Below are positions 1 to 64,000 of a stretch of 64,000 nucleotides of DNA, one piece after another. Positions within the stretch are counted from its first letter, which is position 1, and every line of letters starts with the position of its first letter. Under the pieces are notes generated by a model. The model was not told where the DNA came from and searched no databases. It saw only the letters and a list, made by a program, of their open reading frames with translations. Where the stretch lies: the NCBI RefSeq assembly GCF_055900595.2, contig NZ_CM148325.1; one strand, given 5' to 3'. Both the position numbers and the translations under genes were made by a program.

Positions 1-24
1 TATCAGGTGGATTTGAGTAAGTAA
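1..24 (+). CDS. 3' terminal fragment of an upstream gene running off the window (7 codons ...YQVDLSK then TAA); position corresponds to cpdB in K-12 synteny
   Basis: Frame 1 is open from position 1 to TAA at 22-24; gene order (cpdB next to ytfH) recalled from E. coli K-12; too short to confirm by sequence. Confidence 0.3.
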   Translation, partial: YQVDLSK

Positions 25-49
25 AACACTTTTCCCGTCTATAAATATG

Positions 50-148
50 AACCGCATCCGGCATTTATTGGCGGATGCGGTGCTGCTGCATCTTATCCGC
101 CCTACAGGTCATGAACCGTAGGCCGAATAAGCGCAGCGCATCTGGCTG
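50..148. repeat. REP-like palindromic units (GC-rich imperfect inverted repeats, ccgcatccgg...ccggatgcgg style) in the cpdB-ytfH intergenic region
   Basis: Imperfect palindromes ccgcatccggca...gcggatgcgg and ...aggccgaataagcgcagcgcatctggc resemble E. coli REP consensus. Confidence 0.45.
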
Positions 149-529
149 TTATGCCGCACGTTCATCCCGCACTGCCAACACCTCAGGCAAATTCAACTCA
201 ATCCAGTCCGCCAGTGCAGCAACCTTTTCGCTCACCTGCTCGCCCAGCGGCGTGAGGCTGTATTCCACATGCGGCGGCACCACCGGATAAGAGATACGGT
301 TAAGAAACCCATCCTGCTCTAACGCCTGTAACGACTGCGCAAGCATCTTTTCACTCACCCCACCCATCTTGCGGCGCAGGTCGCTAAAACGGTGCGTACC
401 TTCGCGAAGCGCGACCAGAATCAATACCCCCCAACGGCTGGTGACGTGTTTCAACACCTCGCGCGACGGGCACTGTTCGGCGAAGAGGTTACCCTCTTTC
501 AGTTGTTGCGACAGGCTAGCCTGGCTCAT
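149..529 (-). CDS. ytfH: HxlR-type winged-helix transcriptional regulator YtfH
   Basis: 126-aa ORF; translation recognised as E. coli YtfH; divergent from qorB. Confidence 0.9.
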   Translation of the reverse strand: MSQASLSQQLKEGNLFAEQCPSREVLKHVTSRWGVLILVALREGTHRFSDLRRKMGGVSEKMLAQSLQALEQDGFLNRISYPVVPPHVEYSLTPLGEQVSEKVAALADWIELNLPEVLAVRDERAA

Positions 530-616
530 TCATACTTACCTTTTTGTACGTACTTACTAAAAGTAAGTTTAGGTGGTAGCGTATTTAAACACAAGACAAA
601 CCGATGGAGGCTTCCC

Positions 617-1477
617 ATGATCGCAATTACCGGCGCAACCGGCCAACTTGGTCACCATGTTATTAACTCCTTACTGAAAACCGTTCCTGCCAGCCAAATA
701 GTGGCTATCGCACGTAACCCGGCAAAAGCGCAGGCATTGAGCGCGCAAGGCATTACTGTACGTCAGGCTGAATACGGCGATGAGGCCGCACTGACATCTG
801 CGCTTCAGGGAGTGGAAAAACTGCTGCTGATCTCTTCCAGCGAAGTGGGGCAACGTGCCCCGCAGCATCGAAATGTTATTAATGCCGCTAAGGCGGCGGG
901 CGTGAAATTTATCGCTTATACCAGCCTGCTACATGCTGATACCTCCCCGCTCGGCCTCGCCGATGAGCACATCGAGACGGAGAAAATGCTGGCTGTTTCT
1001 GGCATCGCTTACACCTTGCTGCGCAACGGCTGGTACACCGAAAACTATCTCGCCAGCGCCCCGGCAGCACTGGAGCACGGCGTATTTATCGGTGCCGCGG
1101 GCGATGGCAAAATTGCCTCAGCTACGCGAGCTGATTATGCGGTAGCTGCGGCGCGCGTAATTAGCGAAGCAGGTCACGAAGGCAAGGTTTATGAACTGGC
1201 AGGTGATAGCGCCTGGACACTGACACAGTTAGCGGCGGAACTCACCAAACAGAGCGGCAAACAGGTTACCTATCAAAACCTGAGCGAAGCTGATTTCGCC
1301 GCGGCGCTGAAAAGCGTCGGTCTGCCTGACGGGCTGGCGGATATGCTGGCGGATTCTGACGTTGGCGCATCGAAAGGCGGCCTGTTTGATGACAGCAAAA
1401 CGCTTAGCAAATTGATTGGCCGCCCAACGACAACATTAGCCGAGAGCGTAAGCCATCTTTTTAATGTTAATAACTAG
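617..1477 (+). CDS. qorB: NAD(P)H:quinone oxidoreductase QorB (NmrA-like, YtfG)
   Basis: ATG at 617 preceded by GGAGG (606-610); N-terminal MIAITGATGQLG Rossmann motif; 286 aa; the longer track ORF from 392 overlaps ytfH and is rejected. Confidence 0.9.
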   Translation: MIAITGATGQLGHHVINSLLKTVPASQIVAIARNPAKAQALSAQGITVRQAEYGDEAALTSALQGVEKLLLISSSEVGQRAPQHRNVINAAKAAGVKFIAYTSLLHADTSPLGLADEHIETEKMLAVSGIAYTLLRNGWYTENYLASAPAALEHGVFIGAAGDGKIASATRADYAVAAARVISEAGHEGKVYELAGDSAWTLTQLAAELTKQSGKQVTYQNLSEADFAAALKSVGLPDGLADMLADSDVGASKGGLFDDSKTLSKLIGRPTTTLAESVSHLFNVNN

Positions 1478-1576
1478 TTAATTAAAGTGGCATCCTCCCG
1501 TATCCTCTCTGATAATGACGGGATGCGGGGAACGACTACGGTTGTTCCCTGAATATTTCTTCTGACAGATCAATGG

Positions 1577-2551
1577 ATGCCAGTAATGATTAGCGGCGTG
1601 CTGTACGCCCTGTTAGCAGGGTTGATGTGGGGGCTTATATTTGTCGGGCCGTTGATCGTGCCGGAATACCCGGCGATGTTGCAGTCGATGGGGCGTTATC
1701 TGGCGTTAGGGTTAATTGCGCTGCCCATTGCCTGGCTGGGACGCGTGCGTCTGCGTCAGTTGGCGCGTCGCGACTGGCTTACCGCCTTGATGCTCACTAT
1801 GATGGGCAACCTTATCTATTACTTCTGTCTTGCCAGTGCCATTCAACGTACTGGCGCGCCTGTTTCCACGATGATTATTGGCACCCTGCCGGTGGTGATT
1901 CCCGTTTTTGCCAATCTGCTTTATAGCCAGCGTGACGGTAAACTCGCGTGGGGGAAACTCGCCCCGGCGCTGGTTTGTATTGGCATCGGCCTTGCATGTG
2001 TAAATATTGCTGAGTTAGACCACGGACTCCCCGATTTTGACTGGGCACGTTATACCTCTGGCATCGTGTTGGCGTTAGTTTCCGTGGTCTGCTGGGCGTG
2101 GTATGCCTTGCGCAACGCCCGTTGGCTGCGGGAAAACCCAGACAAACATCCGATGATGTGGGCAACGGCGCAGGCGCTGGTCACGCTGCCGGTTTCTCTC
2201 ATCGGCTATCTCGTCGCCTGTTACTGGCTGAATACGCAAACGCCGGGCTTCTCCCTACCTTTTGGCCCCCGTCCGCTGGTGTTTATTAGTCTGATGATTG
2301 CGATAGCCGTGCTTTGCTCATGGGTTGGCGCACTCTGCTGGAACGTCGCCAGCCAGCGATTACCGACGGTTATCCTCGGACCGTTGATTGTTTTCGAAAC
2401 GCTGGCAGGTTTGCTGTACACCTTTTTACTCCGCCAGCAAATGCCGCCGCTAATGACGCTGAGCGGTATCGCGCTGTTAGTGATTGGCGTGGTCATTGCG
2501 GTCAGAGCCAAACCGGAAAAGCCTTTAACTGAACCTGTCTCAGAAAGTTGA
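1577..2551 (+). CDS. ytfF: Inner membrane transporter YtfF (EamA/DMT family)
   Basis: 324-aa highly hydrophobic ORF with multiple TM segments; synteny with ytfE and qorB; exact start (1577 or 1586) uncertain. Confidence 0.85.
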   Translation: MPVMISGVLYALLAGLMWGLIFVGPLIVPEYPAMLQSMGRYLALGLIALPIAWLGRVRLRQLARRDWLTALMLTMMGNLIYYFCLASAIQRTGAPVSTMIIGTLPVVIPVFANLLYSQRDGKLAWGKLAPALVCIGIGLACVNIAELDHGLPDFDWARYTSGIVLALVSVVCWAWYALRNARWLRENPDKHPMMWATAQALVTLPVSLIGYLVACYWLNTQTPGFSLPFGPRPLVFISLMIAIAVLCSWVGALCWNVASQRLPTVILGPLIVFETLAGLLYTFLLRQQMPPLMTLSGIALLVIGVVIAVRAKPEKPLTEPVSES

Positions 2552-2608
2552 CACGCTGGCAGTGAGTTAAATAAGCCTCTGCTACGTAAGGGTTATAGCA
2601 TTTGCCTT

Positions 2609-2632
2609 AAAGATGCATTTAAAATACATCTT
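2609..2632. promoter_or_regulatory. NsrR operator (11-1-11 inverted repeat AAGATGCATTT-A-AAATACATCTT) in the ytfE promoter
   Basis: Near-perfect inverted repeat read directly from sequence, 27 nt upstream of the ytfE ATG; matches the known NsrR binding motif; ytfE is an established NsrR target. Confidence 0.8.
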
Positions 2633-2658
2633 ATATTATTAAGAATGAGGTATCAGCT

Positions 2659-3321
2659 ATGGCTTATCGCGACCAACCTTTAGGTGAACTGGCGCTCTCT
2701 ATTCCTCGCGCTTCGGCTCTGTTTCGTAAATATGATATGGATTACTGCTGCGGCGGTAAGCAAACGCTGGCGCGTGCGGCGGCACGTAAAGAACTGGATG
2801 TTGACGTCATTGAAGCCGAACTGGCAAAGCTTGCTGAACAACCGATTGAGAAAGACTGGCGTAGCGCCCCACTGGCGGAAATCATCGACCATATCATCGT
2901 GCGCTACCACGATCGTCACCGCGAGCAGTTGCCGGAGCTGATCCTGCAAGCTACCAAAGTCGAGCGCGTTCACGCCGACAAACCGAGCGTGCCAAAAGGG
3001 CTGACAAAATACCTGACCATGCTGCATGAAGAGCTTTCCAGCCACATGATGAAAGAAGAGCAGATCCTCTTCCCGATGATCAAACAAGGCATGGGTAGCC
3101 AGGCGATGGGGCCAATTAGCGTAATGGAAAGCGAGCACGATGAAGCGGGCGAACTGCTGGAAGTGATTAAACACACCACCAATAACGTCACACCGCCGCC
3201 GGAAGCCTGCACCACCTGGAAAGCGATGTATAACGGTATTAATGAATTGATTGATGACCTGATGGATCACATCAGCCTGGAAAACAATGTACTGTTCCCA
3301 CGCGCGCTGGCGGGTGAGTGA
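2659..3321 (+). CDS. ytfE: Iron-sulfur cluster repair di-iron protein YtfE (RIC)
   Basis: 220-aa ORF; RBS GAGG upstream; translation recognised as E. coli YtfE. Confidence 0.92.
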
Positions 3322-3352
3322 TCTAAAAGCTGGATGGCATTGCGCCATCCAG
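3322..3352. terminator. Hairpin between convergent ytfE and cycA (ctggatggc-attgc-gccatccag), probable terminator mainly for cycA
   Basis: 9-bp perfect stem read from sequence; A-run on + strand upstream gives a U-tract on the minus-strand transcript. Confidence 0.5.
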
Positions 3353-3365
3353 CATGATAAAGCCG

Positions 3366-4778
3366 TTACTTCCGCAGTTCAGCAGTCCGCTTCTTACCAA
3401 TAAACAACCAGCCCAACCCCAGCGCGATAAACCACAGCGGGGTAACCAGCAGCGCCTGGCGAGTGTCATCTTCCAGTGTCAGCAACACGACCACGAACAC
3501 AAAGAACGCCATACATACCCAGCACATCAGCTTGCCGAGCGGCATCTTGTAGATCGACTTCTCATGCAGATGAGGTCGCTGTTTGCGATACACCAGGTAT
3601 GAGCAAAGGATAATCGTCCAGACGAACATAAACAGAATCGCGGAAACAGTCGTGATCATCGTGAACGCGCCAATTACACTTGGATTCACATACAACATCA
3701 CCACGCCGCCGAGCAGACAGATACAAGAGAAGGTCAGCCCTTTCGCGGGCACGGCGCGCTTAGAAAGTTTAGCGAACGCTTTCGGCGCAACACCTTCCTG
3801 GGCCAGACCAAACAGCATACGGCTGGTAGAGAAGACGCCGCTGTTAGCGGAAGACGCCGCAGAGGTCAGCACCACAAAGTTGATTACGCTGGCAGCCGCA
3901 GGCAAACCCACCAATACAAAAAGTTCAACGAACGGGCTTTTCTCCGGGACTACTGAACTCCACGGCGTCACGGACATAATCACAATCAGCGCGAAGACGT
4001 AGAACATAATGATACGGATCGGAATGGAGTTAATCGCGCGTGGCAGTGATTTCTCCGGATCTTTGGTTTCCGCAGCGGTTGTACCGACCAGCTCAATCCC
4101 CACGAAAGCGAATACCGCTATCTGGAATCCGGCAAAGAAGCCACTTAAACCTTTCGGGAACCAGCCGCCGTCATTCCACAAATGCGCAAACGACGCTTCC
4201 ACACCGGTCGGTGACTGGAAGTGCATCATGACCATGATCAAACCGACAACAATCAGTGACACGATGGCGACAATTTTGATCATCGCAAACCAGAACTCCA
4301 TCTCACCGAACATTTTCACGGTAGCGAGGTTGAGCGTCAGCAGCAGCACTATCACCGCCAGCGAGGCGACCCAGTCGGAGAGATCGGGGAACCAGAACTG
4401 AGCATAGGCCGTGATGGCCACCACGTCCGCCATACCGGTAACCACCCAACAGAACCAGTAGGTCCAGCCAGTAAAATACCCTGCCCACGGCCCCAGTAGA
4501 TCGGAAGCGAAGTCACTAAAAGATTTGTATTCCAGATTCGAAAGCAGCAATTCCCCCATTGCCCGCATCACGAAAAAGAGCATAAAACCGATGATCATAT
4601 AAACGAAGATGATCGACGGTCCGGCAAGACTGATTGTTTTACCGGAACCCATAAACAGCCCTGTACCAATGGCCCCACCAATGGCAATAAGCTGGATATG
4701 TCGGTTTGTGAGATTGCGCCGTAGCGACTGTTCAGCCGGAGCCTGTTCTTCGGCAACGACTTTTACCTGATCTACCAT
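3366..4778 (-). CDS. cycA: D-serine/D-alanine/glycine:H+ symporter CycA (APC family)
   Basis: 470-aa polytopic membrane ORF recognised as E. coli CycA. Confidence 0.93.
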   Translation of the reverse strand: MVDQVKVVAEEQAPAEQSLRRNLTNRHIQLIAIGGAIGTGLFMGSGKTISLAGPSIIFVYMIIGFMLFFVMRAMGELLLSNLEYKSFSDFASDLLGPWAGYFTGWTYWFCWVVTGMADVVAITAYAQFWFPDLSDWVASLAVIVLLLTLNLATVKMFGEMEFWFAMIKIVAIVSLIVVGLIMVMMHFQSPTGVEASFAHLWNDGGWFPKGLSGFFAGFQIAVFAFVGIELVGTTAAETKDPEKSLPRAINSIPIRIIMFYVFALIVIMSVTPWSSVVPEKSPFVELFVLVGLPAAASVINFVVLTSAASSANSGVFSTSRMLFGLAQEGVAPKAFAKLSKRAVPAKGLTFSCICLLGGVVMLYVNPSVIGAFTMITTVSAILFMFVWTIILCSYLVYRKQRPHLHEKSIYKMPLGKLMCWVCMAFFVFVVVLLTLEDDTRQALLVTPLWFIALGLGWLFIGKKRTAELRK

Positions 4779-5086
4779 GTTTTTTTCTTCCTGTACCTGT
4801 CTGTGTTGTTCAGGCTCTGCGGCCTTTAGTCAGTCTATGATACGACGAATCTGTATCGGGACTCATCGATATTAGGTAACAATACGCGGGATGAATACTA
4901 AGATTTAGATCTAATGTTAATTTTATGTTTAAAGTGAGTGTCATATCACGGTGATAACGCGAAACAGCTCACAAAAATACACGCTTACGTGGTCTTTGCA
5001 ACACAAAATAGCGCCATTTGGCAAACTGAAGGGTTTATTGCTGAATGCCTGCTCCCCTCTGGCTCGAGGGGAACAGAATGCGCTGC

Positions 5087-5707
5087 TTAGAGGATTTCCA
5101 GCAGTTCGACTTCAAACACCAGGGTGCTGAACGGAGGGATGGACGCGCCTGCGCCACGCTCGCCATATGCCAGTTCCTGCGGGATAGTCAGTTCCCATTT
5201 AGAACCTACCGGCATCAGAGTCAGTGCTTCAATCCAGCCAGGGATCACGCCGTTAACCGGGAATTCAGCTGGCTCGCCGCGAGCGACGGAGCTGTCAAAC
5301 ACGGTGCCGTCGATCAGTTTTCCGGTGTAATGAACACGAACGCGGTCGGTACGTGCCGGAATTGCGCCTGCACCCTGGTTGATCACGCGGAATTGCAGGC
5401 CAGATTCGGTGCTATTCACACCTTCTTTTTTGGCGTTTTCTTCCAGGTATTTCACACCTTCAGCAGCCATCGCCTGGAAACGCTGACGACGAACGGCATC
5501 GGCGCGTTCGTGGATTTCACGCAGCGCGCGGTGCACCACATCAACCGGAACAGCCGGATGTTTGCCTTCCAGCGCATCGGCAATGCCTGCAACCAGTGCT
5601 TCTGGCAGCAGCCCTTCCAGGCCTGATTCACTCAGTTGTTGCCCTACCTGCAAACCAATGCCGTAGCTTGCTTGCGCTTCGATGGTGTCAAAAGTTGGGG
5701 TGGTCAT
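5087..5707 (-). CDS. fklB: FKBP-type peptidyl-prolyl cis-trans isomerase FklB
   Basis: Start chosen at internal ATG (5705-5707) giving 206 aa [12 protein letters not shown]...; C-terminal FKBP domain; the track ORF extends 53 codons further upstream and is rejected. Confidence 0.9.
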
Positions 5708-5924
5708 CGTATTTCCTTTCTTAGGGTATAAAGTAGCGGGCAGCATATCAGCCACACTTCTTTGGGTAAAACTTTGTCGCGGGAATGATGACAAATCCCG
5801 GGGAAAAAGAAACAATAGCAATATCCCGTATGAATATAATAAAGGCGGGTTTACCACGGACATCATAGCGTTAGCTTATTCATAGGCTATGATTGAGGAA
5901 CAAGACGCGGAGCAGGAGGAAACC

Positions 5925-6563
5925 ATGCCCGGGCGCTTTGAACTAAAACCAACCCTGGAGAAAGTCTGGCACGCGCCGGACAATTTTCGCTTCATGGACC
6001 CGCTACCGCCGATGCATCGTCGGGGGATCATTATTGCCGCTATTGTATTGGTGGTCGGATTTCTACTCCCGTCTGATGATACGCCAAACGCGCCGGTGGT
6101 GACGCGTGAAGCACAGTTAGATATTCAGTCGCAATCACAACCGCCGACAGAAGAACAGCTGCGGGCGCAATTAGTCACACCACAAAATGATCCTGATCAG
6201 GTGGCTCCGGTCGCTCCAGAACCGATACAGGAAGGCCAACCGGAAGAGCAGCCGCAAACCTCGCAAGTGCAACCTTTCCAGCCAGATAGCGGAATTGACA
6301 ATCAATGGCGCTCTTATCGTGTCGAACCCGGTAAAACAATGGCGCAGCTGTTCCGCGACCACGGACTGCCCGCTACCGATGTCTATGCAATGGCGCAGGT
6401 AGAAGGCGCAGATAAGCCACTGAGTAATTTGCAAAATGGGCAGATGGTGAAAATCCGCCAGAACGCCAGCGGCGTGGTGACGGGCTTAACCATTGATACG
6501 GGAAATAATCAACAGGTCCTGTTTACCCGCCAGCCGGATGGCAGTTTTATTCGCGCGCGGTAG
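5925..6563 (+). CDS. ytfB: Cell-division-associated OapA-domain protein YtfB
   Basis: ATG at 5925 with AGGAGGA RBS (5913-5919); 212 aa; one TM helix then Pro/Gln-rich linker; in-frame upstream ATG at 5889 also possible. Confidence 0.85.
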
Positions 6564-7194
6564 ATGAAGGGTCAACCAGAAGCCAGCTAAGGATCGTCTC
6601 TTTGATGACCTTACGCCTGGCTTCCAGTGCCTGCGGTGAAACCATACTGATGTGATAAACCAGGCCAAGCGTATGTTGGTTGATCAAATAATATCCTCCA
6701 AGAGCAGCAATATTAATATTCACCTGCAACGGGTCGATATCTGGCTTAAAAATATTGCGCCGTTTGCCTTCAGCTAATAATGACTCCATTAACTGTAAGT
6801 GTGCGTGGTTAATTTCTAAAAGGCGCTGTGATTTTGCATAATGCACCCCTTTACTCTGGTTTTCACTATGCACAATTTTTAAAAACCAGGGGTTAGCAAT
6901 GTAATAATCCCAGGTGAAATCGATAATTTTCTCAATGGCTTTTTGTGGCGGAAGACCTGAGAAATCAAGGGATTTTTCTTTTTGCCGAATATCATTCCAG
7001 GTATATTCCAGCACTTCGATAAATAAATTTTCTTTATTACCAAAGTGATGATAAACCGTCTGTTTACTGCACTCCGCGGCCTTGACGATATTATCGACTC
7101 TGGCCCCTTCGTAACCATATTCGGCAAATTCATTAACCGCACATAACAACAGCTTTTCCTTCAGGCTTTGTACGTTGCTGGTATCAAGATACAT
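6547..7194 (-). CDS. TetR/AcrR-family transcriptional regulator, divergent from the downstream operon (possibly the full-length counterpart of the K-12 ytfA fragment)
   Basis: N-terminal HTH region [48 protein letters not shown] typical of TetR family; start set at ATG 7192-7194 (215 aa); upstream in-frame start at 7254 possible; low GC. Confidence 0.8.
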
Positions 7195-7316
7195 TCCGCT
7201 TCCCCACGTCTTCTTCGTGATGACTATCTTAACCCGATTTGTTAGAAGCTCCACTAAAATGGCTAAAAACTCGCAATTTCATCGGGTTATCAAATGCTCT
7301 GTGATCATTATCGCAT

Positions 7317-7338
7317 ATCAACCAACTAGATGGTTGAT
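7317..7338. promoter_or_regulatory. Candidate TetR operator: perfect 8-6-8 palindrome ATCAACCA-actaga-TGGTTGAT between the divergent regulator and SDR genes
   Basis: Palindrome read directly from sequence, about 70 nt upstream of the SDR start codon and 120 nt upstream of the TetR gene start. Confidence 0.5.
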
Positions 7339-7405
7339 CTTTCTTGCCACACATTGCAAGCTAATCGTCACTTAAGGAAATAATATTCAAAAAGAGGGTT
7401 ATTGT

Positions 7406-8197
7406 ATGAAGTCAACACGTCCTGTTGCTGTCATCACTGGAGCCGCACGTGGTATTGGAAAGGGCTGTGCACTGGAACTTGCGCGTGGCGGATTTAATCT
7501 GCTGATTAATGATCGTCCGGATGCCGACAGCGTAGAAAAATTACATGCCACACAACAAGAATGTCTGGCGGAAGGCGTGGAAGTGATTTGCTTCCCTGCT
7601 GATGTTGGCGATCTCTCCCTTCATGAAGAGATGCTCGACGCGGCGCAAAACCAGTGGGGACGTCTGGACTGTCTACTCAACAACGCAGGCATTTCAGTGA
7701 AAAAACGCGGTGACCTCCTCGACCTCGAACCAGACAGCTTCGACCAAAACATTGCCATTAACACCCGTGCGCCGTTCTTCCTTGCTCAGGCATTCAGTAA
7801 GCGATTACTGGCACAGCCGAAACCGGAAGCAGAACTGCCGCACCGCTCGATTATTTTTGTCAGTTCCATAAACGCCATCATGCTGGCGATGAATCGCGGC
7901 GAATATACCATTGCCAAAACTGCCGTCTCCGCCGCAGCTCGCCTGTTTGCCGCTCGCCTTTGCAATGAACAAATTGGCGTTTATGAAGTGCGCCCTGGCC
8001 TAATCAAAACCGATATGACCATTCCGGCAACGGCTTATTACGACGAACTGATTGCTAAGGGGTTAGTGCCGTGGGGACGTTGGGGTTATCCGGCTGATAT
8101 TGCCTCAACGGTCCGCGCGATGGCGGAAGGCAAACTGATTTACACCTGTGGTCAGGCGGTCGCCATCGACGGCGGCTTAAGTATGCCGCGCTTCTGA
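7406..8197 (+). CDS. Short-chain dehydrogenase/reductase (SDR) family oxidoreductase
   Basis: 263 aa; TGAARGIG cofactor-binding motif, NNAG, and catalytic Ser...YxxxK (YTIAK); RBS GAGGG. Confidence 0.85.
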   Translation: MKSTRPVAVITGAARGIGKGCALELARGGFNLLINDRPDADSVEKLHATQQECLAEGVEVICFPADVGDLSLHEEMLDAAQNQWGRLDCLLNNAGISVKKRGDLLDLEPDSFDQNIAINTRAPFFLAQAFSKRLLAQPKPEAELPHRSIIFVSSINAIMLAMNRGEYTIAKTAVSAAARLFAARLCNEQIGVYEVRPGLIKTDMTIPATAYYDELIAKGLVPWGRWGYPADIASTVRAMAEGKLIYTCGQAVAIDGGLSMPRF

Positions 8198-8206
8198 GGC
8201 TGAATC

Positions 8207-9049
8207 ATGAGAGATCTGTTACAACGCCCGGATTTATTCAGTATCAATACTGCGACACTGGGCTATAAAACACCGCTACCTGCCATTATTGATGCCTGCG
8301 CCGCACGCGGTATTGGCGCGATTGCCCCCTGGCGCAGGGAGTTACAGGGTGAAGATCTCCAACAAATCGCCCGCCAGCTTGCTGCCAGTAACATGAGCGT
8401 TTCCGGTTTGTGCCGTAGCACCTATTACACCGCGCCGACGCTGACGGAACGCAAACTGGCGATTGATGATAACCGCCGGGCGCTGGACGACGCCGCTGTA
8501 CTAAACGCCGCCTGTTATATGCAGGTGGTTGGCGGTCTGCCAATGGGAACAAAAGATCTGTACGAAGCGCGGGAACAAGTGAAACAAGGGATTCGCCAGT
8601 TGCTGCCACATTCGAAAGATGTCGGCGTGCCAATTGCGCTGGAGCCGCTGCACCCGATGACAGCTGCCGATCGCTCTTGCCTGTGCACGTTACGTCAGGC
8701 GCTGGACTGGTGTGATGAACTCGATCCCGATGGGGAGTTTGGCCTCGGCGTGGCGGTAGATGTCTACCACGTTTGGTGGGATCCGGATCTCGCCAGTCAG
8801 ATCCTGCGTGCCGGAAAACGCATCCTCGCGTTTCATGTTTCCGACTGGCTGGTGCCAACCACCGATTTAGTCAATGACCGGGGAATGCCGGGAGATGGCG
8901 TAATCAATATTCCGTCTATTCGTCGCCAGGTAGAAAATGCCGGATTTAACGGTGCTGTGGAACTGGAAATTTTCTCACCGTACTGGTGGCAGCAAGATAT
9001 TAACAGCACGTTGGATATTAGCGTCGATCGCATCGCGCATTATTGCTAA
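8207..9049 (+). CDS. Sugar phosphate isomerase/epimerase-like (xylose isomerase-like TIM barrel) enzyme
   Basis: 280 aa; family assignment from overall sequence character (judged by eye, less certain than neighbours); 9-nt gap after the SDR gene. Confidence 0.6.
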   Translation: MRDLLQRPDLFSINTATLGYKTPLPAIIDACAARGIGAIAPWRRELQGEDLQQIARQLAASNMSVSGLCRSTYYTAPTLTERKLAIDDNRRALDDAAVLNAACYMQVVGGLPMGTKDLYEAREQVKQGIRQLLPHSKDVGVPIALEPLHPMTAADRSCLCTLRQALDWCDELDPDGEFGLGVAVDVYHVWWDPDLASQILRAGKRILAFHVSDWLVPTTDLVNDRGMPGDGVINIPSIRRQVENAGFNGAVELEIFSPYWWQQDINSTLDISVDRIAHYC

Positions 9050-9052
9050 GGA

Positions 9053-9835
9053 ATGATCATGAGTGACCAACCCGTTCTGTTCAGCAGAGCGGCGGCTTCC
9101 TGCCGCCTGACATTGAACCGTGAAGATAAATGTCATGCTATTAATGAAGAAATGATCGAATCTCTCGACCATTATTTAAATGAAATTGAAAACGACACCA
9201 CATTACGATTAGTCGAATTAACGGCAACCGGCGATAAATTCTTTTGTGCGGGCGGCGATATTAAATCGTGGTCGGCCTATTCGCCATTAGATATGGGCAG
9301 AAAATGGATTAAACGCGGCAATGACGTTTTTAATCGCCTGCGCAACTTACCCCAATTAACGGTTGCGAATCTCAACGGTCATACCATCGGCGGCGGTATT
9401 GAACTTGCCTTGTGCTGCGATATTCGTATTGCCCGCCCCAGTGCGAAATTCTCTAATCCGGAAGTAATGCTCGGCATGGTGCCTGGCTGGATGGGCATTG
9501 AACGCGTGCTTAATCAGGTCGGTCCGGTGGTCGGTCGCCAGATGCTGATGCTGGGTAAACGCCTGACGGCGCAGGAAGCTCAGGCGGCGAATTTAATTGA
9601 TGAAGTGGTAGAAAAAGAACAGGTGGAAAGCTGGATGGCGAATCAGTTAGCGCAGCTGGAAAAATGCGGTCCGGTGGCGCTCGCACATATCAAGCAACTG
9701 ATTCTGGCTCTAGAAAATAAACATGCTGATTACCCGCACCAGTTACTGGCTGGATTAATGTCCGCCACTCAGGATTGCCAGCAGGCGACGCGCGCATTTG
9801 CCGAAAAAAGTAGCGTGAGCTTCCAAAATCAATAA
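9053..9835 (+). CDS. Enoyl-CoA hydratase/isomerase (crotonase) family protein
   Basis: 260 aa; FCAGGDIKSW and GHTIGGGIELALCCDIRIA crotonase signature segments; 3-nt gap after the upstream gene. Confidence 0.85.
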   Translation: MIMSDQPVLFSRAAASCRLTLNREDKCHAINEEMIESLDHYLNEIENDTTLRLVELTATGDKFFCAGGDIKSWSAYSPLDMGRKWIKRGNDVFNRLRNLPQLTVANLNGHTIGGGIELALCCDIRIARPSAKFSNPEVMLGMVPGWMGIERVLNQVGPVVGRQMLMLGKRLTAQEAQAANLIDEVVEKEQVESWMANQLAQLEKCGPVALAHIKQLILALENKHADYPHQLLAGLMSATQDCQQATRAFAEKSSVSFQNQ

Positions 9836-9844
9836 GGAAATTGT

Positions 9845-11386
9845 ATGCGTAAGATAACAACCGCCGAGACACTGGCGGCGCAAATTCAGGACGGCGCAAC
9901 CATTGCCATTAGCGGTAATGGCGGCGGCATGGTGGAAGCGGACCATATTCTGGCTGCTATTGAAGCGCGTTTCCTGCAAACCGGACACCCGCGCGATCTG
10001 ACATTAATCCACTCACTGGGCATTGGCGATCGCGACTGCAAAGGCACTAACCGCTTCGCTCATGCAGAGATGCTCAAACGCATCATTGCCGGACATTTTA
10101 CCTGGTCGCCCAAGATGCAGGATCTGGTGAAAAACAATGCTATTGAAGCCTACTGCTTCCCTGGTGGCGTAATTCAGGCACTGCTGCGGGAGATCGGTGC
10201 CGGACGTCCAGGGCTTTTTACCCACGTTGGGCTGGGATCGTTTGTTGATCCGCGCAACGGCGGCGGTAAGTCGAACGCTAGCAGCACTGAGGATCTGGTA
10301 GAACTGATTGAAATCGACGGTGAAACCAAACTTCGTTATCGCCCCTTCAAAGTGGACTACGCGATTTTGCGTGGCACTTATGCCGATCCGCGTGGCAACG
10401 TCAGCCTCGAAGAAGAGGCGATTGATATGGATAGCTATTCCATGGCGCTGGCAGCACACAACAGCGGCGGCAAAGTGTTCGTACAGGTGCGCGATGTGCT
10501 GGAAGCTGGTGCCATTGAACCACGCCGGGTCAAATTACCGGGCATTCTGGTTGATGGCATCGTTGAACACCGCGAACAACCGCAAACCTATCTTGGCGGT
10601 TACGACCTGACCATCAGCGGTCAGCATCGCCGTCTAAGTTCTAACGACGCAATTGAACTGGTTAGTCATCCGGTGCGCCGCCTGATTGCCCGTCGGGCAG
10701 CACGCGAACTGGTGGCTGGCGCTTCAACCAACTTTGGCTTTGGCATTCCCGGCGGCATTCCTGGGGTTGCACTGCGCGAAGGCGTGCCTTATCAAAGTTT
10801 ATGGCTGAGCGTAGAACAGGGTGTACATAACGGCATGATGCTGGATGATGCTCTGTTCGGCTGCGCCCGCAACGCCGATGCCATTATTCCATCACTCGAT
10901 CAATTCGAATTCTACAGTGGCGGAGGGATCGATATCACCTTCCTCGGCATGGGAGAGATGGATCAGTACGGTAACGTCAACGTCTCCCATCTCAATGGCA
11001 ATCTCATTGGCCCCGGCGGATTTCTCGAAATTGCGCAAAACGCCCGTAAAGTGGTGTTCTGCGGCACGTTCGACGCCAAAGGTAGCACGATTGATGTAAC
11101 ACCAGATGGCTTGCATATCGCCCAGTCAGGTCAAATCCCTAAACTGGTTACCCAGGTGGAAAAAATCACTTTTAGCGCCGCCTACGCACAGCAAAGCGGT
11201 CAGGAAGTGTTGTATATCACTGAACGTGCAGTATTCCAGTTAACAGCAGAAGGCGTTGAATTAATTGAAATCGCACCAGGTGTGGAGATTGAGCGCGACA
11301 TTCTGCCGCATATGGCCTTCCGTCCAATTATCAATCAGCCACGCCTGATGGAAAGTAGCCTGTTTACGCCGATGGAGGATGCATGA
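9845..11386 (+). CDS. Family-I CoA-transferase (fused alpha/beta, YdiF / propionate-CoA-transferase-like)
   Basis: 513 aa; N-terminus TAETLAAQIQDGATIAISGNGGGM and size match acyl-CoA:acetate/3-ketoacid CoA-transferases; RBS AAGGA. Confidence 0.75.
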   Translation: MRKITTAETLAAQIQDGATIAISGNGGGMVEADHILAAIEARFLQTGHPRDLTLIHSLGIGDRDCKGTNRFAHAEMLKRIIAGHFTWSPKMQDLVKNNAIEAYCFPGGVIQALLREIGAGRPGLFTHVGLGSFVDPRNGGGKSNASSTEDLVELIEIDGETKLRYRPFKVDYAILRGTYADPRGNVSLEEEAIDMDSYSMALAAHNSGGKVFVQVRDVLEAGAIEPRRVKLPGILVDGIVEHREQPQTYLGGYDLTISGQHRRLSSNDAIELVSHPVRRLIARRAARELVAGASTNFGFGIPGGIPGVALREGVPYQSLWLSVEQGVHNGMMLDDALFGCARNADAIIPSLDQFEFYSGGGIDITFLGMGEMDQYGNVNVSHLNGNLIGPGGFLEIAQNARKVVFCGTFDAKGSTIDVTPDGLHIAQSGQIPKLVTQVEKITFSAAYAQQSGQEVLYITERAVFQLTAEGVELIEIAPGVEIERDILPHMAFRPIINQPRLMESSLFTPMEDA

Positions 11387-13455
11387 GTCAGCTTGATGAC
11401 ACCCTCCTTGATGCGCTGACGCACGTCACTTTCCCGAAGGGTTTTGCACAGGCAGAACCCGCATGGGTTGTCACGGTAGACGGTGTTGATTACCCACTCT
11501 GGCAAACAGATGCCCTGGTAGTCGGCAGTGGTGCAGCCGGGCTGCGTGCAGCTGTGGAACTTAAGCGCCGCCAGCAAAATGTGCTGATCGCCACCGCCGG
11601 GTTATATATGGGGACATCGGCATGTTCTGGTTCCGATAAACAGACGCTGTTTACCGCCGCTACCGCGGGCAACGGCGATAACTTCGCCAAACTGGCAGAG
11701 GCACTGGCGAGCGGCGGCGCAATGGATCACGATACCGCTTATGTTGAAGCGGTTGGTTCCCTGCACACTCTTGGCGGGTTGCAATATCTTGGTCTGGAAT
11801 TACCGGAAGATCGCTATGGCGCAATTCTTCGTTATCAAACCGACCATGACGAAGCCGGGCGAGCAACCTCGTGTGGGCCGCGGACCTCAAGGTTAATGGT
11901 GAAAGTACTGCTGGAAGAAGTACAGCGTCTCGCCATTCCAGTGTTGACCAGTGCAACAGTAATTAAACTGCTGCATCAGCGTGACGAAAACGGTGAAGAC
12001 CGCGTGGCGGGGGCAATCCTCGCGACCGGTCATCGTGCCCATAACCCATGGGGGCTGGCAATTGTGACTGCGCCCAATGTGGTACTGGCAACAGGAGGGC
12101 CTGGCGAGCTTTATCGTGACAGTGTGTACCCACACAAATGTTTCGGCTCGCTGGGGCTGGCGCTGGAAGAAGGTCTGACGTTAACGAATCTGACCGAAAG
12201 CCAGTTTGGTATAGGCACGCCGCGCAGCACCTTTCCGTGGAATTTATCCGGGACTTATGTACAGGTGATCCCATACATCTATTCGGTGGATGCCGGGGGC
12301 AACGAGTATAACTTCCTCGCAGATTACTATCGCACCACCCAGGAGCTGGCTTCAAACATCTTCCGTAAAGGCTATCAGTGGCCGTTTCACGCCACACGAG
12401 TGATGGATTTTGGCTCCAGCTTGTTAGATATGGCAGTAGCGCAAGAGCAGCAATCAGGACGTCAGGTATTTATGGATTTCAATCGCAATCCTGAACCTGT
12501 GCCGGGTGACCTGCCGTTCTCATTAGATCGACTGGACGACGACGTTCGCGCGTATCTGGAAAATAACGACGCTCTGGCACCATCGCCCATCGAACGACTG
12601 CAACGAATGAATCCGCTGTCTATCTCGCTGTATAAGATGCACGGTTACGATCTCACCACGCAGCCATTGCAGTTTGCCATGAATAATCAGCATATGAATG
12701 GCGGCATTGAAGTGGATATCTGGGGGCAAACCTCCCTGTCCGGCTGTTTCGCCGTGGGGGAAGTTGCTGGCACACACGGCGTCACTCGCCCTGGTGGTGC
12801 GGCATTGAATGCCGGGCAGGTTTTTGCTGTTCGTCTGGCACGTTTTATTGGTTGCACGCAAAAACGTAATATTGATGGAGATATAGCACAGCTGGTAGCT
12901 CCGGCACTGGCTTCTATAAGAGAGATCATTACTCAGGCGCACGATAACGGGACCGGGATGCCGTTGTCGGTTGTGAGGGAAAAAATTCAGGCACGAATGT
13001 CTGACCATGCGGGATTTATTTGTCATGCCGATAAAGTCCGACGCGCCACTCGTGATGCCCTGCTATTGAACGAATTTGTGCAACGGCATGGATTGGCAAT
13101 CAAACATGTGGGTGAAGTTGCCGAGCTGTTTATGTGGCGGCATATGGCGCTGACTTCTGCCGCGGTATTAACACAATTAACGCATTATATTGATGCTGGT
13201 GGTGGTAGCCGTGGGGCGCGTATGGTTATTGATCCACAAGGCAAATGCCTACCACAAACTCGTCGCGGCGCAAAAGAAGAATGGCGTTTTCGCTCTGAAC
13301 TCGCTGAAGACAAAAATCACAAATTAACAATTCAATATTCGCAAGGTTCTTTTATTACCGAAGTAAAGTCTTTACGTATGCAACCGTGTATTAACGGTAT
13401 TTACTTTGAAAAAAACTGGCCAGACTTTTTAAAGGGAGACATTTACACACAGTAA
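11383..13455 (+). CDS. FAD-dependent oxidoreductase of the fumarate reductase/succinate dehydrogenase flavoprotein superfamily (soluble, stand-alone)
   Basis: 690 aa; ALVVGSGAAGLRAAVEL dinucleotide-binding motif after a ~45-aa N-terminal extension; C-terminal GEVAGTHGVTRPGGAALNAGQVFA resembles the FrdA/SdhA HGANRLGxNSL segment; start overlaps the CoA-transferase stop (ATGA). Confidence 0.8.
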   Translation: MSQLDDTLLDALTHVTFPKGFAQAEPAWVVTVDGVDYPLWQTDALVVGSGAAGLRAAVELKRRQQNVLIATAGLYMGTSACSGSDKQTLFTAATAGNGDNFAKLAEALASGGAMDHDTAYVEAVGSLHTLGGLQYLGLELPEDRYGAILRYQTDHDEAGRATSCGPRTSRLMVKVLLEEVQRLAIPVLTSATVIKLLHQRDENGEDRVAGAILATGHRAHNPWGLAIVTAPNVVLATGGPGELYRDSVYPHKCFGSLGLALEEGLTLTNLTESQFGIGTPRSTFPWNLSGTYVQVIPYIYSVDAGGNEYNFLADYYRTTQELASNIFRKGYQWPFHATRVMDFGSSLLDMAVAQEQQSGRQVFMDFNRNPEPVPGDLPFSLDRLDDDVRAYLENNDALAPSPIERLQRMNPLSISLYKMHGYDLTTQPLQFAMNNQHMNGGIEVDIWGQTSLSGCFAVGEVAGTHGVTRPGGAALNAGQVFAVRLARFIGCTQKRNIDGDIAQLVAPALASIREIITQAHDNGTGMPLSVVREKIQARMSDHAGFICHADKVRRATRDALLLNEFVQRHGLAIKHVGEVAELFMWRHMALTSAAVLTQLTHYIDAGGGSRGARMVIDPQGKCLPQTRRGAKEEWRFRSELAEDKNHKLTIQYSQGSFITEVKSLRMQPCINGIYFEKNWPDFLKGDIYTQ

Positions 13456-13547
13456 TTTTCAATATTTACTCTGTACCTGATTTTTATTGCCTATTACATG
13501 GAAATACCAACAACCAGGGTTTATTAATATAATTAAAAGGTTTAAAA

Positions 13548-14825
13548 ATGAATAAAATAAAGAATTATCGATGGCATATGATTGCCCTCGTATGCTTTAT
13601 CACTGTAATCAATTATCTGGACAGAACGGCGTTAGGTATTGCGGCTCCAACGATTATGGAGACAACCGGAATAACCAAAGAACAATATTCATGGATTGTC
13701 AGTGCATTCCAGTTGGCCTATACATTGGGGCAACCGGTAATGGGCTTCTTTATTGATACCGTGGGTCTGAAGTTAAGTTTTGCGATATGTGCCGCAATCT
13801 GGGGCCTGGCGACAATGGGGCATGCCTTGACAGGAACATGGTCAGGTCTGGCATTTATGCGCGCCCTGATGGGTTTCAGCGAAGCATCGGCAATTCCTGC
13901 GGGTGTAAAAACCGCATCAACATGGTTCCCGGCAAAAGAGCGTGGCGTGGCGACAGGTGTTTTCAATATGGGCACCTCACTCGGCGCGATGCTTGCTCCA
14001 CCGTTGATTGCCTGGTGCATTATGTTTCATAGCTGGCAATTTGCGTTTATTGTCTCAGGTAGCCTTGCTTTACTCGCGGCTTTATTTTGGTTCTTTTGTT
14101 ATAAAGATCCAAAAGATGCTAAACGCCTTTCTGATGAAGAGCGCCACTATATTGAGTCTGGGCAAGAACAGCATCTTAAAACAGATAAGAAAGAAAAAAC
14201 GTCAATCAAGCATATCCTCAGCCAACGTAATTTCTGGGGGATTGGCATCGCGCGTTTTCTCGCTGACCCGGCATGGGGAACCATTAACTTCTGGGTACCG
14301 ATTTTCTTCGTCGAAACGCTGCATTTTAGCCTGAAAGAAATTGCCATGTTCGTCTGGCTGCCTTTCCTGCTGGGCGATCTCGGCTGTTTAGCCAGTGGTT
14401 TTGTCGCGAAGTTCTTCCACGATCGCGGCGTGAGTTTAATTAACTCACGAAGAATTACCTTCACTATTGCAGCCGTCATTATGATGACGATTGGTCTGGT
14501 GAGTATTGTCGAAAATCCCTACATCGCCGTATTACTGATTAGCATTGGCGCATTCTCGCATCAATGTCTTTCTACTGTTGCAGCAACTCTGGGCGGTGAC
14601 CTATTCAAAAAAGACGAAGTAGCTACCGCTGTGGGTATGGCAGGAGCCTGTGCATGGAGCGGTCAGTTGATTTTCAACCTGTTTATCGGGGCATTCGTTC
14701 ACATTATTGGCTTCGCGCCGTTCTTTATTGCCCTGGCTTTCTTTGACATTATTGGTGCTATTGCGTTGTGGACGCTTATCAAAGTTAAAGATGAAGAACC
14801 ACAAGTACAGTTAGCTACCCACTAA
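13548..14825 (+). CDS. MFS transporter, anion:cation symporter (ACS) subfamily-like (ExuT/DgoT/GudP-type)
   Basis: 425 aa, about 12 TM segments; N-terminal RWHMIALVCFITVINYLDRTALGIAAP is characteristic of ACS-family organic-anion permeases. Confidence 0.8.
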   Translation: MNKIKNYRWHMIALVCFITVINYLDRTALGIAAPTIMETTGITKEQYSWIVSAFQLAYTLGQPVMGFFIDTVGLKLSFAICAAIWGLATMGHALTGTWSGLAFMRALMGFSEASAIPAGVKTASTWFPAKERGVATGVFNMGTSLGAMLAPPLIAWCIMFHSWQFAFIVSGSLALLAALFWFFCYKDPKDAKRLSDEERHYIESGQEQHLKTDKKEKTSIKHILSQRNFWGIGIARFLADPAWGTINFWVPIFFVETLHFSLKEIAMFVWLPFLLGDLGCLASGFVAKFFHDRGVSLINSRRITFTIAAVIMMTIGLVSIVENPYIAVLLISIGAFSHQCLSTVAATLGGDLFKKDEVATAVGMAGACAWSGQLIFNLFIGAFVHIIGFAPFFIALAFFDIIGAIALWTLIKVKDEEPQVQLATH

Positions 14826-14836
14826 TTATTTTAAAT

Positions 14837-14868
14837 AAAAACGCTATAATTGAGGTTATGGCGTTTTT
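14837..14868 (+). terminator. Intrinsic terminator after the MFS transporter gene
   Basis: Hairpin aaaacgctataa/ttatggcgtttt (one mismatch) with short loop, followed by a T-run, 12 nt past the stop codon. Confidence 0.55.
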
Positions 14869-15094
14869 AAAGAAGCTTGAGTTATCGAACCTAGCTTACC
14901 AACGCGTTGTCAGTCATCTCCCCCCTCCCTGGTGCATCGTTATATCCGTGATGAGCGATTTTTGATATTAATATCTTTCACCATCCGCTATTTTCACCAC
15001 TTCAGAAAACAAACTTATTTTTATTAATATCAATTCTTTTTCTTTGAACATTCAACTGCGATATTTGTAAAAATATTAAACAGGCAACAATAAA

Positions 15095-15889
15095 ATGACA
15101 TTACCAACAACTATTTATTCATTCCCCGCATATTTACCTCGTTTTTCGTCCACCGACAAACCAGCAAAACTAAAATTTCATCAATACGCACGCGCTACAT
15201 TACTGTCAAATCGTGGAAGAGATCATAATTGCGATGGCAGACGTACTGTTGAGATCCACAAACTAGATCTCTCAGACTGGCAAGCATTCAATAAGCTAGC
15301 GACGAGGTGTAATACTTACGATGGAATAACAATGAATGGTGATAATTCTTTTGGATGGAACCATGAAGCTACATTAGATAATATTCACGCCCAGAAATAC
15401 AATAAAGCTTACGCGGGTGCGCGGTTAACCGCAGAACTGAAATATTTATTGCAAGATGTCGAATCCTTCGAACCCAACAGTAAATACACAATACACGAAG
15501 TGGTTTTGGGACCTGGTTATGGTACTCCAGACTATACCGGCCAAACGATAGGATACGTTGTAACCCTTCCTGCCCAAATGCCTAATTGCTGGTCATCTGA
15601 ACTACCAACAATCGATCTTTATATCGACCAACTTCGCACTGTTACAGGCGTTTCTAATGCCCTCGGATTCATCATTGCTGCATTGCTAAACGCGTATTCT
15701 GATTTACCCCATGATTTGAAAATTGGTCTACGTTCCTTATCAAATTCAGCCGCAATCTACTCGGGTTTAGGTTTCGAGCGAGTGCCGCAGGACCGAGACA
15801 TAAGGAGTGATCGTATGCATCTAACGCCAGCAAACCATCCTGACTTATGGACACAAGAGAATGGTGAATGGATCTACTTGCGAAATTAA
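15095..15889 (+). CDS. yjfZ: Uncharacterised protein YjfZ
   Basis: 264-aa ORF, AT-rich, preceded by an AT-rich 270-bp intergenic region; size and position next to rplI match K-12 yjfZ. Confidence 0.75.
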   Translation: MTLPTTIYSFPAYLPRFSSTDKPAKLKFHQYARATLLSNRGRDHNCDGRRTVEIHKLDLSDWQAFNKLATRCNTYDGITMNGDNSFGWNHEATLDNIHAQKYNKAYAGARLTAELKYLLQDVESFEPNSKYTIHEVVLGPGYGTPDYTGQTIGYVVTLPAQMPNCWSSELPTIDLYIDQLRTVTGVSNALGFIIAALLNAYSDLPHDLKIGLRSLSNSAAIYSGLGFERVPQDRDIRSDRMHLTPANHPDLWTQENGEWIYLRN

Positions 15890-15911
15890 TGCCTGACGAA
15901 AAATAGAAAGC

Positions 15912-15938
15912 AAAACGCCGACCAATGGTCGGCGTTTT
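15912..15938. terminator. Bidirectional intrinsic terminator between convergent yjfZ and rplI (aaaacgccgacc-aatg-gtcggcgtttt)
   Basis: Perfect 12-bp stem whose A/T runs give a U-tract in both orientations. Confidence 0.75.
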
Positions 15939-15959
15939 TACGTCTCGTTGAATAACGAA

Positions 15960-16421
<462 letters not shown>

Positions 16422-16450
16422 TCAAAGTCGTATTAATGGACCGTGACCGA

Positions 16451-16997
<547 letters not shown>

Positions 16998-17003
16998 CAG
17001 AAA

Positions 17004-17520
<517 letters not shown>

Positions 17521-17726
17521 ACTCAAGGCCAGCCGACAAATAAATCTCATCTTTCACCAAATCGTACTAACACGCTGATTTGAAGTTCATCACACTTCAT
17601 CATGGTGTTTTTTTGAACAACTGCATCAGAAATGGTCACCATCCACTTCTTTATCATTGATTAAAATTAAATCAGAAGATCACCACAAGAGGAGAGCACA
17701 CAAAGTCAGCCGTCGAGGAGGTATCT

Positions 17727-18002
17727 ATGTTCAGCCGTGTTTTAGCCCTTCTGGCTGTGCTTTTGCTAAGTGCAAATACATGGGCAGCCATTGAAATTAA
17801 TAACCACCAGGCCAGAAATATGGACGATGTGCAAAGCTTAGGCGTGATTTATATCAATCATAATTTCGCCACTGAAAGCGAAGCGCGTCAGGCATTAAAT
17901 GAAGAGACAAATGCGCAGGGCGCAACGTACTACCACGTGATTCTGATGCGGGAACCGGGGAGTAACGGCAATATGCACGCCAGCGCGGATATTTATCGCT
18001 AG
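17727..18002 (+). CDS. yjfY: Secreted DUF1471 (YdgH/BhsA/McbA-family) protein YjfY
   Basis: 91 aa with N-terminal signal peptide MFSRVLALLAVLLLSANTWA; RBS GAGGAGG. Confidence 0.9.
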   Translation: MFSRVLALLAVLLLSANTWAAIEINNHQARNMDDVQSLGVIYINHNFATESEARQALNEETNAQGATYYHVILMREPGSNGNMHASADIYR

Positions 18003-18043
18003 CACCAGGTATAACCAACGAAACATTGCCATAGTTTGCTTTG

Positions 18044-18066
18044 CCCCCTTCTCAGGGGGCTTTTTT
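18044..18066 (+). terminator. Intrinsic terminator after yjfY (gccccc-ttctca-gggggc + TTTTTT)
   Basis: Perfect GC stem followed by a six-T run, read directly. Confidence 0.85.
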
Positions 18067-18075
18067 ATGCGCCAT

Positions 18076-18627
18076 TCAACGAATAACGACTTCCGGATCC
18101 GGCTCATGAGTAATGCGATTACGTAAGTCGCGGCGCATAATTTCTATTATCCAGAACCAGAAAATGTGCCCAAGGATTTCAGATGCATATTCGTCAAAAG
18201 GCAATTGAGTGAGCGGCGGCGTTAAATTCAGCGCCGGGCAAAATATACCGTGGACTGCCACTGTCACAATAAGCCCTGCTAATATCCCCTGCCATAATTT
18301 CACTTTCGGGAAAATTTCCGCGACCACACAATACCCTATCGCAAAAACCAGTGAGAAGATGATATGCGTCACCATCACCGGGTTGATAATATGTTCCGAG
18401 AATGTATACACAGTTTGGGTTGGGTCGATCCCTAAATAATCCCGTAGAAAGATATACGGCGGATTAAACTCATCGCGACCACCGGAAAATGTGCGCGGTG
18501 GCAAGGGAACTTCCGCTCCCCATTTAACAAATGCTGAAATAATTCCTGAAAGTACACCCACAAGTAACGCAACGCCATAACGGCGACGCTGCGGATCCGT
18601 TCTGACAAACAATCCGTTGATAGCCAT
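18076..18627 (-). CDS. Putative inner membrane protein, YagU/DUF1440-like
   Basis: 183-aa ORF with several hydrophobic helices; segments [37 protein letters not shown] resemble the YagU family as I recall it; I do not recall a gene at this position in K-12. Confidence 0.6.
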
Positions 18628-18723
18628 AAAAACACCTGTTGTTTATACGATTTTTTAACTGAAACGGCCCCGGAATCAGACCAATTACATCCCGCAGGAG
18701 GTAATAATTCCGGGGCGCACTGC

Positions 18724-19410
18724 TTACTTCTGCCCGTAATAGGCGTTAGGACCGTGCTTACGCATGAAGTGTTTATTCATGAGATAGCTGTCGATGTGAT
18801 TCAGTTGTGGGTTAATGCCGCGGGCAATCCACGCCATTTTCGCCACTTCTTCCATCACCACCGCGTTATGCACCGCATCGTGAGCATCTTTCCCCCAGGC
18901 GAATGGCCCGTGCTGATACACCACAATTCCCGGCGTATGCAGCGGCTCGGCGTCACCCAGCGTTTCGATAATCACTTTGCCAGTGTTTAGCTCGTATTCC
19001 CCCTGCACTTCTTCTTCGCTTAACCCGCGCGTACAGGGGATATCGCCAAAGAAGTAGTCAGCATGCGTGGTGCCTAATGCCGGGATCGCCAGCCCCGCTT
19101 GCGCCCATGCGGTGGCATGCGTGGAATGGGTATGGACAATGCCGCCAAGCGACGGATAACGACGGTAGAGTTCAAGATGCGTCGCAGTGTCGGAAGACGG
19201 ACGATACTCCCCTTCCACCACCTTGCCGCTCATATCAACCACCACCATATCGTTCGCTTTCATGCTTTCGTAGGCGACGCCGCTGGGCTTGATCACCACC
19301 AGCCCGCGTTCGCGGTCAATGGCGCTGACGTTGCCCCAGGTAAAGGTCACCAGCCCGTAATGCGGCAGATCCATATTGGCTTCAAACACCTGCTGTTTTA
19401 GCTTTTGCAT
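18724..19410 (-). CDS. ulaF: L-ribulose-5-phosphate 4-epimerase UlaF
   Basis: 228-aa class II aldolase/epimerase ORF at the end of the ula operon. Confidence 0.93.
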
Positions 19411-20264
19411 TATGCCGCCTCCACCATGCCGGCTTTAGCCATGCGCGCTTTCACCCAATCACGCGCTTTCGCCACTTCTGCCGCCGGGTCTTCCGCCGTT
19501 TCGCTCCACATCTCAATCAGGTACGGCCCGCAATAGCCACTCTGTTTGAGCGTTTCAAAGCAACGTTCGAAATCCACTACGCCTTCGCCAAACGGCACGT
19601 TTTTGAAGACGCCTGGTTTGGTGTCTTTCACATGCACCGCGACGATATGCCCGATCCCGGCCTGCAACTCCATCTGCACGTCGTTATCCCACGCCGATAA
19701 GTTGCCGATATCCGGGTAGAGCTGGAACCACGGGTTGTTGAGATAGTGCGCGTAACCCAGCGCCTTGCTGATGGAGTTCATCAACGGGTAATCCATGATC
19801 TCCATTGCCAGCGTCACCTGCGCGCGGCTCGCCATCTCAACGCTCTCTTTCAGGCCGTCACGGAAACGACGACGCGTTTCGTTATTGGCTTCCTGATAGT
19901 AAACGTCGTAGCCCGCCAGTTGGATCACGCGAATACCGACATCCTGGGCGAACTGGATAGCTTTGCGCATAATCTCCAGCCCCTGCGCCCGCACTGCGTC
20001 ATCTTCGCTGCCCAGCGGGAAACGACGATGAGCAGAAAGGCACATGGATGGTACGCGCACGCCGGTTTCAACAATCGCGTTCACCAGCGCCAGACGCTGC
20101 TCGCGGCTCCAGTCAAGGCGCGAGAGGCGATCGTCCGTTTCATCTACCGACATCTCGACAAAATCGAAGCCTAACGTTTTTGCCAGTTGCAGCCGTTCCA
20201 GCCAGCACTCCCCGGCGGGGAGCGCTTTTTCGTAGATGCCAAGCGGGATTTGTTTGGACAACAT
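19410..20264 (-). CDS. ulaE: L-ribulose-5-phosphate 3-epimerase UlaE
   Basis: 284-aa TIM-barrel ORF; stop overlaps the ulaF start by 1 nt. Confidence 0.93.
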
Positions 20265-20273
20265 ATCCGCTCC

Positions 20274-20924
20274 TTAGCCCCACAGTTCGGCGATGGAACG
20301 TTTGAACTGACGCGCGGCTTCAACCGGAGAGGCGGCATCACGGATACTACGCCCAGCGATAAACACATGAATCGGAATGCCTTTGAACAGCGGCAGGTCT
20401 TCCAGCGCCAGGCCACCGGTGACGGTGACTTTGAAGCCCATATCGGAAAGACGTTTGATCGCGGTGATATCCGCTTCGCCCCACGCCACGCCTGCGGCCT
20501 GCGCGTCACGGCTGCGGTGATAAACAACCTGTTGAATGCCTGCGTCGCGCCACTGCTGCGCCTGTTCCCAGGTCCAGTAACCGGTCAGTTCGATCTGCAC
20601 GTCGCCATTAAACTCTTTTGCCACGTCCAGCGCGCCTTTGGCTGTGTTGATATCTGCACAGCAAATTACGGTCACCCAGTCAGCGTTGGCTTCAAAGCAC
20701 ATACGAGAAAGGATTTTTCCGGCATCGGCGATTTTGGCGTCTGCCAGCACGATTTTGTGCGAATAAAGCGCTTTCAGATCGCGAACCGCACGCACGCCTT
20801 CGCCCACGCACAGAATGGTGCCCACTTCGATAATGTCGACTTCTTCGGCAATCAGGCGAGTAGTTTCGTAGGCGCTAGCCATAGTCTGGTTGTCCAGCGC
20901 GACTTGCAACATCGGTAATGACAT
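20274..20924 (-). CDS. ulaD: 3-keto-L-gulonate-6-phosphate decarboxylase UlaD
   Basis: Start set at internal ATG (20922-20924) giving 216 aa [11 protein letters not shown]...; the track ORF has a 51-codon upstream extension. Confidence 0.92.
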
Positions 20925-20937
20925 TTTCAATTCCTTC

Positions 20938-21402
20938 TTAAGCAGCCGCGTTGGTGCGGTCAATGAGATCCAGGACTTCCTGCTCGGTACGGCAGGCGCG
21001 TAAACGGTCGAAATTCTCTTCATCTTCAAACAGGTTGACGATCTGCATGATGCCCACTTCCTGATGCGTGTTGGCATCGACTGCCGCCATCGTGATGAGG
21101 ATATCCACCGGGTCGTTATCTTCGTGGTTGAACTCCAGCGGCTTTTTCAGCGTCACCAGTGCAAAACCGGTTTTCTTGACGCCCTCTTCCGGGCGACCAT
21201 GCGGCATTGCCAGGCCCGGTGCGAGCACAAAGTACGGGCCGTGTTGTTCAACCGCATCCAGAATCGCCTGGTAGTAACGCGGCTCGACAACATCCGCCGC
21301 CACCAGCAGGTCAACGCCGATTTTCACTGCGTCCTGCCATGTCTCAGCTTCAGCCTGCAGACGGATAGATTTATTCTCCGCCAGCGAATCACGTAATTTC
21401 AT
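20938..21402 (-). CDS. ulaC: Ascorbate-specific PTS EIIA component UlaC
   Basis: 154-aa ORF, PTS EIIA-2 type. Confidence 0.93.
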
Positions 21403-21411
21403 AGCGCGCCC

Positions 21412-21717
21412 TTACTTCACGTCCTGCGGGAAATGTTCTTTGATCACTTCCAGCAGTTTCGGGCCAAAGTCAGCAGGAGAGAGCATGTTGCGCACGCCAA
21501 CGACATATTTGTTGCCGGTCACGGTGATCTCGCCCGCGATGTGCGTAGAAGCGATGATGATATCCGCGCCGCTCAACTCGCTTTTGTATTCACCAACCGC
21601 GCAGCTGTTTACCGTGTGGTCGATGTTCGACTGGGTTAAAAACTGGTCCACTTTCATCTTCATGATCATGGAACTGCCTTGTCCGTTACCACACACAGCC
21701 AGAATACGTACGGTCAT
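21412..21717 (-). CDS. ulaB: Ascorbate-specific PTS EIIB component UlaB
   Basis: 101 aa starting [16 protein letters not shown] (phospho-Cys loop). Confidence 0.93.
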
Positions 21718-21732
21718 AATCAAAACTCCTTA

Positions 21733-23484
<1,752 letters not shown>

Positions 23485-24549
23485 ATGAGTAAAGTGAAAA
23501 GTATCACCCGTGAATCCTGGATCCTGAGCACTTTCCCGGAGTGGGGTAGCTGGTTGAATGAAGAAATTGAACAAGAACAGGTAGCTCCTGGCACATTCGC
23601 GATGTGGTGGCTAGGCTGCACCGGGATCTGGCTGAAATCTGAAGGAGGCACCAACGTTTGCGTCGATTTCTGGTGTGGTACTGGCAAACAAAGTCACGGT
23701 AACCCACTAATGAAACAGGGTCACCAGATGCAGCGCATGGCTGGCGTGAAAAAACTGCAACCGAACCTGCGTACCACCCCATTTGTTCTTGATCCGTTTG
23801 CGATTCGCCAGATCGACGCGGTACTGGCAACTCACGATCACAACGATCATATCGACGTCAACGTCGCTGCTGCCGTGATGCAGAACTGCGCTGATGACGT
23901 GCCATTTATCGGGCCGAAAACCTGCGTGGATTTGTGGATTGGCTGGGGTGTGCCGAAAGAACGTTGCATCGTGGTCAAACCGGGCGATGTCGTTAAAGTG
24001 AAAGACATTGAAATTCATGCCCTTGACGCGTTTGACCGTACTGCACTGATCACTTTGCCTGCCGATCAAAAAGCGGCTGGCGTACTGCCAGACGGCATGG
24101 ACGATCGCGCGGTAAACTACCTGTTCAAAACGCCGGGCGGTACCCTGTATCACAGTGGCGATTCCCACTACTCTAACTACTATGCGAAGCACGGTAACGA
24201 GCATCAGATCGACGTGGCATTAGGTTCATACGGTGAAAACCCTCGTGGTATCACCGACAAAATGACCAGTGCTGATATCTTGCGTATGGCAGAAGCGCTG
24301 AATACAAAAGTGGTTATCCCGTTCCACCATGATATCTGGTCAAACTTCCAGGCCGATCCGCAAGAGATCCGCGTACTGTGGGAGATGAAAAAAGATCGCC
24401 TGAAGTATGGCTTCAAGCCGTTTATCTGGCAGGTCGGTGGCAAATTTACCTGGCCGCTGGATAAAGACAACTTCGAGTACCACTATCCACGTGGTTTTGA
24501 CGATTGCTTCACCATTGAACCGGATCTGCCGTTCAAGTCGTTCCTGTAA
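23485..24549 (+). CDS. ulaG: L-ascorbate-6-phosphate lactonase UlaG (metallo-beta-lactamase fold)
   Basis: 354 aa starting [10 protein letters not shown]; HDHNDH metal-binding motif. Confidence 0.93.
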
Positions 24550-24656
24550 TCTGTCGTTTATACCGGATGGCGTGGAGAAGTTCGCGCTATCCGGCGTAGT
24601 ATTTCCTGGCTATTTCAAATATCATCTAAAAAAATCAAATTTTATCGGAATAGCTC

Positions 24657-25412
24657 ATGACTGAAGCACAAAGACATCAAATTCTCCTGGAAATGCTCGC
24701 ACAATTGGGCTTTGTGACCGTTGAGAAAGTCGTTGAGCGTCTGGGAATTTCGCCTGCTACCGCTCGACGCGATATCAATAAACTTGACGAAAGCGGCAAA
24801 CTGAAAAAAGTGCGCAATGGCGCAGAAGCCATCACCCAGCAGCGCCCACGCTGGACGCCGATGAATCTGCATCAGGCGCAGAACCATGATGAAAAAGTAC
24901 GTATCGCTAAAGCAGCCTCGCAGCTGGTGAATCCCGGCGAAAGCGTCGTCATCAACTGCGGTTCCACCGCGTTTCTGCTTGGGCGGGAAATGTGTGGCAA
25001 GCCAGTGCAAATCATTACTAATTATCTACCGCTGGCGAATTACCTGATCGATCAGGAGCATGACAGCGTGATTATCATGGGCGGCCAATACAACAAAAGC
25101 CAGTCCATCACCTTAAGTCCACAGGGCAGCGAAAACAGTCTCTATGCCGGGCACTGGATGTTTACCAGTGGCAAAGGACTGACCGCAGAAGGGTTGTATA
25201 AAACCGATATGCTGACGGCAATGGCAGAGCAGAAGATGTTGAGCGTGGTAGGGAAACTGGTGGTACTGGTTGATAGCAGTAAGATCGGCGAACGTGCGGG
25301 GATGCTCTTTAGTCGTGCAGATCAAATCGATATGCTGATCACCGGCAAAAATGCTAACCCGGAAATCCTGCAACAACTGGAAGCGCAAGGGGTCAGCATT
25401 CTGCGTGTTTAA
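24657..25412 (+). CDS. ulaR: DeoR-family repressor of the ula regulon UlaR
   Basis: 251-aa ORF with N-terminal HTH ([16 protein letters not shown]). Confidence 0.93.
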
Positions 25413-26158
25413 AGATGCTGCTGGAAAAATGTCACGGCAGCATCTAATGCCTCAGGCGTAATGCGGTGACGCACGCCTGGCTGCCATGAACAGGTTAGCA
25501 GTTTATCCCGTCCCGTCTCGCTTAAGGCCTGCTGCAAACGTAGTGATTCGTCGGCAGGCACGACGTCATCGTCAAGGCCATGCCACAGCAGTAGAGGTCT
25601 GTCACCAAGTTGTTCCAGGTGGTTTGTCGCTTCCCACTCTGCCAGCGGCGCGACAATGTTATTGAATTCATTCTGCTGTGCTGCCGTTTCAGGTATCAGC
25701 GGTGGAAACAGTGAACGGGCGAGCGATGTAAAATAGCCCGATCCCATCATGCTGGCGGTACATTTCACCGTGGGGTGGCGAGCGGTAATTCCCAGTGCCG
25801 TCATCGCGCCCATCGACGCGCCACCGACTGCCAGACGGTCAGCAAGCAGCCAGTTTTCTTCGGCTATTGCCGCACGTAAGGTAGTGAATTCCTGCATACT
25901 TTGTAGCAAAATTTGCCAAAATTGATTTAACCGCCGCGCTGCGTCGCCCCTAAAACGGCTACCGTGATCGGGCGCATCCGGCATGATCACCCGCAAACCA
26001 GCCTGCGCCAGCGCAACGGCAAAATAGCTATACACCAGACTGGACGAAGTAAAGCCGTGATAAAAAATCACGCACGGTAACGGGGTATCTTTTTGCCCGA
26101 CAGGATAAGCATGAAGAACGGGAATATCTGCCAGCACGCGCGAGTCTATTTCAATCAT
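25409..26158 (-). CDS. yjfP: Esterase YjfP (alpha/beta hydrolase)
   Basis: 249-aa ORF; GASMG nucleophile elbow; stop overlaps the ulaR stop region (convergent). Confidence 0.9.
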
Positions 26159-26339
26159 CTGTCTCTCCTTTTTGTCTGGTATGACATGAAGAAATCCTTA
26201 GCACAAGTTTCTGCTGGCGGTATTAGTTCATAATGTTGAGATGTGGGTTACGCTTTCATCACGTTTTCATTCGAAAATCGCGTACCAGGTAACAATTCGG
26301 GAACATTCCCCCAAAGTTAAATTAATAAGGCACTACACT

Positions 26340-26669
26340 ATGGTTAGCAGGAAACGTAATAGCGTTATTTACCGGTTTGCCAGTTTATTATTGGTGTTGA
26401 TGTTAAGTGCCTGTAGCGCACTGCAAGGTACGCCACAGCCAGCACCGCCAGTAACGGACCATCCGCAAGAGATTCGCCGCGACCAGACGCAAGGGTTACA
26501 GCGAATAGGTAGCGTAAGCACGATGGTTCGGGGTTCTCCGGATGACGCATTAGCAGAAATCAGAGCGAAAGCTGTCGCTGCAAAAGCTGATTATTACGTT
26601 GTCGTCATGGTGGACGAAACCATTGTGACAGGACAGTGGTATTCACAAGCTATTTTATACCGTAAATAA
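26340..26669 (+). CDS. bsmA: Biofilm peroxide resistance lipoprotein BsmA (YjfO)
   Basis: 109 aa starting MVSRKRN... with lipoprotein signal ...LMLSAC; DUF1471 C-terminal domain; track ORF extended 33 codons. Confidence 0.85.
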   Translation: MVSRKRNSVIYRFASLLLVLMLSACSALQGTPQPAPPVTDHPQEIRRDQTQGLQRIGSVSTMVRGSPDDALAEIRAKAVAAKADYYVVVMVDETIVTGQWYSQAILYRK

Positions 26670-26817
26670 ATCAGACAACTTATACAGCCAGCTTTACATT
26701 GCTTTGCGTCCCTATGCGTTTACCTGTGCACAATAAATTACCAGCTGGAAGCTCGGGCGTTTATTACCGCGATGGAATGCCCTGCAACATGTGGGGAAAC
26801 GAAAAATGGAGCTGACG

Positions 26818-27093
26818 ATGAAACAATTACTTGCCTCACCCTCGCTGCAATTAGTGACTTATCCTGCGAGCACCACGGCACAGTCTGCAGAATTCGCCAG
26901 TGCTGACTGCGTGACGGGCCTGAATGAAATAGGTCAGATCTCGGTTAGCAATATTTCAGGGGATCCGCAGGACGTGGAACGTATCGTGGCGTTAAAGGCC
27001 GATGAACAAGGTGCATCATGGTACCGCATTATTACCATGTACGAAGACCAGCAGCCTGATAACTGGCGCGTACAGGCGATCCTGTATGCGTGA
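26818..27093 (+). CDS. yjfN: DUF1471-family secreted protein YjfN
   Basis: 91 aa from ATG 26818 with GGAG RBS; upstream in-frame starts at 26791 (GTG) and 26806 possible. Confidence 0.8.
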   Translation: MKQLLASPSLQLVTYPASTTAQSAEFASADCVTGLNEIGQISVSNISGDPQDVERIVALKADEQGASWYRIITMYEDQQPDNWRVQAILYA

Positions 27094-27117
27094 GTGTCAT
27101 CTACAGCAAATGAACAA

Positions 27118-27152
27118 TGCCGGATGCGGCACCTGTGCCTTATCCGGCCAAC
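27118..27152. repeat. REP element (gccggatgcggc...cttatccggcc)
   Basis: Classic REP palindrome read directly, between yjfN and aidB. Confidence 0.7.
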
Positions 27153-27242
27153 AGTTCCTGAAATTTCATTGTGTTAGTTGATAACACGTAATGCTGCTGT
27201 TGCCATTATAAGACGCGCTAGAATCACATCTGGCTGACTCGT

Positions 27243-28868
27243 TTATAAACATACTCCCCCCGTCGCCCGCAGCAATAAATCATTCTGGATCTGCTCTGAC
27301 AACCGCACGCCGCCGCGCGTATCAAACATCATCTGACACCACGCCTGCGCCATTGGCGGAGAGGCATATTTCAACATTTGCGCGCCGCAACCCAGCAGGA
27401 ATAGCTGACGAGTAATCTCTCGCCCCATTTCTTCAGCTGGCTTACGCAGTTGCTGCTGCAAACGACGAACCGCGCGATCAAAATAGCGATCCTGCCCTTT
27501 CACTTCCATAAACGCTTCCGACAGTAAGTCGTATACACCCGCCTGCTTATTAAGAACGCGCAATACATCCAGGCACATAATATTGCCAGAACCTTCCCAG
27601 ATGCTGTTCACCGGCATTTCCCTGTAAAGCCGCGGCAGCTCGCTCTCCTCGCAATAACCAATACCGCCCAGCACCTCCATCGCTTCGGCCACAAACGGCA
27701 TACCACGTTTGCAGATAACAAATTTCGCCGCAGGCGTAAATAAACGCGCCCACAAGGCTTCTTTGGCATCGGCACGCCGATCCCACGCTCGCGCAAGACG
27801 AAACAGCAACGCCGTTTGCCCTTCAAGCTGGAGAGCCATGCGGCTTAAGACATGACGCATCAGAGGCTGTTGGATCAATGGATTACCAAAAACATGGCGT
27901 TGATGTGCATGATAAATCGCCAGTGAGAATGCACGGCGCATCATGGCATGGCTGCCCAGAGCACAATCAAAACGTGTCATCCCGCCCATTTTCAGGATCA
28001 GGTGAATTCCTTCCCCTTCCTGCCCCAATAACCAGCCTATGGCATCCTGAAACTCCACCTCGCCGCTGGCGTTGGAGCGATTGCCCAGCTTATCTTTCAG
28101 CCGCTCCAGGCGAATCGCGTTGCGTTGCCCGTCAGGCAAAAAGCGCGGCACAAAAAAGCAGGACAAACCGCCAGTGGTCTGCGCCAGTACCAGATGCGCA
28201 TCGCTTTGCGGCACCGAGAAAAACCATTTATGCCCCACCAGCCGATAAGAGCCATCGTCCAGACGCTCTGCGCGGGTAGTGTTGCTCATCACATCGGAAC
28301 CGCCCTGCTTTTCCGTCATGCCCATGCCAATCAACAAACCGCGTTTTTGCCCACCTGGCAATAAGTGGGAATCGTAGCGATCGCTCAACAGCGGCGTGGT
28401 CCAGTCCTGAAACGGTGCGGGTAACATCTGTAATAACAATGGCGTGGCGGCAAAGGTCATCGTTATCGGGCATAACGACCCAGCCTCAACCTGTGCGTGC
28501 AACATAAAACGCGCCGCTCGCGCCACAAATGCGCCGGAGCGAGCGTCTTCTTCCCAGGCCAGATTGTGTACCCGATTGGTACATAACGCCTGCATCAGCA
28601 GGTGCCAGGCGGGGTGAAAACGCACATCGTCCAGACGGCGTCCTTGCGCATCGTAGCGCAATAATTCGGGCGGATTCACATTCGCCAGTCGCCCCAGTTC
28701 AAGGGATTCAGCCGTTCCTAACTGCTGACCAATACTGGCGAGAAAATCGCTATCCCAGCCAGCACCTTCACGCGTTACCGCTTCGCAGAGCGCGCCATCA
28801 GACAGGTATAAGTTGCTGTTATTTAATGGTATAGGTTGATTAAAAACGGTGTGAGTTTGCCAGTGCAC
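27243..28868 (-). CDS. aidB: Adaptive-response acyl-CoA dehydrogenase-like protein AidB
   Basis: 541 aa if initiated at GTG (28866-28868, VHWQTH...); acyl-CoA dehydrogenase fold. Confidence 0.9.
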   Translation of the reverse strand: MHWQTHTVFNQPIPLNNSNLYLSDGALCEAVTREGAGWDSDFLASIGQQLGTAESLELGRLANVNPPELLRYDAQGRRLDDVRFHPAWHLLMQALCTNRVHNLAWEEDARSGAFVARAARFMLHAQVEAGSLCPITMTFAATPLLLQMLPAPFQDWTTPLLSDRYDSHLLPGGQKRGLLIGMGMTEKQGGSDVMSNTTRAERLDDGSYRLVGHKWFFSVPQSDAHLVLAQTTGGLSCFFVPRFLPDGQRNAIRLERLKDKLGNRSNASGEVEFQDAIGWLLGQEGEGIHLILKMGGMTRFDCALGSHAMMRRAFSLAIYHAHQRHVFGNPLIQQPLMRHVLSRMALQLEGQTALLFRLARAWDRRADAKEALWARLFTPAAKFVICKRGMPFVAEAMEVLGGIGYCEESELPRLYREMPVNSIWEGSGNIMCLDVLRVLNKQAGVYDLLSEAFMEVKGQDRYFDRAVRRLQQQLRKPAEEMGREITRQLFLLGCGAQMLKYASPPMAQAWCQMMFDTRGGVRLSEQIQNDLLLRATGGVCL

Positions 28869-28951
28869 TGTGTCTCCCTCCATCAATGGCAGTTACCATT
28901 AGTATGGTCACTGCCACGGATTCCTGACAGAAAGAGATTGCTAAAACATTC

Positions 28952-30115
28952 TTAGCCAGCAATATAATGCGGAACGAAACGTGAGGTGTCTTTGGTGATC
29001 AGCGTGTTATCTTCACGGATCCCCATTCCGCACGCTTCATCATCAACAATCCAGCTACCAATGAGTGTGTAGCTATCGCCAAATCGTGGCAGAGGTTGAA
29101 ATGCCTGGTAGATCATCGGTTCATCGGCATAATCACCCTCAGCGTGGTCAACGACGTTATTCTGACCATCGAAAATGGTGACGTTACCGCCCTCGCGTGA
29201 GTAGATCGGTTTACGCACATAGCTTTCGCCAGCGGCAATCTGCGGTTTTTCGCCATCAAACCAGGATGCAAGTAGGTTAGGATGACCAGGAAAGAAGCGC
29301 CAAAGCAGCGGCATTAACCCTTTGTTGCTCAAGATACTTTTCCATAACGGCTCCACCCATTGCTCGCGGCGCTTGCGCAGCAGCGGACCGTTATCGTCAC
29401 GCATCATCCATTCCAGCGGATACAGCTTAAATGCACGCTGGATGACATTATCATCAAGATCGGTCAGTACACCGCCGACGCCTAAACCGAGATCTTCAAT
29501 GTAGATAAACCGTGACTCCTGCCCAGCCTGCTGAGCGCAGTCCTGCAAGTACAGCACAGTACTCCTGTCTTCGTCGGTATCCTGACAACAGCAGAAATAA
29601 AACGGTTCCCGACTGTAAAGCTCGCTAAAACGCGAAATCAGGCGTTCCTGAATGGCATTGTACTGATCGGCATCACGCGGAATACTGCCGCTACGCCGCG
29701 CATCTTCCAGCCACAGCCACTGGAAATAAGCCGACTCATACAATGAGGTCGGCGTATCGGCGTTGTACTCCAGCAGCTTCACCGGCGCATTACCACACCA
29801 GGCAAAATCCATCCGACCATACAGCGAAGGATCGCGTGCGCGCCAGCTTTCAGCGATCACATCCCAGTACAGCGGGGGGATCGCCAGTTGCGTCAGGATC
29901 TCTTCGTCTTGAACCGCACGATCCACCACCTCAAGGCACATCTGATGCAGTTCCGCAGTTGGTTTTTCGATCTGCTCTTCTATCTGCCGCAGAGTAAAGC
30001 GGTAAGCCAGACTCTCATCCCAATAAATTTCATTATCGATGATATGAAAGTCGAAACCGTTGTCGGCGGCGATCTGGTCCAGATCCCGTCGTACAGGAAC
30101 GTTGTGTCTCAGCAT
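28952..30115 (-). CDS. yjfC: Glutathionylspermidine-synthase-like ATP-grasp protein YjfC
   Basis: 387-aa ORF, last gene of the yjfKLMC unit. Confidence 0.88.
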   Translation of the reverse strand: MLRHNVPVRRDLDQIAADNGFDFHIIDNEIYWDESLAYRFTLRQIEEQIEKPTAELHQMCLEVVDRAVQDEEILTQLAIPPLYWDVIAESWRARDPSLYGRMDFAWCGNAPVKLLEYNADTPTSLYESAYFQWLWLEDARRSGSIPRDADQYNAIQERLISRFSELYSREPFYFCCCQDTDEDRSTVLYLQDCAQQAGQESRFIYIEDLGLGVGGVLTDLDDNVIQRAFKLYPLEWMMRDDNGPLLRKRREQWVEPLWKSILSNKGLMPLLWRFFPGHPNLLASWFDGEKPQIAAGESYVRKPIYSREGGNVTIFDGQNNVVDHAEGDYADEPMIYQAFQPLPRFGDSYTLIGSWIVDDEACGMGIREDNTLITKDTSRFVPHYIAG

Positions 30116-30117
30116 GA

Positions 30118-30756
30118 TTAGCCTCCCCAGTGCCCACGGGCGCTGGAAGAACGACCATAGCCGCCGCGAGAAACAGTTGACGCTTTTCTGGTGGTAAAGC
30201 CGCCCGAGGAGTAAGACTCTTTTTTGCCAGAACCGGAGCGCCAGGAGTAATCACCGGAAGTATTGCGCCAGACGGGGCGGGAAGCAAATGAGGATCCACC
30301 GCTGTTATAAACGAACGGCTCATCGCGATCTTTACGAATAACCCGGCTTAATAAAAATCCAGAAATGACCGGGATCCAACTCTGTTCAACATTGTCGTAG
30401 TAGCAATTTTCGTACTTAGACTGACAATTCTGCTGAGTCATATTCTTCGGAACATCGGCATAAAATGCCGCTTTGGCATTGTTCCAGCCATGAGCACAGA
30501 TATCTGAATTATTACCGTCATCAATACAATCCTGCACTGTCGAGTAAAACGTTCCGTCACCGTCGTTATCGACATCACCACTATCGCCACAACCTTTCAA
30601 TACAAAAAAAGCTGCACCGCCCATTAGCGCCAACGTTAAGTATTTTTGTGCGTAGCGATTGCGTCGCGGCTCAAAAGGATTATTAGGTCTTCCAATGCGA
30701 CTGATCGCTCCGTGACCAATTTTACTGTTATTTCTTGATTTGCGTTTTCTGGCCAT
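30118..30756 (-). CDS. yjfM: DUF1190 protein YjfM
   Basis: 212-aa ORF with N-terminal basic segment and Gly/Ser-rich C-terminus. Confidence 0.85.
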   Translation of the reverse strand: MARKRKSRNNSKIGHGAISRIGRPNNPFEPRRNRYAQKYLTLALMGGAAFFVLKGCGDSGDVDNDGDGTFYSTVQDCIDDGNNSDICAHGWNNAKAAFYADVPKNMTQQNCQSKYENCYYDNVEQSWIPVISGFLLSRVIRKDRDEPFVYNSGGSSFASRPVWRNTSGDYSWRSGSGKKESYSSGGFTTRKASTVSRGGYGRSSSARGHWGG

Positions 30757-30765
30757 GATCGTCCA

Positions 30766-31164
30766 TTACCATGTCATACAAGCTGCGTTAAAAATACCGC
30801 CAGCCAGCGCGGCGGTTCCCATAAACATTCCTGCTGCGGTATTGTGATTAATAATTTTTTCGCTTAATGCTGGCATATAAAGTCTGACGCCAGCAAAAAC
30901 GAGTAACTGAATCACCAGTGCGATCCCGCCCCAGGCAAAATAATCCGGAATACTCACCGCATTGATTGCCGCACTAGATAATGGGATCACGTAACCCAAC
31001 AATGTACCACTGAACGCCAGTGCCGCCGCGGTATTATTGTTTTTAATTAACTGCCATTCGTTGTGCGGTGTAATTTTGGAGTAGATAAACAGAAAAATAA
31101 TCACCATAGCCACGCCAATAAAAAAATAGGCGCTAAAGGCAAGAAGTGAATCCAGTATATGCAT
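30766..31164 (-). CDS. yjfL: DUF350 inner membrane protein YjfL
   Basis: 132-aa hydrophobic ORF. Confidence 0.85.
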   Translation of the reverse strand: MHILDSLLAFSAYFFIGVAMVIIFLFIYSKITPHNEWQLIKNNNTAAALAFSGTLLGYVIPLSSAAINAVSIPDYFAWGGIALVIQLLVFAGVRLYMPALSEKIINHNTAAGMFMGTAALAGGIFNAACMTW

Positions 31165-31181
31165 CGTAAACGTCCTTGTAA

Positions 31182-31841
31182 TTAACCAATAATATGAAGT
31201 GATGTCAGTGGGATATCAACACCCAGTGCGCGCGAAAATAACCACTCCGGCTCGCCGAGATCGTTAAAAGATTCCTCACCATTTAACAGCAAATATTCAC
31301 AGGTATCTTCGGTCACCTGCCGTTCATAGCCCATGGTAAAATTATGCACTTCCCATTTGGCGTGGTTTTGATTTTCAACTTTTTCCAGCATATAGACGGG
31401 TTCGATATTCCCCGGTTCTTCGCTGTTAAAAAATCGCTGCCAGCGTTTTTCCTGCCAGTTTAAAGTCATTGCCCCCATCGCTTTGGCATTGATCGCCTCG
31501 CGCCAGTGGCTCTCTTTACTGATACCGTAGCTCTCTTCATAGACAAAGAGCTTGATATCATCAATGTCATCAATATCTTCGCCGCCGGTGGTATTGATTT
31601 GCAGAAATTCATCGCCCGAAGTGTAGTAGCGGAAAATCTGACTACCGCCGCCCAGATCGATGTGGCTGACAGCGGCTACCGTAAATTCTTCACCCGGCAG
31701 CGCAATCAGCAATTCATCTTCCAGCAAACGAAACGCTAACGTGTCGAGCGTAAAGCCGCTATTGAGATGAAGTCCCAGTGGGCCACGTGCGATTGCAGGT
31801 TTATCATCCTTACCAAACAGACGCTTGAAAAAACTTGTCAT
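31182..31841 (-). CDS. yjfK: DUF2491 protein YjfK
   Basis: 219-aa ORF; start codon overlaps the stop of the upstream channel-like gene (ATGA). Confidence 0.85.
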   Translation of the reverse strand: MTSFFKRLFGKDDKPAIARGPLGLHLNSGFTLDTLAFRLLEDELLIALPGEEFTVAAVSHIDLGGGSQIFRYYTSGDEFLQINTTGGEDIDDIDDIKLFVYEESYGISKESHWREAINAKAMGAMTLNWQEKRWQRFFNSEEPGNIEPVYMLEKVENQNHAKWEVHNFTMGYERQVTEDTCEYLLLNGEESFNDLGEPEWLFSRALGVDIPLTSLHIIG

Positions 31842-32908
31842 ATGCTTCCCTCAATGTCCTGCCATGCCACTTCTTCAGCCAAAATACGGTTATTGCCAAT
31901 AAGATGCAGCCACATACCGCCTTTAACTTCCGTTGCAATGACTGGATTCAGTTCCATTCCCCTACCATTTTTACAACTGCTTATTCCCAGGACGGTGGCA
32001 TCATGATGAAGTTTCATATAATGCATCAATGCGCCATAACGCATTGAGGTAACCCGTTCAGGAATCGGTAAAACAAACCCCGTATCCCCCAGCATTGGAT
32101 TCATAATCGATGCCACTGATTGAGATGAACCGGGATCTTGTATTGAACGGGAAAGTTGTTCTGCTGAAATATTTCGCACTATTTCAATACGTTGACAATG
32201 AACCTCTAATAAACGAGCGTAGCGTTCATCTTCCAGATAAGCGACGATATGGCATCTTTCAGGAATAAAATCCGCCAGGGATAGTGCGGTCGTGAACGTC
32301 TGCTCATCAGTTTGCGAAAAGATGATGACACTTTGGCAATTTGCCAGTCCCATGCGGGTATGTTCATGCGGATCATTAAAATTACTAATACGAATGAAAT
32401 CGACCCAATTATTTCCAGGCATCGGATGTTGAATATCATCCCGCTCACACAAAAGTACCCGGCCAAATGCTCTTCGGGAATCAAACAACAATAATGAAAT
32501 CATCTTTTCAGTCTGATGCCCGCGCCATCCAATGACCAGCATATGGTTGCGCAAATTGCTGTAGTCGCCCATTCCCGTCATTCCTTTCGCCAATATGTCT
32601 TGCACTAATGCAATGACTTTTCCCATTAAAGCGCCAAATAAACCAACACTCACAGGAATCTGCCAGAGCGCTGTGAACAGACGTCCCCCCACCGTTTGGG
32701 GTGTGATATCACCAAACCCCAGCGTTGATCCCACAACCGAGCAGTAATAAATAAAATTACTCAGTTGACCTACCAACGCCTCTTCATGCAACGCAGTTAA
32801 CACCAGATAACAAAACAGATACTGTCCTGTAAATAATCCAGTCAATGCCGGCCAGGTAAGCCTGGAAAGGTGACGTCGGCAGGTTTTAATGATCCATGAG
32901 AAGAACAT
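31838..32908 (-). CDS. Two-TM K+-channel-like membrane protein with a C-terminal cytoplasmic domain (possibly RCK/TrkA-like), inserted between yjfJ and yjfK
   Basis: 356-aa ORF; hydrophobic helix - pore-loop TLGFGDITP - hydrophobic helix; C-terminal soluble domain with VIGWRG segment; about 43% GC in sampled stretches and rare codons CGA/AGA/AGG/GGA/TTA seen; coupled by TAATG to yjfJ and ATGA to yjfK. Confidence 0.8.
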   Translation of the reverse strand: MFFSWIIKTCRRHLSRLTWPALTGLFTGQYLFCYLVLTALHEEALVGQLSNFIYYCSVVGSTLGFGDITPQTVGGRLFTALWQIPVSVGLFGALMGKVIALVQDILAKGMTGMGDYSNLRNHMLVIGWRGHQTEKMISLLLFDSRRAFGRVLLCERDDIQHPMPGNNWVDFIRISNFNDPHEHTRMGLANCQSVIIFSQTDEQTFTTALSLADFIPERCHIVAYLEDERYARLLEVHCQRIEIVRNISAEQLSRSIQDPGSSQSVASIMNPMLGDTGFVLPIPERVTSMRYGALMHYMKLHHDATVLGISSCKNGRGMELNPVIATEVKGGMWLHLIGNNRILAEEVAWQDIEGSI

Positions 32909-33606
32909 TACTCGCCCTGTTGGCGTTGCAGTCTTGCTAATACATCCTGGGCGCTACTTTTGTTGCTACCGCCAATTCCGGCTTCCGCCAGTTTTTCATC
33001 AAGATCGCGACCATCTGCCACTTTTTCCAGCTGTGCGGCAGCATCCAGGCGAGCTTGACGTTCGGCCTGACGCGTTTGCAGACGCTTTAAGGATTCTGCC
33101 GCTGTCGAAACGCTGGAAGATGCGCCAACAGTAGAGGTCGTTACGGCCTGTTGTGCACGCTGCATGGCTTCAGTAGCTTTAACGACTTCCATTTGTTGCT
33201 CAAATTGAGCGATACGCTGTGCTGTCGCTGTAACCGCTTTTTCCACACCATCGCGAGAGACTTCCAGATTCGACAACACTTGCTCTTCAGCGGTAATGAC
33301 ATTCTCAAGACGGGCGATTTCTTCAGCAACTTCGTTAATCAACGACGGATTAACATTCTTGCTTAACGCTTCCAGCGCGCGAGCTTCCAGACTGGCTTTA
33401 CGCTCACGCAAATCTTTCAGTTTATCGTTGCTCAATTTCACTCTTGCCAGTAGATCGACACGTGATTTACCGGCCTTATCCAGTTCTGCTTTGGCATCGC
33501 GTATATGCTGTTCAAGCATTCTAACGCCCTGTGCTTCTTCAATGGATTCTTCCGCTTGCGAGATCACCGATTTACCCAGCGTAAATAAAGTTTTTAAAAT
33601 TCCCAT
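32908..33606 (-). CDS. yjfJ: PspA/IM30-family protein YjfJ
   Basis: 232-aa coiled-coil-rich ORF. Confidence 0.9.
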   Translation of the reverse strand: MGILKTLFTLGKSVISQAEESIEEAQGVRMLEQHIRDAKAELDKAGKSRVDLLARVKLSNDKLKDLRERKASLEARALEALSKNVNPSLINEVAEEIARLENVITAEEQVLSNLEVSRDGVEKAVTATAQRIAQFEQQMEVVKATEAMQRAQQAVTTSTVGASSSVSTAAESLKRLQTRQAERQARLDAAAQLEKVADGRDLDEKLAEAGIGGSNKSSAQDVLARLQRQQGE

Positions 33607-33624
33607 AAATACCTGTCCTTGTAA

Positions 33625-34026
33625 TTAATGTGAATATTCTTCTGTAATTTCAGCAAGATCCAAAGCGTTATCTACCAGCGTGGTTATTTCCAGCAGGATA
33701 TCTTCAAGAGAAGATTTAAGCGATAACGCCCCGAAAACAATGTAATACTCTTCCTGTTGCACGCTGGAGATCCCTACCGATGACAACGGCATCATCTTCT
33801 GATTTCTTAATAAGAAGGTATGAAATTCATCTGGATTGCTGATACTACTTACCGGGCAAATAAAGGTTTCGATGATCATTTGGCGGGAAGTAAAAAGAAT
33901 ATTGATTTGCAAATCGCCATAATCATTCATTTTAATAATTAATGCGTTTTCATTATTTGTTACATCAATATTTTGTTCAGGTACAGTTTGCAGCGCCGTC
34001 GCCAGCGCCAACGGATTCCATGTCAT
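33625..34026 (-). CDS. yjfI: DUF2170 protein YjfI
   Basis: 133-aa ORF, first gene of the yjfIJ unit. Confidence 0.85.
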   Translation of the reverse strand: MTWNPLALATALQTVPEQNIDVTNNENALIIKMNDYGDLQINILFTSRQMIIETFICPVSSISNPDEFHTFLLRNQKMMPLSSVGISSVQQEEYYIVFGALSLKSSLEDILLEITTLVDNALDLAEITEEYSH

Positions 34027-34105
34027 ATATTATTCCATATAAATTAAGTTTAAATATTAATAAAATGAATATTTGTAGTACGTAATTATCTTACCAGCTA
34101 TAGAC

Positions 34106-34132
34106 AAAAAAAAACCATCCAAATCTGGATGG
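34106..34132 (-). terminator. Intrinsic terminator after rlmB (ccatcc-agattt-ggatgg followed by a U-run on the minus-strand transcript)
   Basis: 6-bp stem with the + strand A9 run giving T9 downstream on the minus strand. Confidence 0.6.
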
Positions 34133-34152
34133 CTTTTCATAATTCCGAGAAA

Positions 34153-34884
34153 TTAGCTACGCTGGCGTACCGCTTCAAATAAGCAAATGCCTGTCGCCAC
34201 AGAAACGTTCAGCGAAGAAACACTTCCTGCCATTGGGATGCTGATCAACTCATCGCAATGTTCACGGGTCAGGCGACGCATGCCTTCACCTTCTGCGCCC
34301 ATCACCAGTGCCAGCCGTCCGGTCATTTTGCTCTGATAGAGCGTATGATCCGCCTCACCTGCCGTACCGACGATCCAGATATTCTCTTCCTGCAACATAC
34401 GCATGGTGCGCGCAAGGTTAGTCACCCGAATCAGCGGAACGCTTTCTGCCGCGCCGCAGGCTACTTTTTTCGCCGTGGCGTTGAGCTGTGCGGAGCGATC
34501 TTTCGGCACAATCACCGCATGAACACCTGCGGCGTCCGCGCTACGCATACATGCACCCAGGTTATGCGGATCGGTTACACCGTCGAGGATCAGCAGGAAC
34601 GGCTGATCGAGCGAAGCGAGCAGATCCGGCAGATCATTTTCCTGATACTGACGTCCAGGCTTCACACGGGCGATAATGCCCTGATGCACGGCACCGTCGC
34701 TTTTCTCGTCGAGATATTGGCGGTTTGCCAGCTGGATAACCACGCCCTGGGACTCAAGGGCGTGAATCAGCGGCAACAGACGTTTATCTTCACGGCCTTT
34801 TAAAATAAAGACTTCCTGAAAACGTTCAGGGGCGCGCTCCAGCAGGGCCTGCACTGCGTGGATGCCGTAAATCATTTCGCTCAT
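34153..34884 (-). CDS. rlmB: 23S rRNA (guanosine2251-2'-O)-methyltransferase RlmB
   Basis: 243-aa SpoU-family ORF. Confidence 0.93.
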
Positions 34885-34908
34885 TAATGTACTCGTTGTT
34901 TACGTTTT

Positions 34909-35007
34909 GCCTGATGCGCTACGCTTATCAGGCCTACATGATCCCTGCAATGTATTGAATTTGCCTGATTATGTAGGCCGGATAAGGCGTTCACGCCGCA
35001 TCCGGCA
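34909..35007. repeat. BIME-type repeat: two REP units flanking an AT-rich spacer (gcctgatgcgctacgcttatcaggcctac ... gtaggccggataaggcgttcacgccgcatccggca)
   Basis: Classic REP consensus palindromes read directly, between rnr and rlmB. Confidence 0.8.
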
Positions 35008-35064
35008 TGAACAAAGCGCATTTTGTCAGCAATCTGCCCCTCTTCTGTTTGAAGAGGGTAATGA

Positions 35065-37506
35065 TCACTCTGCCACTTTTTTCTTCGCCGCACGCTTCGC
35101 TTTGGTCGCTGCGGCTATTTTCTGCGTTTTCGCCGATGGCTTTTTCGCTTTTCTCGCGTCTTTCTTCGCCGCTTTCGGCTTCGTTTTTTTCTCGCCGCGG
35201 AAAGCGCTGTCTGGCTCAAAGTTTACCTTTTTACCAACCTGACGACGCTTGCCGCCTTTTTTGCCTGCATCGCCTTTTTTCGCTTTCTCGCGCGCGGTTT
35301 TACCGACGTTGCGCGGTGCGCGTTCGCTGGAGATCAGGCTAAAGTCGATTTTGCGCTCGTCCATATTAACCGCTTCGACGCGAACTTCCACGCGATCGCC
35401 CAGGCGATAAGTCTGGCCGCTGGATTCACCCATCAGGCGTTGTCCCACCTGGTCAAAGCGATAGTAGTCATTGTCCAGCGAAGAGACGTGGACCAGACCA
35501 TCGATGAACAAGTCATCCAGGCGAACAAAGAAGCCAAAGCCAGTGACACTGGAAATCACGCCTTTAAAGACGTTACCTACCTGGTCGAGCATGAAGTCAC
35601 ACTTCAGCCAGTCAGCCACATCGCGCGTTGCTTCGTCGGCACGACGTTCCGCCATCGAACAGTGCTGACCCAGTTGCAGCATTTCTTCCATCGAATAATG
35701 GTAGCCGCCGGTTTCAGTGGTGTTGCCCTGATGCCCTTGCTCTTTCGCCAGCAGATACTTAATGGCGCGGTGGAGCGTCAGATCAGGATAACGACGAATC
35801 GGCGAAGTAAAGTGCGCATAGGACTGCAATGCCAGACCGAAGTGACCGCGGTTTTCCGGATCGTAAATCGCTTGTTTCATCGAGCGCAACAGCATGGTTT
35901 GCAGCATTTCTGCGTCAGGACGGTCAGCAACCGATTCCAACAGTTCCGCGTAGTCACGCGGTTCCGGCTTGTTACCGCCAGGCAATTCCAGCCCCAGCTC
36001 CGCCAGCACTGAACGGAAAGAGGTTATTGCTTCAGTGCTCGGCTTGTCGTGAATACGGAACAGTGCCGGTTCTTTGGCCTTCTCAACGAAACGCGCCGCC
36101 GAGATATTCGCCAGAATCATGCACTCTTCAATTAACTTGTGTGCGTCGTTACGCTGGGTCTGTTCGATACGCTCAATACGGCGTTCAGCGTTGAAAATGA
36201 ACTTCGCTTCTTCGCTCTCAAACGAGATCCCGCCGCGTTCTTCACGGGCTTTATCCAGCACTTTATAGAGGTTATGCAGCTCTTCGAGATGCTTAACCAG
36301 CGGGGAGTACTGCTCGCGCAGATCCTGATCGCCCTGCAGAATATGCCAGACTTTGGTGTAGGTCAGACGCGCGTGAGAGCTCATCACCGCTTCGTAGAAT
36401 TTGTAGCCCGTCAGGCGGCCTTTCGACGAAATGGTCATCTCGCAAACCATACACAAGCGGTCTACCTGCGGGTTGAGCGAGCACAGGCCGTTAGAGAGCA
36501 CTTCCGGCAGCATCGGGATAACCTGCGAAGGGAAGTACACCGACGTACCACGGTTACGCGCTTCTCTGTCCAGCGGTGTTGGCGGACGCACATAGTAGCT
36601 GACATCGGCAATTGCGACCCACAAACGCCAGCCGCCGCCGCGTTTTTTCTCGCAGTAAACTGCATCGTCAAAGTCACGGGCGTCTTCGCCATCAATGGTG
36701 ACCAGCGGTAAATCGCGCAGATCGACACGGCCAGCTTTCGCCTCTTCCGGTACTTCTTCTTTCAGCCCGGCAACCTGTTGCTCAACAGCCTGCGGCCAGA
36801 TGTACGGAATTTCATGGGTGCGCAGAGCGATATCAACCGCCATGCCAGTCCCCATATTATCGCCCAGCACTTCGACGATTTTACCCACCGCTTTGGTACG
36901 GCGAGTCGGGCGTTGGGTCAGTTCAACCACCACCACAAAGCCCATCCGCGCGCCCATGATCTGATCGGGCGGGATTAAGATATCGAAGCTCAAACGACTG
37001 TCGTCAGGAACCACAAAGCCGACACCCGCTTCGGTAAAGTAGCGACCAACAATCTGGCTGGTTTTTGGTACCAGTACGCGGACAATACGCGCTTCACGGC
37101 GGCCTTTACGGTCAGCGCCCAGCGGCTGTGCCAGCACCTGATCGCCATGAATGCATGTTTTCATCTGCTCGCTGGAGAGATACAAATCATCTTTACGTCC
37201 TTCAACCCGCAGAAAGCCGTAGCCATCACGGTGGCCAATAACGGTACCTTTCACCAGGTCGAGGCGTTCCGGCAGCGCATAGCACTGACGGCGAGTGAAG
37301 ACCAGTTGACCATCGCGCTCCATCGCGCGCAGGCGGCGACGCAGGCCTTCAAGCTGCTCTTCGCCTTCAATGTGCAGTTCTACCGCCAGCTCATCACGGC
37401 TGGCCGGTTTTTCACGTTTGGTTAAATGTTCGAGGATAAATTCCCGACTAGGGATGGGATTCGCGTATTTTTCAGCTTCGCGTTCCTGGAAAGGATCTTG
37501 TGACAT
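35065..37506 (-). CDS. rnr: Ribonuclease R
   Basis: 813 aa from ATG 37504-37506 ([10 protein letters not shown]...); RNB domain and Lys-rich C-terminal tail; track ORF extended 14 codons. Confidence 0.93.
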
Positions 37507-37544
37507 CTCGGTTCCTCCGTTGTCATCTCTGATGAAGATTTTCG

Positions 37545-37970
37545 TCACTCCACCAGCAATAATTTATAAAGCGGTTGATTCTCTTCAACCAAATCGGCAA
37601 GCGTGTAGTTATCCAGTTCCATAAGAAAACTTTGCACGGCCTTAGAAAGCGCCTGTTTCAACCGACAGGCAGGTGTAATGTGGCAAAACTCACTGCTGCA
37701 ATTCACCAGCGATAAGGGCTCCAGCTCGCGCACCACATCACCAATACGTATCGCACTCGCCGGTTTACCCAGGCGAATGCCGCCATTTTTTCCACGAACA
37801 GCAGTCACGTAGCCGGCACGACTAAGTTGATTGATTATTTTGACCATATGATTACGGGAGACGCCGTAGACGTCAGTCACTTCAGAAATACTGGTCATCC
37901 GCCCTTCTGGCAATGACGCCATGTAGATCAGCGCACGTAATCCGTAATCAGTGAAACTCGTTAACTGCAC
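37545..37970 (-). CDS. nsrR: Nitric-oxide-sensing Rrf2-family repressor NsrR
   Basis: 141-aa ORF with N-terminal HTH; three Cys for the Fe-S cluster. Confidence 0.93.
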
Positions 37971-38174
37971 ATCAACCTCAAAAGGGAAAGCGGGAAAAAA
38001 TACATTTATATTGATGATAAACCAGCCACAAGCTGTGTCGCTAATTTATTTCAGTTCGGGGAAGGAAAAAAGCGAGGATTTAACACTGTGTCGGATAGCG
38101 TAATGGCTTACCCGACACAGCAATGTATCACACTGTTAGCCCGGCAGGCAAAATATCTGCCAGGCGTACCAGAA

Positions 38175-39476
<1,302 letters not shown>

Positions 39477-39576
39477 TCAAAATCACCGTTTGCTTAAAAA
39501 TGGATTCTACCATCGCTTTTTCAGAGTTACAGCACTTTTTGCACTCAAAAATGACCTCGATCAGTCTGTTTTTTGT

Positions 39577-39774
39577 TCAGCCAATCGTTTTCCTCAACAT
39601 GTAGTAGACCACAACGCCCGCAACCACAAGTCCACCGCCAAAACGACGTAAAATATTATCGGGCAAATTGGTCATCGCAGCGATCATCTTCTTCCATGCC
39701 TTCGGGTAAAGCATCGGCCCTAAACCTTCCAGCACCAAAACCAGGGCAAGCGCCAGCCAGATTGTCGAATTCAT
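39577..39774 (-). CDS. yjeT: DUF2065 small membrane protein YjeT
   Basis: 65-aa hydrophobic ORF between purA and hflC. Confidence 0.8.
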   Translation of the reverse strand: MNSTIWLALALVLVLEGLGPMLYPKAWKKMIAAMTNLPDNILRRFGGGLVVAGVVVYYMLRKTIG

Positions 39775-39790
39775 TCATTATCCTTATAGA

Positions 39791-39826
39791 AAAAGAAAAC
39801 CACCGACATCCCTGAGGATGCGGTGG
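39791..39826 (-). terminator. Intrinsic terminator after hflC
   Basis: Hairpin ccaccgcatcc-tcag-ggatgtcggtgg (one mismatch) followed by a U-run on the minus-strand transcript. Confidence 0.6.
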
Positions 39827-39855
39827 CTTTATTGACCTGTACCGCAGTCGTTATA

Positions 39856-40860
39856 TTAACGCGTTGCGGAAGTCGGCGTCTTCATGTAGCGGAAGAAATC
39901 GCTGTCCGGGCTCATGACCATCACGTCCTGATTGCCAGAGAAGCTGTTCTCATAAGCACGCAGGCTACGGATGAATGCGTAGAAGTCCGGATCTTTACTG
40001 AATGCATCAGCAAACAGTTTGGCTGCTTCTGCATCGCCTTCACCACGCATGATGCGGCCCTGACGCTCAGCTTCTGCCAGCGTTCTGGTCACTTCATAGT
40101 CGGCAGTCGCGCGCAGTTTTTCCGCTTCTTCCTGACCTTGTGAACGGTGACGACGTGCTACCGCTTCACGCTCGGCGCGCATACGGTTGTAGATCGCTTC
40201 AGACACTTCGGTCGGCAGGTTAATCTGCTTGATACGCACATCGACAACTTCAATACCCAGCGCCGCCATACTGTTCGGGTTGATGACCGGAACTTTGCCC
40301 TTCGTCTCAGCCGTTACGCGCTCTGCCGCTTCGGCAATGGCGTTATCCGCTGCCGGGGTAGTAACTTCATCTTCTGTACCCGCAGAACCGGAGTTTAGCG
40401 CGTCACGCACTTCCAGGGTCAGACGACCACGGGAATCGGTGACGATATCTTTAACATCCAGACGACCAATTTCAGAACGCAGACGGTCAGAGAACTTACG
40501 TTTCAATAGCACTTCCGCTTGCGAAATGTCGCCACCACCCGTTGCCAGGTAGTAACGGCTGAAATCGCTGATGCGCCATTTGATGTAAGAGTCGACGATC
40601 AGGTCTTTCTTCTCTTTGGTCACAAAGCGGTCGGCCTGGTTGTCCATGGTCTGAATACGTGCGTCGAGCATTTTCACCGTTTCAATGAACGGTATCTTGA
40701 AATGCAGACCCGGCTCATAAACCAGAGGTTTGTTGTCATCGTCACGCAGTACCTTACCAAAACGCAGCGTAATACCGCGCTCACCTTCTTTGACGACAAA
40801 GACAGACATGTAAAGCACTACCAGCACGATGATGATAATCGCGATAACTGACTTACGCAT
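39856..40860 (-). CDS. hflC: FtsH modulator HflC (SPFH/band-7)
   Basis: 334-aa ORF. Confidence 0.95.
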   Translation of the reverse strand: MRKSVIAIIIIVLVVLYMSVFVVKEGERGITLRFGKVLRDDDNKPLVYEPGLHFKIPFIETVKMLDARIQTMDNQADRFVTKEKKDLIVDSYIKWRISDFSRYYLATGGGDISQAEVLLKRKFSDRLRSEIGRLDVKDIVTDSRGRLTLEVRDALNSGSAGTEDEVTTPAADNAIAEAAERVTAETKGKVPVINPNSMAALGIEVVDVRIKQINLPTEVSEAIYNRMRAEREAVARRHRSQGQEEAEKLRATADYEVTRTLAEAERQGRIMRGEGDAEAAKLFADAFSKDPDFYAFIRSLRAYENSFSGNQDVMVMSPDSDFFRYMKTPTSATR

Positions 40861-40862
40861 CG

Positions 40863-42122
40863 TTATTCCCCCTGACGCTGGTAGTCGTTACGCTGCGCGT
40901 TAGCGCGGCGTTGGTCCATAATATCGCCCTGACTGGTGGACGACGTGTTGCTTGCTCCACTGGTTGTGGAGGAAGAGGCTGGCGGCAGACGCAGCAGATT
41001 GCTGGCACCGTTATCGCTCTTCGCCGCAGGGGCGTTACCACCTTTCAGCATCTGGTCTAACGGCAGAACCATCAGGTTGCCACCTTTATCGTTAACCAGC
41101 ACTTTGCGGGTGTTGCCCAACACTTTTTCCATCGTCTCGATATACAGACGCTCGCGGGTAATTTCCGGCGCAGCTTTATATTCCGGCAGAAGTTTAGCAA
41201 AGCGTGCCACTTCACCCTGGGCTTCCAGGATAGTCTGAGCCTTGTACGCACGCGCCTCTTCGAGGATACGTTGCGCCTGACCGTTCGCACGCGGCTGAAC
41301 TTCGTTGGTATACGCTTCTGCTTCACGAATGTATTGCTGTTCGTTTTCACGCGCGGCAATCGCATCGTCAAACGCCGCTTTTACTTCTTCCGGCGGACGA
41401 GCTGCCTGGAAGTTGACGTCCAGCAGAGTGATACCCATGTCATACGGACGAATCGTCTCTTCCAGTTCGCGCTGAGTATCGCTACGAATCACGGTACGAC
41501 CTTCCGTCAGAATGCGGTCCATGGTGTATTTACCGATAACCCCACGCAGGGCGCTGTCGGTAGCCTGACGCAGGCTGTCATCCGGGCTGGTCACGCTATA
41601 CAGATATTTTTCCGGATTGGTGACGCGGTACTGTACGTTCATCTCAACGCGCACCACGTTTTCGTCCGACGTCAGCATCACACCGGAAGCAGCCAGTTCA
41701 CGCACGGCTTCCACGTTCACCGGTTTGACTTCGTCGATAAACGTCGGTTTCCAGTTCAGACCCGGCTCAACCAGATGGCTGAATTTACCAAAGCGTGTTA
41801 CCACGCCGCGTTCGGCTTCTTTAATGGTGTAGAAACCACTGGCCGCCCAAATAATGACAATCGCTGCCGCTGCGATGGTAACGACACGACCGCCAAGCTG
41901 CGGGCGCGGGCCTTGCGATGAATTACCACCGCCAGATCCGGTGCCTTTACCGCCGCCCAGACCACCGAGCTTTTTGCTCAGTTTGCGGAAGATATCATCT
42001 AAATCAGGTGGCCCTTGATCGCGACCGCCTTTGTTTCCATTTCCCTCAGAGTTGCCGCCAGGTTTGCTGCTTCCCCACGGGTCGCGGTCTTGTCCGTTAT
42101 TACCGGGCTGATTCCACGCCAT
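40863..42122 (-). CDS. hflK: FtsH modulator HflK (SPFH/band-7)
   Basis: 419-aa ORF with Gly-rich N-terminus. Confidence 0.95.
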   Translation of the reverse strand: MAWNQPGNNGQDRDPWGSSKPGGNSEGNGNKGGRDQGPPDLDDIFRKLSKKLGGLGGGKGTGSGGGNSSQGPRPQLGGRVVTIAAAAIVIIWAASGFYTIKEAERGVVTRFGKFSHLVEPGLNWKPTFIDEVKPVNVEAVRELAASGVMLTSDENVVRVEMNVQYRVTNPEKYLYSVTSPDDSLRQATDSALRGVIGKYTMDRILTEGRTVIRSDTQRELEETIRPYDMGITLLDVNFQAARPPEEVKAAFDDAIAARENEQQYIREAEAYTNEVQPRANGQAQRILEEARAYKAQTILEAQGEVARFAKLLPEYKAAPEITRERLYIETMEKVLGNTRKVLVNDKGGNLMVLPLDQMLKGGNAPAAKSDNGASNLLRLPPASSSTTSGASNTSSTSQGDIMDQRRANAQRNDYQRQGE

Positions 42123-42207
42123 GTTTGTGCTCCATATTTGTTATGCGGTGATCCCTGTTGTCTTTCGACGCCAGAGGATATGACTCCACGCTTCAGACGC
42201 TACGCCG

Positions 42208-43488
42208 TTAGATCAAGTAATCGATCAACGCCGGTTCTTGTTTGCAGAGGCGACGCCAGTCAACGATCGGCATACGAACTTGCAGACTTACGCTGCCGTC
42301 CTCCTCCATCCACTCTTTTTCTATTGCCTGAAGCTGATAAAAACGACTTCTCAGACGCCCTTCCTGCGGCGGCAGACGCAATGTATGCTGCGCCACCTCG
42401 CCGGAAAGCCGCTCCGTCAAAGCCTGAAAAAGCTGTGGTATCCCCGCTCCGGTCTGCGCAGAAAGCCAGACACGGATCGGTTTGTTCTCTTCGTCCCGAT
42501 CAATACGCGGTTCAAAATCTTCCAGCATATCGATCTTGTTCATCACCAGCAGGGTTGGGATCTCGTGAGCATCGATCTCTTCAAGAACCGTATTCACCGC
42601 TTCGATGTTTTCTTGTACTCGCACATCTGCCGCGTCAATGACGTGCAGCAGCAATGTGGCTTGCCGCGTCTCTTGTAACGTGGCTTTAAATGCCGCCACC
42701 AGATCGTGCGGCAGGTGGCGAATAAACCCTACGGTATCTGCCAGCACGGTTTCACCGACATCCGCGACGTCAATACGCCGCAACGTCGGGTCGAGGGTGG
42801 CAAACAACTGGTCTGCCGCATAGACCCGCGCTTCGGTGATGCGATTGAAAAGGGTAGATTTACCGGCGTTGGTATATCCCACCAGCGAAACAGTAGGAAC
42901 GTCGGCTTTGATACGCGATTGCCGCCCCTGCTCACGCTGTTTTTCAACTCTTTCCAGGCGCGACTGTATCTGCACGATGCGATTACGCAACAAACGACGG
43001 TCGGTTTCGAGCTGGGTTTCACCCGGACCACGCAAACCGATCCCGCCTTTCTGTCTTTCAAGGTGGGTCCAGCCACGCACCAGGCGCGTAGCCAGATGGC
43101 GCAACTGCGCCAGCTCAACCTGCAACTTACCCTCATGGGTACGCGCACGTTGGGCGAAAATATCTAAAATAAGGCCGGTGCGGTCGATAACACGACACTC
43201 GCACAAACGCTCCAGGTTACGCTCTTGCGCCGGGCTCAGGGCATGGTCAAAAAGAACGACCGAAGCACCCGTCGCTTTGACAGCTTCCGCAATTTCAACT
43301 GCTTTACCTTCACCTACAAAATACTTTGGGTGCGGCGCTTTACGGCTACCGGTAATCACCTGCAATGCTTCGACACCGGCGGAAGAAACCAGAGATTCAA
43401 ACTCCTGGAGGTCTTCCATATCTTTGTCTTGCGTAAAATAGATGTGTACCAGTACCGCCTGCTCACCAGCATCATAACGGTCAAACAA
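42208..43488 (-). CDS. hflX: Ribosome-associated GTPase HflX
   Basis: 426-aa ORF with G1-G4 GTPase motifs (GYTNAGKST). Confidence 0.95.
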
Positions 43489-43564
43489 GCGTATAACCCT
43501 CTAAATAGATCAGCGGGGAACGCAGGATCGCTGGCTCCCCGTGTAAAAAAAACAGCATGAAACC

Positions 43565-43885
<321 letters not shown>

Positions 43886-43958
43886 TTATATGCTTATTTG
43901 TACTTTGAACCTTTCGATTCTGAAAAAATTGCGCACGATACGTCTCAATTGTACACAT

Positions 43959-44909
43959 TCAGCCTGCGATAGCACCAACAACCTGTAATACTTCGTCACG
44001 CGCCTGTTCTGGTTTTTCACTGTCAAGCCAGTGAACCCCTTCCCAACCACGCAGCCAGGTTATCTGCCGCTTCGCCAACTGTCTCGTGGCGCAAACACCT
44101 CGATAAACCATTTCATCGTATGAGATTTCGCCTTCAAGGTAAGACCACATCTGGCGATAACCCACGCAACGAATGGAAGGCAAGTCCGTATGCAAATCTC
44201 CTCGGGCAAAAAGCGCCCGGACTTCTGCTTCAAAACCTGAAGCCAACATCTGATGAAAACGCTGCTCAATTCGTTGATGGAGCAGTTCACGGCTCGCCGG
44301 GGCGATGGCGAACTGATGCACCTGATACGGTAGAGCGTCTCCTGACGTTTGCGTCAGTTCCGTTAAAGTTTTACCCGAAATGAAAAAAACTTCCAGTGCC
44401 CGGGAAAGCCTTTGTGGATCATTTGGATGAATCCTTGCTGCCGCAACCGGATCGATCTCCTGAAGTTGACGATGCAATGACTCCCAACCTTGCTCTGCCG
44501 CCTGTTGCTCAATTCTGGCCCGCACTTCGGAGTCCGCCGACGGTAGCGGCGACAACCCTTCCAGCAATGCCTTGAAATACAACATCGTACCGCCCACTAA
44601 TAGTGGGATCCGCCCCGCCGCGGTGATATCGGCCATTTCCGCCAGCGCATCGCGGCGAAAATCAGCGGCCGAATAAGCCTGCGACGGATCGCGAATATCC
44701 AGCAATCGGTGCGGCGCGGCGAGTAACTCTTCAGCGTTCGGCTTCGCCGTCCCGATATCCATCCCTTTGTAAATAAGGGCAGAATCAACGCTTATCAACT
44801 CTACTGGTAAAATTTTACGCAGCTCAATGGCTAACGCCGTTTTACCGGAGGCCGTCGGCCCCATCAAAAAAATCGCCTTAGGCAGGCTCGCCTTACTGAT
44901 ATCACTCAT
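43959..44909 (-). CDS. miaA: tRNA dimethylallyltransferase MiaA
   Basis: 316-aa ORF with P-loop GPTASGKT. Confidence 0.95.
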
Positions 44910-46749
44910 CTTTCAGGGCTTTTATCGCCGGATGTAAATCAACAGATTGTAACAGACCACCCGGCGGCGTTTTCACAAGTTGCGGACATAACCGTTCCAC
45001 GTCCGCCAGCAGGGTGATGGCCTGTGCCATTGACCACTGCGCATGTTCGCTCATCAGATTTCGTGCAATCCACTGCGCAATATTGCCAGGTTCGAATACG
45101 GACTGCTTCGCCAGGTAGCCTATCAGTTCAGGAATCAAGATTTGTAAATTTTGTTGGCGTAAGGGTAAAGGCACGGCCCTGATGGTCACATACTGTGCAT
45201 CGGACTGGAAATCAATACCCAATTCCGCCAGGGCAGACTGCGCTTTTTCTAATGCCGATTTTTCTTCGCCAGAAACTTTTAGCCGCAACGGAATAAGCAA
45301 CGGCTGAGCGCAAACTGGCGTTTCACCCGGCGTCAACTGCGCCTGACGCAGCCAACGTTCTGCCACTGGCAGGGCTAAAAGTGAAATGTTGCCGTCGCGC
45401 TCCAGCAACGCACAGTCGGAATGGACGATAGTCAGTACCCGACCAAAACTCTGACTGTTCGCCGCAAGCGCTGGCTCCTGCGGTTCAGGTGCTTTTGGTT
45501 TTTGCATCGGCGCAGGCGTTTGCAAAAGCTGGCGATACACTTCACCTTGCTGTTTCTGGTAGCCTGGCTGCGCATTCGGCCAGGAAGCTGCTGGACGACC
45601 ACCAGAGGCGGGCGCAGGAGAGTAGCGGGGGGCTACCGGTTCACGAACTGCCGGTTCAGCAAAATGATTACGCCCGGCGGCCACGCGGTTCTCCGGAATG
45701 GTGCGCGGTGCAGGTTGAGGTTCATCGTCCAGTGGCAGCGGCGTTTCCAGCTGTTGTTGTAGCACACTCAGCACGCCCTGATAGATAAAGTCGTGCACCA
45801 GACGCGACTGATGGAAACGCACTTCGTGTTTGGCGGGGTGCACGTTGACGTCCACTTGATGTGGGTCGATCTCCAGATACAACACAAATGCCGGTTGCTG
45901 ATCGGCCCCCAGTTTGTCTTCACAGGCCTGACGGATCGCATGATTGATCAAGCGATCGCGCATCATGCGACCATTCACGTAGCAATACTGAATTTCTGCC
46001 AGTGTGGGCGTGGTGTGGTTTGGATCTGCCACCCAACCGCGCAGCGTGAGATCGCCGTGCTGCCATTCAATCGCCAGCGCATGTTCGAGAAAAGCGGTGC
46101 CGCAAATCGCGCCTAAACGCCGTTCTTTTTGCCCGCCTTCCGGCACTGCGCGGTACTGGCGAACTATTTTGCCGTTATGCGACAGATTGATAGTGACGTC
46201 GAAACGCGCCAGCGCAATGCGGCGGATGATTTCATCAATATGGTTAAATTCGGTTTTCTCGGTACGCAGGAATTTCCGCCGCGCCGGGGTGTTGTAGAAC
46301 AGATCCAGCACTTCCAGCGTCGTTCCCACCGGATGCGCCGCCGGTTTAACCGTCACGTCCATATCGCGCCCTTCGGCATACGCCTGCCAGGCTTCCTGCT
46401 GATCTACGGTGCGCGAAGTGAGCGTTAGACGGGAAACTGAACTGATACTCGCCAGCGCCTCACCGCGGAACCCCAGGCTGATAATAGCTTCGAGATCGTC
46501 CAGAGAGGCGATTTTACTGGTAGCATGACGCGCCAGCGCCAGCGCCAGTTCATCTTTTTTGATACCGCAGCCGTTATCACGAATGCGGATAAGTTTCGCC
46601 CCACCGCGTTCGATATCAATATCAATACGCGTCGCACCCGCATCGAGGCTGTTTTCCACCAGTTCTTTGACTACCGACGCAGGTCGCTCGACCACCTCAC
46701 CTGCGGCAATCTGGTTCGCCAGTTGTGGCGGTAAGACCTGAATTGGCAT
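44902..46749 (-). CDS. mutL: DNA mismatch repair protein MutL
   Basis: 615 aa from ATG 46747-46749 ([23 protein letters not shown]); overlaps miaA by 8 nt. Confidence 0.95.
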
Positions 46750-46758
46750 CAATCATCC

Positions 46759-48096
46759 TTAGTTTGGCAGCGTGCGATCTGGCGTCGTCACCGTGCTGGC
46801 CGTTTGTGCCGTTGCCCCCTGCGGCGCAGATTGCATCGGATGCGCAAGGAAATAATTGCGCAGGCCTTTGTAAATGGCTTCTGCCAGCTGTTGTTGGTAA
46901 TCGTCGCTCGCCAGCAAACGTTCTTCGCTGTTGTTGCTGATAAAACCGGTTTCGACCAGTACTGATGGGATATCCGGCGAACGCAGAACGCCAAGGCTGG
47001 CATGTTCTGGTCGACGTTTATGTATTTCGCCAATGCGTTGCAACTGACTGATCATACTGGTCGCTACATCATACCCTACCCGCTGGGAATGACCGAACTG
47101 TAAATCCAGCACCGCCTGGCTTAAATACGGGTCAGACTGACTGTTCGCCAGCACATCGCCCGCCCCACCCAGCAGCTCCGACTGTTTCTCATGCTGCTCC
47201 AGCCAGCTGGCCATTTCGCTGTTGGCGCGACGGTTAGAGAGCACCCATACGGAAGCGCCAGTCGCACTGCGGTTCGGTGCGGCATCAGCGTGAATCGACA
47301 CGAGGAAATTGGCGTTTTGCTTACGTGCCACATCGCTGCGCCCCATTACCGAGATAAAGTAATCCCCGTCACGGGTTAAAACGCCTTTAAACATTGGATC
47401 GTCATTGAGTAAAGTACGCAATTTACGCGCGATGGCGATGGTGACATTTTTCTCCCGCGTGCCACCAGGGCCGATAGCGCCAGGATCCTGACCGCCGTGT
47501 CCGGCATCAATAGCGATGATAATTTTATCGCCTGTGTTAGCCGTCGCGCGCGCTGCCGGACGCGTTACCGTATTACTGCTGATAACACCCGTAGTGCGGT
47601 TACTTTCCGTTTTAAACGGATTGCGCGCCGGTTCGCTGACGCGCGGTGCTACAACCGTAGGCGTTTCAACGCGCTTCGCAACCACAGGCGGCGGAGGAGG
47701 CGGGGGCGGCACATCGGCGTTAATCGTAAAGACGACAGTGTAATTGCTACCATTCTGCCGCTTCACCGCTTCGGTTTTACCGTTTTCGGTGAGATCGACC
47801 ACTAGCCGTAGCGTTTGTGCATCTTTAGGCGTTCCAGAGCGAATCGCCTTCACCAGATTATTACCGCTGAACAACAACGGTAGCCCCTGAATCACGCCCG
47901 TTTGTTTGATATCGAGCGCCACGGTGCGTTTGTTTTGATGGCTAAACGCGTAATCAGGATCGCCAGTAAAACTCAATGTTATTCGCGCCTGTTGATTACC
48001 GTTAGAAACCTGAATATCAGAGAGCGTAGCGGCGCCAGCCTGCGCGCACAGCAGCAGCAACGTCGCTACCAACCAATTTCTGATGCGATACATCAT
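46759..48096 (-). CDS. amiB: N-acetylmuramoyl-L-alanine amidase AmiB
   Basis: 445 aa from ATG 48094-48096 ([22 protein letters not shown] signal peptide). Confidence 0.93.
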
Positions 48097-48114
48097 CCCG
48101 CCACCTTTCAAAGG

Positions 48115-50093
<1,979 letters not shown>

Positions 50094-50095
<2 letters not shown>

Positions 50096-51233
50096 GTCAG
50101 AGCCCCTCGATCTCAATCAGTTAGCGCAAAAAATTAAACAGTGGGGGCTGGAACTGGGCTTTCAGCAGGTAGGTATTACCGATACCGATCTCAGCGCGTC
50201 CGAGCCCAAACTGCAAGCATGGCTGGACAAACAATACCACGGCGAAATGGACTGGATGGCGCGTCACGGTATGCTGCGCGCCCGCCCCCATGAGTTATTG
50301 CCCGGTACGCTGCGCGTCATCAGCGTGCGGATGAATTACCTTCCTGCTAACGCTGCATTTGCCAGCACGCTGAAAAACCCCAAACTCGGCTATGTAAGTC
50401 GTTATGCGTTGGGCCGTGACTATCACAAACTTCTGCGCAACCGACTCAAAAAGCTTGGCGAGATGATTCAGCAACATTGTGTTTCGCTGAATTTTAGACC
50501 GTTTGTCGATTCTGCGCCTATTCTCGAGCGCCCGTTAGCTGAAAAAGCAGGTCTTGGCTGGACAGGTAAGCACTCACTTATCCTCAATCGCGAGGCCGGT
50601 TCGTTCTTCTTTTTAGGTGAATTACTGGTCGATATTCCGCTGCCCGTGGATCAACCGGTCGAGGAAGGATGTGGTAAATGCGTGGCCTGTATGACGATTT
50701 GCCCGACCGGCGCCATCGTCGAGCCATATACCGTCGATGCTCGCCGCTGTATCTCTTATCTCACCATTGAACTGGAAGGGGCGATCCCGGAAGAGCTGCG
50801 TCCATTGATGGGAAACCGTATTTACGGTTGCGATGACTGCCAGCTTATCTGCCCATGGAATCGCTATTCGCAACTCACTACAGAAGACGATTTCAGCCCG
50901 CGCAAACCACTACACGCACCGGAACTCATTGAGTTATTCGCCTGGAGTGAAGAGAAGTTTTTAAAAGTCACGGAAGGTTCGGCGATTCGCCGTATAGGTC
51001 ACCTGCGTTGGCTGCGTAATATCGCCGTGGCATTAGGCAATGCCCCCTGGGATAAAACGATTTTGACAGCGCTGGAAAGTCGTAAAGGTGAGCACCCACT
51101 TCTTGATGAGCACATAGCGTGGGCGATTGCGCAGCAAATCGAGAGGCGAAATGCGTGCGTCGTAGAGGTACAACTACCGAAAAAACAGCGTCTGGTTCGG
51201 GTGATTGAAAAAGGGTTACCGCGTGACGCCTGA
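50094..51233 (+). CDS. queG: Epoxyqueuosine reductase QueG
   Basis: 379 aa from ATG 50094 (MSEPLDLNQ...); 4Fe-4S ferredoxin Cys clusters (CGKCVACMTICP, CDDCQLICP). Confidence 0.92.
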
Positions 51234-51502
51234 TTCATCCACAGCTTGTGAATAAAAATAAAAACGCATTGCAATTCAAGGCGAATAAAATCGTCAAGTG
51301 ATCGACTCGACAAAACGAGATCTTAATTTTCAACCTATATATCAATAAGTTAAAAAAATACTATTCACCGTGCGAAGTTTCTTTGAAATTAAGATTACGA
51401 CATGAGGCTGTGGATAACTCTGTTTACAAGAGTTTGTCAGAGACAACAAAAACCAGCAATAACGCATCGCGTCGCTGTGGATATTTTATTGAGAGAAGAA
51501 TT

Positions 51503-51578
<76 letters not shown>

Positions 51579-51613
51579 TTGGGTGGTCTGTGCTTTGCAG
51601 CACTTTCAAATTT

Positions 51614-51689
<76 letters not shown>

Positions 51690-51846
51690 TTAATCTTCGT
51701 CTTTCGAACCGCTACTGCCTTGGCTGCCTTCACTCACCTTAGTCACTTACTTTTGTAAGCTCCCAAGGATTCGTTCAGTTGCCGCCTTGTCACAATTCGA
51801 AATACTGCGATTGGGTGGTCTGTGCTTTGCAGCACTTTTCAAATTT

Positions 51847-51922
<76 letters not shown>

Positions 51923-52132
51923 GTACTACTTAATTTTGCTTTCGTAATTTTCGCATTTCTGCGTCGTTACGGGAGGCGCATTATACGAGAAATCTTTTCC
52001 TCTGCAACCCCCCTAAAAATTTTTTTTTGAGTTTTTATCTCAAGTGCTGAAATTATCAGCAAGACGTTCAATTTAGCGTCAAAATCACGCCGCCGCAAGT
52101 GGATTCCGGCGCTTACGTGACCAGGAAAAATT

Positions 52133-52678
52133 TTACAGCTTGATAAAATGCTCGCGGTAGTAAGCCAGTTCTGCCACCGACTCACGGATATCATCCATCG
52201 CCTGATGCGTCCCCTGCTTGGTAAAACCATCAAGAATTTCCGGCTTCCAGCGGCGCGCCAGCTCTTTCAGTGTGCTGACATCCAGATAACGGTAGTGGAA
52301 GTAGGCTTCCAGCTCCGGCATGTATTTAAACAGGAAGCGACGATCCTGGCCGATGCTGTTACCGCAAATCGGCGATTTTCCCGCAGGCACCCACTGTTTT
52401 AAGAATTCGAGCGTTGCCAGTTCAGCTTCACGATCGCCCATTGTGCTCGCTTTCACGCGCTCCACCAGCCCGCTGGCGGTATGGGTGCGCACGTTCCAGT
52501 CATCCATCAGCGCCAGCTGTTCATCAGACTGGTGTACTGCAATGGTCGGCCCTTCTGCCAGAATATTCAGGTTGGCATCGGTCACCAGCGTGGCAATCTC
52601 AATAATGCGATCGCGCTCGGGATCCAGACCGGTCATCTCAAGATCGATCCAAATCAGGTTGTTTTCATTGGCACTCAT
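52133..52678 (-). CDS. orn: Oligoribonuclease
   Basis: 181 aa from ATG 52676-52678 ([21 protein letters not shown], DEDDh exonuclease); track ORF extended 48 codons. Confidence 0.93.
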
Positions 52679-52772
52679 GCTATTTTCCACCCATTCACAG
52701 TGACTATATTGATCCACAATTGCGTGTATCATAGATGTTTTGCCCATCAGGGGCGACCAGGAGTCAGTACGA

Positions 52773-53825
52773 TTGAGTAAAAATAAACTCTCCAAAGGCC
52801 AGCAGCGCCGCGTGAACGCCAATCACCAGCGTCGTCTTAAAACGTCTAAGGAGAAGCCCGACTACGACGACAATCTGTTTGGCGAGCCTGATGAAGGTAT
52901 CGTCATCAGCCGCTTTGGTATGCACGCTGATGTGGAATCCGCCGATGGCGACGTTCACCGCTGCAATATTCGCCGTACCATCCGTTCGCTGGTGACCGGC
53001 GATCGCGTAGTCTGGCGTCCGGGTAAACCGGCGGCGGAAGGCGTAAATGTCAAAGGGATCGTGGAAGCGGTGCATGAGCGCACCTCAGTGTTGACGCGCC
53101 CGGATTTCTACGACGGTGTGAAACCCATTGCTGCCAACATCGACCAGATTGTTATTGTCTCCGCCATTTTGCCGGAGCTGTCGCTCAATATTATCGACCG
53201 TTACCTGGTGGCCTGCGAAACCTTGCAGATTGAGCCGATTATTGTGCTCAACAAGATAGACCTGCTGGACGACGAAGGCATGGAATTCGTCAACGAGCAG
53301 ATGGATATCTACCGCAATATCGGTTATCGCGTATTGATGGTTTCCAGTCATACTCAGGATGGACTGAAACCGCTGGAAGAGGCGTTGACCGGGCGCATCA
53401 GTATTTTTGCCGGGCAGTCTGGCGTCGGCAAATCCAGCCTGCTGAACGCGTTGCTGGGGCTGCAAAAAGAGATCCTGACCAACGACGTCTCGGATAACTC
53501 GGGGCTTGGTCAGCACACCACGACTGCCGCGCGGCTGTATCACTTCCCGCACGGCGGTGATGTGATTGATTCCCCAGGTGTGCGTGAGTTTGGTCTCTGG
53601 CATCTGGATCCGGAACAAATTACTCGGGGTTTTGTCGAATTCCATGACTACTTAGGTCTGTGTAAATATCGCGATTGCAAACACGATACCGATCCGGGCT
53701 GCGCTATCCGGGAAGCAGTTGAGGAAGGGAAAATCGCGGAAACCCGTTTCGAAAACTATCACCGTATTCTGGAAAGCATGGCGCAGGTAAAAACGCGTAA
53801 AAACTTTTCTGATACGGATGACTGA
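52773..53825 (+). CDS. rsgA: Small-subunit ribosome biogenesis GTPase RsgA
   Basis: 350 aa if initiated at TTG 52773 with CAGGAG RBS 10 nt upstream; G motifs [10 protein letters not shown]; C-terminal zinc-binding Cys cluster. Confidence 0.88.
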
Positions 53826-53921
53826 CAATTAAGCTAACCGTCGTTAGAATCGTCCCCTTTTTTTCAGGATCCGGCATGTAGGCCGGATCAGGAACGACAA
53901 AACAATGGCCTGGAGGCTACC

Positions 53922-54890
53922 TTGTTAAATTCATTTAAACTTTCGCTACAGTACATTCTGCCGAAATTATGGCTTACTCGCCTGGCGGGTTGGGGCGCAA
54001 GCAAGCGGGCAGGATGGCTGACAAAACTGGTTATCGATCTGTTCGTTAAATACTACAAGGTCGACATGAAAGAGGCGCAAAAGCCGGACACCGCCAGCTA
54101 CCGCACCTTTAACGAATTCTTTGTCCGTCCGCTGCGTGACGAAGTACGCCCAATCGATACCGATCCGAATGTACTGGTCATGCCTGCCGATGGCGTTATC
54201 AGCCAGTTAGGTAAAATCGAAGAAGATAAAATCCTGCAAGCTAAAGGCCACAACTACAGCCTCGAAGCTCTGCTGGCAGGTAACTATCTGATGGCGGATC
54301 TTTTCCGTAACGGTACGTTTGTGACCACTTACCTCTCCCCGCGTGACTACCACCGCGTACACATGCCGTGCAACGGTATTCTGCGTGAGATGATCTATGT
54401 GCCGGGCGATCTCTTCTCCGTTAACCATCTCACCGCTCAGAACGTGCCGAATCTGTTTGCCCGTAACGAACGCGTGATCTGCCTGTTCGATACCGAATTT
54501 GGCCCGATGGCACAGATTCTGGTCGGGGCGACGATTGTTGGCAGCATTGAAACTGTCTGGGCGGGCACCATTACGCCGCCGCGCGAAGGCATCATCAAGC
54601 GCTGGACCTGGCCTGCCGGAGAAAACGACGGTTCTGTGGCGCTGCTGAAAGGCCAGGAAATGGGTCGCTTTAAACTCGGCTCTACCGTTATCAACCTGTT
54701 TGCACCGGGTAAAGTTAATCTGGTTGAGCAACTGGAAAGCCTGTCTGTCACGAAAATTGGTCAGCCGCTGGCAGTATCTACCGAAACCTTTGTTGCGCCA
54801 GACGCAGAACCTGCCCCGCTTCCTGCCGAAGAGATCGAGGCAGAACACGACGCCAGCCCATTGGTTGACGACAAAAAAGACCAGGTCTAA
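53922..54890 (+). CDS. psd: Phosphatidylserine decarboxylase proenzyme
   Basis: 322-aa ORF. Confidence 0.95.
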
Positions 54891-54911
54891 TCCATCAAAG
54901 GAAACGCTGAC

Positions 54912-57900
54912 GTGCGCCTGATTATCACTTTTCTGATGGCCTGGTGCCTCAGTTGGGGGGCGTACGCCGCGACGGCCCCCGATAGTAAACAAATCACCCA
55001 GGAACTGGAGCAGGCAAAAGCGGCGAAACCCGCGCAGCCGGAAGTCGTAGAGGCACTCCAGTCCGCCTTAAATGCGCTTGAGGAACGAAAAGGTTCCCTT
55101 GAGCGCATCAAGCAATATCAAGAAGTCATTGATAATTACCCGAAACTTTCCGCTACTCTGCGCGCGCAATTAAACAACATGCGTGACGAGCCGCGCAGCG
55201 TATCGCCGGGAATGTCTACCGACGCGCTGAATCAGGAAATTCTCCAGGTCAGCAGTCAGTTACTGGATAAGAGCCGTCAGGCCCAGCAAGAGCAGGAGCG
55301 CGCCCGCGAGATTGCCGATTCGCTGAATCAACTGCCGCAACAGCAAACTGACGCCCGCCGCCAGTTGAATGAAATCGAGCGCCGCCTTGGAACGCTTACC
55401 GGCAATACCCCGCTTAATCAGGCGCAAAATTTTGCTTTGCAGTCTGACTCTGCGCGACTGAAGGCGCTCGTTGATGAACTGGAACTGGCACAGCTGTCTG
55501 CCAATAACAGGCAAGAATTAGCGCGTTTACGCTCAGAGCTGGCGGAAAAAGAGAGCCAGCAGCTGGATGCATATTTGCAGGCCTTGCGTAATCAGTTGAA
55601 CAGCCAACGTCAGCTTGAGGCGGAGCGGGCGCTGGAAAGCACCGAACTTCTGGCGGAAAACAGTGCCGATTTGCCGAAAGATATCGTCGCGCAATTCAAA
55701 ATTAACCGCGAGCTGTCGGCGGCGTTGAATCAACAGGCGCAGCGGATGGATCTCGTTGCCTCGCAACAGCGTCAGGCTGCCAGCCAGACGTTACAGGTCC
55801 GGCAGGCGTTGAATACGCTGCGTGAACAATCACAATGGCTGGGATCGTCCAACCTACTCGGTGAAGCGTTGCGGGCGCAGGTGGCACGGCTGCCGGAAAT
55901 GCCAAAACCACAACAGCTTGATACCGAAATGGCGCAGTTGCGTGTGCAACGGTTACGTTATGAGGATCTGCTCAATAAACAGCCGCTGCTACGGCAAATC
56001 CATCAGGCAGACGGTCAGCCGCTGACCGCCGAGCAAAACCGTATTCTGGAAGCACAGCTGCGCACTCAGCGTGAGTTGCTGAACTCATTGTTGCAGGGTG
56101 GCGACACGTTACTGCTGGAGCTGACCAAGCTGAAAGTCTCCAACGGGCAACTGGAAGATGCGCTGAAAGAAGTGAATGAAGCGACGCACCGCTACCTGTT
56201 CTGGACTTCTGACGTGCGCCCGATGACCATCGCCTGGCCGCTGGAGATCGCTCAGGATCTGCGTCGTCTCATTTCGCTGGACACCTTCAGTCAGTTGGGC
56301 AAAGCCAGCGTAATGATGCTGACCAGCAAAGAGACGATTTTGCCGCTGTTTGGCGCGTTGATTCTGGTCGGTTGCAGTATTTACTCACGCCGCTATTTCA
56401 CCCGTTTTCTTGAACGTTCGGCGGCGAAAGTCGGCAAAGTGACTCAGGATCACTTCTGGCTGACGTTGCGCACCCTTTTCTGGTCGATTCTCGTCGCCTC
56501 GCCGCTACCGGTGCTGTGGATGACGCTGGGTTACGGCTTGCGCGAGGCGTGGCCTTATCCGCTGGCGGTCGCAATTGGTGATGGCGTAACGGCCACCGTA
56601 CCGCTGCTGTGGGTAGTGATGATTTGCGCCACCTTTGCCCGTCCGAACGGCTTGTTTATCGCTCATTTCGGCTGGCCACGCGAACGGGTTTCCCGTGGGA
56701 TGCGTTACTACCTGATGAGCATCGGGCTTATTGTGCCGCTGATTATGGCGCTGATGATGTTCGATAACCTCGACGACCGTGAATTCTCCGGTTCGCTGGG
56801 ACGGCTTTGTTTTATCCTCATTTGCGGTGCACTGGCGGTGGTCACCCTCAGCCTGAAAAAGGCCGGGATTCCGTTGTATCTCAACAAAGAAGGCAGCGGC
56901 GACAACATTACCAACCATATGCTGTGGAACATGATGATTGGCGCGCCGTTGGTAGCCATTCTGGCGTCGGCGGTGGGTTATCTGGCAACGGCGCAGGCAC
57001 TGTTAGCAAGGCTTGAAACCTCAGTTGCCATCTGGTTCCTACTATTAGTGGTTTATCACGTTATCCGCCGCTGGATGCTGATCCAACGCCGCAGGCTGGC
57101 GTTTGACCGGGCGAAGCATCGCCGGGCAGAGATGTTAGCGCAGCGTGCGCGTGGCGAAGAGGAAGCGCATCATCACAGTAGCCCGGAAGGGGCAATTGAA
57201 GTCGATGAAAGTGAAGTCGATCTCGATGCTATCAGTGCACAATCCTTGCGGCTGGTGCGCTCAATCCTGATGTTGATCGCCCTACTTTCAGTCATTGTGC
57301 TGTGGTCAGAAATCCATTCCGCTTTCGGCTTCCTCGAAAATATTTCGCTGTGGGATGTCACTTCCACGGTACAGGGCGTGGAAAGCCTGGAGCCGATTAC
57401 CCTCGGTGCGGTGCTAATTGCCATTCTGGTGTTTATCATCACCACGCAGCTGGTGCGCAACCTGCCCGCGCTGCTGGAACTGGCGATTTTGCAGCACCTC
57501 GATTTAACGCCGGGCACTGGTTACGCCATCACCACCATCACCAAATATCTGCTGATGCTGATTGGCGGGCTGGTCGGCTTCTCAATGATTGGTATTGAGT
57601 GGTCGAAATTGCAGTGGCTGGTCGCCGCGCTCGGTGTTGGTCTGGGCTTTGGTTTGCAGGAAATTTTCGCCAACTTTATCTCTGGCCTGATCATCCTGTT
57701 CGAAAAACCGATTCGTATTGGCGATACGGTGACGATCCGCGATCTCACCGGTAGCGTGACGAAAATTAACACCCGCGCCACCACCATCAGCGACTGGGAC
57801 CGTAAAGAGATAATCGTGCCAAACAAGGCGTTTATTACCGAGCAGTTTATCAACTGGTCGCTCTCTGACTCGGTCACGCGCGTGGTGTTGACGATTCCGG

Positions 57901-58235
57901 CCCCAGCCGATGCCAACAGTGAAGAAGTGACGGAAATCCTGCTAACCGCAGCGCGTCGCTGCTCGCTGGTGATCGATAACCCAGCACCGGAAGTCTTCCT
58001 GGTGGATCTACAACAGGGGATTCAGATTTTCGAGCTGCGTATTTACGCCGCTGAGATGGGTCACCGCATGCCACTACGCCATGAGATTCACCAGCTGATT
58101 CTGGCAGGATTCCATGCCCACGGTATTGATATGCCATTCCCGCCCTTCCAGATGCGTCTGGAAAGCCTCAACGGTAAACAAACGGGGAGAACATTAACTT
58201 CTGCGGGCAAAGGTCGTCAGGCGGGAAGTTTGTAA
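54912..58235 (+). CDS. mscM: Miniconductance mechanosensitive channel MscM (YjeP, MscS family)
   Basis: 1107-aa ORF from GTG 54912; signal peptide, long coiled-coil periplasmic region, multi-TM region and MscS-like C-terminal domain. Confidence 0.92.
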   Translation: MRLIITFLMAWCLSWGAYAATAPDSKQITQELEQAKAAKPAQPEVVEALQSALNALEERKGSLERIKQYQEVIDNYPKLSATLRAQLNNMRDEPRSVSPGMSTDALNQEILQVSSQLLDKSRQAQQEQERAREIADSLNQLPQQQTDARRQLNEIERRLGTLTGNTPLNQAQNFALQSDSARLKALVDELELAQLSANNRQELARLRSELAEKESQQLDAYLQALRNQLNSQRQLEAERALESTELLAENSADLPKDIVAQFKINRELSAALNQQAQRMDLVASQQRQAASQTLQVRQALNTLREQSQWLGSSNLLGEALRAQVARLPEMPKPQQLDTEMAQLRVQRLRYEDLLNKQPLLRQIHQADGQPLTAEQNRILEAQLRTQRELLNSLLQGGDTLLLELTKLKVSNGQLEDALKEVNEATHRYLFWTSDVRPMTIAWPLEIAQDLRRLISLDTFSQLGKASVMMLTSKETILPLFGALILVGCSIYSRRYFTRFLERSAAKVGKVTQDHFWLTLRTLFWSILVASPLPVLWMTLGYGLREAWPYPLAVAIGDGVTATVPLLWVVMICATFARPNGLFIAHFGWPRERVSRGMRYYLMSIGLIVPLIMALMMFDNLDDREFSGSLGRLCFILICGALAVVTLSLKKAGIPLYLNKEGSGDNITNHMLWNMMIGAPLVAILASAVGYLATAQALLARLETSVAIWFLLLVVYHVIRRWMLIQRRRLAFDRAKHRRAEMLAQRARGEEEAHHHSSPEGAIEVDESEVDLDAISAQSLRLVRSILMLIALLSVIVLWSEIHSAFGFLENISLWDVTSTVQGVESLEPITLGAVLIAILVFIITTQLVRNLPALLELAILQHLDLTPGTGYAITTITKYLLMLIGGLVGFSMIGIEWSKLQWLVAALGVGLGFGLQEIFANFISGLIILFEKPIRIGDTVTIRDLTGSVTKINTRATTISDWDRKEIIVPNKAFITEQFINWSLSDSVTRVVLTIPAPADANSEEVTEILLTAARRCSLVIDNPAPEVFLVDLQQGIQIFELRIYAAEMGHRMPLRHEIHQLILAGFHAHGIDMPFPPFQMRLESLNGKQTGRTLTSAGKGRQAGSL

Positions 58236-58265
58236 GGTCTTTGTGGCCGGATGACCCCATCCGGC

Positions 58266-58580
58266 TCACAAGCAAAACTGATAGCGCAGAAAAAACTGCC
58301 ACAACCAGTAGCCGAAAATAGCCAGCGCGGTGGCGTACATAAACCAGCCGCGTTTTTTTCGCCACAAAGCGAACCAGAGAAAAGGGAAAAAGAGCGGTAA
58401 CGTCATTATCACACCGACATCGCGAGTATCGTCATCTTCGAGATACATCAAAACATCACAGACGTTGTTAATCCCGCGTCCATCAATCATCCACTCTTTG
58501 TCCAGCGCGGAGGTAATGGTTATCCAGAGGAACGCCACAATGAACCAGATGCAGCACAAGACAAACATGCGCGCACTCAT
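58266..58580 (-). CDS. yjeO: Small inner membrane protein, YjeO-like
   Basis: 104-aa ORF with three hydrophobic segments; assignment between the K-12 small genes yjeN and yjeO is from memory and uncertain. Confidence 0.6.
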   Translation of the reverse strand: MSARMFVLCCIWFIVAFLWITITSALDKEWMIDGRGINNVCDVLMYLEDDDTRDVGVIMTLPLFFPFLWFALWRKKRGWFMYATALAIFGYWLWQFFLRYQFCL

Positions 58581-58677
58581 GAGATAATCGGTCGCTTAAT
58601 TTCGCTATAGCGCATACGAAATCCCGCTAATTCCCTGTCATTGCGCCCTATCGTCAGGCAGACGATAGGGCATCGGG

Positions 58678-60180
58678 TTATTCCACCGCCCACTGCGGAT
58701 TTTTTGCCACTCTGCTGCAATAGTTCTGGTAAATCGCCATCGCTAACAGCGAGAAGAAGACAGGGCCGCCAATCATCCACAATGTGCTGTCCCAGTCTCC
58801 GGCTTCAACCACAGGTTGAATGATGGTGAAGACGTTCGCAAATGTCACCACCAGTACGACAACCACCGTCGCAATCATTGCCGACATACGCGTTTTGAAA
58901 ATCACAAACGGTCTGTCGAGATCCTGACGTGCTTTAAAGAATGGGAAAGCCAGCGCGAGGAACAAGTAAGGAAGCGTCATAGACACGTTCGCCATCAGCG
59001 TCAGCTTGTTAAAGAACGCCGATGCGGTACCGCCACCAAACGAAACCAGCAGGATGAAGATAGTAACCAGCCCACACTGCATCCACATGGCGATAGACGG
59101 CATCCCCATCGCATTCAGGCGCGTCATCGGTTCTGGCCACAACGCTTTCGGCGTCCCCTGGATGATGGCTTTCAGCGGTGAATAGCAAAGCGTAAAGAAC
59201 GCACCGGTATAAGCGAGGAACATCGAAAGTCCGGTAATACGCGCAAACCATACGCCCAGCGACAATGACGCTTCAGGTGACAAATGCAGTGCGTTACCCA
59301 GCGTCATCCCGAGGCTCTTCATCAGCACATAGGTAATATTGCCAAGGTTAACGGAACCATTACTTAATACCTGCTGCCAGTTTGTGCTGACGCCCCATAA
59401 AAATATTGCCAGCGAATAACCGATTGAAATAACAATAGCGGCAAAAACAATACCTTTGGCAAAGTTCTTTTCTGGATTTTCCGTTTTATCGACCAGACCA
59501 CCCACCGCTTCAATTCCGCCATAGGCAAAAATGGCAAATACCACAAACGATAGCATCGCCAGACCGGATTGATATCCAGGGTTCGGTGATGTCAGGAAAT
59601 TAATATCCTGCGCGAAATGCCCACCATTTAATAACAAAATAGTAATGCTTACTAACAGTAATACTAAATTCAGGCACATTACTGCAATACCGCCCACCGC
59701 AGTAATGCGGGCAATTTTATTAATCCCTTTTGAAGCAACGACGGTGACCAGAATCATCCATGCCACTGCCAGCAGACCAACCACCTGCGTAGGTTCCAGT
59801 CCGGCAATACGCCAGTGCTGGGTCATGTCGCTACCGTAGAGAAATGTTGAGAACGGTACCCAAACTTTCGCGGAGGTGCTCACCATCCAGATGATATAAG
59901 AGGAAAACCACATAAACGTACCAATGAAGGCAAAACGGGGTCCGACACTATTATTCATCCAGGAATAGATACCGCCTTCTTCTTTGCGATACGCAGCGCC
60001 CATTTCAGCCATCATTAAGGCGAATGGAATAAAGAATAACAATGCAGAAAATATATAAAAGGGAATCGCACTATAACCCATTAAGTAATAAGCCGATGGG
60101 CTATTGGCAAATCCAAATACGGAAGTAAAGATCATCAATATGAGTCCTATCAGACTCATCTTTTTTATCGTGTGAGGCAT
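58678..60180 (-). CDS. yjeM: APC-superfamily amino acid transporter YjeM
   Basis: 500 aa from ATG 60178-60180 (MPHTIKKMSLIGLILMIF...); polytopic. Confidence 0.88.
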   Translation of the reverse strand: MPHTIKKMSLIGLILMIFTSVFGFANSPSAYYLMGYSAIPFYIFSALLFFIPFALMMAEMGAAYRKEEGGIYSWMNNSVGPRFAFIGTFMWFSSYIIWMVSTSAKVWVPFSTFLYGSDMTQHWRIAGLEPTQVVGLLAVAWMILVTVVASKGINKIARITAVGGIAVMCLNLVLLLVSITILLLNGGHFAQDINFLTSPNPGYQSGLAMLSFVVFAIFAYGGIEAVGGLVDKTENPEKNFAKGIVFAAIVISIGYSLAIFLWGVSTNWQQVLSNGSVNLGNITYVLMKSLGMTLGNALHLSPEASLSLGVWFARITGLSMFLAYTGAFFTLCYSPLKAIIQGTPKALWPEPMTRLNAMGMPSIAMWMQCGLVTIFILLVSFGGGTASAFFNKLTLMANVSMTLPYLFLALAFPFFKARQDLDRPFVIFKTRMSAMIATVVVVLVVTFANVFTIIQPVVEAGDWDSTLWMIGGPVFFSLLAMAIYQNYCSRVAKNPQWAVE

Positions 60181-60398
60181 GAAACCATCCTTCATTTCAG
60201 CGCGTGTATAAAACGCGCCCACTGAACTGCACCGCCCAACATTGAGCGGGCAGCGTAAAAACCAATACAGAATTGATACCTGGATGATATCAAATATCCA
60301 GTCTTAAATTGTGGCCTTTAGCGGAAAAATGAAAACATATGCTACAGAATGGCGCTCATCACGCCATTCTTCGCTGTTAATTCAGTAATTTTTCAGAA

Positions 60399-61376
60399 TT
60401 ATGCCCGGTCAACGCTAAAGGCGATGACTTCAGCCAGTGTCTCCGCGCCCAGCGCCAACATCACCAGACGATCAACGCCTAATGCCACGCCGGAACAGTC
60501 AGGCATACCGACTTTCAAGGCTTCAATAAGATTCTGGTCAATGGGGTGCTGCGGCAAACCGCGCGCCGCGCGCTTACGGTTATCTTGTTCAAAACGTTGT
60601 TGCTGCTCACGGGCATCCGTCAATTCATGGAAACCATTCGCCAGCTCAATACCTTTATAATAAACCTCAAAGCGTTCAGCGACCCGATGATCTTCGGTAC
60701 TGATTTGCGCCAGTGATGCCTGGCTGGCCGGAAAGTGGTACACAAAGGTCGGTTTTTCTTTGCCAATATTTGGCTCTACGCCAAAGGTAAACAGCAGTTG
60801 TAGCAGCGTGTCGCGGTCTTCTTCGGTATCGGCAACGTTGCTCAAATCCAGTTTCGCTGCCACTTCCCGCAGTTGCGTTTTGTCGGCAGAGAGCGGGTCA
60901 ATTTCCAGATAACGCAAGAAAGCTTGTTGATAAGAAAGACTTTCTGCTGCCGGGCAGTCCAGCACCTGTTGCAAGAGATCGTCCACCTCGTTCATCAACC
61001 GGTACATATCATAGTGCGGTCGATACCACTCCAGCATAGTGAATTCAGGGTTGTGATAACGCCCCATCTCTTCATTACGGAAGCTGCGACACAGCTGGAA
61101 AACCGGCCCACAACCGGCAACCAGCAGGCGTTTCATATGGTATTCCGGGCTGGTCATTAACCAGAGATTCATCCCCTGCGAATGCCCGGGGCCAACGAAA
61201 CGCGTCTCAAACGGGACCAAATGAATATCGGTTACCGTCGCCTGGCTCATACAAGGCGTCTCCACCTCCAGCACTCCACGATCGGCAAAGAAACGACGGA
61301 TCTCCGCCATAATCGCCGCGCGTTTTAATAAGTTAGGAATGGATGCGCTCGGCTGCCAGGATGCCGTTTCGCTCAT
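60399..61376 (-). CDS. epmA: EF-P (R)-beta-lysine ligase EpmA (PoxA, lysyl-tRNA-synthetase-like)
   Basis: 325 aa from ATG 61374-61376 ([20 protein letters not shown]...); class II aaRS catalytic core. Confidence 0.92.
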
Positions 61377-61549
61377 AGTTAAATCTCCATTTTTTGACAA
61401 GGGCACGAAGTCTACTCGCAACGCGGCGGCGAGACAAATTTTACGCAGGTATCAATCAACGGTGGGCGGTGACTAAAAAAAGCACGATCTGATGGTTTAG
61501 TAATTAAATTAATCATCTTCAGTGATAATTTAGCCCTCTTGCGCACTAA

Positions 61550-61571
61550 AAAAATCGATCTCGTCAAATTT
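61550..61571. promoter_or_regulatory. Candidate FNR site in the frdA promoter region (aaaaTCGATctcgTCAAAttt)
   Basis: Imperfect TTGAT-N4-ATCAA-like dyad about 130 nt upstream of the frdA GTG; frd is a known FNR-activated operon. Confidence 0.35.
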
Positions 61572-61700
61572 CAGACTTATCCATCAGACTATACTGTTGT
61601 ACCTATAAAGGAGCAGTGGAATAGCGTTCGCAGACCGTAACTTTCAGGCACTTACCCTGAAGTACGGGGCTGTGGGATAAAAACAATCTGGAGGAATGTC

Positions 61701-63509
61701 GTGCAAACCTTTCAAGCCGATCTTGCCATTGTAGGCGCCGGTGGCGCGGGATTACGTGCTGCAATTGCTGCCGCGCAGGCAAATCCAAATGCAAAAATCG
61801 CACTAATCTCAAAAGTATACCCTATGCGTAGCCATACCGTTGCTGCAGAAGGGGGCTCCGCCGCTGTCGCGCAGGATCATGACAGCTTCGAATATCACTT
61901 TCACGATACAGTAGCGGGTGGCGACTGGTTGTGTGAGCAGGATGTCGTGGATTATTTCGTCCACCACTGCCCAACCGAAATGACCCAACTGGAACTGTGG
62001 GGATGCCCATGGAGCCGTCGCCCGGATGGTAGCGTCAACGTACGTCGCTTCGGCGGCATGAAAATCGAGCGTACCTGGTTCGCCGCCGATAAGACCGGCT
62101 TCCATATGCTGCACACGCTGTTCCAGACCTCTCTGCAATTCCCGCAGATCCAGCGTTTTGACGAGCACTTCGTACTGGATATTCTGGTTGATGATGGTCA
62201 TGTTCGCGGCCTGGTGGCAATGAACATGATGGAAGGCACGCTGGTGCAGATCCGCGCTAACGCGGTCGTTATGGCTACCGGCGGTGCGGGTCGCGTTTAT
62301 CGTTACAACACCAACGGCGGTATCGTTACCGGTGACGGTATGGGTATGGCGCTAAGCCACGGCGTTCCGCTGCGTGACATGGAATTCGTTCAGTATCACC
62401 CAACCGGTCTGCCAGGTTCCGGTATCTTGATGACCGAAGGCTGCCGCGGTGAAGGCGGTATTCTGGTCAACAAAAATGGCTACCGTTATCTGCAAGATTA
62501 CGGCATGGGCCCGGAAACTCCGCTGGGCGAGCCGAAAAACAAATATATGGAACTGGGTCCACGCGACAAAGTTTCTCAGGCCTTCTGGCACGAATGGCGT
62601 AAAGGCAACACCATCTCCACGCCGCGTGGCGATGTGGTTTATCTCGACCTGCGTCACCTCGGCGAGAAAAAACTGCATGAACGTCTGCCGTTCATCTGCG
62701 AACTGGCGAAAGCGTACGTTGGCGTCGATCCGGTTAAAGAACCGATTCCAGTACGTCCGACCGCACACTACACCATGGGCGGTATCGAAACCGATCAGAA
62801 CTGTGAAACCCGCATTAAAGGTCTGTTCGCCGTGGGTGAATGTTCCTCTGTTGGTCTGCACGGTGCAAACCGTCTGGGCTCCAACTCGCTGGCGGAACTG
62901 GTGGTCTTCGGTCGTCTGGCCGGTGAACAAGCGACAGAACGTGCAGCAACTGCCGGTAATGGCAACGAAGCGGCAATTGAAGCGCAGGCTGCTGGCGTTG
63001 AACAACGTCTGAAAGATCTGGTTAACCAGGATGGCGGCGAAAACTGGGCGAAGATCCGCGACGAAATGGGCCTGGCAATGGAAGAAGGTTGCGGTATCTA
63101 CCGTACGCCGGAACTGATGCAGAAAACCATCGACAAGCTGGCTGAGCTGCAGGAACGCTTCAAGCGCGTGCGCATCACCGACACCTCCAGCGTGTTCAAC
63201 ACCGACCTGCTCTACACCATTGAACTGGGTCACGGTCTGAACGTTGCTGAATGTATGGCGCACTCCGCAATGGCACGTAAAGAGTCCCGCGGCGCGCACC
63301 AGCGTCTGGACGAAGGTTGCACCGAGCGTGACGACGTCAACTTCCTCAAACACACCCTCGCCTTCCGCGATGCTGATGGCACTACTCGCCTGGAGTACAG
63401 CGACGTGAAGATTACTACGCTGCCGCCAGCTAAACGCGTTTACGGTGGCGAAGCGGATGCAGCCGATAAGGCGGAAGCAGCCAATAAGAAGGAGAAGGCG
63501 AATGGCTGA
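61701..63509 (+). CDS. frdA: Fumarate reductase flavoprotein subunit
   Basis: 602-aa ORF from GTG 61701; [22 protein letters not shown] motif; HTVAAEGG covalent-FAD His region. Confidence 0.97.
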
Positions 63510-64000
63510 GATGAAAAACCTGAAAATTGAGGTGGTGCGCTATAACCCGGAAGTCGATACCGCACCGCATAGCGCATTCTATGAAGTGCCTTATGACGCA
63601 ACTACCTCATTACTGGATGCGCTGGGCTATATCAAAGACAACCTGGCACCGGACCTGAGCTACCGCTGGTCCTGCCGTATGGCGATTTGTGGTTCCTGCG
63701 GCATGATGGTTAACAACGTGCCAAAACTGGCATGCAAAACCTTCCTGCGTGACTACACCGACGGTATGAAGGTTGAAGCGTTAGCTAACTTCCCGATTGA
63801 ACGCGATCTGGTGGTCGATATGACTCACTTTATCGAAAGTCTGGAAGCGATCAAACCGTACATCATCGGCAACTCCCGCACTGCGGATCAGGGTACTAAC
63901 ATCCAGACCCCGGCGCAGATGGCGAAGTATCACCAGTTCTCCGGTTGCATCAACTGTGGTCTGTGCTACGCCGCGTGCCCGCAGTTTGGCCTGAACCCAG
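63502..64000 (+). CDS. frdB: Fumarate reductase iron-sulfur subunit (5' portion; runs off the window)
   Basis: ATG 63502 overlapping the frdA stop; [23 protein letters not shown]...; 2Fe-2S Cys motif [10 protein letters not shown]; truncated by the window end. Confidence 0.95.

Follow-up and report, generated by a model that had tools for sequence, protein, structure and literature searches.

The anion:cation symporter (ACS) family of the major facilitator superfamily (MFS), TC 2.A.1.14 and related to SLC17, includes several permeases for sugar acids. Among them are the hexuronate:H+ symporter ExuT of E. coli K-12 (b3093; also in Dickeya/Erwinia), the glucarate/galactarate permeases GudP and GarP, LgoT, RhmT and the D-galactonate:H+ symporter DgoT, whose structure has been solved (PDB 6E9N/6E9O). 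In DgoT, Y44, R47 and Y79 bind the carboxylate of the substrate, while D46 and E133 carry protons (PMC6532931). Hexuronates can also be taken up by TRAP systems such as Salmonella STM3169-3171 (substrate-binding proteins [SBPs] 4N15, 4N91, 4MHF, 4X8R and 4N8Y), which are functional analogues of unrelated architecture, built from a periplasmic binding protein and DctQ/DctM. No such system is present in the 64,000-nt stretch of Escherichia DNA analysed here (the window), where six genes in a row on one strand (7406-14825; Table 1) end in one for an ExuT-type permease.

Table 1. Features of the accessory operon and its surroundings (positions within the window)
Feature	Coordinates	Strand	Basis or prediction
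Divergent TetR-family regulator	6547..7254	-	PF00440 and PF17938; K-12 comparison
Perfect palindrome ATCAACCA-ACTAGA-TGGTTGAT, divergent promoter region	7317..7338		Sequence scan
SDR, first gene of the operon	7406..8197	+	NF009386, 420 bits; adh_short; YxxxK at residue 167
Xylose-isomerase-like TIM-barrel enzyme	8207..9049	+	PF01261, 2.4e-37
Crotonase-family enoyl-CoA hydratase/isomerase	9053..9835	+	PF00378, 1.5e-45
Fused family-I CoA-transferase (513 aa)	9845..11386	+	PF01144; FadX-like, 381 bits; PcaI/PcaJ halves
FAD-dependent oxidoreductase (690 aa), distant NadB/FrdA relative	11383..13455	+	PF00890, 4e-26
AT-rich 92-nt gap, flavoprotein gene to MFS gene	13456..13547	+	Folding, promoter scan, variant comparison
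ExuT-type MFS permease gene, ACS family (425 aa)	13548..14825	+	Predicted H+:uronate/sugar-acid symporter
Intrinsic-terminator-like hairpin with U-run at the end of the operon	14836..14869	+	RNA folding

Our analysis confirmed that the MFS gene is real and consists of a single ORF. It begins with ATG, contains no internal stops, and corresponds to the same 1278 nt, with the same start, as the RefSeq CDS in E. coli EC42405. The N-terminal peptide that the initial annotation had quoted as an ACS signature, RWHMIALVCFITVINYLDRTALGIAAP, was located at residues 8-34 of the translation. Membership of the superfamily is clear from the Pfam MFS_1 profile PF07690, which both six-helix halves match (210.8 bits where 33.4 is the cutoff; E 3.4e-62), and 2213 database homologs had E values of 1e-20 or better among the candidates scored; because of these matches, the ORF is not a product of chance. 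Counting transmembrane helices by crude hydropathy over-split the segments and was dropped in favor of the coverage of DgoT's 12 helices. RefSeq labels the protein only as 'MFS transporter', which leaves room for refinement.

The initial annotation had assigned the protein to the ACS subfamily, and this was borne out. The best NCBIfam subfamily model was TIGR00893 (2A0114, ACS/D-galactonate transporter) with 315 bits, followed by the OPA model with 168 bits. The closest solved structure was DgoT (E 2e-40, aligned over residues 9-410), and sialin and VGLUT were also among the top structures. Models of efflux pumps (DHA1/DHA2) matched only weakly and at the N-terminus (57 bits at most), which MFS proteins in general tend to do. 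The protein keeps the TM1 D-R and TM4 E signature of the ACS family and falls in the ExuT clade. We thus give practically no credence to an efflux pump or another non-ACS MFS protein, the placement that the initial annotation had considered fatal to its assignment. The TIGR00893 score lies below the curated cutoff of 395, which is passed by K-12 ExuT (427), GarP (457) and DgoT (494). A uxu-linked Providencia ortholog also falls short (323), and the shortfall belongs to this sub-clade.

A neighbor-joining (NJ) phylogeny with 500 bootstrap replicates was built against ExuT, DgoT, GudP and GarP, four of the five references that had been proposed. The protein and its close relatives formed a clade of their own (95% bootstrap) that joined ExuT with 95.8% support, inside an ACS group whose deep node was weakly supported (29-32%). 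Pairwise identities agreed with this placement, with 47.5% to K-12 ExuT, 21-25% to GarP, GudP, DgoT, LgoT and RhmT, and 18-21% to UhpT, UhpC and GlpT. The initial annotation had listed hexuronate, galactonate and glucarate permeases as possible relatives. Since the tree groups the protein specifically with ExuT, hexuronate is the member of that list that stands, while galactonate and glucarate drop out.

Residues mapped from DgoT led to a similar view. All five of the carboxylate-binding and proton-carrying residues are conserved (Y23, D25, R26, Y58 and E112 for Y44, D46, R47, Y79 and E133), so the same transport mechanism as in DgoT is expected. By analogy, R26 together with Y23 and Y58 would hold the carboxylate of the substrate, and reversible protonation of D25 and E112 would allow the proton-motive force to drive uptake. 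Overall identity to DgoT is only 25%, however, and the sites that bind substrate hydroxyls in DgoT (Q164, Q264, S/A370 and N393) are T143, R236, T343 and G366 in our protein, with F137 and W373 replaced by I and A. Because all four hydroxyl-binding residues differ, galactonate specificity is not expected. A DgoT-like Q/Q/N pocket also occurs in GudP, GarP, LgoT and RhmT, which share the family signature of our protein but form a separate clade, and is missing from our protein. The polar pocket formed by T143, R236, T343 and G366 would instead be of the type found in hexuronate transporters. K-12 ExuT, which is of similar length, shares with our protein the N-terminal MxKIKxxRW motif, Arg at the Q264 position and Gly at the N393 position, but has Thr rather than Asp at the position of DgoT D46. 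At the mapped DgoT sites, our protein was identical to its Providencia and Edwardsiella homologs at 11 of 11.

The genomic contexts of close homologs also point to uronic acids. Proteins 79-85% identical to ours are encoded within uxuA-GntR-uxuB-uxaC clusters of Gilliamella, Orbus (with eda) and Providencia, and the Yersinia rohdei homolog adjoins a GntR/FCD regulator. In all four taxa, the homolog fills the position of exuT in uxaC/uxuAB/exuR clusters, and pairwise alignment puts these homologs at 81-83% identity to ours. Of six close homologs whose neighborhoods we inspected, those of Pantoea and Edwardsiella are not beside uronate genes. In the window, the MFS gene is linked to none of uxaC, uxuA/B, uxaA/B or ExuR/UxuR, and adjoins a CoA-type operon instead. 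It is a second, accessory copy, joined to an operon with a divergent TetR-family regulator and not to the ExuR regulon. No ExuR-like palindrome of the TTGGT..ACCAA type was found in the 92-nt gap upstream. Control by ExuR/UxuR was considered and set aside, a lone ACCAAC half-site in the gap not being counted. The perfect palindrome between the TetR-family gene and the first operon gene is a candidate operator for that regulator, of which the K-12 pseudogene ytfA is a remnant.

Does the MFS gene belong to this operon? It lies on the same strand as the five enzyme genes. The gap before it contains no promoter-like match and, when folded, no stable structure or terminator (z = +1.4). Downstream, the initial annotation had proposed a terminator hairpin at 14837-14868, and folding of 14826-14885 recovered it with slightly wider limits, as a 15-bp stem with arms AAAAACGCUAUAAUU and GGUUAUGGCGUUUUU (dG -15.6 kcal/mol, z = -3.5; none of 200 shuffled sequences was equally stable). 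Its U-run sits within the 3′ arm, paired to an upstream A-run. A simple terminator scan did not list this hairpin, presumably since the rules of the scan need a T-run after the stem. No RNA family was recognised when 6400-15200 was searched against Rfam (E <= 0.1). Based on the shared strand, the lack of terminator or promoter signals in the gap and the hairpin that follows, the MFS gene is most likely co-transcribed with the operon.

The gap could also reflect another history, in which a second hexuronate transporter was acquired independently between the operon and yjfZ, has its own transcript and has no tie to the enzymes. The enzyme genes are separated by 9 nt or less, or overlap, versus 92 nt before the MFS gene. 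The GC content of the latter is lower (46% vs 49-55%), and in L098 the gap holds ISEcp1-blaCTX-M-15, so that it can carry such an insertion in clinical isolates. Further, the history of the MFS gene is discordant with that of the enzyme genes. Identity of the gene is at least 99% in 972 genomes, a level attained by the 8.6-kb region as a whole in only three, and compared with the E. whittamii copy at the protein level the MFS is 100% and the flavoprotein 92% identical. Given the lower GC and the differing history, the MFS gene may be a recently exchanged cassette. Nevertheless, several observations argue against a passenger. Besides the bare gap, the gene order is kept in another genus, Entomohabitans, and in Escherichia sp. 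MOD1-EC7003, with similar divergence of the MFS (77%) and the flavoprotein (77-86%). K-12 has lost the whole unit, the deletion having taken the enzymes and the transporter together with the segment containing the hairpin. Finally, as described below, the slot is occupied in other strains by a different system for acid uptake whose predicted specificity matches. An unconnected passenger gene is, in our opinion, very improbable.

The MFS variant was present in 1692 of 5426 E. coli genomes. In 1481 of the 5426, the five enzyme genes are followed by dctQMP in place of the MFS gene. The enzyme genes of this TRAP variant have 90.7% nucleotide identity and occupy the same ytfB-rplI locus, and just 20 nt separate its flavoprotein gene from the TRAP genes. 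Homology between the two variants breaks at 13446, and the 92-nt gap forms the left boundary of the transporter cassette that is exchanged. The TRAP SBP, WP_000695886.1, had its best PDB matches in 4OVR, 4X8R, 4N8Y and 4N15 (E 6e-72 to 5e-67). The ligands of these and other SBP structures are taken from two secondary papers, of which one gives 4X8R with glucuronate and 4N8Y with galacturonate (PMC11668362), and the other names 4N15 as the template for the glucuronate binder STM3169 (PMC7660916). R146, R166 and N206 of the TRAP SBP are spaced like the ligand-binding R150, R170 and N210 of STM3169. TRAP systems also occur beside the flavoprotein in distant taxa; their SBPs are only 27-33% identical to that of E. 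coli and were uninformative about specificity. The replacement of the MFS by a hexuronate-type TRAP in other E. coli provides independent support for the earlier suggestion of a carboxylated compound as the operon's imported substrate, and narrows this substrate to a uronic-acid-like compound.

Taken together, these results make it probable that the protein is an ACS H+ symporter of the ExuT branch that serves as the last gene product of a CoA-type operon and feeds it a hexuronate or a very similar acid. We predict a 12-helix secondary transporter, co-transcribed with the TetR-controlled genes for the SDR, TIM barrel, crotonase, CoA-transferase and flavoprotein. The most probable substrate is a hexuronate or a near analogue of one, which could be D-glucuronate, D-galacturonate or another uronic or polyhydroxy-carboxylic acid that closely resembles them. 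The transporter would provide this acid to the enzymes encoded upstream, and the CoA-transferase would then make the thioester. Both the tie of the transported acid to these enzymes and the coupling to protons, the latter by analogy with DgoT, are inferred.

The enzymes nonetheless raise a question about the substrate. We know of no hexuronate pathway that uses CoA esters, and therefore the enzyme set is no obvious fit for glucuronate or galacturonate. In addition, 5420 of the 5426 E. coli genomes carry the canonical exuT as part of the core, which would make another transporter of these substrates redundant in part. The protein could accordingly be a neofunctionalised ExuT paralog that kept the carboxylate and proton machinery of the ACS family and imports another carboxylic acid suited to CoA chemistry, such as a ring polyhydroxy acid (quinate or shikimate), a deoxy- or unsaturated uronate (e.g., 4-deoxy-5-keto-uronate) or another sugar-derived acid. 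The mismatch of the CoA-transferase, crotonase and flavoprotein with known hexuronate routes favors this idea, and a distinct specificity would explain why the second copy has been retained. In Raoultella, moreover, the trio of CoA-transferase, enoyl-CoA hydratase and flavoprotein occurs together with a ShiA/MHS-type carboxylate symporter and has a GH88 unsaturated glucuronyl hydrolase in its vicinity. Related SDR-GFO-TIM-FAD clusters in Yersinia alsatica, Pseudescherichia and Mangrovibacter have a different MFS, which is 22-23% identical to ours where our tblastn screen detected it. However, the 79-85% identity and complete agreement at the mapped sites with transporters embedded among uxaC/uxuAB argue that specificity is unchanged, and the alternative TRAP SBP likewise has a hexuronate-type R-R-N triad. 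On balance, we regard a changed specificity as unlikely.

If the substrate is a hexuronate or a close relative, the operon may encode an undescribed CoA-thioester route for such an acid, parallel to UxaC/UxuAB, with two interchangeable uptake versions and the uncharacterised 690-aa flavoprotein at its center. We put this forward tentatively, as a possibility that is more doubtful than the assignment of the transporter. Comparison with solved structures said little about the enzymes. The closest PDB entries to the TIM barrel were 3qc0 and 3ju2 (uncharacterised SMc04130; about 9e-86), and those to the flavoprotein were only distant NadB/FrdA relatives (3e-09), uninformative about its function. 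The CoA-transferase sequence contains no SENG motif, to which SVEQG around residue 320 may correspond. The flavoprotein family is widespread and uncharacterised, with 324 relatives found in genome contigs, and elsewhere it occurs in carbohydrate gene clusters. A full-text literature search found no paper on this operon.

In conclusion, the transporter is of an ordinary kind, and it offers the best way into an unannotated operon of Escherichia. Two unrelated uptake systems in one slot both indicate a hexuronate-like acid, and because they agree, the search for the substrate of the enzymes shrinks from any carboxylate to a short list made up of uronic acids and their derivatives. These compounds are abundant in the gut, where they derive from mucus, glucuronides, pectin and glycosaminoglycans. 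Variants of the operon, with either an ExuT-like MFS or a TRAP system for uptake, occur in 3173 of 5426 complete E. coli genomes (the plain sum of the MFS and TRAP variants with overlap unchecked), and the CoA-thioester route, if real, would be carried by over half of these 5426.

Our sequence analyses support a role for the permease as an accessory ExuT-type importer, with a hexuronate-like substrate predicted. The reading frame reported in the initial annotation was borne out: translation of this plus-strand gene from its ATG gives 425 amino acids with no internal stop, and the peptide quoted there corresponds to residues 8-34. In the best-matching genome, E. coli EC42405 (98.0% over window 6400-15000), RefSeq gives this 1278-nt CDS the label 'MFS transporter'; the protein matches Pfam MFS_1 (E 3.4e-62). 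The hairpin terminator described 3' of the gene was recovered by RNA folding of 14826-14885: positions 14836-14869 form a 15-bp hairpin with UUUUU at the end of its 3' arm (dG -15.6 kcal/mol, z -3.5; 0 of 200 shuffles equally stable). A generic terminator scan did not list this hairpin, probably because the U-run pairs with the upstream A-run and is counted as stem.

The best NCBIfam subfamily model for the permease was TIGR00893 (2A0114, ACS/D-galactonate transporter family; 315 bits), followed by OPA (168 bits), SLC17 (103 bits) and efflux models (57 bits or less). Its score lies below the curated TIGR00893 cutoff of 395, which K-12 ExuT (427), GarP (457) and DgoT (494) exceed. Since the uxu-linked ortholog of Providencia also falls short (323), the shortfall is a property of the sub-clade and no anomaly of this gene. 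The nearest solved structure was DgoT (6E9N; E 2e-40, aligned 9-410), then sialin and the VGLUTs. The query and its homologs were aligned with ExuT, GarP, GudP, DgoT, LgoT, YfaV/RhmT, UhpT, UhpC, GlpT and EmrD of K-12 MG1655. The query shared 47.5% identity with ExuT, against 21-25% with the remaining ACS permeases and 18-21% with the OPA proteins. Neighbor joining (500 bootstraps) grouped the query with eight close homologs (95%), and this clade joined K-12 ExuT (95.8%); GarP, GudP and DgoT grouped apart. The phylogeny proposed in the initial annotation, run here with ExuT, DgoT, GudP and GarP of its references, thus placed the permease beside ExuT; the deep ACS node was weak (29-32%). Judged by sequence, clade and signature residues, the permease belongs to the ACS family, and the original subfamily call can be sharpened to the ExuT branch.

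In DgoT, the substrate carboxylate is bound through a salt bridge to R47 and hydrogen bonds to Y44 and Y79, active transport needs the protonation sites D46 and E133, and Q164, Q264, S370 and N393 bind hydroxyls (PMC6532931). Alignment showed that Y44, D46, R47, Y79 and E133 are all conserved in the query (Y23, D25, R26, Y58 and E112). The hydroxyl-binding positions are occupied by T143, R236, T343 and G366, a set shared with the Providencia, Edwardsiella, Yersinia, Pantoea, Gilliamella and Orbus homologs. This set is close to that of K-12 ExuT (S/R/G/G) but unlike that of GarP, GudP and DgoT (Q/Q/A-or-S/N). At 11 of 11 mapped DgoT sites the query equals the Providencia, Edwardsiella, Yersinia and Pantoea proteins. 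The conserved carboxylate and proton residues, together with the ExuT-like set, suggest intact machinery for proton-coupled carboxylate uptake and an ExuT-type pocket, and we predict that the permease works as DgoT and ExuT do. K-12 ExuT itself (comparison locus L008, 5225-6523) has Thr where the query has D25, the counterpart of DgoT's essential proton-coupling Asp46; the Asp is kept in the query clade and in all other ACS paralogs examined.

A database search yielded homologs sharing 79-85% identity, from Providencia, Edwardsiella, Yersinia rohdei, Pantoea ananatis, Gilliamella and Orbus. The gene order is uxuA - GntR, then uxuB-like - uxaC - MFS in Gilliamella apis, and the same followed by a KDPG-aldolase family gene in Orbus sasakiae. 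Providencia rettgeri has uxaC - uxuB - uxuA, then MFS - GntR, and in Yersinia rohdei a GntR/FCD regulator comes after the MFS gene, an arrangement like K-12 exuT-exuR. The Pantoea and Edwardsiella homologs lack linkage to uronate genes, which leaves four hexuronate contexts among the six. The linkage to uxa/uxu/exuR present for close homologs is missing for the permease in the window. Given approximately 80% identity and an identical pocket, the simplest expectation is that its specificity would be unchanged.

Features of the permease operon, its flanks and counterpart loci (window positions unless a comparison locus is named)
Feature	Position	Strand	Remark
ytfB	5889-6563		flank of TetR/operon unit
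TetR-family gene	6547-7254		divergent from SDR-MFS cluster
SDR	7406-8197		first of six co-directional genes
Xylose-isomerase-like TIM barrel	8207-9049		second
Crotonase	9053-9835		third
Fused family-I CoA-transferase	9845-11386		fourth
690-aa FAD-dependent oxidoreductase (flavoprotein), distant NadB/FrdA relative	11383-13455		fifth
MFS permease gene	13548-14825	+	sixth, last
yjfZ/DUF2686	15095-15889		flank beyond permease
TRAP cassette	L014 12103-14946; L093 9521-12365		counterpart of window 13447-15906
ISEcp1 - blaCTX-M-15 - wbuC transposition unit, E. coli 2021CK-00607	L098 7558-10704		counterpart of window gap 13456-13547

The enzyme genes are spaced by at most 9 nt or overlap, and an AT-rich gap of 92 nt separates the flavoprotein and MFS genes, as might be expected if the permease were an unrelated neighbour of the enzyme operon. 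Its GC content (46%, below the 49-55% of the enzyme genes) and a discordant history also point that way: the MFS gene occurs at 99% nucleotide identity or more in 972 E. coli genomes and the whole 8.6 kb at that level in only 3, and the E. whittamii copy is 100% identical in the MFS protein and 92% in the flavoprotein. A further argument on this side is the ISEcp1-blaCTX-M-15 insertion in the gap of some clinical isolates. However, the permease lies on the operon strand with the terminator 3' of it, and searches of the 92-nt gap found no promoter-like site, ExuR-like palindrome, Rfam match or stable RNA structure (fold z +1.4). Syntenic loci of Entomohabitans teleogrylli (MFS 77%, flavoprotein 77%) and Escherichia sp. 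MOD1-EC7003 (MFS 77%, flavoprotein 86%) keep the order of enzymes and ExuT-like MFS, and in K-12, which lacks window 6950-14926, enzymes, MFS and terminator were lost together. We regard the permease as a 3' cassette of the operon that can be exchanged, rather than an unrelated neighbour, and because it is far more conserved among E. coli genomes than the rest, recent recombination or spread of this cassette is suggested.

Several further observations concern this region. The ISEcp1 unit, present in the gap of two or more isolates of clinical or wastewater origin (H4, H5), splits the permease from its operon. At the K-12 locus (L094), the pseudogene ytfA is a TetR regulator remnant and a 102-nt SDR fragment is kept (window 7495-7596, 81% identity). 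The TetR/SDR divergent promoter region holds a perfect palindrome, ATCAACCA-ACTAGA-TGGTTGAT at 7317-7338, which is likely a TetR operator; its TCAACCA half-site recurs with other spacing between Providencia uxuA and the exuT-like gene (TCAACCAATTTGGTTAA). Beyond yjfZ, the order in the annotated E. coli equivalent is rplI-rpsR-priB-rpsF.

Of 5426 complete E. coli genomes, 1692 carry the MFS gene and 5420 have canonical exuT, which is thus core. Other occurrences of the enzymes were sought by using the flavoprotein as query against genome contigs. At one E. coli locus (L014) the MFS gene is absent, and the three ORFs after the flavoprotein encode TRAP DctQ, DctM and DctP, a variant present in 1481 E. 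coli genomes. In strain L65, the TRAP genes follow the same five enzyme genes at the ytfB...rplI locus, starting 20 nt past the flavoprotein gene. The TRAP variant aligns with the window at 90.7% identity over 5001-13446, and homology breaks there and returns from 15907; the MFS and yjfZ segment and dctQ-dctM-dctP are therefore alternative 3' cassettes. yjfZ (GC 42%, GC3 36%) accompanies the MFS cassette and is missing from the TRAP variant and from the E. whittamii locus (L013).

The best PDB matches of the TRAP binding protein were 4OVR, 4X8R, 4N8Y and 4N15/4LN5 (E 6e-72 to 5e-67), then 4N91, 4MIJ and 4MHF. Glucuronate is the ligand in 4X8R and galacturonate in 4N8Y (PMC11668362); 4N91 binds glucuronate, 4MHF binds glucuronate/galacturonate, and 4N15 served as template for the glucuronate-specific STM3169 (PMC7660916). 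The ligand-binding R150, R170 and N210 of STM3169 align with R146, R166 and N206 of the E. coli protein at equal spacing. TRAP systems are acid importers (PMC7660916), and the presence of one in the same operon slot supports the carboxylated substrate proposed in the initial annotation. Taken together with the ExuT-type MFS, the structural matches and the aligned triad suggest that two unrelated uptake systems in one slot are both hexuronate-specific.

The contig search found 324 relatives of the flavoprotein, a widespread, uncharacterised family; those at 54-61% identity came from Rhizobiales and Rhodobacterales (Alphaproteobacteria), Planctomycetota, Lentisphaerota, Verrucomicrobiota and Accumulibacter. 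Over 80 loci, the commonest neighbours were Gfo/Idh/MocA (34), GMC oxidoreductases (25 and 22), SDR (24), LacI (22), TIM barrel (21), MalK-type ABC ATPases (18), crotonase (14), CoA-transferase (13), PfkB (10) and aldehyde dehydrogenase (8); this is a carbohydrate context. Related Enterobacterales have TetR, then SDR - GFO - TIM - MFS - FAD, with a different MFS and no CoA genes; Raoultella has LacI, then CoAT - ECH - ShiA-like MFS - FAD, adjoined by a GH88 gene. The substrate of the enzymes therefore appears to be a sugar-derived acid.

Established hexuronate routes are not known to involve CoA esters. In the scheme we propose, the permease would import a hexuronate, or a compound much like it, together with protons, and the CoA-transferase would form a thioester of the imported acid. 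Dehydration/hydration, keto-hydroxy interconversion, isomerisation and C=C oxidoreduction would follow, catalysed by the crotonase, SDR, TIM-barrel enzyme and flavoprotein. A more novel reading, in which MFS and TRAP modules serve interchangeably for uptake into a CoA-dependent pathway of uronate-like type, is tentative and rather doubtful. The permease itself belongs, as an accessory copy, to a group of known transporters, and it is the biochemistry of the operon that more warrants additional research.

Follow-up and report, generated by a model that had tools for sequence, protein, structure and literature searches.

The segment at 14826-15889 of the window, that is, of the whole 64,000-nt stretch of DNA that we analysed, carries the known E. 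coli gene yjfZ, and we lean towards an account in which this gene is an AT-rich variable cassette encoding a predicted GNAT-fold protein of the YjfZ/YjiC family, with an H-NS-bound 5' region and probably low expression. As envisaged here, yjfZ and its promoter region would make up a 1,037-bp AT-rich cassette bounded on one side by the terminator of a catabolic operon, just past its MFS transporter gene, and on the other by that of rplI. The YjfZ protein would comprise a predicted GNAT acyl-CoA N-acyltransferase core preceded by a family-specific N-terminal region, and the 5' region would, by virtue of its composition, bind H-NS, with the result that yjfZ is probably held at low expression in the manner of xenogeneic silencing. 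As a named K-12 gene, yjfZ is already on record, as are its Pfam family and its H-NS site, and the phenomenon is a known one; the polymorphism of the slot and the fold hypothesis are modest additions, and the stretch matters little beyond annotation.

The window region is E. coli chromosome, and 14826-15889 matches (99.9%) strain RMDEC465, whose annotation gives the ORF as 'yjfZ: DUF2686 family protein'. The gene order runs from ytfB through a TetR regulator gene and a five-gene catabolic operon with an MFS transporter gene (13548-14825) to yjfZ (15095-15889, plus strand), after which come the convergent rplI-rpsR-priB-rpsF on the minus strand. In LF82, a strain with a hipA-type insert, homology to the window ends at 14869 and resumes at 15907, and in genomes lacking yjfZ similarity to the window likewise begins at 15907, a junction common to all three variants of the slot. 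Given this break in the alignments, the variable unit corresponds to 14870-15906, exactly between two terminators (Table 1). The hairpin on the left, likely the terminator of the catabolic operon, forms the left limit of the cassette, while the perfect hairpin on the right serves rplI as terminator and, being symmetrical, yjfZ as well, thus forming the right limit; an Rfam scan yielded sub-threshold matches only, all of them on this second hairpin. K-12-type genomes retain 14927-15906.

Table 1. Coordinates of features in and around the yjfZ cassette (positions in the window)
Feature	Position	Strand	Details
Hairpin with A-run and T-run	14836..14869	+	3' of the MFS gene; 14-nt inverted-repeat arms, 93% complementary
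yjfZ cassette	14870..15906	+	1037 bp; G+C 0.407; limits by alignment with LF82 and strain 504239
AT-rich spacer	14826..15094	+	Upstream of yjfZ; G+C 0.327; K-12 counterpart listed with RpoD holoenzyme and H-NS sites
Near-invariant upstream block	14935..15035	+	Six-allele alignment; palindrome GATATTAATATC at 14963-14974, partial second copy at 15022-15033
Candidate sigma-70 promoter	15044..15071	+	TTGAAC-16-TGTAAA; K-12 GTGAAC-16-TATAAA; by eye
yjfZ CDS	15095..15889	+	264 aa; ATG start; Pfam DUF2686
Predicted GNAT-fold core	15245..15823	+	Residues 51-243
Conserved loop TVTGVSNALG	15638..15667	+	Residues 182-191, between predicted beta4 and alpha3
Perfect hairpin, 13-bp arms	15912..15938	.	A-run/T-run flanks; between convergent yjfZ and rplI

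Alignment of six yjfZ alleles revealed that a block of about 100 nt in the upstream spacer is almost invariant, with the 60 nt nearest to the start codon being variable. The block contains the 12-bp palindrome GATATTAATATC, with a partial second copy 56 nt downstream of the first; a palindrome of this length arises in 10.7% of shuffles and is not significant alone. The block may be a regulatory site serving as the operator for some regulator. The candidate sigma-70 promoter between this block and the start codon is graded as weak because it was read by eye and because a consensus promoter scan, at its threshold, found none in the spacer. The ribosome-binding site of yjfZ also looked weak by eye.

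With respect to strain distribution, the earlier note had placed the gene at the edge of a variable locus, and our data suggest that this understated the matter, since yjfZ is itself a variable unit alternating with other inserts. Among 5426 complete E. coli genomes, 2538 (47%) carry yjfZ, with megablast and sensitive blastn in agreement, and rplI is present in 5425 of the 5426; coverage reaches at least 80% of the yjfZ CDS in 2524 of the 2538 matching genomes, and a few copies are truncated. In 1047 of the 5426 genomes (19%), the slot after the same MFS gene is filled by a hipA/HTH toxin-antitoxin module, and in 1446 genomes by full-length matches (27%), TRAP transporter genes adjoin the rplI terminator, replacing both the MFS gene and the slot. 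The site beside the rplI terminator is thus a multi-allelic slot, occupied by yjfZ, TRAP or hipA/HTH genes in this order of frequency. These occupants share with yjfZ the right junction at the rplI terminator and are all AT-rich (G+C 0.407 for the yjfZ cassette, 0.424 for hipA/HTH and 0.438 for TRAP), yet they are unrelated to it in sequence and function. Like yjfZ, the hipA/HTH module comes after the same MFS gene, whereas the TRAP genes take over the transporter place of the MFS gene within the operon. In LF82, the module corresponds to 9890-11652 of locus L002, comprising a HipA-family toxin gene and an HTH gene, and was also found in the 'clone D i14' records.

The arrangement of the window, with an intact MFS gene followed by yjfZ, is found in only 289 complete genomes; subtraction from the 2538 with yjfZ gives about 2250 in which the MFS-yjfZ junction is missing. 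The points at which the matches start suggest a K-12-like deletion of the operon in these roughly 2250 genomes, a figure based on such start points and not on a direct count. Apart from locus L008, the yjfZ genomes inspected, namely K-12, one O157:H7 strain and two others, had the operon deleted, with only the TetR remnant ytfA left. In three strains (the O157:H7 strain and two others), an IS200/IS605-type element, comprising an IS609-like tnpA and an InsQ/TnpB gene, was noted inside the TetR remnant upstream of yjfZ (L005 920-2560, L006 898-2545 and L007 740-2369).

The earlier note had also described yjfZ and its upstream region as AT-rich relative to the flanks, and this description held on a proper calculation: the G+C content of 14826-15889 is truly low, at 0.399 (39.9%) vs. 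0.516 (51.6%) for the whole 64,000-nt window (z -3.0), with 0.27% of equal-length segments within the window being as poor in G+C. The yjfZ CDS has a G+C of 0.424, with 0.494, 0.423 and 0.355 at codon positions 1, 2 and 3, respectively; compared with the 36 annotated genes of locus L001 from the near-identical strain RMDEC465, its GC3 is the lowest (z -2.3; neighbour mean 0.54) and its overall G+C the second lowest (z -2.1). Flanking genes lie above this value (rplI 0.498, the MFS gene 0.464 and the FAD gene 0.521). The 269-bp upstream spacer, with a G+C of 0.327, is AT-rich for a promoter spacer yet within the normal spread, and is unexceptional alone: for the 14 spacers that are 80 bp or longer the mean is 0.411 (sd 0.064), and the ulaA|ulaG spacer, at 0.331, is as AT-rich as that of yjfZ. 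The true compositional outlier is the yjfZ coding sequence. On a 450-bp scale, four tracts in the window reach 62% A+T or more, that at 14641-15470 among them. The remaining three lie at 13121-13820, 22971-23650 and 33501-34290, of which 22971-23650 is the ulaA|ulaG spacer, likewise marked HNS in a genomic SELEX list (PMC3946193).

Analysis of coding status indicated that yjfZ is a constrained protein-coding gene under purifying selection, albeit less constrained than its neighbours. This conclusion stems from the finding that six of six alleles are intact at 264 codons, with a mean dS of 0.063, a mean dN of 0.016 and a dN/dS of 0.26 (vs. 0.05 for the ribosomal operon and 0.03 for ulaF), and from the near-invariance of the middle of the protein, from about residue 80 to 225, the substitutions being concentrated in residues 1-80 and 226-250. 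These data bear on the notion that the yjfZ ORF is non-functional or in decay, left over without a protein function. Such a notion could draw on the lack of a known function for yjfZ, the relaxed constraint vs. neighbours, the weak-looking ribosome-binding site and the truncated copies in a few genomes; however, with the CDS largely covered in nearly all genomes that match it, the alleles at full length and the core near-invariant, together with 49 positions that are invariant between YjfZ and its paralogue YjiC and a coherent predicted fold, we regard a remnant ORF as very unlikely. As a separate observation on a neighbouring gene, ulaF (18724-19410) displayed a dS of 0.13-0.34 (mean 0.24) among six E. 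coli strains, the adjacent ribosomal-protein operon having a dS of 0.013, which suggests recombination of ulaF with divergent alleles or paralogues.

As to family assignment, the protein matched Pfam PF10887, DUF2686 (YjfZ/YjiC), with 503.4 bits against a gathering cut-off of 25 (E 1.7e-151), with residues 5-264 aligning to model positions 17-285 of 285, and is hence a full member that does not differ from the rest of the family. Searches of Pfam and NCBIfam gave DUF2686 only, leaving yjfZ outside any confident housekeeping family, and NCBIfam, PADLOC and PHROG had no YjfZ match. The YjfZ of the window is 95-97% identical to those of K-12 and other E. coli, and 38-41% identical to YjiC. When 1.84 billion cluster representatives were scanned exhaustively with HMMER, just 22 proteins matched, comprising YjfZ fragments, fragments of a YjiC-like paralogue with 35-52% identity and one repetitive protein of 3635 aa; the latter (P0024), with 12 matching stretches, was judged to be spurious, since this surface-type protein is repetitive and the match is to a short segment repeated within it. 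A profile search identified the paralogue as YjiC, naming as sources E. coli, Shigella and E. albertii only. One transcriptome table tags yjiC with 'biofilm' (PMC11228462). Among 100,044 species representatives, the family was detected only in E. albertii and in one contig binned as Collinsella. The product encoded on this 1283-bp contig (L009, JAIJJM010000835.1, from a bin labelled Collinsella sp.) shares 96% identity with E. coli YjfZ, and the contig is probably an E. coli contig mis-binned into a Collinsella MAG as a contaminant. Judging from these searches, the YjfZ/YjiC family appears to be confined to Escherichia and Shigella. YjiC of E. albertii and that of E. coli share only 61% identity, implying that the family is either fast-evolving or of complex history.

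Whether yjfZ came from outside is where two readings diverge. Besides its AT-rich composition, yjfZ is accessory in E. coli, sits in a discrete cassette, in place of which other strains carry different AT-rich inserts, belongs to a family seen only in Escherichia and Shigella and has an H-NS site in its K-12 counterpart, all of which is in line with the xenogeneic reading of the earlier note; the part that did not fare as well concerns the source and the motif, as neither a donor nor a vehicle was found and the high-affinity H-NS motif TCGATAAATT is not enriched. The cassette is without integrase or transposase and without flanking direct repeats, and there is no tRNA between positions 10000 and 20000 of the window. 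We have considered and rejected an integrative genomic island, a tRNA-linked island and an IS-borne cassette, there being no integrase or transposase, no tRNA and no direct repeats at the yjfZ cassette. Similarly, a phage search gave no yjfZ match, and apparent plasmid copies were dismissed since the matching records, 0.37-4.9 Mb in size and typed as non-mobilizable, were taken as chromosomes or mis-assigned replicons. With no donor, phage, plasmid, integrase, tRNA or direct repeat to point to, we infer the horizontal acquisition and foreign origin of yjfZ from composition and patchiness.

Conversely, yjfZ could be a native and old Escherichia gene, a diverged duplicate of yjiC that is kept AT-rich by weak selection and low expression and has become patchy by deletion or replacement at a recombination-prone site. 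This would fit with a family found only in Escherichia, with a paralogue in both E. coli and E. albertii, with the failure to find a donor, a mobile element or a phage or plasmid copy, and with the constraint on yjfZ being relaxed in comparison to its neighbours; in addition, the allelic dS is high enough to imply a long residence of yjfZ in E. coli. At odds with a native origin, on the other hand, are a GC3 that is far from host composition, an identity with YjiC that is too low for a recent duplication within the species, and the sharp limits of the cassette along with its alternation with unrelated inserts. On these grounds, we consider a native gene to be unlikely, though it deserves some weight, and continue to favour the AT-rich variable cassette with an H-NS-bound 5' region.

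Evidence for H-NS association comes from genomic SELEX in K-12 W3110, where the entry 'yjfZ < HNS > ytfA' in Table 1 of that study denotes RNA polymerase holoenzyme and H-NS sites in the spacer (PMC3946193). The K-12 spacer is common to the window over 14927-15094, at about 89% identity, with the upstream flank differing beyond 14927. H-NS binding is thus documented in vitro for the K-12 allele of yjfZ. The paralogue has a comparable record, its yjiC/iraD spacer being listed among the H-NS-bound 'promoter islands' and predicted to be foreign (PMC3661553). The TCGATAAATT motif, allowing up to 2 mismatches, occurs once in the stretch, below the average of the window. In the papers searched, work on hns mutants included, no results on in vivo H-NS occupancy or on expression were found for yjfZ. 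From the K-12 binding record and the composition, we infer that H-NS would silence yjfZ in vivo. In its AT-rich 5' region, its patchy occurrence among strains and its listed H-NS and RNA polymerase sites, yjfZ resembles the H-NS-bound accessory genes and 'promoter islands' of K-12; unlike the large H-NS-bound islands, it is a single gene without mobility functions.

The earlier note had found no recognisable motif in the protein, and at the sequence level this stands, with DUF2686 as the sole assignment; the predicted structures, however, are suggestive of a GNAT acyltransferase fold. For YjfZ, AlphaFold modelling on a shallow alignment of 17 sequences gave a mean pLDDT of 55 and a pTM of 0.57 (the mean pLDDT for YjiC is 49); block means for residues 110-264 are mostly 60-87, and those of the N-terminal 107 residues mostly <50. 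The elements of the YjfZ model comprise a strand at 51-57, helices at 62-73 and 99-125 and strands at 132-139, 150-158 and 175-182, followed by a helix at 189-200, a strand at 210-215, a helix at 216-223 and a strand at 238-243, an order corresponding to that of GNAT proteins (beta1-alpha1-alpha2-beta2-beta3-beta4-alpha3-beta5-alpha4-beta6). Structural neighbours of YjfZ and YjiC are found among AHL synthases, siderophore N-acyltransferases and N-acyl amino acid synthases; within the GNAT superfamily, the closest counterparts are larger members such as BH2621 (2qml), siderophore acyltransferases (DfoC, SidF) and AHL synthases (LasI, EsaI). Foldseek against viral models likewise returned acetyltransferases. 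In contrast to this similarity of models, YjfZ has no sequence or profile similarity to the GNAT superfamily: Pfam at E <=10 gave DUF2686 only, and no GNAT family, for all 17 family members, and a profile search of the PDB gave chance matches only (E >0.1), with no GNAT chain. An hhalign comparison of the family with a RimI alignment gave a probability of 0.3, which tells us nothing either way given how shallow the two alignments are (Neff 1.9 and 1.4). YjfZ further differs from GNATs in two poorly modelled parts, some 50 residues at the N-terminus and an insert of roughly 25; its C-terminal hairpin is conserved.

Within the predicted core, the conserved loop TVTGVSNALG, in which the YjfZ and YjiC sequences all agree at T182, V183, G185, V186, N188 and G191, would occupy, as placed by eye on the model, the position of the CoA pyrophosphate-binding motif A of GNATs in a degenerate form; motif A reads Q/R-x-x-G-x-G/A, whereas the loop reads T-V-T-G-V-S, with the first and last motif positions substituted. 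Some GNATs carry a catalytic tyrosine on the helix that corresponds to the one bearing Y222 in YjfZ. According to the model, Y222 would therefore lie on the equivalent of this catalytic helix; in YjiC the residue is a histidine. Taking the models together, we consider it reasonably likely that YjfZ adopts a GNAT fold, which for a family without an assigned function amounts to a fold-level hypothesis. If the fold prediction holds, YjfZ would most likely acylate some amine, with acyl-CoA or a related thioester as the donor. That YjfZ is an active acyltransferase we propose tentatively, with the model leaving us slightly on the doubtful side. As a broader and rather improbable conjecture, YjfZ and YjiC may be a fast-evolving, Escherichia-only branch of the large GNAT-fold acyltransferases that is silenced by H-NS, passes between strains in a single-gene cassette alternating with a HipA toxin-antitoxin module, and makes or modifies a lineage-specific small molecule or protein.

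Since in other strains a hipA/HTH module fills the slot, the predicted fold could also be read as that of a solitary GNAT-type toxin or defence-like module, comparable to TacT and AtaT, which acetylate tRNA. For a toxin of this type, one would look for an antitoxin partner in the same operon, and this was rejected as there is no adjacent small gene on either side of yjfZ: the upstream spacer is without any ORF >35 aa, the largest (35 aa) overlapping the terminator, and a terminator is found directly 3' of yjfZ. Moreover, at 264 aa YjfZ is about 50% longer than the toxin chains (154-180 residues), and the protein had no counterpart in PADLOC or PHROG. We thus deem a solitary toxin extremely improbable and retain the reading of YjfZ as a predicted GNAT-fold family protein encoded by an AT-rich, H-NS-bound cassette.

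The distribution of yjfZ is of some consequence to diagnostics. A 2024 paper proposes YjfZ as a 'conserved signature protein' of E. coli and Shigella for water-quality qPCR (PMC11057252). The 'YjfZ' primers and probe in that paper translate to TGRMLY, ELAEGLR and TSALDEIYGG, peptides found in YjiC-type proteins and not in the YjfZ of the window. Caution is warranted in that 53% of complete E. coli genomes lack yjfZ and that the published 'YjfZ' primers encode YjiC-type peptides.

Some observations were made on neighbouring loci. Between ytfE and cycA, at about 558-3241 (from the L001 offset), there are two 'hypothetical protein' genes of 497 and 385 aa with a G+C of 0.45-0.47, which are absent from K-12 and gave no PADLOC match. 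The segment 6547-14825 is a TetR-regulated operon that is deleted in K-12, with a ytfA remnant left; its genes encode a 3-ketoacyl-ACP reductase, a sugar-phosphate isomerase/epimerase, an enoyl-CoA hydratase, a CoA transferase, a 690-aa FAD protein and an MFS transporter, and strains differ in whether the transporter module is the MFS gene or TRAP genes. The sequence TGTGATCATTATCGCA at 7300-7315, in the spacer from which the TetR regulator gene and the first catabolic gene diverge, matches, with one mismatch, the CRP ChIP-seq site 'ETEC-specific/ytfA' of ETEC H10407 (PMC4287617).

Follow-up and report, generated by a model that had tools for sequence, protein, structure and literature searches.

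Does the open reading frame (ORF) that lies between yjfY and ulaF in one E. coli chromosome represent a real gene, how did it come to occupy a place where K-12 has none, and what does its position at the end of the ascorbate (ula) operon say about its function? We addressed these questions in a stretch of 64,000 nucleotides from contig NZ_CM148325.1 (RefSeq assembly GCF_055900595.2), which is referred to as the window. The ORF belongs to the YagU (DUF1440) family, and we call it the short form. It was originally predicted to comprise 183 codons and to fill most of the 721-bp interval between its two neighbors, and the coordinates agree with this description (Table 1).

Table 1. Features of the yjfY-ulaF region, with positions counted along the window
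Feature	Coordinates	Strand	Description
yjfY, convergent neighbor	17727..18002	+	Pfam YdgH/BhsA; DUF1471/YhcN-family periplasmic protein
yjfY intrinsic terminator hairpin	18043..18060	+	GCCCCCTTCTCAGGGGGC then T6; terminator scan
Indel segment	18067..18656	.	~590-592 bp; absent from K-12, ~89% of E. coli, and E. fergusonii; alignments
Short-form YagU-family (DUF1440) CDS	18076..18627	-	ATG start, 183 codons, 552 nt; predicted 183-aa inner-membrane protein
Shine-Dalgarno AGGTG	18633..18637	-	Read from sequence, 5 nt before ATG
Stem-loop just past ulaF stop	18667..18716	-	Perfect inverted repeat; 10-bp outer arms 18667-18676 and 18707-18716
ulaF	18724..19410	-	L-Ribulose-5-phosphate 4-epimerase, last gene of ulaABCDEF; NCBIfam E 2e-152

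The translated ORF matched the Pfam model of DUF1440 (PF07274) from the first to the last of its 135 positions, with residues 29 to 163 scoring 153.7 bits (E value of 3.9e-45) against a gathering cutoff of 34.7 bits. By BLASTP, residues 5 to 180 aligned with residues 2 to 198 of K-12 YagU at 57% identity and 71% positives (E value of 1e-81), and four transmembrane helices were predicted. The original prediction of a YagU/DUF1440-like inner-membrane protein, for which a DUF1440 profile search had been proposed as a check, is therefore borne out by a strong family match. A scan of the product against the NCBIfam models returned no family at an E value of 0.01 or less. Despite this, RefSeq names the product YagU family protein, and the identical coding sequence (CDS) is held there under this name as WP_032304369.1. 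The same protein is public on 404 contigs as [quoted passage not shown]. The gene is thus already known and catalogued in RefSeq with the correct family name; a literature search found no paper on the short-form YagU gene. All 353 homologues of the product are DUF1440 proteins, and the family is small, with 264 cluster representatives (50% identity) at an E value of 1e-3 or less among 1.84 billion proteins. Its distant members gave weak Pfam cross-matches to DUF6789 and YqhR, which are likewise uncharacterized. Searching the PDB with the single sequence yielded nothing beyond a chance match (E value of 1.7), and a profile of the family built from 46 sequences yielded no match there.

The short form was present in 603 of the 5,426 complete E. 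coli genomes that were searched (11.1%). The remaining genomes, approximately 89%, matched the window only up to about position 18066, and the gene is strain variable, as had been proposed. Of the 606 places that matched the gene, one is on a record labeled as a plasmid, and carriers otherwise have it at the yjfY-ulaF site. The allele found in the window is rare, with nine genomes at 99% identity or more and the other 594 between 95 and 99%. Carriers are scattered over lineages that include STEC, carbapenem-resistant clinical clones, and E. coli W (NC_017635, allele ECW_RS23320), which we take to belong to phylogroup B1. Salmonella seems to be polymorphic for the gene too. Several of its serovars and S. 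bongori have it, and S. Typhimurium LT2 apparently does not, judging from locus tag numbering: YjfO is STM4379 and YjfY is STM4389 (PMC4092069), and the nine tags between them correspond to yjfP, ulaR, ulaG, and ulaA to ulaF, so that LT2 has no annotated gene at this place.

Downstream of ulaF, the short form follows on the same strand after a gap of 96 bp. A consensus scan found no sigma-70-like promoter in this gap; its only two matches were both inside the CDS. The motif TATAAA, located 12 nt upstream of the ATG, was considered as a promoter and rejected because it has no usable -35 element. The most economical way to express the gene in this strain would therefore be transcription that reads through from the ula promoter. 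The stem-loop that lies between the two genes folds with -33 kcal/mol (z = -2.35), and 5 of its 16 pairs show compensatory changes among seven taxa. Its tail reads GUUUCAGUU in the window, UUUUUC in K-12 and E. fergusonii, and U8 in Pseudocitrobacter. Since the stable hairpin of the carriers and of E. whittamii is not followed by a U-tract, it probably either terminates leakily or stabilizes the mRNA, and in both cases ula transcripts would continue into the gene. The Shine-Dalgarno sequence AGGTG in front of the gene is conserved among the E. coli carriers and E. whittamii.

Conservation of the stem-loop extends across Escherichia, Salmonella, and Pseudocitrobacter, with a nearly invariant loop core, GGGATGTAATTGGTC, and at the sequence level it exceeds the needs of a plain terminator. 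An Rfam scan of the region from 17.4 to 19.0 kb gave no match to this hairpin. The same scan placed a subthreshold STnc280 match over the yjfY terminator and detected the RpsF leader (RF02893, 99.2 bits) at 17400-17481 on the minus strand, upstream of rpsF, as expected.

One genome per species was scanned for the short form and then subjected to synteny analysis. A DUF1440 gene follows ulaF in Escherichia, Salmonella, Pseudocitrobacter, two species of Hafnia, two species of Budvicia, and two further genomes. In Hafnia alvei and H. paralvei, it is located directly 3' of ulaF on the same strand, and the gap of 26 to 27 bp contains a Shine-Dalgarno sequence and no hairpin; enterobacterium L064 likewise has a Shine-Dalgarno sequence and no hairpin in a gap of 49 bp. 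In Budvicia aquatica and B. diplopodorum, the gene follows ulaF on the same strand after 190 and 102 bp, respectively. The genes on the far side of the short form differ in Hafnia and Budvicia. Coupling to ula is not uniform, as Pseudocitrobacter has a strong terminator (U8) and then a spacer of about 80 bp before the gene, and Salmonella has a U-rich hairpin tail and no obvious Shine-Dalgarno sequence. In approximately 40 other species, including members of Citrobacter, Klebsiella, Raoultella, Serratia, Providencia, Rahnella, and Vibrio, the orthologue is a solitary gene preceded by a gap of 200 to 600 bp, and its neighbors are unrelated. Given that Hafnia, with a gap of 26 bp and no terminator, and Budvicia likewise have the gene behind ulaF, the short form is probably a tail gene that the ula operon can dispense with. 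The placement of the short form beside the ascorbate regulon, which the original prediction had called unexplained, is thereby explained in part: the order ulaF-DUF1440 recurs in three separate clades within the Enterobacterales and, in Hafnia, resembles an operon. This recurrent and sometimes operonic adjacency is the new, if only mildly new, element of the analysis, and it provides a first testable context clue to the function of DUF1440.

A closer tie to ascorbate metabolism would make the short form a seventh ula gene, encoding an accessory membrane subunit or an assembly factor of the permease UlaA, or else a protein that exports or handles an ascorbate-derived by-product. In that case, selection would hold the gene at its place beside ulaF, and strains that lack it would use ascorbate less well in some niche. 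This is what the same-strand adjacency in three clades (Escherichia/Salmonella/Pseudocitrobacter, Hafnia, and Budvicia) with differing far-side genes could reflect, and the Hafnia gap of 26 bp with its Shine-Dalgarno sequence and no terminator fits as well, as do the intramembrane His, Glu, and Cys residues conserved across the aligned family. However, the ula pathway was defined in K-12 and works there without the gene. E. fergusonii and 89% of E. coli are without it too, as apparently is S. Typhimurium LT2. Most species bearing the orthologue keep it away from ula, and the adjacency could be mere retained ancestral order. Such a dedicated role in ascorbate transport or by-product handling appears improbable to us. 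We are also doubtful, while granting it some chance, that the short form could be a hitherto unrecognized, conditionally useful seventh ula gene of Enterobacterales, cotranscribed with the operon, whose product would protect or adapt the inner membrane during anaerobic ascorbate fermentation, for instance by shielding it from acid or envelope stress or by dealing with a by-product. If this were true, a niche-dependent relaxation of that need would be reflected in the repeated loss of the gene (most E. coli, E. fergusonii, and apparently S. Typhimurium LT2).

The yjfY-ulaF interval measures 129 bp in K-12 and 128 bp in E. fergusonii (CP057104.1). For K-12, an interval of about 270 bp and no gene had been expected; the length was wrong, and the absence of a gene was right, as the K-12 locus was checked and has no such gene at this position. 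In the alignment with K-12, the yjfY terminator and the post-ulaF hairpin are both retained, and approximately 590 bp between T-runs are missing. The segment is bounded in the window by TTTTTTA at 18061-18067 and 18651-18657, and the breakpoints are ambiguous within the T-runs. Directly to the left of the segment is the yjfY terminator. This hairpin is conserved in both E. fergusonii and K-12, and it also marks where the DUF1440 gene region ends on its 3' side. Essentially all noncarriers break at one point, matching query positions 1 to 367 (i.e., to about 18066), and E. fergusonii agrees with K-12 in this junction and in the derived sequence of the hairpin. In the alignments of K-12 and E. 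fergusonii, the sequence beside the deletion junction has diverged, which obscures the exact mechanism of the deletion.

The gene order ulaD-ulaE-ulaF, DUF1440, yjfY (reverse), rpsF-priB-rpsR-rplI was identical in five outgroup genomes. Their DUF1440 proteins share 98% (E. whittamii), 92% (a Salmonella contig), 89% (the S. bongori-like chromosome CP045914.1, with S. bongori in the same protein cluster), 87% (Pseudocitrobacter faecalis), and 86% (enterobacterium L064) amino acid identity with the window protein. The protein tree follows taxonomy, and divergence scales with species distance. The post-ulaF hairpin of the carriers is nearly identical to that of E. whittamii and has a 27-nt core in common with Salmonella; it is nearer to the Salmonella hairpin than that of K-12 is, the K-12 form being derived. 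A repeat search for terminal repeats or a target site duplication around the segment found short chance matches only, and no flanking insertion sequence (IS) elements, integrase, or mobile-element genes were found. Outgroup synteny, distance-scaled divergence, the E. fergusonii junction, the likeness of the hairpins, and the lack of mobile scars together give good support to two conclusions from sequence comparison: that the gene is ancestral, its arrangement going back to the ancestor that Escherichia, Salmonella, and Pseudocitrobacter have in common, and that the K-12 state results from one old deletion of approximately 0.59 kb that removed exactly this gene. A deletion in K-12, which had been offered as an alternative in the original prediction, is the correct polarity in light of the outgroup synteny and of the K-12 junction being common to E. 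fergusonii. Either descent or recombination has given E. fergusonii the deletion haplotype in common with E. coli; the window strain keeps the undeleted haplotype, which it shares with E. whittamii. The presence or absence of the gene is an ordinary old indel polymorphism and in itself matters little.

The opposite polarity would take K-12 as the original state and the short form as a recent horizontal acquisition, a small accessory insertion that a minority of E. coli lineages received between yjfY and ulaF. Its patchy occurrence in 11% of genomes from scattered lineages, its slightly low G+C content of 46 to 48%, and the copy on the plasmid-labeled record could be taken in this sense. However, yjfY has the same G+C content as the gene, with no clear composition anomaly, and synteny is identical in Salmonella, the S. 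bongori-like genome, E. whittamii, and Pseudocitrobacter, where divergence increases in proportion to the distance between the species. An acquisition is likewise at odds with the presence of at least three allele classes within E. coli that are 2 to 3% diverged, with the lack of terminal repeats, target duplication, integrase, or IS elements, and with a hairpin that resembles that of Salmonella in the carriers and is derived in K-12. Horizontal acquisition is largely refuted by these observations, and we regard it as very unlikely.

Over a region of approximately 68 nt downstream of ulaF (18657-18723; K-12 locus 1868-1932), the two haplotypes differ far more than the flanking genes do. BLASTN of this post-ulaF intergenic segment against K-12 gave no reportable match; by contrast, identity to K-12 is 94% for ulaF and 98% for yjfY. 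In the deletion haplotype, the segment may either have evolved fast after the deletion or have originated from a divergent lineage. The ula genes of the window (18724-20264) are unusually diverged from K-12 for E. coli, with nucleotide identities of 94.0% for ulaF and 95.7% for ulaE and a dS of about 0.26 for ulaF. Between P. faecalis and the window, ulaE and ulaF are 94 and 92% identical, respectively, whereas the yjfY and DUF1440 genes are only 72 to 73% identical, and this contrast suggests an exchange of ula genes between genera with a boundary at the end of ulaF.

Selection on the short form was evaluated with the alleles of six diverse E. coli strains (the window strain, SCEC020007, W, 2013C-3264, LHM10-1, and OkiPb01713). 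All of them are intact and 552 nt long, with 26 segregating sites and three variable residues, and they fall into at least three classes about 2 to 3% apart. Identity among the alleles ranges from 96.6 to 99.8%, and identity to E. whittamii is 93 to 94%; a recent import of the window allele from E. whittamii was considered and rejected, as the E. coli alleles are closer to each other. The window differs from another E. coli allele by 15 synonymous and 2 nonsynonymous changes and from E. whittamii by 28 and 3, and across the E. coli alleles, the differences from E. whittamii amount to 28 to 35 synonymous and 2 to 3 nonsynonymous changes. Pairwise pN/pS values were 0.02 to 0.10, both within E. 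coli and between species; against Salmonella, dN was 0.067, and dS was saturated. By these measures, the short-form gene is under strong purifying selection. The excess of synonymous changes relative to the E. coli allele and E. whittamii, together with the full-length DUF1440 match, argues against a chance ORF, and the reading frame at 18076-18627 is evidently a real, functional gene for a DUF1440 inner-membrane protein. That it is instead a decaying remnant or an annotation artifact, open by chance in the window strain, might be supposed from its dispensability in most E. coli, the lack of a strong predicted promoter, and the missing NCBIfam match, but this has next to no probability given the full-length Pfam match of 153.7 bits, the pN/pS range of 0.02 to 0.10, six of six alleles intact and of equal length, the good Shine-Dalgarno sequence, and orthologues 75 to 92% identical across Enterobacterales.

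Hydropathy and charge distribution predict that both termini of the product are inside (N-in/C-in), with four transmembrane helices, which an AlphaFold2 model (pLDDT of 79.7, pTM of 0.75) places at approximately residues 17 to 39, 83 to 105, 115 to 132, and 144 to 173. The N terminus, the loop at residues 105 to 112, and the C terminus are rich in K and R, in a positive-inside pattern, and a periplasmic loop of about 45 residues is predicted to be acidic. In the alignment of 46 sequences, K35, E39, R45, D68, H88, C100, E104, Q113, H126, E146, E150, W157, W159, and E162 are invariant, and all of these residues are present in the window protein. According to the model, the invariant K35, E39, H88, H126, E146, and E150 and the nearly invariant H154 would be positioned near the periplasmic face of the membrane. 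The protein has conserved His and Glu residues near this predicted face, and its neighbor yjfY belongs to the stress-linked DUF1471 family.

It is acid outside the cell, and not in the cytoplasm, that strongly induces yagU in K-12 (PMC2270276), and a yagU mutant has a three-fold lower survival at pH 2 (PMC1626474). A CpxR ChIP-exo peak lies upstream of yagU, which is also a member of the CpxR iModulon (PMC7657598). The link of the family to acid resistance drawn in the original prediction is documented for K-12 YagU (PMC1626474, PMC2270276); for the short-form paralogue, it stands as an analogy. From this analogy with a paralogue that is 57% identical and has an extra Cys loop, we suggest, with low confidence, that the short form may have a role in envelope or acid stress. 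In the proposed mechanism, most transcription of the gene would start at the UlaR/CRP-controlled ulaABCDEF promoter and read through the hairpin that has no U-tract, and the gene would be coexpressed with an anaerobic, acid-producing fermentation pathway. Its product would be an envelope- or acid-stress-protective membrane protein like YagU and not an ascorbate enzyme or transporter. We consider this explanation as a whole, in which a functional short-form gene at its ancestral site was removed by one K-12-type deletion and would serve as a ula tail cistron with a stress role, to be likely.

Three known systems can be set beside the short form. In common with the ulaABCDEF operon, it has its orientation, an adjacency that extends over five genera, and an operon-like arrangement in Hafnia. 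It is not a member of the operon as defined in K-12, where the known pathway is complete without it, and a conserved hairpin stands between ulaF and the short form in Escherichia and Salmonella.

K-12 YagU (b0287) is collinear with the ORF product from the N-terminal RRRYG motif to the C-terminal motif and has the same four predicted transmembrane helices and conserved H, E, C, and W residues. The two differ in length, with 183 amino acids in the ORF product and 204 in YagU. YagU proper, with a length of about 200 to 216 amino acids, is defined by a Cys-bracketed insertion between the first transmembrane helix and the NPPY motif; in K-12, this is a periplasmic loop of about 20 residues between two cysteines, CGPESLIRAAGQIDC. 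The ORF product lacks it, showing a gap of 21 residues at this place in the BLASTP alignment and no cysteines there, in line with the multiple alignment, and we therefore assign it to a short-form paralogue and not to a YagU orthologue. Orthologues elsewhere in Enterobacterales (Salmonella enterica Montevideo, Ibadan, and Oranienburg, S. bongori, Pseudocitrobacter, Citrobacter, Hafnia, Klebsiella oxytoca, Serratia, and others) are 75 to 92% identical and 183 to 187 amino acids long and likewise lack the Cys loop. Canonical yagU is about 67% identical to the short form at the nucleotide level and occupies a separate locus, and most carriers have both genes. The long form is not universal either: in E. 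coli strain 12689 (NZ_CP074982.1, 1147624-1147782), yagU is cut to a 3' fragment by an IS600-family element beside an integrase gene, and 468 of the 5,426 E. coli genomes have no blastn match to either paralogue. The 89% of E. coli without the short form are natural knockouts, and E. coli W would be a convenient host for a first phenotype. In K-12, yagU adjoins paoABC/ykgJ, whereas the short form is located between ulaF and yjfY, and acid induction, CpxR control, and the phenotype at pH 2 are on record for K-12 YagU only. The two genes form a clean natural paralogue pair, a long form with the Cys loop and a short form without it.

Follow-up and report, generated by a model that had tools for sequence, protein, structure and literature searches.

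Comparative genomics of PSP systems has described a 'third group' of operons, the CesT/Tir-PspA operons, whose gene set includes a ligand-sensing potassium channel (PMC11237479; mSystems 2024). The bac cluster of P. aeruginosa (PA3732-PA3729) shares with the yjf operon the dyad of a YjfI-like BacA protein and a PspA-like protein (PMC10948618); it is the band-7/flotillin variant and has neither a potassium channel nor an ATP-grasp gene (PMC11237479). Among channels, the closest described system is MthK, the Ca2+-gated K+ channel of Methanothermobacter (PDB 1LNQ, 3RBZ, 6U68), which has the same architecture and length as the protein studied here.

We analysed a window of DNA, a single stretch of 64 kb, for which a preliminary description had reported a K+-channel-like gene inside the yjf operon and had considered such an arrangement undescribed for this locus. 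That last view does not hold, as the operon type with its potassium channel is published (PMC11237479) and the gene is annotated in RefSeq. The yjf locus is an instance of the third-group operon and differs from it in nothing essential: the DUF2170-PspA dyad, the ATP-grasp protein resembling glutathionylspermidine (GSP) synthase, the channel, DUF350, DUF1190 and DUF2491 are all in the yjf cluster. Literature searches returned nothing for the Salmonella tags STM4371-4373, nor for the combination of potassium channel, PspA and glutathionylspermidine. Because the channel and its operon link with PspA/YjfJ are already annotated and published, we do not present them as a discovery; what is added here is the presence or absence of the gene in clade I versus E. 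coli sensu stricto, an independent deletion scar in Salmonella, and the finding that the Ca2+ site of MthK is not conserved. Overall, we consider it probable that the product of the open reading frame is a single subunit of a prokaryotic K+ channel of the MthK type, and that its gene stands third in an ancient seven-gene operon passed on by vertical descent, in which it was kept by clade I and lost by E. coli sensu stricto and mainstream S. enterica.

Organization of the yjf operon

The seven genes all lie on the minus strand. The first, yjfI (33625..34026), encodes a DUF2170, CesT/Tir-like chaperone related to BacA (E = 6.6e-26 against NCBIfam BacA; PF09938 in the Salmonella orthologue), the CesT/Tir assignment being that of PMC11237479. 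It is followed by yjfJ (32908..33606) of the PspA/IM30 family, with PF04012 in the orthologue, and by the channel gene (31838..32908). Downstream are yjfK (31182..31841; DUF2491) and yjfL (30766..31164; a DUF350 membrane protein), both assigned from the reading frame, the RefSeq annotation and the Pfam domains of the orthologue, and yjfM (30118..30756), a DUF1190 lipoprotein assigned from the same sources together with NCBIfam. The last gene, yjfC (28952..30115), encodes a glutathionylspermidine-synthase-like ATP-grasp ligase according to NCBIfam, the annotation and the orthologue, and its product matches the C-terminal part of the NCBIfam Gsp synthase with E = 1.2e-47.

The channel gene is an ATG-initiated frame of 356 aa, present in the program-made list of open reading frames at the position previously claimed, and its assignment draws on Pfam, the MthK profile, AlphaFold and RefSeq, where the product is named potassium channel family protein (WP_000466338.1). 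Its location exactly between yjfJ and yjfK was confirmed down to the codon: the yjfJ stop overlaps the channel start by 1 nt (TAATG), and the yjfK start overlaps the channel stop by 4 nt (ATGA). Both overlaps are kept in Escherichia, Salmonella, Citrobacter, Atlantibacter and Buttiauxella, and the channel gene is translationally coupled to yjfJ and yjfK. Spacing is tight throughout the operon, with successive intergenic gaps of 18, -1, -4, 17, 9 and 2 nt.

The upstream boundary of the operon is a terminator-like hairpin after rlmB (34109..34138, minus strand), detected by a terminator scan and followed by an AT-rich leader of ~80 bp; the same scan found no notable terminator inside the operon. 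Promoter predictions were not in excess (8 found, compared with 9.6 expected from shuffled sequences), and Rfam models gave only sub-threshold REP-like matches over the operon, located between rlmB and rnr. Expression of the yjfIJKL genes is reported to rise in thermal laboratory evolution (PMC12492005).

Pore and RCK domain of the channel

The pore module (residues ~19-105; 32594..32854, minus strand) comprises TM1, the pore helix, the filter and TM2, as delimited by AlphaFold helices, hydropathy and alignment with the MthK pore. A Pfam search gave a single Ion_trans_2 match at residues 42-103 (E = 1.7e-10). Two Kyte-Doolittle hydrophobic peaks, centred at ~30-40 and 85-100, enclose the filter, and AlphaFold places helices at residues 19-39, 49-61 and 73-111. 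The minimal 2-TM pore proposed in the preliminary description is borne out by these data, with helices and hydropathy peaks on either side of TLGFGD. The pore-loop segment quoted there, SNFIYYCSVVGSTLGFGDITPQT, corresponds to residues 50-72, while the motifs TLGFGD and VIGWRG occupy residues 62-67 and 125-130, respectively. One Ion_trans_2 match and one filter motif do not fit a two-pore-domain (K2P) channel, an older database name that we rejected.

The selectivity filter, T62-L-G-F-G-D67 (32708..32725, minus strand), was recognized by its conservation in the family, in which G64, G66 and D67 never vary and 49 of the 51 members have T62. The family consensus is TVGYGD. Because L63 and F65 stand here in place of the consensus V and Y, K+ selectivity, as judged from the filter sequence, is likely rather than proven.

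TM2 is joined directly to one cytoplasmic RCK domain (residues ~120-345; 31874..32551, minus strand), identified by alignment with the MthK RCK profile and by the alternation of strands and helices in the AlphaFold model. It consists of a Rossmann-like N-lobe starting at VIGWRG, a conserved QDPGSS motif and a TrkA_C-like C-lobe, and residues H122, P162, D201, E242, D258, G260, T276, N321 and R341 are conserved specifically in this family. A profile built from 51 family sequences matched MthK with E = 7.7e-38 over profile positions 3-333 of 352, ahead of GsuK and Slo1; the alignment reaches residue 320 of 336 in MthK, and the RCK-only MthK chain 2ogu was also matched (E = 8e-14). The AlphaFold monomer has a pLDDT of 94.8, and its top Foldseek matches are all MthK (TM 0.69/0.76 to 6u68_A). 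The earlier suggestion of an RCK/TrkA-like gating domain thus finds its support in the profile alignment and Foldseek, the Pfam TrkA_N match being weak (E = 0.039).

An N-terminal helix, a 2-TM pore, a TxGxGD filter, a linker and one RCK domain are common to the channel and MthK. In the first RCK strand (beta-1), VIGW of the channel corresponds to ICGW of MthK, and GxGxxG is found in neither; the channel reads V-I-G-W-R-G-H-Q-T where KTN/TrkA NAD(H)-binding domains have this motif, and only G127 and T133 of the segment are conserved in the family. The internal start of MthK, which supplies its octameric gating ring with soluble RCK subunits, has no generally conserved counterpart in this family: M113, preceded by AAGGA 9 nt upstream, is conserved in most enterics and absent in Atlantibacter and most of the wider family, and the invariant K108-G109 codons place a constraint of their own on the bases of AAGGA.

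The channel was also compared with the E. coli Kch equivalog model (NCBIfam PRK10537/NF007828), to which it scored 34.4 bits versus a cut-off of 425 bits, and it is not an orthologue of Kch. The pore and RCK parts of the model align with channel residues 45-256 (E = 1.2e-8) over model positions 175-378 only. The channel is without the part of the model that precedes position 175, presumably the extra transmembrane helices of Kch.

Ancestry and loss of the channel gene

The same operon occupies the rnr-rlmB...aidB locus in Salmonella, three Citrobacter species, Atlantibacter, Buttiauxella and two further enterics, and it was also found in Serratia microhaemolytica, where it was seen as the operon alone, with the flanks not recovered. 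In every genus compared, the identity of the channel falls between those of YjfK and YjfJ. A locus search for channel homologues, based on narrow peptide patterns, returned 7 loci. The homologues of the channel number roughly 1,150 in all. Homologues at ~30% identity lie within the same gene set, one of them in an identical operon, and the linkage to DUF2170, PspA, DUF2491, DUF350, DUF1190 and GSP_synth at this distance extends to a rearranged divergent layout. The operon link is not obligatory for the channel family, because some members are unlinked to the operon or stand alone on large Vibrio plasmids. Within Enterobacteriaceae, the channel gene is an ancestral, vertically inherited member of the operon. 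It is under purifying selection, with a dN/dS of 0.075 against a second Escherichia lineage.

The preliminary description had treated the gene as a strain-variable insert. Its presence does vary, since it occurs in 18 of 5,426 complete genomes labelled E. coli, but the direction of change is the reverse of insertion: an ancestral gene was deleted. The gene was kept by Escherichia cryptic clade I, the broadly divergent lineage to which the window belongs; across its whole length the window has ~93-96% identity to K-12, highly conserved genes excepted. The carrier strains EC42405 and 2013C-4282 belong to the same clade (PMC10100065).

The absence of the gene from K-12, suggested in the preliminary description, was confirmed in a K-12 derivative, where only a 50-bp spacer separates yjfJ from yjfK. 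The spacer forms a hairpin and, inspected by eye, shows no remnant of the channel; the deletion in E. coli sensu stricto was clean. The remnants in Salmonella are clear by contrast, with 34 codons from the start of the channel gene and 17 from its end still in place, and this scar, which had no Rfam match, is therefore the product of deletion and not of insertion. Common S. enterica lost the gene independently of E. coli sensu stricto. As the channel was lost repeatedly, in two successful lineages, the operon can work without it. The size of the Salmonella cluster P0004 (1,960 members) was discarded as a measure of prevalence, as PspA and channel proteins are pooled in it.

Discussion

If the channel is built as MthK is, its pore would consist of four subunits, and their RCK domains would form a ligand-sensing gating ring. 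The channel probably conducts K+, and its gating may be controlled by a cytoplasmic ligand different from Ca2+ at the main site used by MthK; a polyamine-related metabolite, as ligand or as pore blocker, is one guess. In the context of its operon, the channel would belong to a module linked to polyamines and to PspA-like membrane stress, and would adjust K+ flux or membrane potential there. That a module for regulated ion flux may be coupled to a membrane-stress system, as put forward in the preliminary description, is a reasonable idea, although not new. A bolder version is that this RCK subfamily senses a ligand unlike that of any characterised RCK domain, possibly a polyamine or a conjugate of one that YjfC makes or consumes, and that the channel partners YjfJ physically or functionally to reset both K+ flux and membrane potential when heat or envelope damage stresses the cell. 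The repeated loss of the gene would then reflect a fitness cost in a gut-pathogen lifestyle. We regard this as rather unlikely in its entirety.

The channel might instead have a housekeeping role of its own, as a K+ or cation channel that is perhaps weakly selective, lies in the operon only incidentally and has no functional coupling to PspA/YjfJ or to the polyamine-type genes. That both E. coli sensu stricto and common Salmonella retain the operon but not the channel would fit such a role, as would the standalone homologues and the departure of L63 and F65 from the filter consensus. Nevertheless, linkage to the gene set holds down to ~30% identity, even where the layout is rearranged, and the overlaps of start and stop codons have been preserved, which makes an incidental position distinctly unlikely.

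A second alternative to the module-linked channel is a plain MthK orthologue, gated by Ca2+ exactly as MthK is. The match to MthK in profile and fold over the full length agrees with this, as do the retained equivalents of E212 and D245, but the other residues of the Ca2+ site speak against it. We take D184, E210 and E212 to be the main Ca2+-site residues of MthK; in the channel, D184 is replaced by F197 and E210 by Y224, and only E212 is kept (as E226), so that two of the three are lost. Throughout the family, the E210 column is occupied by Y, H or F, and E does not occur there. The equivalent of MthK D245 is kept as D258. Furthermore, sequence identity to MthK is just ~16-19%, and the channel, unlike MthK, is bacterial, embedded in an operon and marked by an RCK signature of its own (QDPGSS, N321-P and R341). 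Gating exactly as in MthK is thus very unlikely.

A recent, lineage-specific horizontal insertion, with the channel as an accessory or abortive-infection effector that would depolarise cells attacked by phage, is largely refuted and extremely improbable: the gene's rarity among complete E. coli genomes, a GC content down to 0.42-0.44 across part of it and related channels on large Vibrio and Rhizobium plasmids are outweighed by its single position in one operon at one core-chromosome locus across enterobacterial genera with identities that follow those of its neighbours, by the conserved overlaps with yjfJ and yjfK, by a low GC common to the adjacent yjf genes, by the Salmonella deletion scar, by the failure to find plasmid or phage copies in enterobacteria, and by a PADLOC-DB search of the seven operon proteins that gave no meaningful match (six without any, and YjfJ with weak coiled-coil matches at E ~ 1e-3). 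The abortive-infection role raised in the preliminary description finds no support in the same evidence.

Both of the principal model enterics, E. coli K-12 and mainstream S. enterica, naturally lack the channel gene, and for this reason the gene has been left unstudied. Set beside the carriers, these natural nulls offer a clean add-back and knock-out design for a ligand-gated K+ channel in a PspA-type module, as well as a route toward the RCK ligand. The intact seven-gene operon is carried by cryptic clade I E. coli, by Citrobacter and by some Salmonella serovars.

Domain architecture of the channel protein

The channel ORF of 356 aa (31838..32908, minus strand, from the ORF listing) is followed by yjfK (31182..31841, minus strand) on its 3′ side on the coding strand and preceded on its 5′ side by yjfJ (32908..33606, minus strand). 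The yjfJ stop and the channel start share one base in TAATG, and the channel stop and the yjfK start share four bases in ATGA; such overlapping codons would favor co-expression of the channel with YjfJ and YjfK. Residues 50-72 read SNFIYYCSVVGSTLGFGDITPQT and contain the filter TLGFGD (62-67), with VIGWRG at 125-130, so that the ORF, its position, and the motifs quoted in the preliminary description are all present as stated.

The same description had proposed a minimal 2-TM pore joined to an RCK-like soluble domain, and this reading is correct according to the combined Pfam, profile, AlphaFold, and Foldseek results. In Pfam, Ion_trans_2 matched residues 42-103 (E = 1.7e-10) and TrkA_N matched weakly (E = 0.039). 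Two hydrophobic peaks lie one on each side of the filter. The NCBIfam model of E. coli Kch covered both pore and RCK domain at 34 bits, which is below its cut-off of 425. Among 1.84 billion representative proteins, 1,154 are related at E ≤ 1e-3, and 108 of them reach E ≤ 1e-30; the majority of the best 150 of the 1,154 are about 350 aa long and align over their full length. In an alignment of 51 family members, the consensus filter is TVGYGD, with G64, G66, and D67 invariant and T62 nearly so. The profile built from these sequences matched nearly the entire length of MthK (E = 7.7e-38), followed by GsuK, Slo1/BK, and then pore-only channels. AlphaFold gave a high-confidence model (pLDDT 94.8, pTM 0.83) that begins with an N-terminal helix, followed by TM1 (19-39), the pore helix (49-61), and one long helix for TM2 and the linker (73-111); strands and helices alternate in its RCK domain. 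MthK chains ranked first in Foldseek against the PDB (6u68_A, TM 0.69/0.76). The protein would be expected to form a four-subunit, K+-selective pore.

The ligand site differs from that of MthK. The main Ca2+ site of MthK consists of D184, E210, and E212, which align to F197, Y224, and E226; at the E210 column, family members have Y, H, or F, never E. The family keeps a set of its own, namely H122, P162, D201, E242, D258-P-G260-S-S, T276, N321-P, and R341; the GxGxxG motif was not found in the channel protein sequence. The non-conserved Ca2+-site residues and this conserved set argue, at the level of sequence, for a protein that would work like an RCK-gated channel and would not be a functional equivalent of MthK. 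Gating may depend on a cytoplasmic ligand other than Ca2+ at the classic MthK site. AAGGA is located 9 nt upstream of M113, and a start at this codon could in principle yield an MthK-like soluble RCK product; the bases before M113 are also constrained by the codons of the invariant K108-G109, and M113 is not kept in the wider family.

Distribution in E. coli and origin of the window

The absence of the gene from K-12, as given in the preliminary description, was verified: the yjfJ-yjfK gap of a K-12 derivative is 50 bp and holds no ORF. BLAST detected the gene in 18 of 5,426 complete E. coli genomes, always between yjfJ and yjfK and with at least 99.5% identity. The flanks of these carriers are 97.7-100% identical to the window (next best genomes, ≤94.9%), and the window shows about 93-96% identity to K-12 over all 64 kb, highly conserved genes excepted. 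Two of the carriers, EC42405 and 2013C-4282, are complete Escherichia cryptic clade I genomes (PMC10100065), and EsCd1 locus tags from that study were found on members of the channel protein cluster. The window therefore comes from cryptic clade I and is not an island in an ordinary E. coli. Several E. coli sensu stricto genomes (matches H23, H67, H68, H95, and H99) carry IS1 exactly in the yjfJ-yjfK spacer.

Vertical inheritance and independent losses

The gene is not a strain-variable insert, as had been suggested; it is inherited vertically under purifying selection. The same seven-gene order lies between rnr-rlmB and aidB in Salmonella, Citrobacter sp. On2M, C. youngae, C. sedlakii, Atlantibacter, Buttiauxella, two further enterics, and a second Escherichia lineage that is a separate species in GTDB; Serratia microhaemolytica has the order, with the rlmB and aidB flanks not recovered. 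In every genus, identity of the channel to the window protein is intermediate between YjfK and YjfJ (79%, 83%, and 88% for YjfK, channel, and YjfJ in Salmonella), and both junctions keep their overlapping start and stop codons. Against the second Escherichia lineage, dN/dS is 0.075 at a dS of 0.146.

E. coli sensu stricto has lost the gene. In K-12, window positions 31842-32907 are replaced by a 50-nt spacer (K-12 locus L001, 8843-8892) that folds into a stable hairpin of 10 bp (-18.5 kcal/mol, z = -3.85). The gene is likewise missing from the yjfJ/yjfK interval of the common S. enterica configuration (locus L024, 4700-4946), where a scar keeps the first 34 channel codons, with 100% identity to the intact allele of Salmonella, and the last 17. 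Between these ends lie about 95 nt of unrelated filler with a strong GGTAGCGCG/CGCGCTACC hairpin inside, which indicates that the S. enterica loss is independent of that in E. coli. No Rfam family was matched by the scar. Unusually stable hairpins occur in the short fillers after both losses.

Some database proteins, P0033 and P0080 among them, appear to be gene calls that extend from the channel remnant into DUF2491. The 90%-identity cluster of the Salmonella channel (P0004) also contains many 232-aa PspA/IM30 proteins, presumably a clustering artefact that arose where gene calls had been fused over the TAATG overlap, and its member count is unfit as an estimate of prevalence.

Distant homologs and possible role

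Among distant homologs, P0069 (29-30% identity to the query) lies in a colinear DUF2170-PspA-channel-DUF2491-DUF350-DUF1190-GSP_synth operon, and P0045 (32%) has the same gene set with the DUF2170-PspA dyad in divergent orientation. P0049 (about 30%) adjoins DUF2170, P0100 (26%) is followed by DUF1190, and P0034 (36%) and P0123 (25%) are unlinked to the operon. Standalone homologs with 39-40% identity are present on the Vibrio plasmids pVb1182-tet (locus L027, 5968-7023) and pIFL1_1 (L028, 5971-7035), of about 300 kb, where they adjoin lepB with BRCT- and NYN-domain genes nearby; others are on 51 Rhizobium plasmids. Plasmid and phage searches found the gene on no enterobacterial plasmids or true phages.

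The locus had been considered undescribed, which does not hold. The third group of CesT/Tir-PspA operons (PMC11237479, mSystems 2024) combines the dyad with a glutathionylspermidine-synthetase-related ATP-grasp ligase, and the yjf operon of the window belongs to it; RefSeq annotates the channel gene as "potassium channel family protein." In K-12, yjfIJKL is one co-regulated unit, upregulated in thermally evolved strains (PMC12492005). A gene of known kind thus stands in an operon already described, to which this analysis makes modest additions: clade I has retained the gene, it was lost twice independently, and the Ca2+ site is not conserved. Literature searches found no experiments on the channel itself.

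The channel may adjust K+ flux or membrane potential in a membrane-stress module of the PspA type that is linked to polyamines. It is a classical property of polyamines to block K+ pores from the cytoplasm, as established for eukaryotic Kir channels, which makes a link to the YjfC ligase plausible but speculative. A role as a defence or abortive-infection effector, also raised earlier, is unsupported, given the lack of a meaningful PADLOC match and the vertical inheritance of this core-chromosome gene.

Other differences from K-12

Between ytfB and rplI (~6950-14926), the window carries a block of about 8 kb that K-12 does not have, encoding an intact TetR/AcrR regulator, a 3-ketoacyl-ACP reductase, a sugar-phosphate isomerase, an enoyl-CoA hydratase, a CoA transferase, an FAD oxidoreductase, and a three-gene TRAP transporter; K-12 has only a TetR pseudogene fragment and yjfZ there. 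Copy shifts appear in the K-12 alignment at the tandem tRNA-Gly region (~51500-51920), and about 270 bp present in K-12 are missing near 58.6 kb (~58621-58630). The rlmB/rnr interval (34930-35012) matched two Rfam families of REP-derived sRNAs, naRNA4 and ES036, below threshold and is probably a REP element.

Follow-up and report, generated by a model that had tools for sequence, protein, structure and literature searches.

A potassium channel gene in the yjf operon of Escherichia coli cryptic clade I is probably an ancestral operon member and not a recent import

The 64,000-nucleotide stretch of DNA analysed here (referred to as the window; NCBI RefSeq assembly GCF_055900595.2, contig NZ_CM148325.1) carries, between yjfJ and yjfK, a gene for an MthK-like K+ channel. 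This gene is very likely an ancestral member of the enterobacterial yjfI-yjfJ-channel-yjfK-yjfL-yjfM-yjfC operon, which was kept in clade I and lost from E. coli sensu stricto, and not a recent import. Indeed, the channel does not appear recently foreign because the same slot and overlapping junctions recur across genera, low GC content extends over the whole operon, and synonymous sites are saturated.

The channel gene belongs to one co-directional cluster, comprising a DUF2170-PspA dyad, the K+ channel, DUF2491, DUF350, DUF1190 and a GSP-synthase-like ATP-grasp protein (RefSeq products for this locus, Pfam labels on orthologous loci). The features discussed below are:

33625..34026, minus strand: yjfI (DUF2170; classed as CesT/Tir-like in PMC11237479), the operon's first gene (RefSeq annotation; PMC11237479)
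32908..33606, minus strand: yjfJ (PspA/IM30 family), upstream operon partner of the channel (RefSeq annotation)
32906..32910, minus strand: TAATG junction, yjfJ stop/channel start, 1-nt overlap (read in the sequence)
31838..32908, minus strand: channel gene, 356 aa (ORF list and translation; RefSeq WP_000466338.1, 'potassium channel family protein', in the identical record NZ_CP098223.1)
32600..32785, minus strand: predicted pore module, residues 42-103, with pore helix, selectivity filter and inner helix (Pfam Ion_trans_2 PF07885, E 1.7e-10; AF2 helices 19-39 and 73-111)
32708..32725, minus strand: selectivity filter T62-L-G-F-G-D67, acg ctg ggg ttt ggt gat (read in the sequence; family alignment)
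31841..32551, minus strand: predicted cytoplasmic RCK-like domain, residues about 120-356, Rossmann-type N-lobe plus C-terminal lobe (weak TrkA_N match; MthK profile; Foldseek)
31838..31841, minus strand: ATGA junction, yjfK start/channel stop, 4-nt overlap (read in the sequence)
31182..31841, minus strand: yjfK (DUF2491), downstream operon partner of the channel (RefSeq annotation)
31776..31841, minus strand: 5'-terminal 66 nt of yjfK, forming the right part of a divergent patch (comparison of typical E. coli with the window)
28952..31164, minus strand: yjfL (DUF350), yjfM (DUF1190) and yjfC (glutathionylspermidine-synthase-like ATP-grasp), remainder of the operon (RefSeq annotation)

An operon type combining a CesT/Tir-PspA pair, a polyamine ATP-grasp ligase and a K+ channel has already been described as the 'third group' of Ravi et al. 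(mSystems 2024; PMC11237479). The window locus is an example of that type, with no differences in architecture, and the gene is thus an ordinary, already annotated channel within an operon type already known to include one. Compared with this type, it is the much-studied E. coli K-12 version, which lacks the channel, that is derived.

The gene product is predicted, from its sequence and structural model, to be a single-pore, two-transmembrane, MthK-like K+ channel with a C-terminal RCK-type domain. No family-invariant residue is missing from the intact, full-length protein, and the filter follows the pattern T-[VIL]-G-[YF]-G-D across 129 family members (G64, G66 and D67 in 129/129; T62 in 121/129). 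The AF2 model places helices at residues 19-39 and 73-111, a pore helix at 49-61 and nothing else N-terminally, followed by a strand/helix alternation at 122-257; this is a monomer model of moderate confidence (pLDDT 72.5, with the filter below 50, as expected for the monomer of a tetramer). Both by sequence profile (match to MthK residues 3-245, E 2e-7, spanning pore and RCK over residues 5-259) and by fold (full-length MthK as the top Foldseek matches, E 4e-13, TM about 0.6, with isolated MthK RCK domains also among the top matches), the best solved relative is MthK, the Ca2+-gated K+ channel of Methanothermobacter (PDB 1LNQ, 6U68, 8DJB). The two proteins share size and architecture, namely two transmembrane helices, a pore helix, a TxG[YF]GD filter and one RCK, but are only 15-18% identical, and the glycine motif in the RCK N-lobe of the channel, G-W-R-G-H-Q-T, is unlike the classical nucleotide motif. 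In MthK, the acidic residues D184, E210 and E212 of the RCK domain bind Ca2+, and soluble RCK made from an internal start codon contributes to the octameric gating ring. For the channel described here, K+ conduction and gating by an intracellular ligand are predicted. An MthK-style internal start at M113 that would yield a soluble RCK is only weakly suggested: the motif AAAGGA (or AAGGGA) lies 9 nt before an ATG/TTG at codon 113 in 9/11 enterobacterial loci, the ATG/TTG itself being present in 11/11, and across the 129 family members position 113 is M in 22, L in 24 and K in 20, such that M is not conserved family-wide.

The gene order rlmB-yjfI-yjfJ-channel-yjfK-L-M-C-aidB also exists in Citrobacter (three species), Enterobacter, Atlantibacter (two), Buttiauxella and 'Serratia microhaemolytica', and in the single S. 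enterica locus that was read the channel lies at this position too. Over their full length, the channel orthologues share 56-87% identity. Relative to Citrobacter, the channel is 79-82% identical, in line with its neighbours (yjfK 74-81%, yjfI 67-71%, yjfM 64-69%), which points to an old operon member. A distant metagenomic relative (L018) has kept the channel-DUF2491-DUF350-DUF1190-GSP_synth portion with a 4-nt overlap, and two of the three distant channel relatives examined stand alone, outside the operon.

At the border between yjfJ and the channel, the minus strand reads ggcgagTAATGttcttc, with one base common to the yjfJ TAA (32910-32908) and the channel ATG (32908-32906), while at the other border it reads ggaagcatATGAcaagt, with a four-base overlap of the yjfK ATG (31841-31839) and the channel TGA (31840-31838). 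Both junctions had been noted in an earlier, sequence-only reading of this DNA and were confirmed by reading them directly. That reading had, however, regarded seamless junctions together with an odd composition as an unusual pairing, a view that we do not share, since the overlapping stop/start codons appear to be the conserved ancestral arrangement of the yjf operon. TAATG is found at the yjfJ/channel junction in 8/9 loci from other lineages, and the ATGA overlap with the aligned yjfK start recurs in Enterobacter, the two Atlantibacter, C. sedlakii and another Escherichia lineage (L004); two Citrobacter have a 1-nt channel/yjfK overlap, and Buttiauxella and 'Serratia microhaemolytica' have small gaps. 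Overlaps of 1 nt and 4 nt are common, and two further same-strand pairs in the window display them (11383-11386; 19410). Here, they would let ribosomes arriving from yjfJ translate the channel and then move on to yjfK, as expected for translational coupling.

The low GC content and the rare codons on which the earlier reading had commented hold for the whole gene. Its GC content is 44.7%, compared to 51.6% for the window, and its GC3 is 0.42, compared to a mean of 0.554 (sd 0.076) for the 57 window ORFs. The codons AGA, AGG, CGA, CGG, GGA, ATA and CTA account for 8.1% of the gene (mean 2.9%, sd 2.1), and the strings of rare codons encoding DSRRAF and SRLTWPALTGL are indeed in frame. The CAI of 0.188 is the lowest of the 57 ORFs (mean 0.349, sd 0.116), calculated with Sharp and Li E. 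coli weights; absolute CAI values are to be taken with caution, but ranks within the window depend little on the weights. Measured against these ORFs, the codon statistics are therefore outside the normal range, and the observation stands, though with another meaning. As a mark of a foreign gene the composition fails, given that in every genus examined the whole operon is low in GC relative to its rlmB and aidB flanks (9/9 loci from other genera) and the channel is codon-poor, with a CAI among the lowest (0.19-0.27). In the window, the operon partners are likewise low (GC of 38% for yjfI, 44% for yjfL, 47% for yjfK and 48% for yjfM; GC3 of 0.42 for yjfJ), so that, compared with adjoining genes, the channel is not atypical in GC or GC3 and stands out only in CAI and rare codons. 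Its CAI is worse than that of the operon partners (0.25-0.36), and some gene-specific codon effect beyond the operon-wide bias remains. Low GC3 and poor codon adaptation thus appear to be long-standing properties of the whole operon that are strongest in the channel, and poor codon adaptation fits a protein needed in few copies, with presumably low expression, and not a recent import. More generally, such features within a conserved operon can be old and stable, and recent transfer is not required to explain them.

Among 5,426 complete E. coli genomes, the channel is present in 18, each time at least 99.5% identical and as an intact annotated CDS. The same 18 are the only genomes with at least 99% identity at hflX-purA, a second locus at which they form a separate class, and 15 of them also lead at mscM-yjeM. 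Two of the carriers, EC42405 and 2013C-4282, are among the strains with complete genomes in a study of cryptic clade I (Okuno et al., BMC Biol 2023, PMC10100065). The window therefore represents E. coli cryptic clade I, a lineage that kept the channel. A locally imported segment, considered as the reason for the 93-95% flank identity to typical E. coli, was rejected because hflX-purA distinguishes these 18 genomes as well, and mscM-yjeM 15 of them. [quoted passage not shown] Across the wider genus it is not clade-I-specific, as L004 also carries it. This was the only further Escherichia genome with the channel among the 10 loci obtained in one scan of species-representative genomes, a result that does not decide between presence and absence in E. 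albertii, E. marmotae, E. ruysiae, E. whittamii or the representative of S. enterica. Given that at least five other genera share the slot and the overlaps and that the channel is absent from 5,408 of the 5,426 genomes, the earlier suggestion of an old gene that was fitted to the operon and since lost by K-12 is essentially right.

The loss was not as clean as had been proposed. Typical E. coli carry, between yjfJ and yjfK, a 50-bp spacer with a terminator-like hairpin (10-bp stem) and a separate Shine-Dalgarno sequence for yjfK, and E. fergusonii, in which the channel is also absent, has a 162-bp spacer with a homologous hairpin. No channel remnant was detected in the 50-bp spacer (local alignment score 17 versus a shuffle mean of 16.6) or in the 162-bp spacer (22 versus 20.0), and the envisaged scar of an in-frame replacement or deletion is likewise not found at the E. 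coli junction, where the spacer has no significant similarity to the channel. By eye, the likeness between spacer and channel is limited to purine-rich sequence immediately before the yjfK ATG, presumably the ribosome-binding site. The difference extends 66 nt into yjfK, where typical E. coli differs from the window at 12/66 positions (the following 66 nt and the 66 nt at the end of yjfJ have 1/66 each) and is closer to E. fergusonii (7/66). The divergence between typical E. coli and the window thereby rises from ~1.5% to 18% within the patch, while that between the window and L004 is uniform (~6%) across both patch boundaries. The channel-less allele lies in a short, sharply bounded patch of different ancestry, common to E. 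fergusonii, and most likely entered by homologous recombination, a direction that we infer from these sequences.

Alternatively, the ancestor of E. coli and clade I might have lacked the channel, and clade I might have regained it by homologous recombination from a channel-bearing Escherichia, for example, a SCPM-O-B-8794-like lineage. Such a history would agree with the absence of the channel from E. fergusonii, the coincidence of the presence/absence boundary with the recombination patch, and the visibly mosaic yjf operon across Escherichia, in which two classes of yjfI alleles are ~77% identical and a further patch covers the 5' part of yjfJ. However, it is typical E. coli that switches at the boundaries, becoming E. 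fergusonii-like, and not the window, and the channel itself is ~4% divergent between the window and L004, whereas a recent import would be nearly identical. We therefore regard regain as distinctly unlikely and favour loss from E. coli sensu stricto as the probable history.

Recent horizontal transfer, in which low GC content and rare codons stem from a donor genome and the gene was inserted precisely between yjfJ and yjfK, is very improbable. Both the lowest CAI of the window, along with its excess of rare codons, and the small number of carriers would be expected from such an event, but the carriers form a whole-genome lineage instead of a scatter, and the slot, the junctions and the operon-wide low GC content are the same in at least five other genera. 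Moreover, synonymous sites are saturated relative to the nearest non-Escherichia copies, those of Citrobacter and Salmonella (pS 0.74-0.84), leaving no recent donor in sight, and the annotation of the RefSeq record NZ_CP098223.1 shows no mobility genes, tRNA or repeats beside the channel. A recently acquired genomic islet was rejected on similar grounds, namely the shared slot in five or more genera, borders made of overlapping stop/start codons and the lack of annotated mobility genes nearby.

That the channel is a functionless, decaying relic with poor codon usage due to relaxed selection is scarcely credible, since, despite the decay or loss seen in Salmonella, typical E. coli and E. fergusonii, the gene is intact in the window and in 18/18 carriers and is under purifying selection (dN/dS of 0.067 between the two Escherichia lineages, the window and L004). 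The Salmonella decay, comprising a nonsense codon at position 75 of the channel in S. enterica (one genome) and a remnant of ~170 bp in S. bongori (spacer alignment score 30 versus a shuffle maximum of 27), is independent of the loss in E. coli. The 90% cluster that contains the Salmonella channel also mixes in YjfJ proteins, and its 1,960 members therefore do not gauge how frequent intact channels are in Salmonella.

According to the favoured reading of an ancestral channel, the complete yjf operon would constitute a PspA-like membrane-stress and polyamine-ligase module, whose channel clade I would have kept, while E. coli sensu stricto would hold an imported, channel-less hairpin allele with its own ribosome-binding site for yjfK. 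One might speculate that the RCK-like domain, with its conserved G-W-R-G-x-Q-T motif, senses a product or substrate of the YjfC ligase, such as a polyamine conjugate, or else responds to how YjfJ is assembled, thereby coupling membrane damage to K+ flux, and that E. coli sensu stricto broke this link, its hairpin uncoupling yjfIJ from yjfKLMC. We consider this idea tentative and rather unlikely; if true, K-12 would be misleading as a model of how the operon functions. Irrespective of it, the poorly understood PspA-like module yjfIJKLMC of K-12 would be a derived version minus one ancestral component, and a clade I strain, or a Citrobacter or Enterobacter species with an intact channel, might be the better choice for studying how YjfJ and its partners function.

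Two other identities of the channel were considered. E. coli Kch (NCBIfam NF007828/PRK10537) gave the sole NCBIfam match (residues 45-256 to profile positions 175-378), and in both proteins a K+ pore precedes an RCK; however, Kch has six transmembrane helices compared to two in the channel, its chromosomal locus differs, and the score of 34.4 bits is far from the curated equivalog cut-off of 425, so the channel was rejected as a Kch orthologue. A two-pore-domain (K2P) channel was likewise rejected, as the 356 aa contain a single Ion_trans_2 match and a single filter motif; some records carry the name 'two pore domain potassium channel family protein', which is a misnomer.

The gene between yjfJ and yjfK overlaps both of its neighbors, and the sequence confirmed the TAATG and ATGA junctions claimed for its two ends in the sequence-only reading:

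31838–32908, minus strand: channel open reading frame of 356 codons (ORF list and translation)
32910–32906, minus strand: TAATG junction, 1 base common to the yjfJ TAA stop and the channel ATG
31841–31838, minus strand: ATGA junction, 4-base overlap of the channel TGA with the yjfK ATG

The chromosome of E. coli Z0117EC0005 (NZ_CP098223.1) matches the window at 100% identity, and on it RefSeq names the product 'potassium channel family protein' (WP_000466338.1). The annotated gene order is yjfI-yjfJ-channel-yjfK-yjfL-yjfM-yjfC, with yjfJ encoding a PspA/IM30 protein and rlmB and aidB flanking the cluster.

Judged by its sequence and predicted structure, the protein appears to be what the annotation implies, an ordinary MthK-like K+ channel. 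Pfam places an Ion_trans_2 pore module at residues 42–103 (E 1.7e-10), together with a weak TrkA_N match. The selectivity filter reads T62-L-G-F-G-D67, an instance of the pattern T-[VIL]-G-[YF]-G-D, which hardly varies among 129 aligned members of the family. MthK was the best solved relative in a profile search built from 16 orthologues (E 2e-7, channel residues 5–259 versus MthK 3–245), the match spanning the pore and the RCK domain. The AlphaFold model (pLDDT 72.5) comprises two long membrane helices and a pore helix, a Rossmann-type strand/helix domain and then a C-lobe; Foldseek matched it best to full-length MthK structures (E 4e-13, TM ~0.6), with Slo1 and isolated RCK domains of MthK ranking next. 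The family counts 178 representatives (50% clustering, E below 1e-30), nearly all 340–360 aa long. In place of the classical dinucleotide motif, the RCK N-lobe carries a conserved G-W-R-G-x-Q-T motif. A Kch orthologue was ruled out (score 34 bits, cut-off 425), as was a two-pore-domain channel, the name found in some records, given the single pore domain.

Orthologous loci were collected by scanning species-representative genomes and then by tblastn with the window proteins. Their common order was (rlmB-)yjfI-yjfJ-channel-yjfK-yjfL-yjfM-yjfC(-aidB), and the channel-containing order was found in Citrobacter sp. On2M, C. youngae, C. sedlakii, Enterobacter sp. ENT03, two Atlantibacter species, Buttiauxella massiliensis, 'Serratia microhaemolytica' and a second Escherichia lineage (locus L004, labelled E. 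coli SCPM-O-B-8794). The yjfJ/channel TAATG recurred in 8/9 loci, and the channel/yjfK junction was ATGA or a 1-nt overlap in most of the nine. With taxonomic distance, channel identity dropped in parallel with that of the operon neighbors; for C. youngae it was 82% for the channel, 81% for yjfK, 68% for yjfI and 69% for yjfM. In a distant metagenomic relative (<50% identity), channel and DUF2491 overlap by 4 nt and are followed by DUF350, DUF1190 and GSP_synth, while a fused DUF2170-PspA pair is divergently transcribed; two further distant relatives stand alone. An operon class of this type is already described (PMC11237479), and the conserved gene order argues that the channel is an ancestral part of it.

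The low GC content and rare codons seen earlier in sampled stretches hold for the whole gene, with 44.7% GC versus 51.6% for the window overall and seven rare codons making up 8.1% of its codons (window mean 2.9%, sd 2.1). Across 57 window ORFs, its GC3 of 0.42 lies below the mean (0.554, sd 0.076) and its CAI of 0.188, calculated with the Sharp and Li E. coli weights, is the lowest (mean 0.349, sd 0.116). Reading this composition as a foreign mark proved untenable, since low GC is common to the operon genes (yjfI 38%, yjfL 44%, yjfK 47%, yjfM 48%; yjfJ has the same GC3 of 0.42). Across the nine loci of other lineages, rlmB and aidB on either side likewise exceed the operon genes in GC, and channel CAI is low throughout (0.19–0.27), which indicates that the compositional signature is old and operon-wide. 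The rare-codon excess alone is stronger in the channel than in the rest of the operon, and may mark a protein made in small amounts.

Synonymous sites are saturated between the channel and its Citrobacter and Salmonella copies (pS 0.74–0.84), and dN/dS is 0.067, with dS 0.15, between the window and the other Escherichia copy, which argues for long divergence under purifying selection. No mobility genes are annotated near the channel in the RefSeq record either, and the gene is very unlikely to be a recent import.

Among 5,426 complete E. coli genomes, 18 carry the channel, each at an identity of at least 99.5%, and these carriers are not randomly scattered. They are the only genomes with at least 99% identity in the hflX-purA region, 5–12 kb away; at mscM-yjeM, ~22–28 kb from the channel, 15 of the 18 top the list at 98–100%, the remainder being at most 96.6%. 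The window is ~94.5–98% identical to an E. coli B strain by aligned block, with some 500-nt windows lower, and the closest sensu stricto genomes are 1.2–3.5% distant, conserved genes included. Two carriers, EC42405 and 2013C-4282, are among the complete-genome strains of a study on cryptic clade I (PMC10100065), and the 90% cluster of the channel protein includes entries from genomes of that study. Because the carriers are set apart at several loci and include clade I strains, the whole window is assigned to cryptic clade I, which carries the channel throughout the sampled genomes.

Two Escherichia lineages have a channel-less junction:

L002 (typical E. coli locus), 3843–3892: yjfJ-yjfK spacer of 50 bp, TAAtttttttgccagcctcgctaaaaggctggcaactattttaaggataaaatATG
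L014 (E. fergusonii locus), 2836–3000: yjfJ-yjfK spacer of 165 bp, without the channel

The 50-bp spacer contains a hairpin with a 10-bp stem (−18.6 kcal/mol over a 66-nt stretch, z −2.4), whose stems TTGCCAGCC...GGCTGGCAA lie immediately 3' of the yjfJ stop. A simple scan found it terminator-like with a poor T tract, and the spacer also provides yjfK with its own ribosome-binding site, AAGGA. The E. fergusonii spacer starts with a homologous hairpin of different loop and identical stems, which are kept although the flanks are only ~80% identical. In typical E. coli, the hairpin may split or attenuate the operon. Similarity between the 50-bp spacer and the channel gene was not significant. No scar was detected at this junction, and the loss is not an in-frame excision.

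Mismatches of E. coli B around the channel-less junction
Last 66 nt of yjfJ: 1 versus the window, 11 versus E. fergusonii
yjfK nt 1–66: 12 versus the window, 7 versus E. fergusonii
yjfK nt 67–132: 1 versus the window, 16 versus E. fergusonii

The divergent patch around this junction has sharp boundaries, across which the window and L004, both with the channel, differ uniformly by ~6%. The simplest reading is that a short patch of different ancestry brought the channel-less hairpin junction into sensu stricto, clade I having kept the ancestral state. We regard the reverse direction, in which clade I re-acquired the channel, as improbable. With a patch acquired by sensu stricto, the earlier idea of an old gene lost by K-12 holds insofar as the gene would be ancestral and kept in clade I, and changes in that the loss would have come through a recombined, hairpin-bearing spacer.

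Mosaicism of the yjf operon within Escherichia is strong. In this genus, yjfI (33625–34026) falls into two allele classes of ~77% nucleotide identity, one in the window and typical E. coli, the other in L004 and E. fergusonii. In yjfJ (32908–33606), a 5'-terminal stretch of ~200 nt is 94–96% identical among the window, L004 and E. fergusonii, versus 78–83% to typical E. coli. E. fergusonii yjfK, yjfL, yjfM, yjfC and aidB (L014 3001–6660) share only 69–82% identity with either E. coli lineage, a distance similar to that of Salmonella or Citrobacter, and the adjoining rlmB is 96% identical; this suggests an old replacement of the yjfK-aidB segment in one lineage.

In one S. enterica genome the channel is in place (L015 1958–3028) with an in-frame stop at codon 75, leaving ORFs of 74 and 267 aa. 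In S. bongori, a ~170-bp remnant composed of the 5' and 3' gene ends persists (L016 2999–3172). This independent decay indicates that the channel was repeatedly dispensable in the operon. Intact Salmonella copies seem uncommon in the protein collection; the 90%-identity cluster of a Salmonella channel (P0004) also holds many 232-aa YjfJ (PspA/IM30) proteins, presumably a clustering artefact that inflates the apparent channel count. The original observation is real and the thing seen ordinary and known in kind: an annotated channel in a described operon type, apparently kept by cryptic clade I, whereas sensu stricto has a recombined spacer with a hairpin in its place. Modestly new points are limited to two, namely that the loss allele is mosaic and that the channel has decayed more than once.

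By analogy with the MthK family and the described operon class (PMC11237479), four subunits would form a K+-selective pore, with cytoplasmic RCK domains building a gating ring that opens it upon ligand binding. The 1-nt overlap would tie channel expression to the PspA-like YjfJ and the 4-nt overlap would hand on to yjfK; channel levels would be held down by rare codons and by the absence of a strong start context of its own. From gene neighborhood alone, the channel may be tied functionally to the handling of membrane stress and to polyamine chemistry. A soluble RCK domain could arise from an internal start, as in MthK: AAAGGA, which resembles a Shine-Dalgarno sequence, is followed 9 nt on by ATG at codon 113 (window 32569–32586, codons 108–113). 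Conservation of this start found no support across the wider channel family; among enterobacterial loci, AAAGGA/AAGGGA occurs in 9/11 and ATG/TTG at codon 113 in 11/11, both Atlantibacter loci having TTG (Leu).

Elsewhere in the window, 18067–18661 has no alignment in the E. coli B strain, where yjfY lies close by; the stretch holds a 183-aa ORF (18076–18627, minus strand, GC 47%) with no NCBIfam match. yjfZ (DUF2686; ORF 15095–15889, plus strand, region 14829–15903) has 42% GC, a GC3 of 0.36 and a CAI of 0.189, a codon adaptation as poor as that of the channel. The E. coli B strain lacks yjfZ, and ~47% of complete E. coli genomes have it; it fits the picture of a variable, foreign-looking gene better than the channel does.

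Follow-up and report, generated by a model that had tools for sequence, protein, structure and literature searches.

A REP pair of BIME-1 type between rnr and rlmB of Escherichia coli and the two alleles of its locus

Catalogues of REP and BIME elements in Escherichia coli go back decades, and the spacer between rnr and rlmB raises two questions about them: what kind of repeat lies there, and whether it, or other REP units nearby, marks a place at which strains have come to differ in gene content. The window, by which we mean the whole stretch of 64,000 nucleotides analysed here, is a piece of E. coli chromosome in reverse orientation to K-12, running from the 3' end of cpdB (window 1–24) to frdA. 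The original prediction placed a BIME-type cluster of two inverted REP units around an AT-rich spacer in the rnr–rlmB gap, listed further units at 50–148 and 27118–27152, and suggested that such elements may stabilise mRNA, bind gyrase or IHF, and serve as breakpoints of the strain-specific differences nearby.

By megablast, the segment 34400–35500 found a match in 5,425 of 5,426 complete E. coli genomes, and the annotation of the matched region names rlmB and rnr. RNA-seq assigned rnr and rlmB to one operon (PMC4161252), so that the repeat sits in the spacer separating two genes of the same operon. The operon is named differently in PMC4161252 and PMC3534368: nsrR-rnr-rlmB-yjfI in one, and a longer 14-gene operon in the other. 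Across the window, sequence shared with K-12 was only about 94–98% identical, and 99% identity was reached by just 12–20 of about 5,400 genomes at the tested sites, indicating that the window belongs to an E. coli lineage that is fairly divergent and seldom sequenced.

The REP pair in the rnr–rlmB gap

The gap and its flanking genes contain the following features.

34153–34884, minus strand: rlmB, with its ATG at 34884
34885–35064: rnr–rlmB gap, 180 nt
34908–34937, minus strand: Z1-type REP; plus-strand sequence TGCCTGATGCGCTACGCTTATCAGGCCTAC, minus-strand sequence 5'-GTAGGCCTGATAAGCGTAGCGCATCAGGCA
34938–34972: L linker of BIME-1, 35 nt, 23/35 A+T (66%), between the CTAC and GTAG feet
34948–34960, minus strand: IHF-consensus-like core predicted from sequence, ATTCAATACATTG, matching 12/13 positions of the IHF consensus WATCAANNNNTTR
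34973–35007, plus strand: Y-type REP, 5'-GTAGGCCGGATAAGGCGTTCACGCCGCATCCGGCA, the reverse complement of the Y REP consensus
35008–35036: flanking motif of the BIME-1 family, 29 nt, TGAACAAAGCGCATTTTGTCAGCAATCTG, belonging to the repeat unit
35038–35058, minus strand: non-REP hairpin, CCCTCTTC/GAAGAGGG, starting 6 nt past the rnr stop; context, not part of the BIME
35065–37548, minus strand: rnr, with its stop codon at 35065–35067

The minus strand of the Z1 REP is the mRNA-sense strand for rnr and rlmB. On this strand the order from rnr to rlmB is flanking motif (35036–35008), Y REP (35007–34973), L linker (34972–34938) and Z1 REP (34937–34908), and the CTAC and GTAG feet of both REPs are turned toward the linker. 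The Z1 REP ends 23 nt upstream of the rlmB ATG.

Our analysis confirmed the predicted REP cluster by consensus, profile and family matches. On formal alignment, the test by which the original prediction proposed to stand or fall, the Y unit was identical at 34/34 positions to the 34-nt REP consensus GCCGGATGCGGCGTGAACGCCTTATCCGGCCTAC quoted in PMC12306157, and the Z1 unit was identical at 29/29 positions to GCCTGATGCGCTACGCTTATCAGGCCTAC(G), one of three REP queries printed in PMC11208160. Searches by nhmmer with profiles built from 141 independent copies gave E = 2e-12 for Z1 and E = 2e-14 for Y. The REP foot CTTATCMGGCCTAC, allowing two or fewer mismatches, occurred 6 times in the window against 0.37 expected, a count reached by none of 100 shuffles, and the GTAG tetranucleotide was found at the foot of the units at 34908–34937, 34973–35007, 70–105 and 118–146. 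All REP units were extragenic, lying between annotated genes, and a REP-containing query had a median of at least 40 matching places per genome (5425 genomes). The arrangement of two inverted units around an AT-rich spacer was likewise as predicted. Of the predicted extent, 34909–35007, the REP pair itself stood (34908–35007), but the end did not, since the repeat unit runs 29 nt on to 35036.

Both units are imperfect palindromes with an internal mismatch or bulge and are predicted to form stem-loops, the structure by which REP units are recognised. The Y RNA hairpin had a predicted energy of −21.3 kcal/mol (z −5.3), with the fold.((((((((.((((....)))).))))))))...., and the Z1 RNA hairpin one of −12.9 kcal/mol (z −3.3); the entire gap folds at −72.2 kcal/mol (z −7.4). 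At the Rfam gathering threshold, no RNA family was detected in any of the three REP regions.

The linker and flank place the pair in a larger family. We searched a single genome of each species for the linker core preceded by a REP foot, using the pattern CCTACN{5,11}TGCAATNTATTGAATTT, and obtained at least 144 matches with foot and L core at at least 120 loci; those listed came from Escherichia albertii, E. whittamii, E. coli, two further Escherichia species and Pseudocitrobacter. Linker and flank are therefore not unique to rnr–rlmB, as the scan found at least 144 matches elsewhere. The 141 copies with full flanks among the matches listed were aligned and gave the family consensus: left flank ACTGATGACAAACGCAAAAT, Z1 TGCCTGATGCGCTACGCTTATCAGGCCTAC, L ATGATTTCTGCAATATATTGAATTTGCATGATTTT, Y GTAGGCCGGATAAGGCGTTCACGCCGCATCCGGCA and right flank TGAACAAAGCGCACTTTGTCAACAATCTGA. 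In all 141 copies, the L core had a short Z REP on one side and a Y REP on the other. The Z1 unit of the window was identical (30/30) to the commonest family copy, which was common to 65/141, and the Y unit to the commonest Y copy, common to 44/141. Per-column conservation of at least 90% extended over Z1, apart from its CCTAC foot, and over the complete Y REP. Conservation of the L core and the CCTAC foot follows from the search pattern itself; since the pattern fixed only these two parts, the conservation of the rest of Z1, of Y and of the flanks is independent evidence for the family. The linker core TGCAATGTATTGAATTTG is common to the K-12 rnr–rlmB copy and the K-12 copy between paeA and msrA, and a full-text literature search for the L-linker sequence returned no paper.

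The segment 35008–35036 belongs to the same repeat. It scored 25/30 against the family flank motif, with a maximum score of 11 among 1000 random segments of the window, and it also aligned with the K-12 BIME-1 copy between paeA and msrA. On the Z1 side, the family flank motif was absent at rnr–rlmB (score 3), and the native rlmB leader directly adjoins the REP. The rnr–rlmB copy is therefore partial, as its Z1-side flanking motif is missing.

BIME-1 has been described as one Y and one Z1 in inverted orientation around a long, well-conserved L linker, often with an IHF site and in single copy, and BIME-2 as Y and Z2 with short variable linkers in tandem arrays (PMC3333891). The long, 37-nt Z unit is Z2 (PMC2817692), and the short 30-nt unit found here is thus Z1; its alignment with the 37-nt Z2 required 7 gap positions. 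The gap holds one Y–L–Z1 unit with no tandem amplification, and the match spanned 256–281 nt in 42/42 sampled genomes covering at least 91% of a 281-nt query across the gap. The conserved L linker, with its IHF-consensus match, also identifies the element as BIME-1 and not as the gyrase-preferred BIME-2. Judged by its sequence, the rnr–rlmB element is a canonical BIME-1. We take this E. coli family to be the one also called RIB or RIP.

The scan yielded further observations on the family. Pseudocitrobacter faecalis, P. vendiensis and a Pseudocitrobacter MAG contained many near-consensus BIME-1 copies with both flank motifs, so that the family is not confined to Escherichia. Escherichia sp. MOD1-EC7003 carried tandem Z1–L–Y arrays that repeat every 107 nt and reach 8 copies, although BIME-1 is usually described as a single-copy element. 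E. coli-type BIME-1 was also met on short contigs of assemblies labelled Bacteroides, Desulfosporosinus, Collinsella, Alkalicoccobacillus and Methylobacterium; these contigs are probably enterobacterial contamination.

Two alleles of the gap and their history

The element is already known, and K-12 carries the same element with 8 substitutions. The K-12 RefSeq record lists no repeat feature at rnr–rlmB, and none at 5000–6000 either, where a REP annotation was expected, so its silence carries no weight. The 281-nt gap-spanning query split E. coli into two alleles. The BIME-1 allele was present in about 71% of genomes, as 3,842 of 5,425 complete genomes covered at least 80% of the query. The remaining genomes (about 29%, and 17/59 rows of an evenly spaced sample) had a short allele with 63–64% query coverage and a span 90 nt shorter. 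Strains with the short allele include Nissle 1917, NC101, ST131 strains and an APEC O2:K1:H4 strain, all of which we assume to belong to phylogroup B2. The short allele is without the flank, the Y unit and the linker, and the 30 nt of Z1 are taken by a different REP, GTAGGCCGGGCAAGCGTGGCGCTCCCGGCA.

The orthologous gaps of other species, retrieved via members of the RlmB protein cluster, bear on the order of events. In Salmonella enterica the gap matches the short allele at almost every base, down to the 9 nt TGAATTATC before the REP. At rnr–rlmB, E. albertii and E. whittamii carry the BIME-1 allele. No homologous REP was found in the orthologous gaps of Klebsiella and Enterobacter. The REP shared by Salmonella and about 29% of E. 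coli (GTAGGCCGGGCAAGCGTrGCGCyCCCGGCA) is of an older class, resembling REP classes that PMC2817692 lists for Klebsiella and Citrobacter. Z1 takes exactly the 30 nt of this older REP, and 10 nt of unique sequence are lost.

The simplest reading of these sequences is that the single REP is ancestral and that a BIME-1 unit was added on top of it in the Escherichia lineage. BIME-1 would then have taken the place of the single REP, one junction falling within the resident unit or at its border. That Z1 stands exactly where the old REP stood points to recombination of the incoming repeat with that unit. The two alleles are distributed at odds with the species tree, BIME-1 being found in E. albertii and E. 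whittamii and absent from one large group of E. coli; this makes the order of events a deduction rather than a proof. Either the filled allele spread by recombination or an old polymorphism persisted.

It is possible, though we regard it as somewhat improbable, that BIME-1 spreads by exchange with a resident REP, that the filled allele moved between lineages by homologous recombination, and that the locus keeps the empty and filled states of this process at base resolution. If this is true, BIME-1 units do not insert at random. The locus provides a small, well-defined natural example for the open question of how REP and BIME elements are disseminated, and the 90-nt length dimorphism is a clean lineage marker that separates the group of Nissle 1917, NC101, ST131 and APEC O2:K1 from other E. 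coli. The discovery value is small, as this is a tidy case of a known kind of polymorphism.

Possible roles in DNA and RNA

REPs have been described as mRNA stabilisers, as terminators, and as binding sites for IHF, Pol I and gyrase (PMC3333891). For BIME-1, the documented protein partner is IHF, and the L linker frequently carries an IHF site (PMC3333891). IHF-like sites with at most one mismatch occurred at 0.056 per 50 nt in the window, and the match in the rnr–rlmB linker suggests that this copy, too, may bind IHF. As DNA, the linker would offer a candidate IHF site flanked by two cruciform-prone palindromes. The supplement of an IHF ChIP study (Kasho 2021), whose table is a limited peak set, has no entry for rnr, rlmB or the K-12 coordinates of the element, and a second IHF ChIP study (Prieto 2012) does not mention REPs or the rnr–rlmB locus.

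As RNA, Y and Z1 may fold either as two stable hairpins or as one composite hairpin of about 100 nt. Such hairpin structures would impede 3'→5' exonucleases, and slowed 3'→5' decay would favour accumulation of a decay intermediate ending with rnr, leaving rnr and rlmB mRNA levels partly uncoupled. From what is known of the family, we infer that the hairpins protect rnr mRNA and partially uncouple the two genes. RNase R and PNPase jointly degrade REP-containing mRNAs (PMC12320835). A secondary and speculative extension is that the REPs in the rnr 3' region feed back on rnr expression, to a degree that would differ between the two allele groups. REPs located within 15 nt of a stop codon have been linked to translational down-regulation of the upstream gene (PMC12306157). 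The Y hairpin, which is the first REP hairpin past rnr in the mRNA, starts 57 nt beyond the stop codon and is thus outside this distance.

The strong hairpins directly downstream of rnr could instead form an intrinsic (Rho-independent) terminator, or a pair of terminators, that ends the rnr transcript and leaves rlmB to its own promoter; REPs are able to terminate in some contexts, according to the literature (PMC3333891). One of these structures is the non-REP hairpin at 35038–35058, which has an 8-bp stem and a predicted energy of −13.9 kcal/mol (z −4.8) and is conserved in K-12, E. albertii, the single-REP allele of E. coli and Salmonella. However, no T-run follows this hairpin or either of the REP hairpins, a consensus scan of 34885–35064 showed no terminator-like and no promoter-like site, and rnr and rlmB lie in one operon by RNA-seq (PMC4161252). 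An intrinsic terminator ending the rnr transcript is thus unlikely, and we conclude that the rnr–rlmB element does not act as one. Partial Rho-dependent attenuation may occur at the gap. For annotation, the gap should be called neither a gene nor a terminator.

The proposed gyrase role held up less well than the identification of the element. Gyrase cleavage is preferential or enriched in BIME-2, that is, in Y/Z2 arrays, and BIME-1 was not among the types assayed (PMC6379681). In its strongest form, the proposal would make the element a strong gyrase site of BIME-2 type that acts mainly as a supercoiling insulator. The Y REP, the unit most often cleaved by gyrase (PMC6379681), is indeed present, and gyrase binding was part of the original prediction. 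Nevertheless, the partner of Y is a short Z1 and not a Z2, the two are separated by the 35-nt L linker, the unit is single copy with no tandem array, and the reported gyrase enrichment concerns BIME-2 (PMC6379681). We therefore consider an insulator of this kind more doubtful still than a terminator. The combined reading, a copy of the BIME-1 family that presumably arose on an older REP and has putative roles through IHF and RNA structure, is very probably right.

Other REP units, differences from K-12 and related systems

The further units that had been predicted at 50–148 and 27118–27152 are real, and the scans added a weak remnant.

51–63, minus strand: partial REP arm, TGCCGGATGCGGT, pairing with the left arm of the unit at 70–105
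70–105, plus strand: divergent long REP, closest to Z2, GGCGGATGCGGTGCTGCTGCATCTTATCCGCCCTAC
118–146, minus strand: short Z-type REP, GCCAGATGCGCTGCGCTTATTCGGCCTAC; nhmmer E = 7e-7 with the Z1 profile
27118–27152, plus strand: single Y-like REP between convergent yjfN and aidB; nhmmer E = 2e-4, −20 kcal/mol
53866–53893: weak REP remnant between rsgA and psd, GGATCCGGCATGTAGGCCGGATCAGG; nhmmer E > 1; absent from the original prediction

The units at 50–148 and 27118–27152 are ordinary members of the REP superfamily between convergent gene ends. The cluster at 50–148 lies between convergent cpdB (stop 22–24) and ytfH, and a 12-nt linker (106–117) parts its two larger units. The REP at 118–146 starts 2 nt past the ytfH stop codon (149–151), which is inside the 15-nt distance reported for lowered translation of the upstream gene (PMC12306157). 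The arrangement is conserved in K-12 and ST131, and O157:H7 has an 11-nt deletion within the REP at 118–146.

The REP at 27118–27152 has the foot GCCAAC rather than GCCTAC, so that its other strand reads GTTG instead of GTAG. At the same site, K-12 and other strains carry the REP with a GCCTAC foot, and the difference in the upper stem is compensatory. With a 301-nt query over this REP, only about 25 of 5,424 matching genomes reached 95% identity. The view that the REP is missing from most strains was rejected, because the alignment showed the REP to be conserved and placed an indel of about 33–34 nt in the adjoining unique sequence.

Three other candidates were rejected. Loose matches to the REP pattern at 24562–24599 and 48184–48220, with 5 substitutions each, were attributed to chance, since shuffled sequence gave a mean of 1.3 matches, and a partial nhmmer match at 17876–17894 (E = 0.024) lay within the yjfY coding sequence.

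Large differences from K-12 were found at 6950–14926, 18070–18661, 31844–32900, 51692–51808 and 58622–58629. The first belongs to an 8-kb metabolic cluster (6547–14926) that is absent from K-12 and has genes for a TetR regulator, a short-chain dehydrogenase, a xylose-isomerase-like TIM barrel protein, an enoyl-CoA hydratase, a CoA-transferase, an FAD oxidoreductase and an MFS transporter; the ytfA pseudogene of K-12 looks like a remnant of the regulator of this cluster. The segment 18070–18661 holds an extra gene for a DUF1440 membrane protein, and 31844–32900 is an extra segment of about 1 kb between yjfJ and yjfK, where the closest genome has a potassium channel family protein annotated. The difference at 51692–51808 is one of tRNA-Gly spacing: three tRNA-Gly genes are present at 51506–51922, with a spacer of about 160 nt between the second and the third, against about 35 nt for the spacers in K-12. 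At 58622–58629, about 270 nt are lost relative to K-12, including most of yjeN.

The idea that REPs are the recombination breakpoints behind such gene-content differences draws on two facts. The rnr–rlmB BIME is itself an insertion or replacement polymorphism, and at 27118–27152 the identity to K-12 is about 97% left of the REP and 79% in the 300 nt immediately to its right, where the REP adjoins a hypervariable stretch containing a 34-nt insertion. Nonetheless, three scans detected no REP at either edge of any of the five large differences, the nearest REP being about 2 kb off, and a check of the edges of the 8-kb insert revealed no repeats of note. To either side of the rnr–rlmB BIME, identity to K-12 was 95–97%, with no shift across it. 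Since no large K-12 difference abuts a REP, the breakpoint idea is not supported, and we consider it highly unlikely. The variation that is real has a smaller scope: the BIME locus itself varies between strains, and the REP at 27118–27152 has a hypervariable neighbour. The rnr–rlmB element is not where the nearby gene-content differences start. That the gap encodes a small protein can be dismissed as next to impossible: open reading frames do cross it (34884–35093, minus strand, 69 aa; 34907–35242, plus strand, 111 aa), and in strain ET625 (RefSeq) the region of the 281-nt match has a 'hypothetical protein' listed, but the sequence belongs to a repeat with many copies in intergenic regions unrelated to one another, the frames start inside or cross the palindromes, and about 29% of strains do without 90 nt of the gap.

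The BIME-1 copy at rnr–rlmB can be compared with several known systems. The subterminal hairpins of IS200/IS605 are likewise imperfect palindromes with a conserved foot tetranucleotide, and are recognised by a Y1 HUH transposase (PMC3333891). Unlike these, the rnr–rlmB element is only about 130 nt long and is without a transposase gene between its hairpins. The REPINs, or RAYT-associated REP doublets, of Pseudomonas and others are also inverted REP pairs that act as a unit with filled and empty sites, and are presumed to be non-autonomous and served by a single-copy TnpA_REP/RAYT gene. They differ in belonging to another REP sequence class and in being without a conserved IHF linker. The RAYT gene of E. 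coli, yafM, lies outside the 64-kb window.

BIME-2 is closer, sharing the Y REP and the alternating inverted arrangement with the rnr–rlmB element. In contrast, the 37-nt Z2, short variable linkers and tandem arrays of BIME-2 all have no counterpart at rnr–rlmB. The cpdB–ytfH cluster at 70–146, with its 12-nt linker and long Z2-like unit, is nearer to BIME-2 or to an atypical BIME.

The closest system is BIME-1 of E. coli itself (Ton-Hoang et al. 2012, after the Bachellier nomenclature), in which the same Y and Z1 are inverted with their feet facing an L linker of about 35 nt. The likeness extends to the IHF-consensus match, the single copy, the extragenic position at the 3' end of a gene and the same locus in K-12. 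The rnr–rlmB copy has the flank motif on its Y side only, and its linker core has G where most BIME-1 copies have A (TGCAATGTATTG); nothing essential sets it apart from a typical BIME-1.
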